From: Pseudomonas sp.
Lineage (GTDB): Bacteria; Pseudomonadota; Gammaproteobacteria; Pseudomonadales; Pseudomonadaceae
Reading direction: 5' to 3'
Assembly: GCF_037994325.1 (NCBI RefSeq)
Contig: NZ_JBBNAH010000381.1
Location: forward strand, 1 to 42,011
Length of the DNA: 42,011 nt
Part shown: positions 1 through 42,011 of the stretch, one piece after another
Numbering within the stretch: the stretch's first letter is position 1
Layout: each line of letters starts with the position of its first letter
Position numbers and translations under genes: made by a program
The notes under the pieces: generated by a model
The model's input: the letters and a program-made list of their open reading frames with translations, nothing else
Databases searched by the model: none
What the model was told of the DNA's origin: nothing

Positions 1-308
1 GCGCTCAGCCGCGCTTCCACGCGAATATCGCCAGTGGCCGGGCGGCGAAAGCGCAGGTTCATTTCTTTGATGATGGGGTAGAAGCGCTGGGTGTCGAAGC
101 TGGTAAGAAACAACGCGCCCCCGGGAATCTCAGCCAGGGTAAACAACGCCCCGGCATACATGCTGCCGATATGGTTTTTATTGCCTGCCAGTGGCATACA
201 CAGGCGCACCAAGCCTGGCTCCAAGACCTCGGCTTTAAGCCCGCTGCGTTTGACGAAAGCGATCTGTTCTTCGGTGAGCTGACGGGCGATTTCGGGCGGG
301 AATGCCAT
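1..308 (-). CDS. PaaI/hotdog-fold thioesterase family protein (DUF4442-like), 3' end outside window
   Basis: Manual translation from ATG at 308: MAFPPEIARQLTEEQIAFVKRSGLKAEVLEPGLVRLCMPLAGNKNHIGSMYAGALFTLAEIPGG. The NHIGxxxAGALFTLAE motif is hotdog-type. SD GAGGA upstream. Not in the ORF track because it runs off the window. Confidence 0.8.
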   Translation of the reverse strand, partial: MAFPPEIARQLTEEQIAFVKRSGLKAEVLEPGLVRLCMPLAGNKNHIGSMYAGALFTLAEIPGGALFLTSFDTQRFYPIIKEMNLRFRRPATGDIRVEARLS

Positions 309-404
309 AGCCGGTTCCTCTTTGTTATCAGAGGACCAGCCTAGCCGTTCGTTGGCTTACAACAATGACCGCTGCGCTCGCCGCAACTGACTAAAAGTGA
401 CGGC

Positions 405-839
405 TTAGATGCCTTGGCTTTTCAACCAGGCCAGCAACTGCTGCAAGGGCAGGGCGCCGCTTTGCCGGGCAACTTCTTTGCCGTTTTTAAATAGCAGCAG
501 GCTGGGGATGGAGCGAATGCCCAGTTGCGCGGAAAGCTGCTGATTGGCTTCGCTATCGAGCTTGGCCAGGCGGGCGCGGCCGACGAGTTGCCCGGCAGCT
601 TGCTGGAAGGTCGGCGCAAAGGCTTGGCAGGGGCCGCACCAGCTGGCCCATACGTCCACCAGCAACGGCAGGTCGCCTTTGATTTGGTTGGCGTAGCTGG
701 CTTGAGTGAGGTCGAAGGGTTTGCCCAGCAACACCTGTTCTTTGCAGCGCCCACAGCGCGGATTGTCGCCTAGGCGTTCATGGGGAATACGGCTCAGGCC
801 GTTGCAGTGTGGGCAGGGAATAACGAGGGATTCAGACAT
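405..839 (-). CDS. trxC: Thioredoxin 2 (TrxC) with N-terminal zinc finger
   Basis: CPHC and CGRC zinc-binding pairs, WCGPC active site, SIPSL cis-Pro motif; 144 aa. Confidence 0.93.
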   Translation of the reverse strand: MSESLVIPCPHCNGLSRIPHERLGDNPRCGRCKEQVLLGKPFDLTQASYANQIKGDLPLLVDVWASWCGPCQAFAPTFQQAAGQLVGRARLAKLDSEANQQLSAQLGIRSIPSLLLFKNGKEVARQSGALPLQQLLAWLKSQGI

Positions 840-889
840 GGTCGGCTCCAGAGGCGATGGGCACTATCTGGAGCCGCCCAGCCCGGCTT

Positions 890-1867
890 TCAAGCGCTGA
901 TGGCCATATAGATGTTGTAGGCGCTGATCAGGGTGATCAGGCTGCCGATCATCAGCAGCAGGGTTTTCGCATGCAGTTTTTTGCACAGCAGCGCAGCAAA
1001 TGGGGCGGCAAACAGACCACCAAACACCAGGCCCGCCACCAACAACCAGGTGCTCGGTTGGCCGGCCAGCAGAATAAAGGAGGTGGCGCTGGCGATGGTG
1101 AGGAAGAATTCGGCGAAGTTCACCGAGCCGATGGTGGTGCGTGGGTCGCTGCCGGAACCGATCAGCGTGGTGGTCACCACCGGGCCCCAACCGCCGCCAC
1201 CGGCAGCGTCGACAAAGCCGCCAAACAGCGCCAGCTTGGCGATATGTTTGGGCTCGCGCTTTTGCACCACGTGCAGGTAAGCCTTGCGCAGAATGTACAG
1301 GCCCATGATCAGCAGATAAGCCGAGATAAACGGCTTAAGTACCTTGCCGTCGAACTGGGTAATCACCACCGCACCGAGCACGGCGCCGATCATGCCGGGG
1401 ATCAGCAAACGCAAAAACAGCGACTTGTTGACGTTGCCCAACTTCACATGGGAGATGCCGGAAAGCCCGGTGGTAAACACTTCGGCGATATGCACGCTGG
1501 CACTGGCGGCCGCAGGCGAAGCGCCGGCACTGAGCAAAAAGGTGGTCGCGGTAATGCCATAGGCCATGCCCAACGCGCCGTCGATGGCTTGGGCAAAAAA
1601 GCCCACGGCCACGGCGCTCCAGAACAGTTTGCTGGTTAGCGCACTTTCAATGATTTCCAGGCCGCTGCTTTGGTTGTTGCCAAAGAACAGGCGCCAGGCG
1701 AGAAAGCCCAACAGGCTGAGCAAAATAGCCACCGCCAGCCACATGGCAATGCGCAGCACCGGGTGATTGGCGGGGTGGGAAATATGGTCTTCGATTGGCG
1801 GCAAGCCCATTGCCTGGTGTTCGGTGTTGATTGGGCTGGGGGTGTAATCGAGTTCGCGGATTTTCAT
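890..1867 (-). CDS. TauE/SafE (TSUP) sulfite exporter family membrane protein with N-terminal extension
   Basis: AQAIDGALGMAYG, ASASVHIAEVFTTG and GGGGWGPVVTTTL motifs; multiple hydrophobic segments. Start codon uncertain. Confidence 0.88.
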   Translation of the reverse strand: MKIRELDYTPSPINTEHQAMGLPPIEDHISHPANHPVLRIAMWLAVAILLSLLGFLAWRLFFGNNQSSGLEIIESALTSKLFWSAVAVGFFAQAIDGALGMAYGITATTFLLSAGASPAAASASVHIAEVFTTGLSGISHVKLGNVNKSLFLRLLIPGMIGAVLGAVVITQFDGKVLKPFISAYLLIMGLYILRKAYLHVVQKREPKHIAKLALFGGFVDAAGGGGWGPVVTTTLIGSGSDPRTTIGSVNFAEFFLTIASATSFILLAGQPSTWLLVAGLVFGGLFAAPFAALLCKKLHAKTLLLMIGSLITLISAYNIYMAISA

Positions 1868-1920
1868 CTACAGCGGAGCCTGTATCGGGGTCATGCGGTT
1901 AGCCGCAAGGTGGCGCCACC

Positions 1921-1990
1921 TTAGTGATGTTGGCTTAGAGAGTCTAAGAATCGTTGGGCAGATCTATATGCTTTGTGGTTATTAGCTTTT
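1921..1990 (-). promoter_or_regulatory. AT-rich promoter region upstream of tauE, possible CysB/LysR-type operator
   Basis: Locally AT-rich, with inverted repeat CTTAGA-gag-TCTAAG (1934-1948). The CysB link is inferred only from the sulfur-related downstream gene. Confidence 0.35.
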
Positions 1991-1996
1991 GCTCTC

Positions 1997-2059
1997 GTAG
2001 GGTGTCTATGCGCGCCAGCGATGTCGGGGGGAGACCGCTTGGTGCGCATAGACACCTAC
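1997..2059. repeat. REPIN (inverted pair of GTAG-family REPs)
   Basis: GTAGGGTGTCTATGCGCGCCA ... TGGTGCGCATAGACACCTAC form a long hairpin just after the tolC stop. Confidence 0.8.
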
Positions 2060-2073
2060 ACAGCATGTGCCGT

Positions 2074-3567
2074 TTAGTTGGGCTGGATATTGCCCTGCTG
2101 CCAGCGCGCTTCACTGTCGCCAATGGCTTTGGAGATGGCGCTGAGTTGGTTCGACGGCAGCTGGTTAGGCAGCGGGTCGAGGCCGACGCTGGCGAACAGT
2201 TGACCGTAGCTGTTGCGCAGTTCGGCGTAGGCCAGGTCGCGGCGCAGGTCGGCTTGCAGGGTGTTGAGTTCGCCCTGGATCAGGTCCAGTTCACCAATGC
2301 CTTGGGCCTTGTAGCGGTTGCGCAGTTGCCCGGCGATTTGTTCGTCGAGGTTGGCCAGTTGCTGGCTGGTCTGGAACTGACGCTTGGCTTCGTTAAAGTT
2401 GGCGTTGGCCACGTACAACTGGGCCAGCACCGCCATCGACATCGCCTGGCGCCGCGCCGCAGCCACTTGTTCACCGGCTTTGGCCACGTCGATAGCTGCT
2501 GGCGCGGACAGCACGTTAAACAGGTTCCAGGTGATCTTCACGCCATAGTCGGCCCAGCTCTGGTTGACCAGAAAGGAGTTGCTGTCGTAGTGGCCGCCAG
2601 CGGAAAACTCCAGGCCCGGTAGCAGTCGCAGCATGGCTTTGCGGGTTTCGGCGGCGCTGATGCGCGCCTGGTAATCCTGCTCGCGCAGTTCCGGGCGGCT
2701 GGCCAGGGCCTGCTGTTCCATCTGCGCCATATCCACATTCAACTGCGGTACGTCGTAGCCCTCGGGGGCGGCCAGTTTCAGGTCGGTGCCAATCGGCAGG
2801 TTGATCAGGGTAGCCAGCTCGGTTTTGGCCAGGGACAACGCCTTGCGCTGCTCTTCCAATTGGCGGGTGGCTTCGATCAGCGAGCGCTCGTAGCTCAGCG
2901 CTTGAATTGGGTCGCCGATGCGGTTCTGGCTGAGGTTCTGACTATTGCTGCGGGCTTGGTCGACACGCGCCATCAGGCTGTCGATCTGGCCCAGCAGGCG
3001 TTCGGCGGCGACGGCGCGCCAGTAGGCCGAGCGCACGTCTTGGGTGATGGTGTGGATCACCTTGCGCCGGCGTTCTTCAACGATCAGGCGCTGGTCGCCC
3101 TGCTGCTTGGCGCTGACATAGGCGACGCCAAAGTCGAGCACGTTCCACACCATGGTCAGGTCGGCGACACGGCGGTCGCGGTCTTGCGAGGTGGACGGCT
3201 CCAAAGACTGGGTTTTGGTGCGCACGCTTTCGCTGCTGGAGGCGCTGACGTTGTCGCGCCCAGCGTACCCTGCCGAGAGCGCCATACGCGGCAGCATGTC
3301 GAAGGTAGCGAGGTCGACCTGGTGCTGGGCCAAGGCTTCTTCCATCACTTTCAGGCGCGCTTCGAGGTTGTACTTCACCGCCCGGGCCATGGCGTCGTGC
3401 AAGGTCAGCGGGCCATTGAGGGGCTCCTGATCCTTGAACATGCTCACCAGGTCGCTGCTGGCGCGGGCGCGGCTTTCACTGTGGTCAATCGGTTGACTGG
3501 TCACGGCACAGCCGCTGACGGCCAGGGCAAGCAGGCTTGCACTGAAGAGTTTGTGGCTTTTATTCAT
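2074..3567 (-). CDS. TolC-family outer membrane efflux lipoprotein
   Basis: Start at ATG 3567 (MNKSHKLF). Lipobox LAVSGC; two OEP-like repeats (AVKYNLE..MLPRMAL; LASRPEL..LLPGLEF); helical coiled-coil content. Confidence 0.9.
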   Translation of the reverse strand: MNKSHKLFSASLLALAVSGCAVTSQPIDHSESRARASSDLVSMFKDQEPLNGPLTLHDAMARAVKYNLEARLKVMEEALAQHQVDLATFDMLPRMALSAGYAGRDNVSASSSESVRTKTQSLEPSTSQDRDRRVADLTMVWNVLDFGVAYVSAKQQGDQRLIVEERRRKVIHTITQDVRSAYWRAVAAERLLGQIDSLMARVDQARSNSQNLSQNRIGDPIQALSYERSLIEATRQLEEQRKALSLAKTELATLINLPIGTDLKLAAPEGYDVPQLNVDMAQMEQQALASRPELREQDYQARISAAETRKAMLRLLPGLEFSAGGHYDSNSFLVNQSWADYGVKITWNLFNVLSAPAAIDVAKAGEQVAAARRQAMSMAVLAQLYVANANFNEAKRQFQTSQQLANLDEQIAGQLRNRYKAQGIGELDLIQGELNTLQADLRRDLAYAELRNSYGQLFASVGLDPLPNQLPSNQLSAISKAIGDSEARWQQGNIQPN

Positions 3568-3626
3568 CCTTGTGCCGCCCCCTAAACGCGGCAAGTCCTA
3601 CCGGCAAATAGTCTGTTGAGTGACGC

Positions 3627-6600
3627 TTAAGCGGGCGTCGAAGTGTCGGTCAGTTGCCCAAGTGCCTGGGCGAGTTCCTGCACCTGTTGTTGTTTGTTGT
3701 GGTGTAACTGCTGCAACTGTTCCCCCAGTGTTTGCGCGCCGAAGGCGCCGCGCAGGCTGTTGCTGGCGTCAGCGCCTTTGCCGTTTTTGTCAAAGAGCTT
3801 GATGGGCGTGACGTCACCGGCGCTTTCCTTGCTGAACAAGCCGGACAGGCTGCTGCTGCCAAAGATGCCGCCATCACCGCCGCCAAAGCCCAAGAAACCT
3901 ACGCCGTTGCCATTGCCGCCGCTGTCGCTGCTGGCAAACACTTGGGCGATATAGCTGGGTGCCAGCGGGTTCTGGTTAATAAAAATATTGCCCAGGGTGG
4001 GAATGCCGCTGCCGACGCTGGGCACCTCGAACAATGGCGGCGGCAGCAGCGGCGAGGTGCTGACCGGAGGCGATACCACCGGCGGCATCGGTTGCAGCGG
4101 TGTTGCCGGTGGTGGCAGCGTGGTCACCGGTGGGTTGGCGCGGAATTCCGGGTCGCCGCTCACATCCGGCGGGGTTGGTGGCGCGGCCGGAATACCGATG
4201 GTGTAGGTCGGCCCGCTGAAACCGCCGGCGCTGGCATTGCCGGTACTGTCGGAAATGCCGGTGCCCGTTGGGTTCAGGTTTAAGCCCAGGCTACCCAGGC
4301 CGGTAATGCCATCGACCAGCACTTGGTAAGTGTGGGGGTTGATCTGCACCACCGACTGCACGTTGCCGGTCACGCCGCCGCTGGTGACCAGGCTGAAGTC
4401 GCTGGTGTCGACGCCCGTGACGTCTTCGCTAAAGGTCACGGTATAGCTGACGCTGCTGGCATTGGTGGGCGATGGTCCATCCAGCACGATGGCGCTGACA
4501 GTCGGGGCAATGGCATCCACCAGTACAGCTGCGGTACTGCCGACGTTATTGAGGGTAAGCACGCCGTTATTGCCGGCGCTGTCGCGCAGGGTGCCGCCAT
4601 TGAGATTGATACCGCTGCCCAGGCTGATGCCGTTGCTGTCCGCCTGGCCGTTGCTCAGGGTGAGGCGGAACACCAGGGCCGATGTGCCGGAGCCGGAGAC
4701 GTAGTTGGCATAGGCGGTGCCGCCGGTATCCAGAGTGACCGCCAGGCGCGGCGTGCCGCCGGTGGTGTCGACGCTGACGGCTTCCGACAGGTTGACGATA
4801 AAGTCGAGGTTTTGCCCAGCCCCATAGGTGGTCCCGGCAGGTGGCGTCACTGAGGTCACGGTAGCGGCTATGCCATCAATCACCAGATTGGTATTGGCGG
4901 CCAGGGAGTTGGCGGTTCCTGGGGTTGGCAGGGTGAGAATGGCCTGGTCACTGGTTGCCGATTGAATCGTTGCGCCATTGAGCGCCAGAGCGCTGCCGCT
5001 GGCGTAGTCCAAGTCGGCGCTGACGTCTCCGGGCAGCACCGTGTAGCTGAACGTCAGGGTGTTGCTGCCCGAGCCAGACACATAAGTGGCACTGCGGTCG
5101 ATGCTGCCGGTTTCCAACAGCAGGGTTGGCGTGCCGCCCGTGGTGTCGACGTTCACCGCCTGGTTGAAGGTCAGGGTGATGTTCACTGTCGCGCCGATGC
5201 CGTAAGTGCCACTGTTGGCGCTGACGCCAGTCACCATCGGGTTGTTAGGGTTGACGGTAATGGCCAGGGTGTCGGTATCGGTTCGACTGCCGCCGGGGCC
5301 TGTCAGGCCCAGGTCATTACTGCTGATCTGCAGACTGGCGGCGCCGTTGTAACCGGCGGTGGGGGTGAAGGTCAGGCCATTGAGGGCGATATTGATGTCG
5401 GCCAGGGTGCCTTGGAACGTCATGCTGGCATCGCCAGTGCCTGAGCCCACGATAAAACTCAGGCCGCTGGTGCCGCCCAGGGTCAGCAGGCCGTTGGTGG
5501 CGGTCAGGGTGACCTGTTCAACACCGCCGCCGCCATCGGTATCGCTGATGCTGATCAGGTTGCCGTTGCCGGTGTTAAACGTCAGGGTGCCGTCCTGCTG
5601 CAGGGCCTGGGCGCCCGGCAGGCTATTAACCGGCGCGTCGTTGACCGCGGTAACGCTGACCACTTTGCTCGCCAGGTTGCTGCTGGAGCTGCCGTCATTG
5701 ACGCTGAAACTGACCGTTCGGTTGCTGGTGTTGGGCTGCTCGCTGCTGTTGCTGTAGGTCACCGAACGCAACGCCGCCTGCCATTGGGCGAGGGTGGCGG
5801 TGGCGCCCGCAGAACTCAGGCTAAACACACCGGTGGCGCTGTTGTAGCTGCCAGTGATATTGCCCATGGTTGCCGGGTTGTTGGTAAAAGCCAGCACATC
5901 CTGGCCGCTCTGCAAGTTGCCGGTAATTGCCACGCTGGCGCTGGCCAGGGTGCTGCTGTCCAGGTCGGTGAGGGTAAAGCCGCTGTCGATCACCACCGGC
6001 GTGCTGGTGACATTGTTGCCTTCGGTAAAGGCCGTTGTGCCGCCGCTGGTACTGGCGACCGGGCTGTTATCCACCGTGTTCACCGTCACGGCCTTATTCG
6101 CGACGTTGCTGTCTTGAGTGCCATCGCTGGTGCTGAAACTGATGAGGCGAGTACTGATATTGGGCGACTGGGCGGTGTCGGTGTAGGTCACCGAGCGCAA
6201 GGCGGCCTGCCATTGCGCCAGGGTCGCCGTGGCGCCTGCGGAGGTCAGGGTCATTACCCCGGTGGCCGCGTTGTAGGAGGCGTTGATATTGCCCATGGTG
6301 GCCGGGTTGTTGGTAAAACTCAGCTCATCTTCGCCGCTTTGGAAGTTGCCGGTAATCGCCACGGTGGCACTGGCCAGGGTGTTGTTATCGGCGTCGCTCA
6401 AGGTAATGCCGCTGTCTACTACCACCGGTGTGCTGGTGACGTTATTGCCTTCGGTAAACGTGGTAACGCCGCCCGAGGTGCTGGTCACCGGGCTATCGTT
6501 GACGGCGCTGACGCTGACGTTTTTAGTGCTGGCGCTGCTGTTGGTGTTGCCGTCGTTGAGGGTAAAGCTGAGGGTGCGGGTACTGGTGCTGGGGCTTTCC

Positions 6601-9464
6601 GAGCTATTGCTGTAGGTGACCGAGCGCAGCGCCGCCTGCCATTGGGCGAGCGTGGCGGAGGCGCCCGCTGAGCTCAGCGTCATGACCCCGCTGCCGCTGT
6701 TATAGAAGCCCGCGATATTGCCCATGGTCGCCGGGTTATTGGTGAACGCCAGTACGTCTTCACTGGCGTGCAGGTTGCCGGTGATCGCCACGCTGGCGCT
6801 GGCCAGGGTCGAGTTATCGATATCAGAAACAGTAAAGCCGCTGTCGACCACCACCGGCGTACTGGCGGCGTTGTTGCCTTCGGTAAACGCGGTGGTGCCG
6901 CCCGAGTTGGTGGCGATGGGTGTGTCATTAACGGCCGCAACGGTCACTACTTTGCTCGTCACCGCGCTGTCGGCGTTGCCGTCATTGACGCTGAAACTGA
7001 TGGTGCGGTTGCTGGTATTCGGGTTTTCCGAGCTGTTGTAGTACATGATCGAACGCAGCGCCGCTTGCCATTGCGCCAGGCTGGCGGTGGCGCCTGCTGA
7101 ACTCAGGGTCAAGGTCCCGGTGCTGCCGTCATAGGCAGAGCCGATGTTGCCCATGGTCGCCGGGTTGTTGGTGAACAACAGCGAGTCTTGGCTGTTTTGC
7201 AAATTGCCGGTAATCGCCACGGTGGCGCCCGCCAGGGTGCTGTTGTCGAGGTCGCTCAGGGTCATGCCGCTGTCGATCACCACCGGCGTGCTGGTGGTGT
7301 TATTGCCTTCGGTAAACGCCGTGTTGCCGCCCGACGCCGTGGCCACCGGCGTGTCGTTGACGGCGGCTACCGTCACCTGTTTGGAGGCGGTGCTGGAGTT
7401 GCTGCCATCGTTGACGGCAAAGGCAATCACCCGGGTGCTGGTATTCGGGGTGTCGGAACTGTTGGTGTAGGTGATCGAGCGCAGTGCCGCTTGCCATTGC
7501 GCCAGCGTGGCGGTGGCGCCGACCGAGTTCAGTGCCAGGACACCGGTGCCGCTGGTGTAGAAGCCTGAGATATTGCCCATGGTCGCCGGGTTGTTGGTAA
7601 AGGCCAGCACGTCCTGGCCGCTCTGGAAGTTGCCGGTGATCGACACGTTGGCGCTCGCCAGGGTGCTGTTGTCCAGGTCAGTGACGGTAAAACCGCTGTC
7701 GACAACAACTGGCGTGCTGGTGACATTGTTGCCTTCGGTAAAGGCCGTCTGCCCACCGGAGGCGCTGGTAACCGGGGTGTCGTTCACCGCCGTGACCGAG
7801 ACGACTTTGGTGCCGGCCGTGCTGTTGGAGTTGCTGTCGTTAACGACAAAGCTGACCGTGCGGTTACTGACGTTGGGCGAGTTGGAACTGTCGGTGTACG
7901 TCACCGAGCGCAACGCCGCTTGCCATTGCGCCAAGGTGGCGGTGGCGCCAGCCGAGCTCAGGCTGAGTACGCCGGTGCCGGCGTTATAGTTACCGGAGAT
8001 ATTGCCCATGGTGGCTGGGTTGTTGGTGAATGCCAGCACATCCTGACCGCTCTGGAAGTTACCGGTAATGCTCACCGTGCCGCTGGCCAGGGTGCTGTTA
8101 TCGCTGTCGGTCAGGGTGATGCCGCTGTCGATCACCACCGGGGTACTGGTGACATTGTTGCCCTCGGTGAAGGCCGTGGTGCCGCCGCTGGTGGTGGCGA
8201 CCGGCGAGGCATTGGGCATTACCGGGTCGGCGATTTGAATAGCGTTAAGCCCGTGAAAGCTGTTGTTCGCGGTGTACAGAATCACCGAGTCCACCGCGCC
8301 AAAGGTGCTATCCAGCGCGAAGGTCTTCTGTTGGTAACCGAAGCCGTTGAAGGTGGTGAGGCCGGTGGTGCTCGCTACCTCGACTCCGTCGCGGTAGCCC
8401 TTGACCGTCACCAGGGTGTCGGCGCCCTCGCCGTAGTTCCAGTACTCGAAACCGCTGAGCTTGAATTCGGCGCCATCGGCCGAACGGATTTGCATGCCTT
8501 TCCAACCGCTGCCCAGTACTGACGCGTCGTAGGTGGTGAGGGCGTAAAAAAAGTCGCCGTTTTGTGCGTCGCCGTACACCAGCGGCAGGCCTAACGAGCT
8601 GCCCGCCGTGTTGGTCACGTTGGAAATCTGAATGGTGATGCCCGGCAGATCGCTTGAGCCGCCATTACCATCCTCGGCAATGCCATCGGCCCAATTACCG
8701 TTGTCGTTGCCATTGAACGTGATGGTGCCGTTGGCCAGCAAGCCGCTGTAGGCATCGAAGTGCAGGGCGGTGGTTTCCACGCTGCCGATTTGGCGCTCCA
8801 ATACCCAATCACCACCGCGGCTGGTAGCGCCGGTGGCATCGTCGGAGGCGGCCACGTCGGCGCCGGTTTTGGCCGCCAGTGCCTGGATAAAGTCTTGGCC
8901 TTCACCATTGGCGCCGACCGTGCAGCCGTACAGCAGAATGTCGCCATCGGCGCTCAGCGCCTTGCCAATGCTGGCCAGCGCTTCGCCATGGGCGGCCAGG
9001 TTGCTGTTATCCAGCCAGCCATTGCCTAACTGCACCTTGCCGGTGTCACCGTGGCTGATGATATGGATGGCATCGATATCGCTGCGGTCTTTGAGGTAGT
9101 CGGCGATCTGTTGCAGGCCGTCTTTATTGCTGTCCAGCACCACCACTTCGGTGCCAGGTTTGAGGCCATCGATAAGCTGTTGTTTGTCGCCTACCTGGCC
9201 ATCGATAAACACCACGTCATGGCGGTTGTCGCTGGTGGCGGCCGGTGGCGGTGTGGCGCTGGCGTGCTGGGAGCTGTCATCGGCGCTGGTGTTCTTGGCG
9301 GCGCTGTCGGCCGTGGCGTGGTCGTTGCTGTTGGCGGCGGCGTCGGCCACCGTGGCGGCGACGGCGCCGTCGAACAGCATGCGCGGTTCCAGCAAGGATG
9401 CCAGCGGCGCACGTTTGGCAGAGGTGCCCGCTCGGGCAGACCAGAACAGGTCAAAGAACTTCAC
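3627..9464 (-). CDS. Giant repetitive surface protein/adhesin: LEPRxLL motif + DUF4347 + six ~143-aa repeats + Ig/cadherin-like domains + Pro-rich linker + C-terminal tail
   Basis: Likely GTG start at 9464 behind SD GGAGG. LEPRMLFDG motif; DUF4347-like segment (VVFIDGQV..IHIISHG..DILLYGC..ADVAASDDATG..GGDWVLE); T/S/N/G/A-rich beta repeats with VND.P junctions. Confidence 0.88.
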   Translation of the reverse strand: MKFFDLFWSARAGTSAKRAPLASLLEPRMLFDGAVAATVADAAANSNDHATADSAAKNTSADDSSQHASATPPPAATSDNRHDVVFIDGQVGDKQQLIDGLKPGTEVVVLDSNKDGLQQIADYLKDRSDIDAIHIISHGDTGKVQLGNGWLDNSNLAAHGEALASIGKALSADGDILLYGCTVGANGEGQDFIQALAAKTGADVAASDDATGATSRGGDWVLERQIGSVETTALHFDAYSGLLANGTITFNGNDNGNWADGIAEDGNGGSSDLPGITIQISNVTNTAGSSLGLPLVYGDAQNGDFFYALTTYDASVLGSGWKGMQIRSADGAEFKLSGFEYWNYGEGADTLVTVKGYRDGVEVASTTGLTTFNGFGYQQKTFALDSTFGAVDSVILYTANNSFHGLNAIQIADPVMPNASPVATTSGGTTAFTEGNNVTSTPVVIDSGITLTDSDNSTLASGTVSITGNFQSGQDVLAFTNNPATMGNISGNYNAGTGVLSLSSAGATATLAQWQAALRSVTYTDSSNSPNVSNRTVSFVVNDSNSNSTAGTKVVSVTAVNDTPVTSASGGQTAFTEGNNVTSTPVVVDSGFTVTDLDNSTLASANVSITGNFQSGQDVLAFTNNPATMGNISGFYTSGTGVLALNSVGATATLAQWQAALRSITYTNSSDTPNTSTRVIAFAVNDGSNSSTASKQVTVAAVNDTPVATASGGNTAFTEGNNTTSTPVVIDSGMTLSDLDNSTLAGATVAITGNLQNSQDSLLFTNNPATMGNIGSAYDGSTGTLTLSSAGATASLAQWQAALRSIMYYNSSENPNTSNRTISFSVNDGNADSAVTSKVVTVAAVNDTPIATNSGGTTAFTEGNNAASTPVVVDSGFTVSDIDNSTLASASVAITGNLHASEDVLAFTNNPATMGNIAGFYNSGSGVMTLSSAGASATLAQWQAALRSVTYSNSSESPSTSTRTLSFTLNDGNTNSSASTKNVSVSAVNDSPVTSTSGGVTTFTEGNNVTSTPVVVDSGITLSDADNNTLASATVAITGNFQSGEDELSFTNNPATMGNINASYNAATGVMTLTSAGATATLAQWQAALRSVTYTDTAQSPNISTRLISFSTSDGTQDSNVANKAVTVNTVDNSPVASTSGGTTAFTEGNNVTSTPVVIDSGFTLTDLDSSTLASASVAITGNLQSGQDVLAFTNNPATMGNITGSYNSATGVFSLSSAGATATLAQWQAALRSVTYSNSSEQPNTSNRTVSFSVNDGSSSSNLASKVVSVTAVNDAPVNSLPGAQALQQDGTLTFNTGNGNLISISDTDGGGGVEQVTLTATNGLLTLGGTSGLSFIVGSGTGDASMTFQGTLADINIALNGLTFTPTAGYNGAASLQISSNDLGLTGPGGSRTDTDTLAITVNPNNPMVTGVSANSGTYGIGATVNITLTFNQAVNVDTTGGTPTLLLETGSIDRSATYVSGSGSNTLTFSYTVLPGDVSADLDYASGSALALNGATIQSATSDQAILTLPTPGTANSLAANTNLVIDGIAATVTSVTPPAGTTYGAGQNLDFIVNLSEAVSVDTTGGTPRLAVTLDTGGTAYANYVSGSGTSALVFRLTLSNGQADSNGISLGSGINLNGGTLRDSAGNNGVLTLNNVGSTAAVLVDAIAPTVSAIVLDGPSPTNASSVSYTVTFSEDVTGVDTSDFSLVTSGGVTGNVQSVVQINPHTYQVLVDGITGLGSLGLNLNPTGTGISDSTGNASAGGFSGPTYTIGIPAAPPTPPDVSGDPEFRANPPVTTLPPPATPLQPMPPVVSPPVSTSPLLPPPLFEVPSVGSGIPTLGNIFINQNPLAPSYIAQVFASSDSGGNGNGVGFLGFGGGDGGIFGSSSLSGLFSKESAGDVTPIKLFDKNGKGADASNSLRGAFGAQTLGEQLQQLHHNKQQQVQELAQALGQLTDTSTPA
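5635..8210 (-). repeat. Six intragenic tandem repeats of 426-429 bp
   Basis: The TEG-encoding anchor recurs at + positions 6019, 6448, 6877, 7306, 7732 and 8161 (spacings 429, 429, 429, 426, 429). Invariant TNNPATMGNI and LAQWQAALRS blocks. Confidence 0.95.
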
Positions 9465-9469
9465 AGACA

Positions 9470-9479
9470 ACCTCCATGT
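9470..9479 (-). promoter_or_regulatory. Candidate RsmA/CsrA site overlapping the SD of the giant protein
   Basis: ACATGGAGGT matches (A/U)CANGGANG(U/A), with GGA in a potential AUGGAG hexaloop. Confidence 0.5.
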
Positions 9480-9618
9480 ACATCGCGAGACAACAACTTT
9501 GTAGGAATGTTCCGAAGTAATATCCGGGATTTTATTGTAGGACACAATCCTTGAGCCTTTCGCCATGCAGACCGCCAGTCGCTTGGTTTGCCTTCAGGCA
9601 TCGAGCCTGCGGCCTGGG

Positions 9619-11715
9619 CTAGAAACCGCTCTCGCGCACACCCAGCGCCGCCAGCCTGCGCCATAGCGAACCGAGCACCGACTCGCCCTTGCCCGCAATC
9701 ACCACCATTCCACGCAGCGGCTGCGCGGGCGCGGCGAAGGTGTCGAGCAGCTGCAGACGGGCGCCGTATTGGGCTTGCAGCGGTTCGGCTTGTTGCTGTG
9801 CATTACGCCTTACCGCGATAGGGCCGTGATGGTCTGAGGCCAGCGCTTCCAGTTGCAGGTAGGCCACGCCATTGGCGTCCACTTCCTCCAGACGCACATG
9901 GGGCGCGGCGCGGGCCGGGTCGTCGGCCACAAAGCGGCCCTCGGCGCCTGGGGCCACGCGCCAGAGTTGGTCTTCGGGCAGATAACCCCGCAGTTGCAGG
10001 CCGGGGGCGATGATCCGCACCAGTACATCGCGCGGGGCCAACCAACGCCCCGGCAGCAGGTTGGGCATGAGCTCGCGGACAATACCGGCCTGGGGGGCGC
10101 GCACTTGCAACCGTTGGCGCTGTGCAGCCAAGCCGCGGTACTCGGCCACCGCCTCGGCCAGTTGCTGTTCGAGTACACCGATATCGGCGATGGTTTCGCT
10201 GCGCCCGGCCTGGCGCTTGAGTTGCAGCTGCAGAATGTCGATTTGGCTGCGCACAATGGCCTGGCGCGAATCCAGGTCCGGCGCTTCCAACTCCAGCAGC
10301 ACATCGCCCGGTTTAACCGCCTGGCCATCCACCACCTGCACGCTTTTCAAGCGCGCCGGCAGCGGCGCATACAGGGCGGTGTTACCGGCGGCTTCCAGTT
10401 GCGCGGGAATTTCCACCGTCGTGCGCCAGGGCAGCAGCAGAAGCAAGGCCAGCGCCAGCAGCGTGACGCCGAGCAGCAAGGCTTTACCGGGGTGAGCGCG
10501 CTCGCGTTGTTGCCACCACACCTGGGCTTCCTTGAGCACCGGCAGGACGATAAACCAGAGCAATTCCACCAGCATCAGGAAGATGCCCAGTACCTTGAAA
10601 AACATGTGGTACACCGCCAGGGCGATGCCGAAAAACAGCACCGCGCGCCACAGCCAGGAACCGTAACCCCACCACAGCAGGCGCCGTTGCAGGGTCGGCG
10701 ACCAAGGCTCCGGCGCCGGCTCGCCATAGCCGAACAGCGCCTCACGCAGGCGCCAGCGGCACAGGGCAAAGGCGCGACCTTGAAGGTTATCCACACCCCA
10801 CAAGTCGCTGAGCAAAAAATAACCATCAAAGCGCATAAACGGATTGAGGTTGACCGCCAAGGTGGTCAGCCAGGTGGCGCTGGCCAGCATAAAGGCCGCG
10901 CTACGCGCCGGGCCGTCGGGCAAGAGTGACCAGGCCAGCAGCGCCAGGCAGGCTAGCAGCAACTCGGCCATAACCCCGCCGGCGCCAATCAGCAACCGCG
11001 AGCGGCGTTCATTCACCCGCCAGGCGTCGCTGACGTCGGTGTAGAACATCGGCAGCATCACCATAAAGGCCACGCCCATGCTCTGCACCCGGCAACCGGC
11101 ACGCTTGGCCATATAGGCATGGCCGAATTCGTGGCACAGCTTGGCGAAGGTCAGCGCCACGGCAAAGGCGACGGCACCGCCCAGGCTAAACAGGTGTGGA
11201 AAGGTGGCGATAAAACGCTCCCAGTCGCGCGCCACCAACAAGCCGCCGAGCAGCAAGATCAGCGGCATGCCAATGCGCAGCAGGTTGGGGCCGAAGCGTT
11301 GCAGCAGGGGCCAGGTGCGGTTGAGAAAGGCGTCCGGGCGCCACAGCGGAATGCGGAAAAACAGGTATTGGTGCAGCAACGTTTGCCACAGCCCGTGTTT
11401 ACCCTGCTGGGCCTTGGCGGCGTAACTGGCGCGTTGTTCGTTATCCACCGCGCTGATCAAGTCGTGACCACGGAGAAAACGCAGCAGCTCTTCGATGTCG
11501 TCCTCGGCCAGCGGTACGCCGGGCTCACGGTTGGCCGCCTGCAATACGTGCTCAGCGTGGCCCAAGCCCCAATGGCGCAACAGGCGCATGGCCGCGCCGC
11601 CGAGTTTGAAGTAGCGCCCGCGTAAGGGGTCGGCCAGGGTCCATTGCGGCGAGCCATCCAGCGCGGCAGCCGCCGGCGAGACCTGCAAATCGGCGCGCAG
11701 CCCGGGCAGTTGCAT
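9619..11715 (-). CDS. M50 (site-2 protease family) membrane metallopeptidase fused to a C-terminal HlyD/MFP (biotin-lipoyl-like) region
   Basis: HEFGH (11119-11133) and NLNPFMRFDG (10822-10851); many TM segments; C-terminal VQVVDGQAVKPGDVLLELE..coiled coil..VRAPQAGIV MFP signature. Confidence 0.88.
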   Translation of the reverse strand: MQLPGLRADLQVSPAAAALDGSPQWTLADPLRGRYFKLGGAAMRLLRHWGLGHAEHVLQAANREPGVPLAEDDIEELLRFLRGHDLISAVDNEQRASYAAKAQQGKHGLWQTLLHQYLFFRIPLWRPDAFLNRTWPLLQRFGPNLLRIGMPLILLLGGLLVARDWERFIATFPHLFSLGGAVAFAVALTFAKLCHEFGHAYMAKRAGCRVQSMGVAFMVMLPMFYTDVSDAWRVNERRSRLLIGAGGVMAELLLACLALLAWSLLPDGPARSAAFMLASATWLTTLAVNLNPFMRFDGYFLLSDLWGVDNLQGRAFALCRWRLREALFGYGEPAPEPWSPTLQRRLLWWGYGSWLWRAVLFFGIALAVYHMFFKVLGIFLMLVELLWFIVLPVLKEAQVWWQQRERAHPGKALLLGVTLLALALLLLLPWRTTVEIPAQLEAAGNTALYAPLPARLKSVQVVDGQAVKPGDVLLELEAPDLDSRQAIVRSQIDILQLQLKRQAGRSETIADIGVLEQQLAEAVAEYRGLAAQRQRLQVRAPQAGIVRELMPNLLPGRWLAPRDVLVRIIAPGLQLRGYLPEDQLWRVAPGAEGRFVADDPARAAPHVRLEEVDANGVAYLQLEALASDHHGPIAVRRNAQQQAEPLQAQYGARLQLLDTFAAPAQPLRGMVVIAGKGESVLGSLWRRLAALGVRESGF

Positions 11716-13035
11716 CTACAAGCCCACCGTCTGACGCAACGCCGCCAAGGGCCGGCGCAATAGATAAAGTGCCAGCGGTGCACGCTCGCCATACAGCTTG
11801 GCGGTGCCGCGCAGGCCAATACGTGGCGGGCTTTCGTTAAAGCTGGCATCCAGGCGATAGGCCAGTTGGCCAGTGGCGGTCTGCTCGGCTTCGTAGGCGC
11901 TGCGTTGCAGATGGGCGATATGCCGGTGCAGGGGATCGCTGTCGAGGAACAGGCTGATTTCGCTGCCGGGGGCAAAGGCCAAGGCGTCGCCCACGGCCAG
12001 TTCGATGCGCAGCTCGGCCTGGTTGGGGTCGGCAATTTCCATCAGCCGCTCGCCGGTTTGTACCGGTTTGCCGGTCCAGCGCTGGGCGTCGGCGAACACG
12101 GCAATGCCATCGCGCTCAGCGCGCACTTCGGTGCGGGCCAGCAGTTGTTTGGCGTAGTCACGCTCGGCGCGTTTTTGCTCAACGCGGGCGGCAAACAGGT
12201 CGATGCGCGCGCTGGAGTCAGCGTCGGCAAAGGCCCGTTGTGCATTGGCTTTCAACTCTGCCTCGGCCACATTCAGGCTGCGCTCGGCTACATCGGCCTG
12301 GGCCTTGATGCTGGTGGCATCAAAGCGCACCAGCACCTCGCCGGCTTTTACCCCTTGGTTGGGTTTGACCAGAAACTCGGCAATCACCCCATCCACCGGC
12401 GCGGCCACCACTTGGCCGCCCAAGGGCACCACCTCGGCCGGCGCCAGCACCGACTGACGAATCGGCACCAGCAGCACCAGCAGGGCCGCCGCAGCCACCG
12501 CGAGAATTTTCTTTTTCGGCCAGCGCAAGCGCCACGGCTTACCCGGTTGCAGCGCACGCCAGGCATGGCTGTAACAGTCGGCAAGCTGCACCAGCAGGGT
12601 TTGCTCGGCCTCGCTCCAGGGCAGCTCGCGGGCAATCCACAAGCCGCCAAAGGGTTGCTGCTGGCGATCTAAAAGTGGCAACCACACCACCTCGGCGGCG
12701 GACAAGCTTTGCCAATCCGCCTGGCTTTGCCCGTCCAGGCTGGCCACGGGCACCACGCCGGGTAGCTGCGACCGGCCCTGGCGCAACAACTGCGCAGCGG
12801 CATGTTCGACAAAGGCGACAAAGGGCGCGTTAGGCTCAACCACGCTGACGCCGGTCAGGGCGCGCACCTTGCCGGCAATCAGCAGCGCAGCATGGCGAAA
12901 ACCAAACAGCCCCTGGCCGTCATTGACCAGCGCATAGGCCAAGTGGTCGATGTCTTTGGCCGCGCGGGCCTGGCGTTCCAGCAGCAAAAACTGCGCGATC
13001 AGCCGCTCGGCCAGGCCCGGTTGCGAGGCCGTCAT
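11716..13035 (-). CDS. HlyD-family periplasmic adaptor with N-terminal cytoplasmic GAF-like domain
   Basis: ~170-aa N-terminal domain (VVWLPLLD..FGGLWIARELPWSEAE), one TM (KKKILAVAAAALLVLLVPI), then VVAAPVDGVIAEFLVKPNQGVKAGEVL MFP motif. Confidence 0.85.
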   Translation of the reverse strand: MTASQPGLAERLIAQFLLLERQARAAKDIDHLAYALVNDGQGLFGFRHAALLIAGKVRALTGVSVVEPNAPFVAFVEHAAAQLLRQGRSQLPGVVPVASLDGQSQADWQSLSAAEVVWLPLLDRQQQPFGGLWIARELPWSEAEQTLLVQLADCYSHAWRALQPGKPWRLRWPKKKILAVAAAALLVLLVPIRQSVLAPAEVVPLGGQVVAAPVDGVIAEFLVKPNQGVKAGEVLVRFDATSIKAQADVAERSLNVAEAELKANAQRAFADADSSARIDLFAARVEQKRAERDYAKQLLARTEVRAERDGIAVFADAQRWTGKPVQTGERLMEIADPNQAELRIELAVGDALAFAPGSEISLFLDSDPLHRHIAHLQRSAYEAEQTATGQLAYRLDASFNESPPRIGLRGTAKLYGERAPLALYLLRRPLAALRQTVGL

Positions 13036-13808
13036 GGCGACTCCGCAAACTGCGCGCTGCCGCTCATGCCGGCGAGCAAACCGCTGGCATCGGCGGGCAG
13101 GGTGCCGATCAGCAGCAGGGTCTGGCTGCCTTCATCAATGCGCGCGCCCAGGCGTTTTACCGTGACTTGCAAGGGCGTGCCGGTTTCATCGGCGGTGAAC
13201 TGAAAATGGCTGCCGGTCTTAAGCCAGCCCAGCCAACTGGAGGGCACTAGCAGGTGCACTTCCAAGGTACGGTTATCGACAATTTCCAGCAGCGGCGTGC
13301 CACCACTGACACTCTCAAACGGCTGCACCTTGCGTTGCACCACCCGCCCACTAAAGGGCGCCACCACCGTGCAGCGGCGCGTCTGCACCTGATACACCTT
13401 GGCCTCGGCCTGGGATTGGGCCAGTTTTGCCTCAGCCTGAGCCACTTCAAAACGCCCCACGGAATTCAGCGCGGCCAATTGGTTGTTGTGCTTGAGCTGT
13501 TCATTGGCCGCGCGCACTGCCGCCTGGGCGGCTTCTTGCTGGGCCTGGTAGGCACTGCAATCGAAGCGCACCAGCACGTCGTCTTTTTTGAAGTCTTGGC
13601 CCTCGGCAAAGGGCATCTCGGTGATGCGCCCTGCCAGCTCGCTGGAGAGAGTCGCCTGATCACGCGCCCGCAGCACGCCACGGGCGACGCGCGGGGCGCT
13701 GGTGTTGGCGGCGGGGGAGTCCAGCAGAGGGTCGTCGTCGGCGTGGGCAAACGCAGGCGGCAGCAGAAATAGGGCCGAGGCGGCTATCCATAAAGCGGCG
13801 GTGTGCAA
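13032..13808 (-). CDS. Efflux/secretion periplasmic adaptor subunit (MFP) with Sec signal peptide
   Basis: Likely TTG start at 13808 behind SD AAGGAG. Signal ends in AHA; LSSELAGRI..EGQDFKKDDVLVRFDC and CTVVAPFSGRV motifs. Stop overlaps the next ATG (ATGA). Confidence 0.85.
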   Translation of the reverse strand: MHTAALWIAASALFLLPPAFAHADDDPLLDSPAANTSAPRVARGVLRARDQATLSSELAGRITEMPFAEGQDFKKDDVLVRFDCSAYQAQQEAAQAAVRAANEQLKHNNQLAALNSVGRFEVAQAEAKLAQSQAEAKVYQVQTRRCTVVAPFSGRVVQRKVQPFESVSGGTPLLEIVDNRTLEVHLLVPSSWLGWLKTGSHFQFTADETGTPLQVTVKRLGARIDEGSQTLLLIGTLPADASGLLAGMSGSAQFAESP

Positions 13809-13915
13809 ACTGCTCTCCTTGCCTGCGTTTTTTCCGCAGTGTACGTAAGAAGAGGGTTGCCGAGAACAGGGGGGGAGCGACGCAGTATGGCCGACGACCA
13901 GAGGGATCGGACGTC

Positions 13916-15379
<1,464 letters not shown>

Positions 15380-15434
15380 CTACGTCCCTTGGGTAATGAG
15401 TGGGCGTGTGGTTTGCGCGGCGCTACGGTGCTTA

Positions 15435-15455
15435 TAGGGTGTGCTGTGCGCACCA
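15435..15455 (+). repeat. Single GTAG-family REP copy
   Basis: TAGGGTGTGCTGTGCGCACCA, nearly identical to the arms at 39498-39563. Confidence 0.7.
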
Positions 15456-15499
15456 GCTCTTGGTGTTTTTCTTCGTTACCGCGTGGGCTGATAGATCTG

Positions 15500-15762
15500 T
15501 TTCGCGCCTTACGCGCGAGTTACTTTTTGCAGTCGCCGGGATGCCGGACCACAAAAAAGTAACCAAAAACGCTAGCCCCTGCATCGGGTCTGCGCTGCGC
15601 TGCGACTTCCCTCGCTCCTTCGTTGTTCCGGGGGCCGGCAAAACTGGGCGTCCCTGGCCTGTCTTTGCCTTTCGCCGCTCCCGGCGGCTCAGCCCCCTAA
15701 TCAACGATTCCACTCGGCCTTCGCTAACGGGGCGGGTGCATCAAGATCACATGCCAGATCAA
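15500..15762. repeat. ~260-nt multi-hairpin intergenic element (putative dispersed repeat, MITE-like element or structured RNA)
   Basis: Stems TCGCGC/GCGCGA (15502-15518) and GTTACTTTTT/AAAAAGTAAC (15519-15563). CGTTG..GGGGGC/GCCCCC..CAACG (15621-15706) encloses two further hairpins. Ends in AAGATCA..AGATCAA. Confidence 0.6.
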
Positions 15763-15829
15763 GTGCCCCTCTCTCTTAAAACGGCAGAGGGGGCTCCATC
15801 GAGTAATCCGGCTGGATCGGAGATGGATT

Positions 15830-15870
15830 CCCCTCTCCCGCTTGCGGGAGAGGGGCTAGGGGTGAGGGTT
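15830..15870. repeat. BoxC-like palindromic repeat
   Basis: CCCCTCTCCCGC-TT-GCGGGAGAGGGG followed by the purine tail CTAGGGGTGAGGG. A degenerate companion hairpin lies at ~15765-15794. Confidence 0.7.
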
Positions 15871-15898
15871 GGCCTTTAGTCCAAGCTCGCTCCTACAT

Positions 15899-18800
15899 TT
15901 ACGGTTTAGGTGTTGCCGTTTCTTGCGGTTGTTCTTCGCTGGCAACTTTCTGTTCTTGCCCATGTTGATTGGCCAGGTAGATTTCCATCTTCGGCGTGGC
16001 GCTGGAGTTGATGTCGTTGTCGCGGAACAGTTGGTCGATGCGGCGGTTGAGTTCGTCGGTGGCCGGGCCACGGTCGCCGAGTTCGCGCACGTAGATTTTC
16101 AGTTCGTGGTCCAGGGTGCTGGCGCCGTAGGAGGTCAGTTGTACGGTTGGCGCTGGGTCGCGCAGTACGCGGGAGTTTTCCTGTACGGCTTGCATCATCA
16201 GTTTGCGCACCAGTTCCAGGTCGCTGCCGCGCTGGACGTTAAAGGTCAGCACGATACGGGTGACGGTGTCGGTCAGCGTCCAGTTGATTAATTGGCTGGT
16301 GAGGATGGTTTGGTTCGGCACGATTACGGCTTTGCGGTCGCCATCGGTGATGTGCGTGGCGCGGATGCGGATGCGATTGACCGTGCCGGTTACGGTGCCG
16401 ATGGTCACCAGGTCGCCAATCCGTACTGGGCGTTCGAACAGCAGGATGATGCCGGAAATAAAGTTGGCGAAGATCGCTTGCATACCAAAACCGATACCCA
16501 CCGACAGCGCCGCTACCAGCCATTGCAGTTTGTCCCAGCTCACCCCGAGGGTCGACAGCGTGCTGACGATACCGATGCCGGCAATCGCGTAGGAGAGCAG
16601 GGTGGTGGTGGCGTAAGCGCTGCCTTGGGCCAGTGACAGGCGCGAGAGCACCAACACTTCCAGCAAGCCGGGCAGGTTGTTGGCCAGGGCAATGGTCACG
16701 CCGATGATCAGCAGAGCGCCGAGCACGTCGAGCAGGCTGATTGGCACCTGCGTGGCGGCGCTGCCGGTGCCGGTGGCGTATTGGTAGAGGGTGACGTTGT
16801 CGAGGTAGGCGAACACGCTGATCAGGTCGGCCCATACCAGGTACAGGCAGCCGATAAAGCCGGCCAGTAAGGTTAGGCGGATCAGGCGCAGGGATTGTTG
16901 GTTGACCTGGTCGATGTCCAGGGTCGGGGTTTCTACCGGTACTTCGTCGCCGTCGACATTTTCCTTTGCCTGCGCTTGGCGTTTGGCCAGGGCGCGGGCA
17001 TAGGCCAGGCGCCGGGCGGCCACGGCCAGACCCCGGACAAACGCCGCCTCAACGATTAGCCAGATAATCAGCAAGTACAGGGTGTTGATCAGCCGGTCGG
17101 TGAGTTTTAGCGAGGTGTAGTAGTAGCCAAAACCCACGGCGATGATCAGTGCGAATGGCAGCAGGGTAAACGCGGCACCAATGGCCAGGCGGAACGGTGA
17201 GGCGTGTTCGCGCAGTTGTTCACCCAAGAGTAATTTGCCCAGCAGCCAGGTCATCAGGCAGAAACAGGTCAGCACGATCACGATGCCGATCACGTCTTCG
17301 GCCAGCGCCGCCGGTTGTTGCTCGGCCACGCTTACCACCGCCACCAAGGCCATCACCACCAGGCCGAGGTTGCGCACTTGTTTGCTGATGAAGTCGACCT
17401 GCGGACGCGGCCAGCGGAAGTGCAGCTCGGCCACGCCACCAGGCGCCAGAATGCGGTACAGGGTGTAGAACACCAGCCAGGCCTGGGCCATCTCCAGCAA
17501 GGCGAGGCCCAGCGCGGCGTTTTGCCCACGGGCATCAACGCGCAGCGCCAGGCCGCCCAAGGCCAGCAGTAACGACACCGGCAAGGCCAGCAAAATATTT
17601 AGCAGCAGAGCCAGCGGCGTGTGCAGTTGGCTGTCGCGTTTGTAGTGGCCGATGTCTTCGTGCAGGGCATTGAGCTTGCGGTAGATGGTGGCGCGCTGCC
17701 AGATCAGCAGGCCGCTGACCAAGGCCAAGGGAATAAAGAACCACGGCCGCTCGCCCAGGGCTTCAAACAGCTGCTTGATGCCCGAGCCCCAGGCGATATC
17801 GGCGACCTGGCTTTGCAGGTAACGCGGCGCGATGCGCAGCCAGGCTAAGTCCAGCGGCTTGTTGCTGGGAATCCAGAACATCTGTTCTTCCAGCGTGGCG
17901 CGCAGGGATTTAGCCGTGGCTTGCAGCTGTTTCTGGTTGAGTTGCAGGGTGATTGATTCGTTCAGCAGGGCATTGAGTTCGCGGCTCAGGCGGTCGAGCA
18001 GTTCGCTGCGGGTGTTGGCCAGCTCCAGCAAGGTGCGGCGCAGTTCCGGGGTGACTTGTTCGGCCGGTTGCTTGGCCAGCAGGCTGTCGACGTAGTTTTG
18101 CGGGCTGCTGTATTGGTCGCGGGTCTGGTTGAGGTCGAACTGGTACAGACGGATATCGGCAATCTCGTCAGCCAGGTCTTTGTTCATGCTCAGCTGCGGC
18201 AGCGATTGCTTTTGCTGGTAGAGAATTTTCGACAGCAGCAGGCTGCCTTTGAGCACGTTGATCTGCTCTTCCAGGGATTGGTCGGCCTGGTTGATGCTGT
18301 CCAGTTGCTGCTTGGTCAGCAGGTTTTCGCGGGTCAGGTCGTTAAGGCGGTCAGTGGCGCGCAGCAGGTAGTCGGAGAGTTTCAGGTTTTGCGCGCTTTC
18401 TATTGCGACCACGCTGTCGGAGCCGGCGGCGTGGGCTTCACGCGACAGCTCAACCACGGTTTTTTCTGACTGCGCCCGGCGTTTTTCGCTGATCAGGGTT
18501 TGCAGGTCGTTGCTGGTTTGTTCGGCGCGGGCAATGCGTTCTACCAGCAGGTCGCGTTGGCTGTTGGCCAAGTCTTGCAACTGGTTGTTGGCCGCCAGTT
18601 CAGCGCGGCGCAGGGTGGTTTTTGCCGCCAAGGCTGCTTGTTCGGCATTGAGCTGATCACGGCGTTCGGCGGGCAGGGTTTTGCCGGCCTCTTTGCCGGC
18701 CTTGAGCAGGTTGCTGATTTCCTGGGCGCGGGTCTGGCCGGCGCTGATTTCCGCTTGGGCGCGTTCCGGGCGGGTTTGGGCGGTGAGGATGTCGCTGTTG

Positions 18801-19228
18801 GCCACGGCCAGGGCTTTTTGCCAGTCGCTTTGCTGAGTGCTGAGGTCGGTCAGCTTTTGTTCCAGTTGCGGAATGCCGTAGCTGCCGTAGCGCTGACGGA
18901 ACTGCGCCGGCGGCGTGGCTTTGAGCTTGGCCAGGGCATTCTGGCTGTCGGCGATCAGGCGCGGGGCGTCGGTGATTTTTTGCTTAAGCGCCGCCAATTG
19001 CCCTTCGGCGGTGTCTTTTTCCGCCAACAGCGCCAGGGTACTTTCCAGGGTCTGTTTGACCGTGGACAAGTCTGGCTCGGCCAACTTGCGGTCGCCCAGG
19101 GTGTCCAGGCTGCGTTGCACATCAGCGGCAGAGGGCGGGTCCGCCGCGTGTACGGGGGAAACACTAACGAGCAGGCCAAGCAGGCCAGCGGTGATCAAGC
19201 GGCGAAGCGGGGTACAGAACAAGGGCAT
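15899..19228 (-). CDS. mscK: Mechanosensitive channel MscK (KefA)
   Basis: Signal peptide, long periplasmic coiled coil, TM bundle, and MscS core (LQWLVAALSVGIGFGMQAIFANFISGIILLFERPVRIGD); 1109 aa. Confidence 0.95.
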   Translation of the reverse strand: MPLFCTPLRRLITAGLLGLLVSVSPVHAADPPSAADVQRSLDTLGDRKLAEPDLSTVKQTLESTLALLAEKDTAEGQLAALKQKITDAPRLIADSQNALAKLKATPPAQFRQRYGSYGIPQLEQKLTDLSTQQSDWQKALAVANSDILTAQTRPERAQAEISAGQTRAQEISNLLKAGKEAGKTLPAERRDQLNAEQAALAAKTTLRRAELAANNQLQDLANSQRDLLVERIARAEQTSNDLQTLISEKRRAQSEKTVVELSREAHAAGSDSVVAIESAQNLKLSDYLLRATDRLNDLTRENLLTKQQLDSINQADQSLEEQINVLKGSLLLSKILYQQKQSLPQLSMNKDLADEIADIRLYQFDLNQTRDQYSSPQNYVDSLLAKQPAEQVTPELRRTLLELANTRSELLDRLSRELNALLNESITLQLNQKQLQATAKSLRATLEEQMFWIPSNKPLDLAWLRIAPRYLQSQVADIAWGSGIKQLFEALGERPWFFIPLALVSGLLIWQRATIYRKLNALHEDIGHYKRDSQLHTPLALLLNILLALPVSLLLALGGLALRVDARGQNAALGLALLEMAQAWLVFYTLYRILAPGGVAELHFRWPRPQVDFISKQVRNLGLVVMALVAVVSVAEQQPAALAEDVIGIVIVLTCFCLMTWLLGKLLLGEQLREHASPFRLAIGAAFTLLPFALIIAVGFGYYYTSLKLTDRLINTLYLLIIWLIVEAAFVRGLAVAARRLAYARALAKRQAQAKENVDGDEVPVETPTLDIDQVNQQSLRLIRLTLLAGFIGCLYLVWADLISVFAYLDNVTLYQYATGTGSAATQVPISLLDVLGALLIIGVTIALANNLPGLLEVLVLSRLSLAQGSAYATTTLLSYAIAGIGIVSTLSTLGVSWDKLQWLVAALSVGIGFGMQAIFANFISGIILLFERPVRIGDLVTIGTVTGTVNRIRIRATHITDGDRKAVIVPNQTILTSQLINWTLTDTVTRIVLTFNVQRGSDLELVRKLMMQAVQENSRVLRDPAPTVQLTSYGASTLDHELKIYVRELGDRGPATDELNRRIDQLFRDNDINSSATPKMEIYLANQHGQEQKVASEEQPQETATPKP

Positions 19229-19263
19229 GGTCGCGAATCGTGCGGCTCAGGAAGCTGAGGAGT

Positions 19264-21009
<1,746 letters not shown>

Positions 21010-21108
21010 GGGCGGAACTCCAGGCAGAACGGCGGATAGATCGAAAATGACCTACAGCATGCAGCAGGCATGCCAGACGATTCTAACCTGCGCTTTCCCA
21101 CGCCTGTC

Positions 21109-21136
21109 AAAAAAAAGCCCCGCGTAGGGGCGGGGC
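21109..21136 (-). terminator. Rho-independent terminator downstream of the acyl-CoA dehydrogenase
   Basis: Minus strand GCCCCGC-loop-GCGGGGC followed by T8. Confidence 0.8.
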
Positions 21137-21170
21137 ATGGTTTTTAGTAGTGCGGATGCTATTGCTCGTC

Positions 21171-21236
21171 GTAGGGGGTGCTGCGCGCGCCAAGGGATTT
21201 TTGCGTGTACGCCCTGGTGCGCACAGCGCACCCTAC
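21171..21236. repeat. REPIN (inverted GTAG-family REP pair)
   Basis: GTAGGGGGTGCTGCGCGCGCCA ... TGGTGCGCACAGCGCACCCTAC. Confidence 0.8.
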
Positions 21237-21261
21237 GAGGCATATCTGCCGATATCGGTGT

Positions 21262-23064
21262 TTAGAACCACGCGTCTTTCATGGCCAAACAGGTGTCATC
21301 CCGCGCTTCGAGAATCGCCAAATCATGGTGCATGCTCGGCACTTCCCAGGTCAGGAAGTAGCGCGCGGCCTGCAGCTTGCCGGTGTAGAAGTCGTGGTCT
21401 TGAGCATTGCCTTTGGCCAAGCCTTCTTCGGCGCGAATGGCCTGTTCCAGCCAGCGCCAGCCAATCACCATATGGCCAAACACTTTCAGGTACAGCGCCG
21501 AGTTGGCCAGGCTTTCGTTGACCTTGCCGCTCATCAAGTCGCCAAGCAGGGCCAGGGTTACGGTGCTCAGGCGCGAGAGCAAATGTTCCAGCGGTTCACG
21601 CAGGGCATTTAGCGACTCGTACTCGGCCGCGCGTTGGCAGCAGGTCTGCACCAGTTTGACCAACTGCTTTAGTGCCGCGCCGCCGTTCATGGACACTTTG
21701 CGCCCCAGCAAGTCGAGCGACTGAATGCCGTAGGTGCCTTCATGGATCGGGTTCAGGCGGTTGTCGCGGTAGTACTGCTCCACCGGGTATTCGCGGGTGT
21801 AGCCGTGGCCGCCAAGAATCTGGATGGCCAGTTCGTTGGCTTTCAAGCAGTAGTCCGAAGGCCAGGACTTCACAATTGGGGTCAGCAGGTCGAGCAGTTC
21901 CAGCGCGGTTTTGCGCTCTTGCTCGCTTTCCAGGGTTTGCGTGTCGTCGAACAGCCGGGCGGCGTACAGCGCCAGGTCGAAGGAGCCTTCAACGTAGGCC
22001 TTCTGGGTGAGCAGCATGCGACGTACGTCGGCGTGTTCAATGATCGCCACTTGTGCGGTGGTAGGGTCTTTGCCGTCGGGCAGACGACCTTGCGGACGCT
22101 GACGGGCGTAGTCCAGCGAATACAGGTAGCCGGCGTAACCAAGCATCACCGCACCCATGCCCACGCCGATGCGCGCTTCGTTCATCATCTGGAACATATA
22201 CGCCAGGCCAGCGTGCGGTTTGCCCACCAAGTAGCCCACGCACTCACCGTTATCGCCGAAGTTCAGCGCGGTAGAGGTGGTGCCGCGCCAGCCCATCTTG
22301 TGGAACAGGCCGGCGAGAATCACGTCATTGCGCTTGCCCAGCGAGCCGTCATCGTTCACCAGAAACTTGGGCACGATAAACAAGGAGATGCCCTTTACCC
22401 CGGCCGGTGCGTCCGGCAGCTTGGCCAGCACCATATGCACAATGTTTTCCGACAGTGGGTGGTCGCCGCCGGAGATAAAGATTTTGTTGCCCTTGATCCG
22501 GTAAGTGCCATCGCCAGCGGGTTCGGCGCGGGTGCGCAGGTCCGACAGCGAGGAGCCGGCGTGGGGCTCGGTCAGGGCCATGGTGCCAAAGAAGCGGCCG
22601 TCGATCATCGGCTGCAGGAAGCGTTGCTTTTGCTCCTCGCTGCCAAAGCTCTCAATCAGGTTGGCCGCGCCCATGGTCAGAAATGGGTAGGAAGTAGTGG
22701 CCGCGTTGGCTGACTGAAAGTGGCAAAAGCACGCTTGCGACAGCAGGGTTGGCAGTTGCATGCCGCCGGCTTCGAAGTCGCGCGAGGCATTAAGAAAGCC
22801 GGCTTCAAGGAAGGCATCCACCGCCGGTTTCACTTCCGGAATCAGCACCGCGGCGCCGTCGACAAATTGCGGTTCGTTTTCGTCGTTCTTGCGGCAGTGC
22901 GGGGCGAACAGGTTTTCGGCAATGCTGCGGGCGGTGTCGATAGCGGCGTCAAAGGTTTCGCGGCTGTGCTCGGCGAAACGTTCGCGCTGGGTCAGGGCTT
23001 CGGCGTCCAGCACTTCGTAAAGCTCGAAGGCCAGGTTGCGGGAGCTGAGCAGAGTCTCGGACAT
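21262..23064 (-). CDS. Acyl-CoA dehydrogenase (600-aa family)
   Basis: GTMALTEPHAGSSL, IKGNKIFISGGD and IQILGGHGYTREYPVEQYYRDNRLNPIHEGT motifs. Confidence 0.95.
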   Translation of the reverse strand: MSETLLSSRNLAFELYEVLDAEALTQRERFAEHSRETFDAAIDTARSIAENLFAPHCRKNDENEPQFVDGAAVLIPEVKPAVDAFLEAGFLNASRDFEAGGMQLPTLLSQACFCHFQSANAATTSYPFLTMGAANLIESFGSEEQKQRFLQPMIDGRFFGTMALTEPHAGSSLSDLRTRAEPAGDGTYRIKGNKIFISGGDHPLSENIVHMVLAKLPDAPAGVKGISLFIVPKFLVNDDGSLGKRNDVILAGLFHKMGWRGTTSTALNFGDNGECVGYLVGKPHAGLAYMFQMMNEARIGVGMGAVMLGYAGYLYSLDYARQRPQGRLPDGKDPTTAQVAIIEHADVRRMLLTQKAYVEGSFDLALYAARLFDDTQTLESEQERKTALELLDLLTPIVKSWPSDYCLKANELAIQILGGHGYTREYPVEQYYRDNRLNPIHEGTYGIQSLDLLGRKVSMNGGAALKQLVKLVQTCCQRAAEYESLNALREPLEHLLSRLSTVTLALLGDLMSGKVNESLANSALYLKVFGHMVIGWRWLEQAIRAEEGLAKGNAQDHDFYTGKLQAARYFLTWEVPSMHHDLAILEARDDTCLAMKDAWF

Positions 23065-23232
23065 GCGGCTTACCTGTTTGTTATTGAGAGATCGGCCTTG
23101 GGCCTGTGCCGGGAGTCTAGTGCGCGGGGCTGGCAGCGCCTAGCTCTATACAGGCCGGTGATAAAGCAGCAAAACCCAGTGCGCAGGGCTGGTAAACTTC
23201 GCCGCCAAAGCAGCGCCCGAGGACCATGCAGG

Positions 23233-24069
23233 ATGAACTACCGCCACGCCTTCCACGCCGGCAACCATGCCGATGTGCTCAAGCACCTTATTGTCAGCCG
23301 CATCATTGCCCTGCTGGCGCGCAAAGAAGCCCCGTTCGTGTGCATCGACAGCCACGCCGGGCTTGGCCTCTACGACCTCAAGGGCGACGAAGCGAGCCGT
23401 ACCGGCGAATGGCTGGAAGGCATCGCCCGCCTGTGGAACGGCGCTGAGCGGCCGGCCAGCACAGACGACTACTTCAACGTGCTCAAGGCCATGAACCCCG
23501 ATGGCGAGCTGCGCTACTACCCAGGCTCTCCGGAACTGGCCCGCGAGCTGACCCGTGACCAAGACCGCGTGCTGCTTAACGAAAAGCACCCGCAGGACGG
23601 CCAACTGCTGAAAGAAAATATGAAAGGCGACCGCCGCGTGGCCGTGCACCTTGGCGAAGGCTGGCATGTGCCGCGTGCTCTGCTGCCGGTGGCAGAAAAG
23701 CGCGCCTTGCTGCTGATCGACCCGCCGTTTGAGCAGAGCGATGAGCTGGACCGCTGCATCACCGCGCTTAACGAAAGCATCGGCCGTATGCGCCAGACCA
23801 TCGTCGCCATTTGGTACCCGATCAAGGATGAGCGTCAGCTCAAGCGCTTCTACCAAGGCCTGAGCAAATCCACCGCGCCGAAACTGCTGCGCGCCGAGCT
23901 GTTTGTGCATAGCCCTGACGACGCCACTCGATTAAGCGGTTCCGGCCTGGTGATCGCCAATGCGCCCTGGGGCTTGGAAGACGAGTTGAAGGAATTGCTG
24001 CCATGGCTGGGCAAAACCTTGGCGCAAAGCCAAGGGGATTGGCGGTTGGATTGGTTGATTGCCGAGTGA
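23233..24069 (+). CDS. rlmJ: 23S rRNA (adenine(2030)-N6)-methyltransferase RlmJ
   Basis: True start MNYRHAFHAGNHADVLKH at 23233; DSHAGLG, YPGSP, LIDPPFE and WYPIK motifs. Confidence 0.95.
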   Translation: MNYRHAFHAGNHADVLKHLIVSRIIALLARKEAPFVCIDSHAGLGLYDLKGDEASRTGEWLEGIARLWNGAERPASTDDYFNVLKAMNPDGELRYYPGSPELARELTRDQDRVLLNEKHPQDGQLLKENMKGDRRVAVHLGEGWHVPRALLPVAEKRALLLIDPPFEQSDELDRCITALNESIGRMRQTIVAIWYPIKDERQLKRFYQGLSKSTAPKLLRAELFVHSPDDATRLSGSGLVIANAPWGLEDELKELLPWLGKTLAQSQGDWRLDWLIAE

Positions 24070-24098
24070 CGGCGGCGTTGTGTGGCTGGCTTTAAATT

Positions 24099-24173
24099 CT
24101 GGATCCCCGCCTGCGCGGGGATGACGGAGTTTGCAAGAACGACATCCGTCATTCCCGCGCAGGCGGGAATTCA
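24099..24173. repeat. Back-to-back pair of CGTC-family REPs between convergent genes
   Basis: Reverse complement CCGTCATCCCCGCGCAGGCGGGGATCCAG and forward CCGTCATTCCCGCGCAGGCGGGAATTCA. Confidence 0.8.
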
Positions 24174-24213
24174 ATGGTCCGGCACCTCATTGCGGTGGTG
24201 ACGCGGAAAACGC

Positions 24214-25482
24214 CTAACCCTTCGGCCGTTTTGCATCCACGTAATAGGTCAACTGCTGCCGTGGGTTGAGGTATTCGCGCTCGGCTTCGCCCAACTCGGC
24301 TGGCCTAACGCTGCGGGCAATGGCCAGCTCGGGCTCGTGTTCCAGGTTGAGAATGAGCGCTTCGCTTTTGGGGATATGCGCCTCGTACACAATCAATGTC
24401 GGTTTCAGCGGCAAGGTCGGGTGCATGCCCAATACCAAGCCGAAACGGCCGTCGTCGAGCTGCACCAGACTTCCCGGTGGGTATACGCCCATGCAGCGGA
24501 TAAAGGCCTTGAGCGCCACCTGGTCGAAGCGTTCCTTGTACTGATTAAACATCCGCGCCAAGGCTTCGTGGGGGCTGATGGCCTCGCGCGGGTTGAGTGG
24601 GTTGCACAGATTGTCGAATACGTTAGCGATGGTCACCACGCGGCTCAGGCGGCCGATGGCAGCTTCATGCAGGTGGTTGGGGTAGCCACTGCCGTCACAG
24701 TATTCGTGGTGCTCGGCGATGATGCGCAGCACCTCGTCATCGAGCATCAACTTATGCCCACGGCGCCGGCCAAATTCGGTGTGCATTTGAAAAAACTGCA
24801 GTTCCGGGCGGTTTAGCGGCTCGGTTTTAAGCAGCACTTTGCTCGGCACATCCAGCTTGCCCATGTCGTGCAATAGCGCGCCCAGGCCAATGGAGTGACA
24901 GGTCTCGCTGTCGTAACCGAGCTGGCGGCCGAGCATCATCGCCAGCACCGTGACGTTCAAGGCATGGGAGTACGCATCTTCGGCGGCCTTGCCGTTGATG
25001 CTGTGCAGCACCACGCCATCCTCGGCCATCATGGTGCCAACCAATTCGCGCACCACTTCGCCGGCCTGTTTCACCACGTCTTCCGGGGCGCGTTGCAGGG
25101 TTTTGGTCAGCTCTTTGACCATTTGGCTGGTGTGGATGAATTTGCGGTCAACTTCGGCCAAACGTTTGCGCAGCTTGCCCAGTTTTACCGCGCGGGCCTG
25201 GGCCGCCAGTTCTTCGGCAGTGGGCGGTTTGGGGGGCGGCGGCGGTTCTTCGACGATGACCGGCGGCAGGTCGTCGGGGTGTGGCAACGGTTGGCAATCG
25301 CTGCGTGCCGGGTCGTAACGCACCTGCGGCAAGCCCAGTTCGAGCAGGGCATCGAGCTGGGCCTGGTCTTTGATTTTGAAGTTGCTAAAGGCGAAGTCGT
25401 GTTCCCACCAGCCCAGGTCAAGCTGGACGTAGAGACCGACACAAAGTTGTTGCGGAACAAGGCGTTTTTTCGAATCTGGCAT
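24214..25482 (-). CDS. HD-GYP domain protein with N-terminal DUF3391-like domain (putative c-di-GMP phosphodiesterase or receptor)
   Basis: LCVGLYVQLDLGWWEHDFAFSNFKI N-terminal domain; LLHDMGK, HHEYCDGSGYP and GVYPPGSLV motifs. Confidence 0.9.
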   Translation of the reverse strand: MPDSKKRLVPQQLCVGLYVQLDLGWWEHDFAFSNFKIKDQAQLDALLELGLPQVRYDPARSDCQPLPHPDDLPPVIVEEPPPPPKPPTAEELAAQARAVKLGKLRKRLAEVDRKFIHTSQMVKELTKTLQRAPEDVVKQAGEVVRELVGTMMAEDGVVLHSINGKAAEDAYSHALNVTVLAMMLGRQLGYDSETCHSIGLGALLHDMGKLDVPSKVLLKTEPLNRPELQFFQMHTEFGRRRGHKLMLDDEVLRIIAEHHEYCDGSGYPNHLHEAAIGRLSRVVTIANVFDNLCNPLNPREAISPHEALARMFNQYKERFDQVALKAFIRCMGVYPPGSLVQLDDGRFGLVLGMHPTLPLKPTLIVYEAHIPKSEALILNLEHEPELAIARSVRPAELGEAEREYLNPRQQLTYYVDAKRPKG

Positions 25483-25571
25483 GCCGGGCTCTTGGGGCCG
25501 CTGGTTATTTGGCCCTAAGTCTAGCGCGCCAGAAGCGGGTCGTGACCCGCCTAATGGCTAAAAGCCAGCTT

Positions 25572-26594
25572 TTACTTACCGGCGTTTTTGCGATTGACCT
25601 GCTCGGCGGCATTGATGATGTCGGCGCCGATGACTGCTTCGTACTGTTTCCACACCGGCTGCATGGCCGCGCGCCACTCGCTGCGCTCTTGCTCGGTGAG
25701 AGTGATCAGCTTGGTTTTGCCCTGACTCAAGCGCTGCCGGGCGTCGACGTTTTGCTGCTCGGCCGCATTGTTTACCGCGAAGGTGACATCTTCGATGATG
25801 CCTTCCAGCTCGGTGCGGGTGGCGTGGGGGATGGCGTACCAAAACTTGGTATTGGTCACCAACATATAGTCGAGCACGCCGTGGTTGGTCTCGGTCATAT
25901 ACGGCTGGTACTTCTCGTACGTCTGGCTGTAGATGTTGGACCACGTGTTCTCCGTGCCCTGTACCTTGCCATCGGCCATAGCCTGCAACGTGTCGGCGAA
26001 CGGCAGTTTTACCGGCGTAGCGCCCAAGGCGGCGAATTGGCTTTCGATAATTGGTGACGATTGAATGCGAAATGCCAAGCCCTTGGCATCGGCGGGCTTG
26101 TTTAGCGCCTTGGTCGAGGACAGCTGCTTCATACCGTTGTGCCAATAGGCCAGGCCGGTAATGTTCGACTCCTGCATACCAGTGAGTAGCTGACGACCTT
26201 TGGCGCGTTGCTGAAAGCGGTTGACCGCTGCCAGGTCATCGAACAGGAAAGGCAGATCGAAAATCTGCAGCTGTTTGCTGTACTGGCTGAATTTGGCCAG
26301 CGATGGGGCGAGGATCTGCACGTTGTTATCGCGCAGCGCCTGCAATTCATCGGCATCGCCATACAGGCTGGAGTTGGGGAAGATCTTGACGCTGACCTTG
26401 CCGGCCAAGCGCTCTTCTACCAGCTTTTTGAATAGGATCGCGCCCTGGCCTTTGGGCGTGTCATCGGCGACCACATGGGAAAATTTGATAACGATGGGTT
26501 CTTCACTGGAGGCGGCACCGACGGCACCGGCAAAACCCAACAAAGCGGCAAAACCTAACAGCAGGCGGCAACGCCCGAGGGGGGATGTGTTCAT
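25572..26594 (-). CDS. dctP: TRAP transporter substrate-binding protein, DctP family (orphan)
   Basis: Signal peptide; IKFSHVVADDTPKG, FDLPFLF, YWHNGMKQ, FRIQSS and GTENTWSN motifs. Confidence 0.9.
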   Translation of the reverse strand: MNTSPLGRCRLLLGFAALLGFAGAVGAASSEEPIVIKFSHVVADDTPKGQGAILFKKLVEERLAGKVSVKIFPNSSLYGDADELQALRDNNVQILAPSLAKFSQYSKQLQIFDLPFLFDDLAAVNRFQQRAKGRQLLTGMQESNITGLAYWHNGMKQLSSTKALNKPADAKGLAFRIQSSPIIESQFAALGATPVKLPFADTLQAMADGKVQGTENTWSNIYSQTYEKYQPYMTETNHGVLDYMLVTNTKFWYAIPHATRTELEGIIEDVTFAVNNAAEQQNVDARQRLSQGKTKLITLTEQERSEWRAAMQPVWKQYEAVIGADIINAAEQVNRKNAGK

Positions 26595-26724
26595 GCGGAC
26601 TCTCTCTTTTTTTTATAGGCGCAGCCGCTGCGGCTTTCGGAACCGGCGGGGGCATAGCTGCTGGCAGAGGGTCATCCTACAACTTGGTTGTTACCGGCGC
26701 ACTTAGACCTTAGCAATGCGTGAT

Positions 26725-26755
26725 CGAGTCGAGACTGCTGGGCCGTCTCGACTCG
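26725..26755. other. 11-bp perfect hairpin after the msrA stop (possible terminator or processing stem, no U-tract)
   Basis: CGAGTCGAGAC-N9-GTCTCGACTCG. Confidence 0.5.
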
Positions 26756-26767
26756 TTGCACTGAGGT

Positions 26768-27412
26768 TTACAGCAGGCAAACGCCTGTTCCGCCCAAGCC
26801 GCAGTAACCATTGGGGTTCTTGGCCAGGTACTGCTGATGGTAGGCCTCAGCGTAGTAGAAGGTGGGCGCTTCGATGATATCAGTGGTGATTGCACCAAAG
26901 CCCGCCGCTTCCAGTTGCTTCTGGAACGCCGCTTGGCTGCTCAGCGCTGCATCCAACTGAGCGGGGCTGGTGGCGTAGATGGCCGAACGGTACTGGCTGC
27001 CCACGTCGTTGCCCTGGCGCATGCCTTGGGTCGGGTTGTGGATTTCCCAGAAGGTTTTCAGCAAGGCGTCGTAGCTAGTTACCTTTGGATCAAACACCAC
27101 CAGCACCACTTCGGCATGGCCGGTCAGGCCCGAGCAGGTTTCGTCGTAGGTCGGGTTCGGCGTGTGGCCGCCGGCGTAGCCGACGGCAGTGGTGTACACG
27201 CCGGGCTGCTGCCAGAAGCGCCGCTCGGCGCCCCAAAAACAACCCAGGCCGAAAATGGCGGTTTGCAAACCGGCCGGGAACGGCGCCTGCAACGGGTTGC
27301 CGTTAACGAAGTGCGCCTCTGGCACCGGCATCGGGCTTTCACGGCCGGGCAGGGCTTGCTCGGCGGTGGGCAGGTCGAGCTTGTGGGCGAGAATTTGCGA
27401 ACGCAGCACCAT
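26768..27412 (-). CDS. msrA: Peptide-methionine (S)-S-oxide reductase MsrA
   Basis: [24 protein letters not shown] and [17 protein letters not shown] motifs. Confidence 0.97.
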
Positions 27413-27494
27413 GGTGGGCTCCTATCTAGGCAAGGGGTTTAACCGTTCTGACGTCTGTATAGAGGGTTTACCAGGCCAGACGTTACAACGGACT

Positions 27495-30191
27495 TCAAGT
27501 TGCCGGTCGGCACGGGTAACGGCGCAGGCTTTCCAGCAGGTCGCGGCCGGGAATGGGCCGGTCAAACAAATAGCCCTGGCCGATATCGCATTTATGCCGG
27601 CGCAGAAAACTCAACTGGGCGGCATTTTCGATGCCTTCGGCCACCACCTTGAGTTTCAGATTGTGGGCCATGGCAATCACCGCCGAGGTGATTTCCATAT
27701 CGTCCTGATTGTCGGGGATGTCTTTGATAAAGCTGCGATCAATCTTGATCACGTCGATGGGGAATTTTTTCAAGTAGCTCAGTGACGAGTAGCCGGTGCC
27801 GAAGTCGTCCATGGCCAAGGTCAAGCCCAGGCTTTTCAGGCGATTGAGCTGCTGGCGGGTGTCGTCAGTGGCTTCCAGCAGCAGGCTTTCAGTCAGTTCC
27901 AGCTCCAGCAAATGCGGTGGCAGCATTTCTTCTTGGAGGATGTCGGCAATCGAGCCTACCAAATCGGGATCAGAGAACTGCTTGGGCGACAGGTTGATGG
28001 CCACCTGAATTTCACCAAGGCCCAACGCGCTCAATTGCTTGCTCATGCGGCAGGCCTGGCGTGCCACCCATTTGCCGATGGGGATGATCAGGCCGGTGTC
28101 TTCGGCCACGCTGATAAATTGGTCGGGGTTGATCATGCCCTTTTCCGGATGGTTCCAGCGCAGCAGCGCTTCCATGCCGGTGAGGTGGCCGCTGCGCAGG
28201 TCGAGCTTGGGCTGGTAGAACACTTCCAACTCATTCTGCGTCAGGGCCCGGCGCAGGTTGTTTTCTACGAACAGCTTGTAGTTGGCTTCGGCGTTTAGCG
28301 CCTCGGTAAACACCTGCACCTGGTGTTTGCCGTTGGCCTTGGCTTTGTGCAGCGCCAAGCCTGCGTGCCGCATCAGGGTGTGCGAGTCTTGGCCATGCAG
28401 GGGTGCGCAGGCCAGGCCGACCGAGCCGGTCACGCTGATCAGTTGGTTGTCGACAAACAGCGGCTTATCCAGGGTTTGCAAAATTTGCCCGGCAATGCGC
28501 ATGCCTTCAGCGACATCGCAGTTATCCAACAGCACGGCAAACTCGTTGCTGGCAAAGCGCGCCAGGCTGTTGTTCGAGTTCAGGCTGTTGCGCAGGCGCC
28601 GGGCCAGGCTCATCAGCAGCTTGTCGCCGGTCTGGTGGCCAAGGCTGTCGTTGATTCGCTTGAAGTTGTCGATGTCCACCAACAGCAAGCTGGTGGGCTG
28701 CTCGCTGTTGCCGGAAAAACGCTCTTCCATGCTGCGGATAAACGCCGGGCGGTTGCCCAGGCGCGTGAGGTTGTCGGTATAGGCCAGGCGCTCGATACGC
28801 TGCTGGGCCAGCTTGCTTTGGGTGATGTCTTCGTAAATGCCGATGTAGTGGGTCAGCTCGCCGTCGCCGCCGTAGACCTTGGAAATCGACAGGTGCCCCC
28901 AGTACGGTTCCAGGCTTTTGCGCCGGCTACGGAATTCACCATGCCAGCTGTTTTGCTGGGCCAGATTGGAGTGGGCGTTGAACAGCAGGTCGCTGAGGTT
29001 AGCCAGCGCCGGTAGCTCGGACAGGCGCCGGCCTTGCACTTCTTCCGGGCTGAACAGGGTGATAGCGGTAAAGCTTGAGTTGACGTATTCGACGATGCCG
29101 TCGCGATCAATCAGCAAAAACGCGCTGGCGCTTTGTTCCACCGCGCGGCGGAACAGCTGCAATTCGGTGTTGGCGCTACGGCGCTGCTGGTTAACCAGGG
29201 CGTGGGCGAATTGGTCCGCCAGCTCGCCGGCAAAGGCAATTTCATCGGCCTGCCACACGCGCTCGCTGCCCACATGCTCCAGGCACAGCACCGCCACCAC
29301 TTCGCCAGCCACGCGCACGCTGGCATCCAGCATGCCGGTTACGCCACGGGGCATCAGGTGGGTTTCGGCCAGCTCACGGGTACGCGGGTCGCGCATGGCG
29401 CTATGGGCGTCGATGGCGCGGCCACTGTGCAGGGCGGCGAGGTAGTGCGGGTATTTGCTGGCGTTGATCGGCGTGGGTAGCTCGTGCTGGCCGATATCGG
29501 TGCTGTACATGGTGATGGGGTCAAGCTGCTCTTGGCGCAGGTACCAGAGGCTGGCGCGGGCGACGCTGAACGTTTCGCAGGCGGCCTTGGTGATCAGCTG
29601 CGCAGCCTCGACTACCTGATTCTCGGAGCTATACCGATGGCGCGCCAGGCGCACGATCATGCTTTGCTGGGCACGGCTGCGCACCAGATGCTGCAGGTGT
29701 TCTTCTTGGGAGCGTTGATAAAGTTCGAGGGAGGCTTGCAGGCGGCTGTTCTGAATTTGCAGTTCGGACTGTTGCGGCTGGCGGTCGGGGAACACCGGCT
29801 CGTCTGCTGGCAATAAATAGCCGCGTAGTAGTTGCCGACCGTGCTGCTTGAAGGCTTCGCCCAGCTCGACTAAATGCAGCAGGCCATTGGGTGTGTGCAG
29901 CTTGTAGTGGACTTTGTAGTGCGGGGAATCTTTAAGTTGCAGCTGAATGGTGTCGTGCAACTGGTAGCGTTCTTCCGGCTCCATCAGGCTGGCGTAAGGC
30001 GAGCCAACCAAGCCGCAAAGTTCGCCAGCGGCGAGGCCAAATTGGGCCTCGCAGGAGGCGTCTAAAAATAGCAGTGTCCAGCTAGCCTCATTAAGCCGCT
30101 CGAAACGCAACATGCCGAGCCGCGAGGGCACTGGCAACTGCGTCACAACCTCGACCGCCGGACGGCTGGCGGCATCGGTATGGCTTTTCAT
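27495..30191 (-). CDS. dipA: PAS/GAF/PAS-GGDEF(degenerate)-EAL c-di-GMP phosphodiesterase, DipA/Pch orthologue
   Basis: Likely start MKSHTDAASR at 30191. GGDEF is replaced by ASNEF; EALLRW, DDFGTGYSSL, KIDRSF and AEGIE are intact. Position next to aceF and msrA as for PA5017. Confidence 0.9.
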   Translation of the reverse strand: MKSHTDAASRPAVEVVTQLPVPSRLGMLRFERLNEASWTLLFLDASCEAQFGLAAGELCGLVGSPYASLMEPEERYQLHDTIQLQLKDSPHYKVHYKLHTPNGLLHLVELGEAFKQHGRQLLRGYLLPADEPVFPDRQPQQSELQIQNSRLQASLELYQRSQEEHLQHLVRSRAQQSMIVRLARHRYSSENQVVEAAQLITKAACETFSVARASLWYLRQEQLDPITMYSTDIGQHELPTPINASKYPHYLAALHSGRAIDAHSAMRDPRTRELAETHLMPRGVTGMLDASVRVAGEVVAVLCLEHVGSERVWQADEIAFAGELADQFAHALVNQQRRSANTELQLFRRAVEQSASAFLLIDRDGIVEYVNSSFTAITLFSPEEVQGRRLSELPALANLSDLLFNAHSNLAQQNSWHGEFRSRRKSLEPYWGHLSISKVYGGDGELTHYIGIYEDITQSKLAQQRIERLAYTDNLTRLGNRPAFIRSMEERFSGNSEQPTSLLLVDIDNFKRINDSLGHQTGDKLLMSLARRLRNSLNSNNSLARFASNEFAVLLDNCDVAEGMRIAGQILQTLDKPLFVDNQLISVTGSVGLACAPLHGQDSHTLMRHAGLALHKAKANGKHQVQVFTEALNAEANYKLFVENNLRRALTQNELEVFYQPKLDLRSGHLTGMEALLRWNHPEKGMINPDQFISVAEDTGLIIPIGKWVARQACRMSKQLSALGLGEIQVAINLSPKQFSDPDLVGSIADILQEEMLPPHLLELELTESLLLEATDDTRQQLNRLKSLGLTLAMDDFGTGYSSLSYLKKFPIDVIKIDRSFIKDIPDNQDDMEITSAVIAMAHNLKLKVVAEGIENAAQLSFLRRHKCDIGQGYLFDRPIPGRDLLESLRRYPCRPAT

Positions 30192-30256
30192 CGGGAGACT
30201 CGCTTCCAGTATGCTGAACGAGTGGCTTGGAGCCACTTCAACGGTAAGGGTGCATC

Positions 30257-30790
30257 ATGCGAACACGACTGACAAGGCGGCTCGGCCTTTTGCCTGCAAT
30301 CGCCACGTTAATGCTAGCCGCAGCTGGCTTGCAGGCAGCAGAACCAGAGGCAGAATTGAATGGTGCCGAGCAGGCGCGCTACCTCAATGAACTGAAACAT
30401 TTATACCTCACCAGCAGCGACCGTCAGGCGTTGCTGGCGCAAAGCAATGAACTGCTCGACACCTATGCGTTGCGGGCGGCTTTTCAGGTAGGGCAGGCCG
30501 AGCGTCGCGACCAGGTTTACCAACTCAGCGTCGGCGCTCCCGGTGAGCTGCTTATCAGCGAAAAGACCCGCGAAGCCCAAGGCGTGAATATAGCCGTGCG
30601 TAACCAACGTCTCTCGGTGTTCGGCGTCGACCCTTACATCAAGTACGACTGCCCGCCGACCGAACAAATCTGCGTATTCAAAAACCCTCAAGACGGTAGC
30701 CCTTGGCTAACCATCCGCCGTGACCATCAAGGTGCCGCACAGCTAGCCAAAGCGTTGTCGTTTTTGCTGCGCAATATGCAGAAGGGTTGA
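30257..30790 (+). CDS. Hypothetical exported protein
   Basis: Basic N-terminus, hydrophobic core, AGLQA cleavage site; natural-looking composition; fills the dipA-aceF gap; Cys pair CPPTEQIC. Confidence 0.75.
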   Translation: MRTRLTRRLGLLPAIATLMLAAAGLQAAEPEAELNGAEQARYLNELKHLYLTSSDRQALLAQSNELLDTYALRAAFQVGQAERRDQVYQLSVGAPGELLISEKTREAQGVNIAVRNQRLSVFGVDPYIKYDCPPTEQICVFKNPQDGSPWLTIRRDHQGAAQLAKALSFLLRNMQKG

Positions 30791-30824
30791 GCCGCTAGTT
30801 TGGGGCGGTCCGCGTTCGGTGAGC

Positions 30825-30855
30825 GTTGGGCTTCGCTACGCTCAACCCAACCTAC
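30825..30855 (-). repeat. GTAG-family REP of a second subfamily
   Basis: Minus strand GTAGGTTGGGTTGAGCGTAGCGAAGCCCAAC. Confidence 0.75.
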
Positions 30856-30888
30856 ATGTCGAATGGTTTTCCACCGAAAAAAACACGC

Positions 30889-30914
30889 AAAAAAAACCCC
30901 GCCAATCGGCGGGG
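30889..30914 (-). terminator. Rho-independent terminator of aceEF
   Basis: Minus strand CCCCGCC-GATT-GGCGGGG followed by T8. Confidence 0.85.
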
Positions 30915-30961
30915 CTGAGGTACGAGCGTGGCGCCCGAAAGTTAAAGCCTTGCAGTAACGC

Positions 30962-32617
30962 TTACAGCAGCAGGGTACGGATATCGCCCAACACGTCGCT
31001 AAGACGCTTGGTGAAACGTGCGGCAGCGGCACCATTGATCACGCGGTGATCGTAAGACAGCGACAGTGGCAGCATCAGCTTGGGCTGGAACGCTTTGCCA
31101 TCCCACACCGGCTGGATAGTGGCCTTGGACACGCCAAGAATCGCCACTTCCGGCGCGTTGACGATCGGCGTAAAGCCGGTGCCGCCAATATGCCCGAGGC
31201 TGGAAATGGTGAAGCAGGCGCCTTGCATGGCGTCGGCCGAGAGCTTTTTGGTCCGCGCTTTTTCTGCCAGTTCGGCAGCTTCAGCAGCCAGTTGCAGCAA
31301 GCTCTTCTTGTCGACGTCTTTGATCACCGGCACCAACAGGCCATCCGGGGTATCCACGGCGAAACCGATATTCACGTACTTCTTGCGAATAATCGCTTTG
31401 CCCGACGGCGCCAGCGAGCTGTTGAAGTCCGGTAGTTCCTTGAGCAGGAAGGCGCAGGCTTTAAGCAGCAATGGCAATACGGTGAGCTTGACGCCGGCTT
31501 TCTCAGCCACGGCTTTCTGCGCAACGCGGAAGGCTTCCAGCTCAGTGATATCAGCCGAATCAAACTGGGTGACGTGCGGCACGTTGAGCCAGCTGCGGTG
31601 CAGGTTAGTGGCGCCAACTTGCATCAGGCGGGTCATCGGCACTTCTTCAATTTCACCAAAGCGGCTGAAATCGACTTCCGGAATCGGCGGAATACCCGCA
31701 CCACCGGTAGCGCCGGCAGCCGGTGCTTCCTTGGCCTTTTGCATCATGGCTTTGACGTAAACCTGCACGTCTTCTTTCAGCACACGACCATGGGGGCCGG
31801 TCGCGGTAACAGCGCTTAGCTCAACGCCAAACTCGCGCGCCAGTTGGCGGACGGCAGGGCCGGCGTGGGTTTTTGCGCCGTCTTTGGCCGGCGCAGCAGG
31901 GGCTGCTTCGGCTTTGGCAGGTGCGGCTGCTGGTGCAGCGGCTGGCGCCGCAGCAGCTTCGGCTTTAGCCGCCGGAGCAGAGGGTGCCGCCGCAGGTTCA
32001 GGAGCAGGCGCCGCAGCGGGTGCGCTACCTGCCACTTTCAGCTTCAAAATCAGGTCGCCGGTGCCGACTTCGTCGTCCAGCTTCACGCTCAGGCTTTCCA
32101 CCACGCCGGCAGCCGGCGAAGGGATTTCCATGCTGGCTTTGTCAGACTCCAACACCAGCAGCGATTGGTCGGCTTCTACCGTGTCACCGACTTTTACCAA
32201 CAGCTCGATGATTTTGGCTTTGCCCGACGAACCGATATCCGGCACGTGGATGTCTTGCACCGAGCTTGCAGCCGCCGCGGCCGGAGCAGCTGCGGGGGCA
32301 GGTTCGGCGGCTTTGGTTGGTTCAGCAGCCGGAGCGGCTTCGGCTTTGGCGGCTGGCTCGGCGGCGGCCGGTGCTGCTTCAGCGCCGTCCACTTCCAGTT
32401 CCAGTAACTCATCGCCTTCTTTCAGGCGATCGCCGAGTTTCACTTTCAGGCTTTTCACCACGCCGGCTTTCGGCGCGGGAATTTCCATGCTGGCTTTGTC
32501 CGACTCAAGGGTGAGCAAGCTTTGATCTGCTTCAATGCGATCGCCCACTTTCACCATCAATTCGATAACTTCCCCTTCACCGCTGCCAATGTCGGGTACG
32601 CGAATTAGTTCACTCAT
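30962..32617 (-). CDS. aceF: Pyruvate dehydrogenase E2, dihydrolipoyllysine-residue acetyltransferase
   Basis: Two lipoyl domains (ESDKAS twice), Ala/Pro linkers, HAGPAVR E3-binding domain, DHRVING catalytic motif. Confidence 0.97.
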   Translation of the reverse strand: MSELIRVPDIGSGEGEVIELMVKVGDRIEADQSLLTLESDKASMEIPAPKAGVVKSLKVKLGDRLKEGDELLELEVDGAEAAPAAAEPAAKAEAAPAAEPTKAAEPAPAAAPAAAAASSVQDIHVPDIGSSGKAKIIELLVKVGDTVEADQSLLVLESDKASMEIPSPAAGVVESLSVKLDDEVGTGDLILKLKVAGSAPAAAPAPEPAAAPSAPAAKAEAAAAPAAAPAAAPAKAEAAPAAPAKDGAKTHAGPAVRQLAREFGVELSAVTATGPHGRVLKEDVQVYVKAMMQKAKEAPAAGATGGAGIPPIPEVDFSRFGEIEEVPMTRLMQVGATNLHRSWLNVPHVTQFDSADITELEAFRVAQKAVAEKAGVKLTVLPLLLKACAFLLKELPDFNSSLAPSGKAIIRKKYVNIGFAVDTPDGLLVPVIKDVDKKSLLQLAAEAAELAEKARTKKLSADAMQGACFTISSLGHIGGTGFTPIVNAPEVAILGVSKATIQPVWDGKAFQPKLMLPLSLSYDHRVINGAAAARFTKRLSDVLGDIRTLLL

Positions 32618-32629
32618 CTCAGCGCTCCC

Positions 32630-35275
32630 TTAGCAGTCCAGTGGGTTACGTTTTTCAGGGTTGATGCCGAACTTGACGATGGCCTCGGCCACCACTTTCG
32701 GTTCGATATCACCGCGATCAGCCAGGGCTTCCAGCGCGGCCAGCACCACGAAGTGACGGTCCACTTCAAAGAAGTGACGCAACTTCTTGCGGCTGTCGCT
32801 ACGGCCGAAACCGTCGGTGCCCAGCACTTTGTATTCTTTGACCGGTACCCACTGACGAATCTGTTCAGCAAACAGCTTCATATAGTCGGTGCTGGCAATG
32901 ACCGGGCCTTTGCGGCCGCCCAGGCATTCTTCCACGTAGGTTTTCGCTGGCTTCTGACCCGGGTGCAGACGGTTGCTGCGTTCCACGGCCAGGCCATTGC
33001 GGCGCAGTTCGTTGAAGCTGGTAACGCTCCATACGTCGGCACCGATGTTGAACTCGTCACGCAGAATTCTCGCGGCTTCGCGCACTTCCCGCAGGATGGT
33101 GCCCGAGCCCAGCAGTTGCACGTGGTGAGCGGCGTCGCGCTTGTCTTCTTCGAGCAGGTACATGCCCTTGACGATGCCTTCTTCCACACCGGCCGGGATG
33201 GCTGGCTGGGCGTAGGACTCGTTCATCACGGTGATGTAGTAGAAAACGTCCTGCTGCTCTTCGGTCATTTTCTTCATGCCGTCCTGAATGATCACCGCCA
33301 GCTCGTAGCCGTAGGTGGGGTCATAGGTGCGACAGTTGGGAATGGTGCCGGCGAGCATATGGCTGTGACCGTCTTCGTGCTGCAGGCCTTCACCGTTAAG
33401 GGTGGTGCGGCCAGCCGTACCGCCGATCAGGAAGCCACGGGTGCGGCTGTCGCCAGCGGCCCAGGCCAGGTCGCCAATACGCTGGAAACCGAACATGGAG
33501 TAGAAGATGTAGAACGGCAGCATCGGCTGGTTGTGGCTGGAGTACGAAGTACCAGCAGCAATAAACGACGACATGGCGCCGGCTTCGTTGATGCCTTCTT
33601 CGAGAATCTGGCCCTTCTTGTCTTCGCGGTAGAACATCACTTGGTCTTTATCCACCGGCTCGTAGAGCTGGCCGACCGAGGAGTAGATACCGAGCTGACG
33701 GAACATGCCTTCCATACCAAAGGTACGGGCTTCGTCCGGGATGATCGGCACGATGCGTTGGCCGATTTCCTTGTCCTTGACCAACTGCGAGAGGATGCGC
33801 ACAAAGGCCATGGTGGTGGAGATTTCGCGGTCGCCGCTGCCGTCCAGAATGGCCTTGAGGCTATCCAGTGGCGGGGTCGGAATGCTGAAGCTCTTGGCCC
33901 GGCGCTGCGGCACAAAACCACCCAGGGCGCTGCGGCGCTCGCTGAGGTAACGGGCTTCGGCGCTGCCTTCTTCGGGTTTGAAGAACGGCAGGTTTTCCAG
34001 CTCTTCGTCTTTCACCGGAATATCGAAGCGGTCGCGGAATTTCTTCAGGCTGTCGACATCGACTTTCTTGGTGTTGTGCGCGGTGTTTTTCGCTTCGCCG
34101 GCACCGGTGTCATAACCTTTGATGGTTTTGGCCAGGATGACGGTAGGTTGCTCTTTATGGTTAACCGCTTGGTGATACGCCGCGTAGACCTTGTACGGGT
34201 CGTGGCCGCCACGGTTGAGCTTCCAGATTTCGTCGTCGGACAGGTCGGCGACCATGGCCTTGAGTTCTGGCGAGTTAAAGAAGTGCTCGCGAACAAAGGC
34301 GCCGTCTTTGGCCTTGTAGTTCTGGTACTCGCCGTCGATGACTTCGTCCATACGGCGTTGCAGGATGCCGTCGGTGTCTTTGGCCAGCAGCGGATCCCAG
34401 AAGCGACCCCAGACCACTTTGTTAACGTTCCACTGCGCACCGCGGAACACGCCTTCGAGTTCCTGGATGATTTTGCCGTTACCGCGCACTGGGCCGTCGA
34501 GGCGCTGCAGGTTGCAGTTGATGACAAAGATCAGGTTGTCGAGTTTTTCGCGGCCAGCCAGGGAAATGGCGCCCAAGGATTCCGGCTCGTCGCACTCGCC
34601 GTCGCCCATAAAGCACCAGACTTTTTGCTTGCCAGCCGGGATAAAACCACGGCTTTCCAGGTACTTCATAAAGCGTGCCTGGTAGATCGCCTGGATCGGG
34701 CCAAGGCCCATGGAAACGGTGGGGAACTGCCAGAAGTCAGGCATCAACCACGGGTGCGGGTATGACGACAGACCATTGCCATCGACTTCCTGACGGAAGT
34801 TGTTCATTTGGTCTTCGGTAATGCGGCCTTCCATAAAGGCACGGGCGTAAACGCCTGGCGATGCATGGCCTTGGAAGTAGATGAGGTCACCGCCGTGTTC
34901 GTCGGTCGGGGCCTGGAAGAAGTAGTTGAAGCCAATGTCGTAGAGGGTGGCGCTGGAGGCGAAGCTGGAGATGTGGCCGCCCAGATCCGAGTCTTTCAGG
35001 TTGGTGCGCATCACCATCGCCAAGGCGTTCCAACGGACCAGCGAACGAATGCGGCGTTCCATAAACAGGTCGCCAGGCATACGTGCTTCGTGGGTAACGG
35101 GGATGGTGTTGCGGTACGGCGTGGTGATGGCATAGGGCAGTTGCGCACCGCTGCGGGTGGCGAGTTCGCCCATGCGGGTCATGAGGTAATGAGCGCGGTC
35201 TTCACCTTCACGGTCGAGGACGGATTCAAGCGCGTCCAGCCATTCCTGGGTTTCGACGGGATCGAGGTCTTGCAT
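32630..35275 (-). CDS. aceE: Pyruvate dehydrogenase E1, homodimeric type
   Basis: Start MQDLDPVETQEW at 35275 behind SD GGAG; GDGECDEPES TPP motif; LSSYPHP and GEGLQHEDGHS motifs. Confidence 0.98.
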   Translation of the reverse strand: MQDLDPVETQEWLDALESVLDREGEDRAHYLMTRMGELATRSGAQLPYAITTPYRNTIPVTHEARMPGDLFMERRIRSLVRWNALAMVMRTNLKDSDLGGHISSFASSATLYDIGFNYFFQAPTDEHGGDLIYFQGHASPGVYARAFMEGRITEDQMNNFRQEVDGNGLSSYPHPWLMPDFWQFPTVSMGLGPIQAIYQARFMKYLESRGFIPAGKQKVWCFMGDGECDEPESLGAISLAGREKLDNLIFVINCNLQRLDGPVRGNGKIIQELEGVFRGAQWNVNKVVWGRFWDPLLAKDTDGILQRRMDEVIDGEYQNYKAKDGAFVREHFFNSPELKAMVADLSDDEIWKLNRGGHDPYKVYAAYHQAVNHKEQPTVILAKTIKGYDTGAGEAKNTAHNTKKVDVDSLKKFRDRFDIPVKDEELENLPFFKPEEGSAEARYLSERRSALGGFVPQRRAKSFSIPTPPLDSLKAILDGSGDREISTTMAFVRILSQLVKDKEIGQRIVPIIPDEARTFGMEGMFRQLGIYSSVGQLYEPVDKDQVMFYREDKKGQILEEGINEAGAMSSFIAAGTSYSSHNQPMLPFYIFYSMFGFQRIGDLAWAAGDSRTRGFLIGGTAGRTTLNGEGLQHEDGHSHMLAGTIPNCRTYDPTYGYELAVIIQDGMKKMTEEQQDVFYYITVMNESYAQPAIPAGVEEGIVKGMYLLEEDKRDAAHHVQLLGSGTILREVREAARILRDEFNIGADVWSVTSFNELRRNGLAVERSNRLHPGQKPAKTYVEECLGGRKGPVIASTDYMKLFAEQIRQWVPVKEYKVLGTDGFGRSDSRKKLRHFFEVDRHFVVLAALEALADRGDIEPKVVAEAIVKFGINPEKRNPLDC

Positions 35276-35386
35276 GGCTTGCTCCATGGCGGAAAGGCTT
35301 CCAGAATCGAAAACCTTGTGTTCGTTGCCAGCCTTATGGGCAGGCACGTGAATTCTTGGTTTTTACCGGAGGTAGGACCGGCGGCG

Positions 35387-35453
35387 TGTAGTTTTACTAC
35401 AAATCGACGGAGGTTTCAGCCCTTGAGACACATTCTTTCGTAGTAAAACTACA
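35387..35453. promoter_or_regulatory. Paired pseudo-palindromic operator upstream of aceE (RccR/HexR-like binding sites)
   Basis: TGTAGTTTTACTACA (35387-35401) and its inverse GTAGTAAAACTACA (35440-35453). Matches my recollection of the RccR sites at the Pseudomonas aceE promoter. Confidence 0.75.
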
Positions 35454-35533
35454 TTGTGTACACATTAAAACGAAAAAATCGCGACAATCTGGTGGGTGAA
35501 AGCCAGGTTGTACGGCGATAAACAGGATAGATC

Positions 35534-38479
35534 ATGAACCTGCCCTCGCTCGTCGGATTGCCTAACAGTCTTCAGCCATTTGTCCTGCGCGCCGAGCAAT
35601 CGTTCCGCGCCGCCCTTAGCGCTCTTGGGCCTGACGCCAGCGCGCAGTTCGACGCGTGGCCAGCGGATCGGCATGAAGCGTTCAAGCGTGTTGTAGGCGC
35701 CAGCGACTTTGTCAGCGAACAAGCCCTGCGCGACGCTCAGATGCTTCTGACATTGGCCGCCAGCGGCGAACTGGAGCGTCCGCTGCAACCCGGCGAGCTG
35801 CGTGAGCAAATGGCTGCGGCCCTGGCCGACTGCAGCGACGAAGCCCAACTGGGGCAAACCCTGCGCCGTCTGCGCAACCGCCAGCAGGTGCGCATCATCT
35901 GGCGCGACGTCAACCGCCTGGCCGACTTGGCGCAAACCTGCAAAGACCTCTCCGACCTGGCCGACGCCAGCATCGACCTCACCTATAACTGGCTCTACCC
36001 GCGCCACTGCGAACAGTTCGGCACGCCCAAGGGCCGGCGCAGCGGCGAGGCGCAGCATATGGTGGTGCTGGGCATGGGCAAGCTGGGCGCGGTTGAGCTC
36101 AACCTGTCGTCCGATATCGACCTGATTTTTGCCTACCCCGAAGGCGGCGAAACCGAAGGCGTTAAGCGCTCGCTGGATAACCAGGAGTTCTTTATCAAAC
36201 TCGGCCAACGCCTGATCAAGGCGCTGGATGCGATTACCGTCGACGGGTTTGTCTTTCGCGTCGACATGCGCCTGCGCCCCTACGGCTCGGCCGGCTCGCT
36301 GGTGTTCAGCTTTAACGCGCTGGAGCAGTACTACCAAGACCAAGGCCGCGACTGGGAACGCTACGCCATGATCAAGGCCCGCGTGGTCGGCGGTGATCAG
36401 GCGGCCGGCGCGCAATTGCTGGAGATGCTGCGCCCCTTCGTTTACCGCCGTTATCTGGACTTTTCCGCCATCGAAGCGCTGCGCGCCATGAAGCTGCTGA
36501 TTCAGCAGGAAGTGCGGCGCAAGGGCATGGCCGAGAACATCAAGCTGGGCTCCGGTGGTATCCGCGAAGTCGAATTTATCGCCCAGGCCTTTCAACTGAT
36601 CCACGGCGGTCGCGACCTCAGCCTGCAACAACGGCCGCTATTAAAGGTGCTAAAAACACTAGAGGGACAGGGCTATTTGCCGCCGGCCGTGGTCGCGGAA
36701 ATGCGCGATGGTTATGAATTCTTGCGGTACACCGAGCACGCCATCCAGGCCATTGCCGACCGCCAAACGCAAATGCTGCCGGACAGCGACGACGAGCGTG
36801 CTCGCGTGGCTTTTATGATGGGCTTTGATACCTGGGCCGCGTTCCACGAGCGGCTGATGTACTGGCGCGGCCGTATCGAATGGCATTTCCGCCAAGTGAT
36901 TGCCGACCCGGACGAAGACGAAAACGGCGAGGCCGATTTGTGCGTGGGCAGCGAGTGGCTGCCGTTATGGGAAGAGGCGCTGGATGAAGAGAGCGCCTGC
37001 CGCCAGTTGGCCGACGCCGGTTTTACCGATGCCCCTGCGGCGCTGCATCGTCTGGCCGGTCTGCGCGGCGGCAACCAAGTGCGCGCCATGCAGCGCTTGG
37101 GCCGTGAACGTCTCGATGCCTTTATCCCGCGCCTGCTGGCGCAGGCCGTCGAACATGAAAACCCTGATCTGGTGCTGGAGCGCGTGCTGCCGTTGATTGA
37201 GGCCGTGGCGCGGCGTTCGGCTTATTTAGTGTTGCTCACGGAAAACCCTGGTGCCTTACAGCAACTGCTAACCCTGTGCGCCGCCAGCCCGTGGATTGCC
37301 GAACAGATCAGCCGCTTCCCCTTGCTGCTGGACGAGCTGCTTAACGAAGGTCGCCTGTTCAAGCCGCCCTTGGCGCCGGAGTTGGCCGCCGAGTTGCGCG
37401 AGCGCCTGACGCGTATTCCCGAGGACGATCTGGAGCAGCAGATGGAGGCCCTGCGGCACTTCAAGCTGGCGCACCGTTTGCGCGTGGCGGCTTCGGAGAT
37501 CTCTGGGGCGCTGCAGTTGATGAAGGTCAGCGACTACCTGACGTGGCTGGCTGAGGCGATTCTTGAGCAGGTGCTGGCCCTGGCCTGGCGCCACACCGTG
37601 GCCAAACACGGCACGCCACAGCGTGCCGACGGTGGCTTGTGCGATCCGGATTTTGTCATCGTCGGCTACGGCAAAGTCGGTGGCATTGAGCTGGGCCACG
37701 GCTCTGACCTTGACTTGGTGTTTATCCACGACGGCGACCCGCAAGCCGAAACCGACGGCGCCAAGCCCATCGACGGCGCGCAATTCTTCAACCGTTTGGG
37801 CCAGCGCATCATTCACCTGCTAACCGCGCAGACCAACTCCGGCCAACTGTATGAAGTGGATATGCGTTTGCGGCCTTCCGGTGCTGCCGGCTTGTTGGTG
37901 AGTTCATTGGGTGCCTTTCAGCGCTACCAGGAAAACGAAGCCTGGACCTGGGAACACCAAGCGCTGGTACGTGCGCGGGTGTTGGTCGGCAGCGAACGGG
38001 TTGGCAAAGCCTTCGAACACGTACGTGCCCAGGTGCTTGGCCGCGAGCGCGATTTGCCCAAGTTGCAGGCCGATGTCAGCGAGATGCGGGCGAAAATGCG
38101 CGATAACCTCGGCAGCAAGCAGACCGCTGCCGGCACAGCGGCCAATGCCTTCGAAGCCGCAGCGCCGTTCGATCTCAAGCAGGATGCCGGTGGTATCGTC
38201 GATATTGAATTTATGGTGCAATACGCGGCCTTGGCTTGGTCCGGCGCGTATCCGCCGCTGTTGCAGTTCACCGACAACATTCGCATTTTGGAAGGGCTGG
38301 AGCGCTTGGGCTTGATGCCTGGGGTCGATGCCACTCTGCTGCAAGAGGTCTATAAGGCCTACCGTTCCGCCTCACACCGCCTGGCGTTGCAAAAGCAGCC
38401 CGGCATCGTCAGTGGCGAGCAGTTCCAGCAAGAACGTCAGGCAGTGATGCGTATCTGGCGTGAGCTGGGGCTGAGTTGA
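35534..38479 (+). CDS. glnE: Bifunctional glutamine synthetase adenylyltransferase/deadenyltransferase
   Basis: Two NTase domains: GMGKLGAVELNLSSDIDLIF and GYGKVGGIELGHGSDLDLVF; DMRLRP twice. Confidence 0.97.
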   Translation: MNLPSLVGLPNSLQPFVLRAEQSFRAALSALGPDASAQFDAWPADRHEAFKRVVGASDFVSEQALRDAQMLLTLAASGELERPLQPGELREQMAAALADCSDEAQLGQTLRRLRNRQQVRIIWRDVNRLADLAQTCKDLSDLADASIDLTYNWLYPRHCEQFGTPKGRRSGEAQHMVVLGMGKLGAVELNLSSDIDLIFAYPEGGETEGVKRSLDNQEFFIKLGQRLIKALDAITVDGFVFRVDMRLRPYGSAGSLVFSFNALEQYYQDQGRDWERYAMIKARVVGGDQAAGAQLLEMLRPFVYRRYLDFSAIEALRAMKLLIQQEVRRKGMAENIKLGSGGIREVEFIAQAFQLIHGGRDLSLQQRPLLKVLKTLEGQGYLPPAVVAEMRDGYEFLRYTEHAIQAIADRQTQMLPDSDDERARVAFMMGFDTWAAFHERLMYWRGRIEWHFRQVIADPDEDENGEADLCVGSEWLPLWEEALDEESACRQLADAGFTDAPAALHRLAGLRGGNQVRAMQRLGRERLDAFIPRLLAQAVEHENPDLVLERVLPLIEAVARRSAYLVLLTENPGALQQLLTLCAASPWIAEQISRFPLLLDELLNEGRLFKPPLAPELAAELRERLTRIPEDDLEQQMEALRHFKLAHRLRVAASEISGALQLMKVSDYLTWLAEAILEQVLALAWRHTVAKHGTPQRADGGLCDPDFVIVGYGKVGGIELGHGSDLDLVFIHDGDPQAETDGAKPIDGAQFFNRLGQRIIHLLTAQTNSGQLYEVDMRLRPSGAAGLLVSSLGAFQRYQENEAWTWEHQALVRARVLVGSERVGKAFEHVRAQVLGRERDLPKLQADVSEMRAKMRDNLGSKQTAAGTAANAFEAAAPFDLKQDAGGIVDIEFMVQYAALAWSGAYPPLLQFTDNIRILEGLERLGLMPGVDATLLQEVYKAYRSASHRLALQKQPGIVSGEQFQQERQAVMRIWRELGLS

Positions 38480-38558
38480 ACGGCCCGGTGCACGCACAGA
38501 AACGTACGCAAGCAATCCATTCAAGCAACCCTACGAGCAAATTCTGAGGAGCTGAACG

Positions 38559-39482
38559 ATGTCGATGGCCGATCGTGATGGTGTGATTTGGTATGACGGC
38601 GAGCTGGTGCAATGGCGCGACGCAACCACCCACGTACTGACCCATACCCTGCATTACGGCATGGGTGTATTCGAAGGCGTACGCGCCTACAACACCCCGC
38701 AGGGCACCTCGATTTTCCGCCTGCAAGCGCACACCGACCGCCTGTTCGATTCGGCGCATATCATGAATATGAAAATGCCGTTCACTAAAGAACAGATCAA
38801 CGAAGCCACCCGTGCGGCGGTGCGTGAAAACAACCTTGAAAGCGCCTATATCCGCCCGATGGTGTTCTACGGGTCGGAAGCCATGGGCATCCGCGCTGAC
38901 AGCTTGAAAGTGCACGTCATTGTTGCCGCCTGGCACTGGGGCGCGTACATGGGCGATGAAGCCCTGCAAAAAGGTATCAAGGTGCGCACCAGCTCCTTTA
39001 CCCGCCACCACGTCAACATTTCCATGACCCGCGCCAAGGCCAACGGCAACTACATCAACTCGATGTTGGCGTTGCAGGAAGCGGTGTCTGCCGGTGCCGA
39101 CGAAGCCATGCTGCTCGACCCGGAAGGCTATGTGGCTGAGGGCTCGGGCGAGAATATCTTCCTGATCAAGGACGGCATTCTGTACACCCCGGAAGTCACC
39201 TCGTGCCTGAATGGCATTACCCGCAGCACCGTGCTGACCCTGGCCGAAGAGCTGGGTATCAAGGTGGTGGAAAAACGCATCACCCGCGACGAGGTGTATA
39301 TCGCCGACGAAGCGTTCTTCACCGGTACTGCTGCCGAAGTGACGCCGATCCGCGAAGTCGATGGCCGCAGCATCGGTATCGGCAGCCGTGGCCCGGTTAC
39401 CGAAAAACTGCAAAAAGCCTACTTCGACCTGGTCACCGGCCAGACCAGCGCCCACGCGCAGTGGCGCACTGCCGTTAAGTAA
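38559..39482 (+). CDS. ilvE: Branched-chain amino acid aminotransferase
   Basis: LHYGMGVFEGVRAY, AKANGNY, EGSGENIF, LNGITR and FTGTAAEV motifs. Confidence 0.97.
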   Translation: MSMADRDGVIWYDGELVQWRDATTHVLTHTLHYGMGVFEGVRAYNTPQGTSIFRLQAHTDRLFDSAHIMNMKMPFTKEQINEATRAAVRENNLESAYIRPMVFYGSEAMGIRADSLKVHVIVAAWHWGAYMGDEALQKGIKVRTSSFTRHHVNISMTRAKANGNYINSMLALQEAVSAGADEAMLLDPEGYVAEGSGENIFLIKDGILYTPEVTSCLNGITRSTVLTLAEELGIKVVEKRITRDEVYIADEAFFTGTAAEVTPIREVDGRSIGIGSRGPVTEKLQKAYFDLVTGQTSAHAQWRTAVK

Positions 39483-39497
39483 GCTGGGTGTAAACCC

Positions 39498-39563
39498 GTA
39501 GGGTGTGCCGTGCGCACCATAGCGATCGCCCATAAAACGCTCGGTGCGCACAGCACACCCTAC
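39498..39563. repeat. REPIN (inverted GTAG-family REP pair)
   Basis: GTAGGGTGTGCCGTGCGCACC ... GGTGCGCACAGCACACCCTAC. Confidence 0.85.
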
Positions 39564-39638
39564 GGCAGCACTTTGAAAAATTGCGATTAGCAGTGACAGG
39601 GAGGCTTAGACGCCTCCCTGCTCATTTGCGGAGTTTGA

Positions 39639-40673
39639 ATGAACATATTGATCGTAGGGCCGAGCTGGGTCGGCGACATGGTGATGGCGCAGACCCTGTT
39701 TCAGGTGCTCAAGCAGCGTCACCCCGACTGCCAGATCGACGTGCTAGCGCCGGACTGGAGCCGGCCGATTCTTGAACGCATGCCCGAGGTGCGCAAAGCC
39801 CTGAGCTTTCCCCTGGGCCATGGCGCGCTGGAGTTGGGTACGCGCCGGCGCATCGGCAAATCCCTGGCCGGCCAGTACGATCAGGCGATTTTGCTACCCA
39901 ATTCGCTAAAGTCGGCGCTGGTGCCGTTTTTCGCCGGCATTCCGAAACGCACGGGTTGGAAAGGCGAGCTGCGTTACGGCCTGCTCAATGACGTGCGTAA
40001 GCTCGACAAAGAACGCTACCCGCTGATGATCGAGCGCTTTATGGCCCTGGCCTATGAGCCCGGTGCCGACTTGCCGCAGCCGTATCCAAAGCCCAGTTTG
40101 CAGATCGATGCACAAAGCCGTGATGCCGCCCTGGCCAAGTTCGGCCTGAGCCTGGACCGCCCGGTATTGGCCCTGTGCCCCGGTGCCGAGTTCGGCGAAG
40201 CGAAAAAATGGCCCAGCGAGCACTACGCCAAAGTGGCCGAGCTGAAAATTCGCGAAGGCTGGCAGGTGTGGTTGTTTGGCTCGAAGAATGATCACCCGGT
40301 GGGGGAGGCCATTCGTAATCGGCTGATCCCGGGCCTGCGTGAAGAAGCGCGCAACCTCAGTGGTGAAACCTCGCTGGCCGAGGCCATCGATTTGCTCTCG
40401 TGCGCCACCGCCGTGGCCTCCAACGACTCTGGCTTGATGCACGTGGCCGCAGCGCTTAATCGCCCACTGGTGGCGATCTATGGTTCCACCTCGCCGGCAT
40501 TTACCCCGCCGCTGGCCGACCACGTGGAAATCGTGCGCCTGGGCATCGAATGCAGCCCCTGCTTTGACCGCACCTGCCGCTTTGGCCACTACAACTGCCT
40601 GCGCGAATTAAAACCGCGCCCGGTGGTGGAAGCGCTGGCGCGCTTGGCGCCTAACCCGGCTGAGGTCGATTGA
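39639..40673 (+). CDS. waaF: Lipopolysaccharide heptosyltransferase II
   Basis: GPSWVGDMVM, LPNSLKSA, CPGAEFGEAKKWP and NDSGLMHVAAA motifs. Confidence 0.96.
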   Translation: MNILIVGPSWVGDMVMAQTLFQVLKQRHPDCQIDVLAPDWSRPILERMPEVRKALSFPLGHGALELGTRRRIGKSLAGQYDQAILLPNSLKSALVPFFAGIPKRTGWKGELRYGLLNDVRKLDKERYPLMIERFMALAYEPGADLPQPYPKPSLQIDAQSRDAALAKFGLSLDRPVLALCPGAEFGEAKKWPSEHYAKVAELKIREGWQVWLFGSKNDHPVGEAIRNRLIPGLREEARNLSGETSLAEAIDLLSCATAVASNDSGLMHVAAALNRPLVAIYGSTSPAFTPPLADHVEIVRLGIECSPCFDRTCRFGHYNCLRELKPRPVVEALARLAPNPAEVD

Positions 40674-41674
40674 TGCGGGTTCTGCTGATCAAAACCTCAT
40701 CCCTGGGCGATGTTATCCACAGCCTGCCGGCGCTCACCGATGCAGCGCGGGCAATTCCCGGTATCCAGTTCGACTGGGTGGTGGAAGAGGGCTTTGCCGA
40801 GATTCCGGCCTGGCACCCGGCTGTGGCCCAGGTGATTCCGGTGGCGATTAGGCGCTGGCGGAAAAACCTCTGGCAAACGATTAAAAACGGCGACTGGAAA
40901 CGCTTTAAACAGCGCCTGGGCGAAACCAAATATGACTTGGTGATTGACGCCCAAGGCTTGCTGAAAAGCGCCTGGCTGACCCGCTATGTGCAGGGCCCGA
41001 TTGCCGGTTACGACCGCGATTCGGCGCGTGAGCCGATTGCCTGCCGCTTCTACGACCGCACCTACGCCGTGCCCCGTGATCAGCATGCCCTGGAGCGCAT
41101 TCGGCAACTGTTCGCCAAGGCCCTGGACTATCCACTGCCGACGCACATCGGCGACTACGGCCTTAACCGTGCCCTGCTGGCCGACCCAGGTGCGCCGCCG
41201 TACTTAGTGTTCCTGCACGGCACCACCTGGGCTAGCAAGCATTGGCCGGAGAGTTACTGGCGCCAGTTGGCTGAGCAAATGAGCGAGCTGGGTTATGCCA
41301 TTCGCCTGCCCTGGGGCAACGAGGTCGAGAAACAACGCGCCGAACGGATCGCGGCGGGGTTGGAAAACGCCGTGGTACTGCCCAAATTAAACCTGGCGGG
41401 GGTGGCCAAGGTGATTGCCGGCGCACAAGCCTGTGTGGCGGTGGACACTGGCCTCGGCCATTTGGCTGCCGCTTTGGATGTGCCGAGCATTTCCCTGTAC
41501 GGGCCGACCTTACCGGGGCGCGTTGGCGCCTACGGCCGATCGCAGATTCACCTGTGCGCCACGGGCCCTAACGCCGGCCTGGGCGACCGCGACAAACCCT
41601 GTTTCGACGACCTGCTGCCCGAGCGCGTGGCGACCGAGTTACAAGCTCTGCTACTTCTGCCTGAGACTGTCTGA
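40673..41674 (+). CDS. waaC: Lipopolysaccharide heptosyltransferase I
   Basis: MRVLLIKTSSLGDVIH, DAQGLLKSA and VDTGLGHLAAAL motifs; TGATG overlap with waaF. Confidence 0.96.
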   Translation: MRVLLIKTSSLGDVIHSLPALTDAARAIPGIQFDWVVEEGFAEIPAWHPAVAQVIPVAIRRWRKNLWQTIKNGDWKRFKQRLGETKYDLVIDAQGLLKSAWLTRYVQGPIAGYDRDSAREPIACRFYDRTYAVPRDQHALERIRQLFAKALDYPLPTHIGDYGLNRALLADPGAPPYLVFLHGTTWASKHWPESYWRQLAEQMSELGYAIRLPWGNEVEKQRAERIAAGLENAVVLPKLNLAGVAKVIAGAQACVAVDTGLGHLAAALDVPSISLYGPTLPGRVGAYGRSQIHLCATGPNAGLGDRDKPCFDDLLPERVATELQALLLLPETV

Positions 41675-42011
41675 TGCAACTGGCCTTTATTTTGTACAAG
41701 TACTTTCCCTTCGGCGGCTTGCAGCGCGACTTTATGCGCATCGCCCTGGAGTGCCAGCAGCGCGGCCATAAAATTCGTGTCTACACGCTGATCTGGGAAG
41801 GCGATGTGCCGCCTGGTTTTGAAGTGCTGGTGGCGCCGGTCAAAGCGTTGTTTAACCACCGCCGCAACGAGAAGCTGCTGGCTTGGGTGCAAGCCGATTT
41901 GGCCACGCGCCCGGTGGACCGCGTGGTCGGCTTTAACAAAATGCCCGGGCTGGATGTGTACTACGCCGCCGACGGCTGTTTAGAAGATAAAGCGCAAAAC
42001 CTGCGCAACGC
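41674..42011 (+). CDS. waaG: LPS core glucosyltransferase WaaG (GT4), 5' partial
   Basis: Manual translation MQLAFILYKYFPFGGLQRDFMRIALECQQRGH...VVGFNKMPGLDVYYAAD; TGATG overlap with waaC; runs off the window. Confidence 0.92.
   Translation, partial: MQLAFILYKYFPFGGLQRDFMRIALECQQRGHKIRVYTLIWEGDVPPGFEVLVAPVKALFNHRRNEKLLAWVQADLATRPVDRVVGFNKMPGLDVYYAADGCLEDKAQNLRN

Follow-up and report, generated by a model that had tools for sequence, protein, structure and literature searches.

A cassette of five co-oriented genes on the minus strand of the stretch of Pseudomonas sp. DNA analysed here (the window, 42,011 nt) probably encodes a dedicated, ABC-independent exporter (probability about 0.6, judged from the sequence), in which a site-2 protease fused to a periplasmic adaptor (M50-MFP) is predicted to bind and cut the leader of a giant cargo that leaves through its own TolC. 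The cassette (2074–13808) comprises an MFP, a GAF-MFP, the M50-MFP, the 1,945-aa cargo and the TolC. This interpretation draws on which genes are present and in what order, on conserved motifs and co-occurrence, and on the lack of any ATPase, together with RRE-like, GAF-like, MFP and caspase-type folds predicted from models. Known exporters that work through TolC depend on a pump of the ABC, RND or MFS kind; the M50-MFP family has no such pump, yet is widespread, with genes of both its clades found in 66 of the 251 Pseudomonadota genomes sampled, in Nitrospira and SAR11-type loci and on plasmids. Should the cassette export its cargo, it would fill a gap in how some of the largest proteins of bacteria leave the cell, and would pose directly the question of what powers export.

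The five genes, the ATGA overlap between the MFP and GAF-MFP genes (13032–13035) and the TAG of the GAF-MFP gene abutting the ATG of the M50-MFP gene (11716/11715), all described in an earlier sequence-only reading, were present, and Pfam agreed with its domain identities (HlyD_3 in the three MFPs, Peptidase_M50, DUF4347 and OEP; Table 1). The lack of ABC and RND genes in cassette and window likewise held among the 26 ORFs scanned with Pfam, and six Walker-A-like matches over the six frames all lay outside the frames of real genes. A Shine-Dalgarno-like sequence preceded each of the likely start codons of the MFP (AAGGAG), cargo and TolC genes. In an independent run, three long contig stretches of about 88–93% identity covered the cassette, and the order MFP, GAF-MFP, M50-MFP, cargo was kept in 20 of 20 close loci, with TolC in 18 and the remaining two ending at the locus edge; the cassette is thus neither chance nor misassembly. 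A promoter scan returned 0 sites, and terminators were at chance level. A recent foreign origin was rejected, GC3 being 0.75–0.81 in the cassette and 0.75–0.78 in its neighbours.

Table 1. Features of the cassette, with positions in the window.
Feature	Position	Strand	Basis or remark
Small periplasmic adaptor (MFP), 258 aa	13032–13808	−	HlyD_3 1e-18; TIGR01730 above cut-off; likely start TTG 13808
GAF-MFP, 439 aa	11716–13035	−	HlyD_3 (Pfam)
Cytoplasmic single GAF-like domain of GAF-MFP	12541–13035	−	Feature search, homologs
Single TM of GAF-MFP	12451–12507	−	Periplasmic MFP part beyond TM
RRE-M50-MFP fusion, 698 aa, predicted inner-membrane component	9619–11715	−	Peptidase_M50 3e-8, HlyD_3
PqqD/RRE-like putative peptide-binding domain, three strands and three helices in model	11452–11715	−	pLDDT about 90; PqqD clusters 0.92–0.93
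Site-2 protease zinc motifs HEFGH (11119–11133) and NLNPFMRFDG (10822–10851)	10822–11133	−	Sequence
Extra TM helices with clade-A-specific K374, E384	10435–10698	−	Model
Giant cargo of 1,945 aa with a single Cys, pI about 4	3627–9464	−	Likely start GTG 9464
Leader motif LEPRMLFDGA	9363–9392	−	L, E, R invariant in 53/53
DUF4347, predicted caspase/legumain (clan CD) fold; His in 9045–9059, Cys in 8919–8933	8757–9215	−	Pfam 5e-57, model
Six 143-aa repeats, likely stalk	5631–8201	−	No Pfam or PDB sequence match
Cadherin-like and Ig-like domains	After repeats, down to about 4200	−	
Pro-rich linker and conserved tail with QL helix (motif 3705–3728)	3630–4196	−	
TolC-family channel, lipoprotein-like signal (LAVSG-C)	2074–3567	−	OEP 5e-40; likely start ATG 3567

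The M50-MFP carried the HExxH and NxxPxxxxDG motifs of Peptidase M50/site-2 proteases within its membrane domain, and H195, E196, H199, N289, P292 and D297 were invariant in 100 of 100 aligned sequences. Its N-terminus was modelled as the three-strand, three-helix fold of RRE/PqqD domains; the matches listed by Foldseek for the model were MFP chains only. The best NCBIfam match was the daptide RRE-peptidase NF041824 (E 1e-44), although its 152.9 bits against a cut-off of 300 count against that family, and a Pfam scan of the ORFs found no daptide genes in the window. Daptide MpaP is a site-2 protease with an RRE joined to its N-terminus and is said to remove the leader, for which the precursor motif is ELExMEAP; in the accessible text, leader–RRE tests are reported for MpaB and not for MpaP (10.1101/2023.03.08.531785). 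MpaP thus resembles the M50-MFP in domain order and in having a precursor with a leader motif, but differs in its short peptide substrates and in having neither MFP fusion nor TolC. The sequence-only reading had the M50-MFP replace the ABC as the inner-membrane component: the ABC-less unit was borne out, whereas an RRE-like domain and zinc motifs that are still intact point to a leader peptidase, of predicted activity, more than to a passive ABC substitute. These two features, and the caspase-fold DUF4347 described below, go beyond that reading. The GAF domain it had assigned to the second adaptor was matched in 16 of 81 homologs and scored 0.93 in a feature search, but is below Pfam detection in the protein's own sequence; the GAF-like and MFP folds are model predictions. 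The small MFP starts with a signal-peptide-like stretch (hydrophobic 3–21).

A survey of machine and cargo found the M50-MFP and the cargo N-terminus in the identical 41 of 72 genus genomes. The cargo has a leader of the LEPRxLL kind, as had been claimed, though in a variant (LEPRMLFDG) without a match to the 24-position NCBIfam LEPR-XLL model NF012209, which was silent in controls too; the leader was extended and of low confidence in the structure model. The DUF4347 of the cargo, a putative caspase-fold protease, was modelled with a His-Gly and Gly/Ala-Cys pair, and its Cys is usually the sole cysteine of the cargo. Its best structural match was Tce1 (Z 12.8), later matches being modest (Z 8.9 and below) and mixed with unrelated folds. 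Tce1 (PA0256, PDB 9qpe) shares the His/Cys pair, but is a small T6SS cargo and a putative cysteine protease without shown activity in the accessible text of PMC13323088 and PMC8262886, whereas the DUF4347 of the window heads a 1,945-aa repeat protein. The 143-aa repeats had no Pfam or PDB sequence match. Among 24 close cargos, only DUF4347 (24/24, its presence also having served as a selection criterion) and the tail (22/24) were kept; the domain following DUF4347 was found in one, like a variable tip, and a Pro-rich linker (9–21 Pro per 80 aa) preceded the tail in all. The C-terminal QL motif occurred in 26 of 33 held-out tails vs 11% of shuffles, in a set with near-duplicates and two shadow ORFs, and in 31 of 49 distant tails, a set that includes non-cargo proteins and for which the pattern was fixed after the first tails had been seen; the first of these counts and the clade comparison below are the only held-out tests. 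This conserved helix resembles a C-terminal type I signal, and no RTX nonapeptide was found in the 1,945-aa cargo. The giant proteins Cag_663/665 of Chlorobium chlorochromatii, which share the LEPRxLL-type N-terminus and a TolC neighbour with the window's cargo, were shown to leave the cell; a SapC/TolC/HlyD route was proposed for them, and M50 is mentioned 0 times in the accessible text (10.64898/2026.03.19.712371).

The M50-MFPs form two deep clades in a quick tree, A (that of the window) and B. A module of secondary SecA_DEAD, M50-HlyD, GAF-HlyD and HlyD was described in silico by Kamneva, Poudel and Ward (2015; PMC4452313), who in section 17 had put forward the M50 protein as the pore; the pore idea is not new. 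Like the window, the 2015 module unites homologous M50-MFP, GAF-MFP and small MFP without an ABC. It matches clade B, however, whereas the window has no SecA2 in locus or genome, a single GAF part in place of a long one (about 450 vs 615 aa), and a linked TolC, D-type leader and QL tail. No cargo, leader or RRE is named in the accessible text of PMC4452313, and its M50 tree (S8 Fig) may include clade A. SecA2 was adjacent in 19 of 20 clade B loci and TolC in 0/20; clade A loci had SecA in 0/20 and TolC in 14/20. The D-type leader was found in 93/93 clade A vs 0/13 clade B cargos, and leader type tracked M50 clade even in genomes with both clades (e.g., G150 and G121). The QL helix was present in 8 of 12 clade A tails, and so absent from four, vs 1 of 17 in clade B, counts given without a significance value because kin are not independent. 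All of these contrasts are one split in the tree and could reflect common descent alone. Added here to the 2015 description are the two deep clades and a clade A with its own leader, QL tail, linked TolC and no SecA; the sequence-only reading had also not recognised that the form without SecA makes up a clade apart, whose cargos carry distinct signals. Searches of open-licence PMC and bioRxiv texts found no description of clade A and no functional test of any member, and the accessible text of PMC13723633, PMC7716237 and PMC12322963 added nothing on export. K374/E384 as a general replacement of SecA2 was weakened, since four SecA2-less clade B loci also lacked both residues.

In the proposed mechanism, the RRE domain would bind the LE-x-R leader in the cytoplasm and the zinc site would remove it, as is reported for the daptide site-2 peptidase that carries an RRE, after which TM helices of the M50-MFP and GAF-MFP would lead into a tunnel built from all three MFPs and ending at TolC. 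The cargo would pass N-terminus first, by a slight preference over C-terminus first, drawn out as its acidic repeats fold outside; translation or the proton motive force may contribute. Its QL helix, together with the Pro-rich linker, would keep it anchored at the cassette's own TolC, where it would serve as an adhesin on the cell surface, and DUF4347 may process its own cargo, a step optional for export. The SecA2 of the sister clade suits N-first passage, given the established behaviour of SecA. A variant of the same reading, doubtful although the best placed of the alternatives, and included in the probability of the main reading, reverses the direction: the type-I-like QL helix would exit first, the leader would tether the N-terminus until the M50 cut, and DUF4347 would act as a plug in the periplasm that carries its own release protease, comparable to the LapA retention module and LapG. 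The motif in held-out tails, the acidic, nearly Cys-free cargo and the compact DUF4347 behind a flexible linker (in the model) are consistent with this order. The Pro-rich linker of all 24 close cargos, however, resembles a spacer for an anchor, the leader occurs in several cargos that lack DUF4347, and clade B mostly lacks the C-terminal motif.

A borrowed, unlinked motor is unlikely, whether the housekeeping SecA or an ABC (LapB, for example, or an MsbA-like exporter). Most cassette genomes do hold some type I ABC, the window's genome has four, and lapB lies 2–12 kb upstream of the cassette in 7 of 9 closed genus genomes; moreover, the sister clade has its SecA paralog, and in 1 of 80 metagenome loci the M50 gene is followed by a full-length secA. 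Against an ABC motor, though not against housekeeping SecA, each of the four ABCs has its own adjacent HlyD, and a type I ABC occurred in only 1/80 and 1/80 wider loci of two sets. In two near-complete carriers, G091 (99% complete, with the full cassette and a cargo of 3,269 aa) and G122 (one chromosome), a survey of type I ABCs and HlyD, which did not extend to MacB-type and RND pumps, recognised neither; in G091 a single exporter went unclassified, with HlyB as its second-best match (344 of 725 bits). The window's genome (93% complete) gave one SecA_DEAD match, and hence no secondary SecA_DEAD; a single match was also found in 43 of 49 cassette genomes and in 13/13 genus genomes. The ABC-less unit first proposed from the sequence is supported as self-contained, with the giant protein as its likely cargo, given the shared 41/72 distribution, the carriers without a recognised type I ABC and the pairing of the genome's own ABCs with HlyD. 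Two candidate motors in relatives were rejected: an ABC after TolC in L001, L002 and L011 (MsbA-like in L001, the only one classified) is on the opposite strand, convergent, and absent from the window, and Walker-A proteins after TolC are APS kinases.

The GAF-MFP is single-pass (GAF, TM, MFP), like typical site-2 substrates, and its gene abuts that of the M50-MFP; site-2 proteases usually cleave single-pass proteins. The M50 could accordingly be regulatory, with assembly or signalling controlled through cleavage of the GAF-MFP or of some other membrane protein while the leader is only bound, but the RRE-like domain fused to the protease and the invariant L, E and R of the leader make this improbable. 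That the machine exports small peptides, tail-collar proteins or glycan while the giant protein leaves otherwise is very improbable: extra genes (among those scanned, tail-collar, GNAT, DUF6916, glycosyltransferase and sulfotransferase) lie between M50 and cargo in 17 of 20 close loci, but are absent from the window, L001, L011 and L018, and cargo and machine distributions are identical.

The preferred reading, a dedicated ABC-independent exporter, shares with type I secretion of giant adhesins (LapA-LapBCE, HlyB-HlyD-TolC) an MFP, a dedicated TolC-family channel gene and an acidic, Cys-poor repeat cargo. It differs in its three MFPs, predicted intramembrane protease, conserved N-terminal leader, lack of an RTX nonapeptide in the window's cargo and lack of a cognate ABC in cassette or window, the genome's own four being paired elsewhere. 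Tentatively, at rather less than even odds, clade A may represent a protein secretion system not recognised before: an exporter that includes a peptidase but no ATPase at all, with RiPP-type leader recognition, an intramembrane cut and a three-adaptor tunnel for self-processing adhesins of 100–600 kDa, and powered by translation, by folding or by the proton motive force, the sister clade doing the same job with a SecA paralog. D- vs S-type leaders, tail and SecA2 across the two clades offer a natural swap experiment, and H195/E196, K374, E384 and the DUF4347 Cys are named residues for mutation. The window holds a minimal five-gene version suited to heterologous tests, and the same five genes, without an ATPase among them, were found on both of the plasmids inspected out of 53 matching records.

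The five ORFs of the cassette lay on the minus strand and both gene junctions fell where the sequence-only reading had placed them; its claim that no ABC or RND gene is present held for all 26 window ORFs scanned with Pfam and NCBIfam. These searches assigned three MFP domains, one M50, DUF4347 and TolC to the cassette. Three long contigs from an independent run covered it, and the host genome (93% complete) carried a single copy, one DUF4347 and one SecA_DEAD match. The names given to homologs indicated Pseudomonas. selO lay upstream of the cassette here and in a homologous locus, L018.

Positions of the cassette genes, neighboring genes and features of compared loci (L) and genomes (G)
Feature	Position	Strand	Remark
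MFP	13032-13808	minus	likely start TTG (13808)
GAF-MFP	11716-13035	minus	GAF-TM-MFP
M50-MFP	9619-11715	minus	698 aa
Cargo	3627-9464	minus	1,945 aa; likely start GTG (9464)
TolC	2074-3567	minus	likely start ATG (3567)
TauE/SafE gene	890-1867	minus	after TolC; sulfur-activation genes here in relatives
Housekeeping genes	13916-42011		selO, mscK, cation antiporter, msrA, aceEF, glnE, ilvE, waaF/waaC-like
M50-MFP, seemingly split by frame change	G009:C26:40698-42793
M50-MFP, seemingly split by frame change	G319:C1:2956106-2958195
secA, full-length, housekeeping-type	L181:13127-15853		directly after clade-A M50-MFP; 1 of 80 metagenome loci
TolC fused to cadherin/Ig-like domains	L038:16989-19787		932 aa; 1.9-Mb genome
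Cargo	G059:C1:1962422-1963120		3,870 aa
Second machine	G059:C1:2074475-2076544		~110 kb from cargo

At a probability of roughly 60%, the cassette serves as a dedicated exporter that works independently of ABC proteins, binding and cutting the leader of its cargo. The structure model of M50-MFP (pLDDT 89.6, 100 sequences) began with three strands and three helices, which were followed by a membrane domain, helical and with extra helices, and by the MFP part. Residues 1-95 matched PqqD clusters (0.92-0.93), and the zinc motifs HExxH and NxxPxxxxDG were invariant in 100/100 aligned sequences. The top NCBIfam match, below cut-off, was the daptide peptidase, in which an RRE (leader-peptide-binding domain) is reported to be joined to a site-2 protease and a leader to be taken off by the latter (10.1101/2023.03.08.531785). 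M50-MFP would bind and then cut the N-terminal leader of the cargo.

The leader of the cargo read LEPRMLFDGA, with L, E and R invariant in 53/53 aligned cargos; some cargos had the leader without DUF4347, and the N-terminus profile matched 18,024 protein clusters, mainly via DUF4347. DUF4347 itself gave a good structure model, closest to Tce1 (Z 12.8), with CHAT, clostripain, legumain and caspases scoring lower. Tce1 appears in the consulted sections of two reports as a putative cysteine protease of undemonstrated activity (PMC13323088, PMC8262886). The His and Cys of DUF4347 were kept in 49 and 52 of 53 aligned cargos; in the other four (including L065 and L077) His was replaced by Glu or Asp, with Cys mostly kept (L065, L073, L077, L083 region, alignment A2). 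This Cys was the sole one after the leader in 35/47 complete cargos, and the window cargo had a single Cys.

Behind DUF4347 came six 143-aa repeats, then Ig-like domains and, past a Pro-rich linker, a conserved tail, whose motif [FL]xxQ[LVMFI] (QL) occurred in 26/33 held-out tails vs 11% of shuffles. In a second tail type (L040, L073, L078) a hydrophobic stretch replaced the QL helix, followed in L040 and L073 by P-x-W-x-x-F-D-P. The cargo would pass N-terminus first, its C-terminal part acting as an anchor; this direction is favored by the use of SecA in the sister clade, by the variable domain behind DUF4347 (common to 1/24 close cargos) and by the Pro-rich spacer ahead of the tail. C-terminus-first export, in which DUF4347 would be both a plug and the protease that releases the cargo, has almost the same likelihood.

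A distant type I ABC such as LapB may be borrowed instead of ABC-independent export, and lapB, 2-12 kb upstream of the cassette in 7/9 closed genus genomes, keeps this alternative alive there. However, the four type I ABCs of the host each adjoin their own HlyD. In genome G091 (1.9 Mb, 99% complete, full cassette), where no type I HlyD was recognized, the four ABC exporters scored best as MsbA, MsbA-like, CydD and PglK; G122, a single chromosome with six ABC exporters, was similar. With only 23 candidates scored per genome, 12/36 genomes passed the LssB cut-off. Housekeeping SecA may also supply the energy. SecA was found in 0/80 GTDB loci and LapB in one, and 80 metagenome loci held one full-length SecA and one type-I-like ABC, both sets being drawn with patterns from the window's clade.

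In a quick tree (83 M50 domains, no bootstrap, midpoint root), 55 split from 28 (SH-aLRT 100), which defines two clades, the window's (A) and its sister (B); all differences between them amount to one phylogenetic contrast. With 20 loci retrieved for each score class, clade A showed TolC in 14 and SecA in none, clade B TolC in none and SecA2 in 19. GAF-MFP was ~450 aa vs ~615 aa, and the QL motif occurred in 8/12 vs 1/17 tails. The leader residue seven after L was D in 93/93 clade-A matches, many of them close kin, vs 12 S, one A and no D in 13 clade-B matches. Within clade A, conservation of K374 and E384 (both located in the extra helices) was 95% and 93%; clade B does not keep them, four of its loci without SecA2 included. 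Clade-B-type machines without adjoining SecA2 (L248, L249, L268, L039, L040; four with DUF4347 cargo) may be independent motor losses.

M50-MFP and the cargo N-terminus were found in the same 41/72 genus genomes (lists compared by eye), partly because the genes are adjacent. The ~110 kb between cargo and machine in G059 hints at action in trans. Of the 80 GTDB loci, 77 contained GAF-MFP, 66 MFP, 61 a cargo-like ORF and 46 TolC, many of these loci being truncated, either by a contig end or at 10 kb. M50-MFP homologs occurred in 66/251 Pseudomonadota genomes, and 53 plasmid records matched, two inspected ones carrying the same five genes. In L313 (NZ_CP081693.1) a clade-A-like five-gene cassette with a 4,459-aa cargo adjoined IS1 on an IncF plasmid; records matching with it included 18 Escherichia and 8 Citrobacter.

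The cassette belongs neither to type I secretion systems nor to the SecA2-linked module as defined by Kamneva et al. (2015; PMC4452313), whose M50 protein is proposed as the pore. The proposed working of the cassette most resembles that of a peptidase-containing exporter. SecA-less clade A is a variant of a putative exporter kind already described from sequence; neither an account of this clade nor any functional test was found in open-licence PMC and bioRxiv literature. LEPRxLL giants have been shown in a 2026 preprint to leave Chlorobium cells, with other partners proposed there (10.64898/2026.03.19.712371).

In 17/20 close loci (L002-L010, L012-L017, L019, L020), extra genes spanning 1-4 kb separated M50-MFP from the cargo gene and also followed TolC; the window cassette had none. 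Those scanned encoded GNAT, tail-collar (PF07484), DUF6916, PMT_2 glycosyltransferase and sulfotransferase proteins, TolC being followed by an APS kinase or Asp/Asn hydroxylase gene, which suggests frequent sulfation or glycosylation of the cargo.
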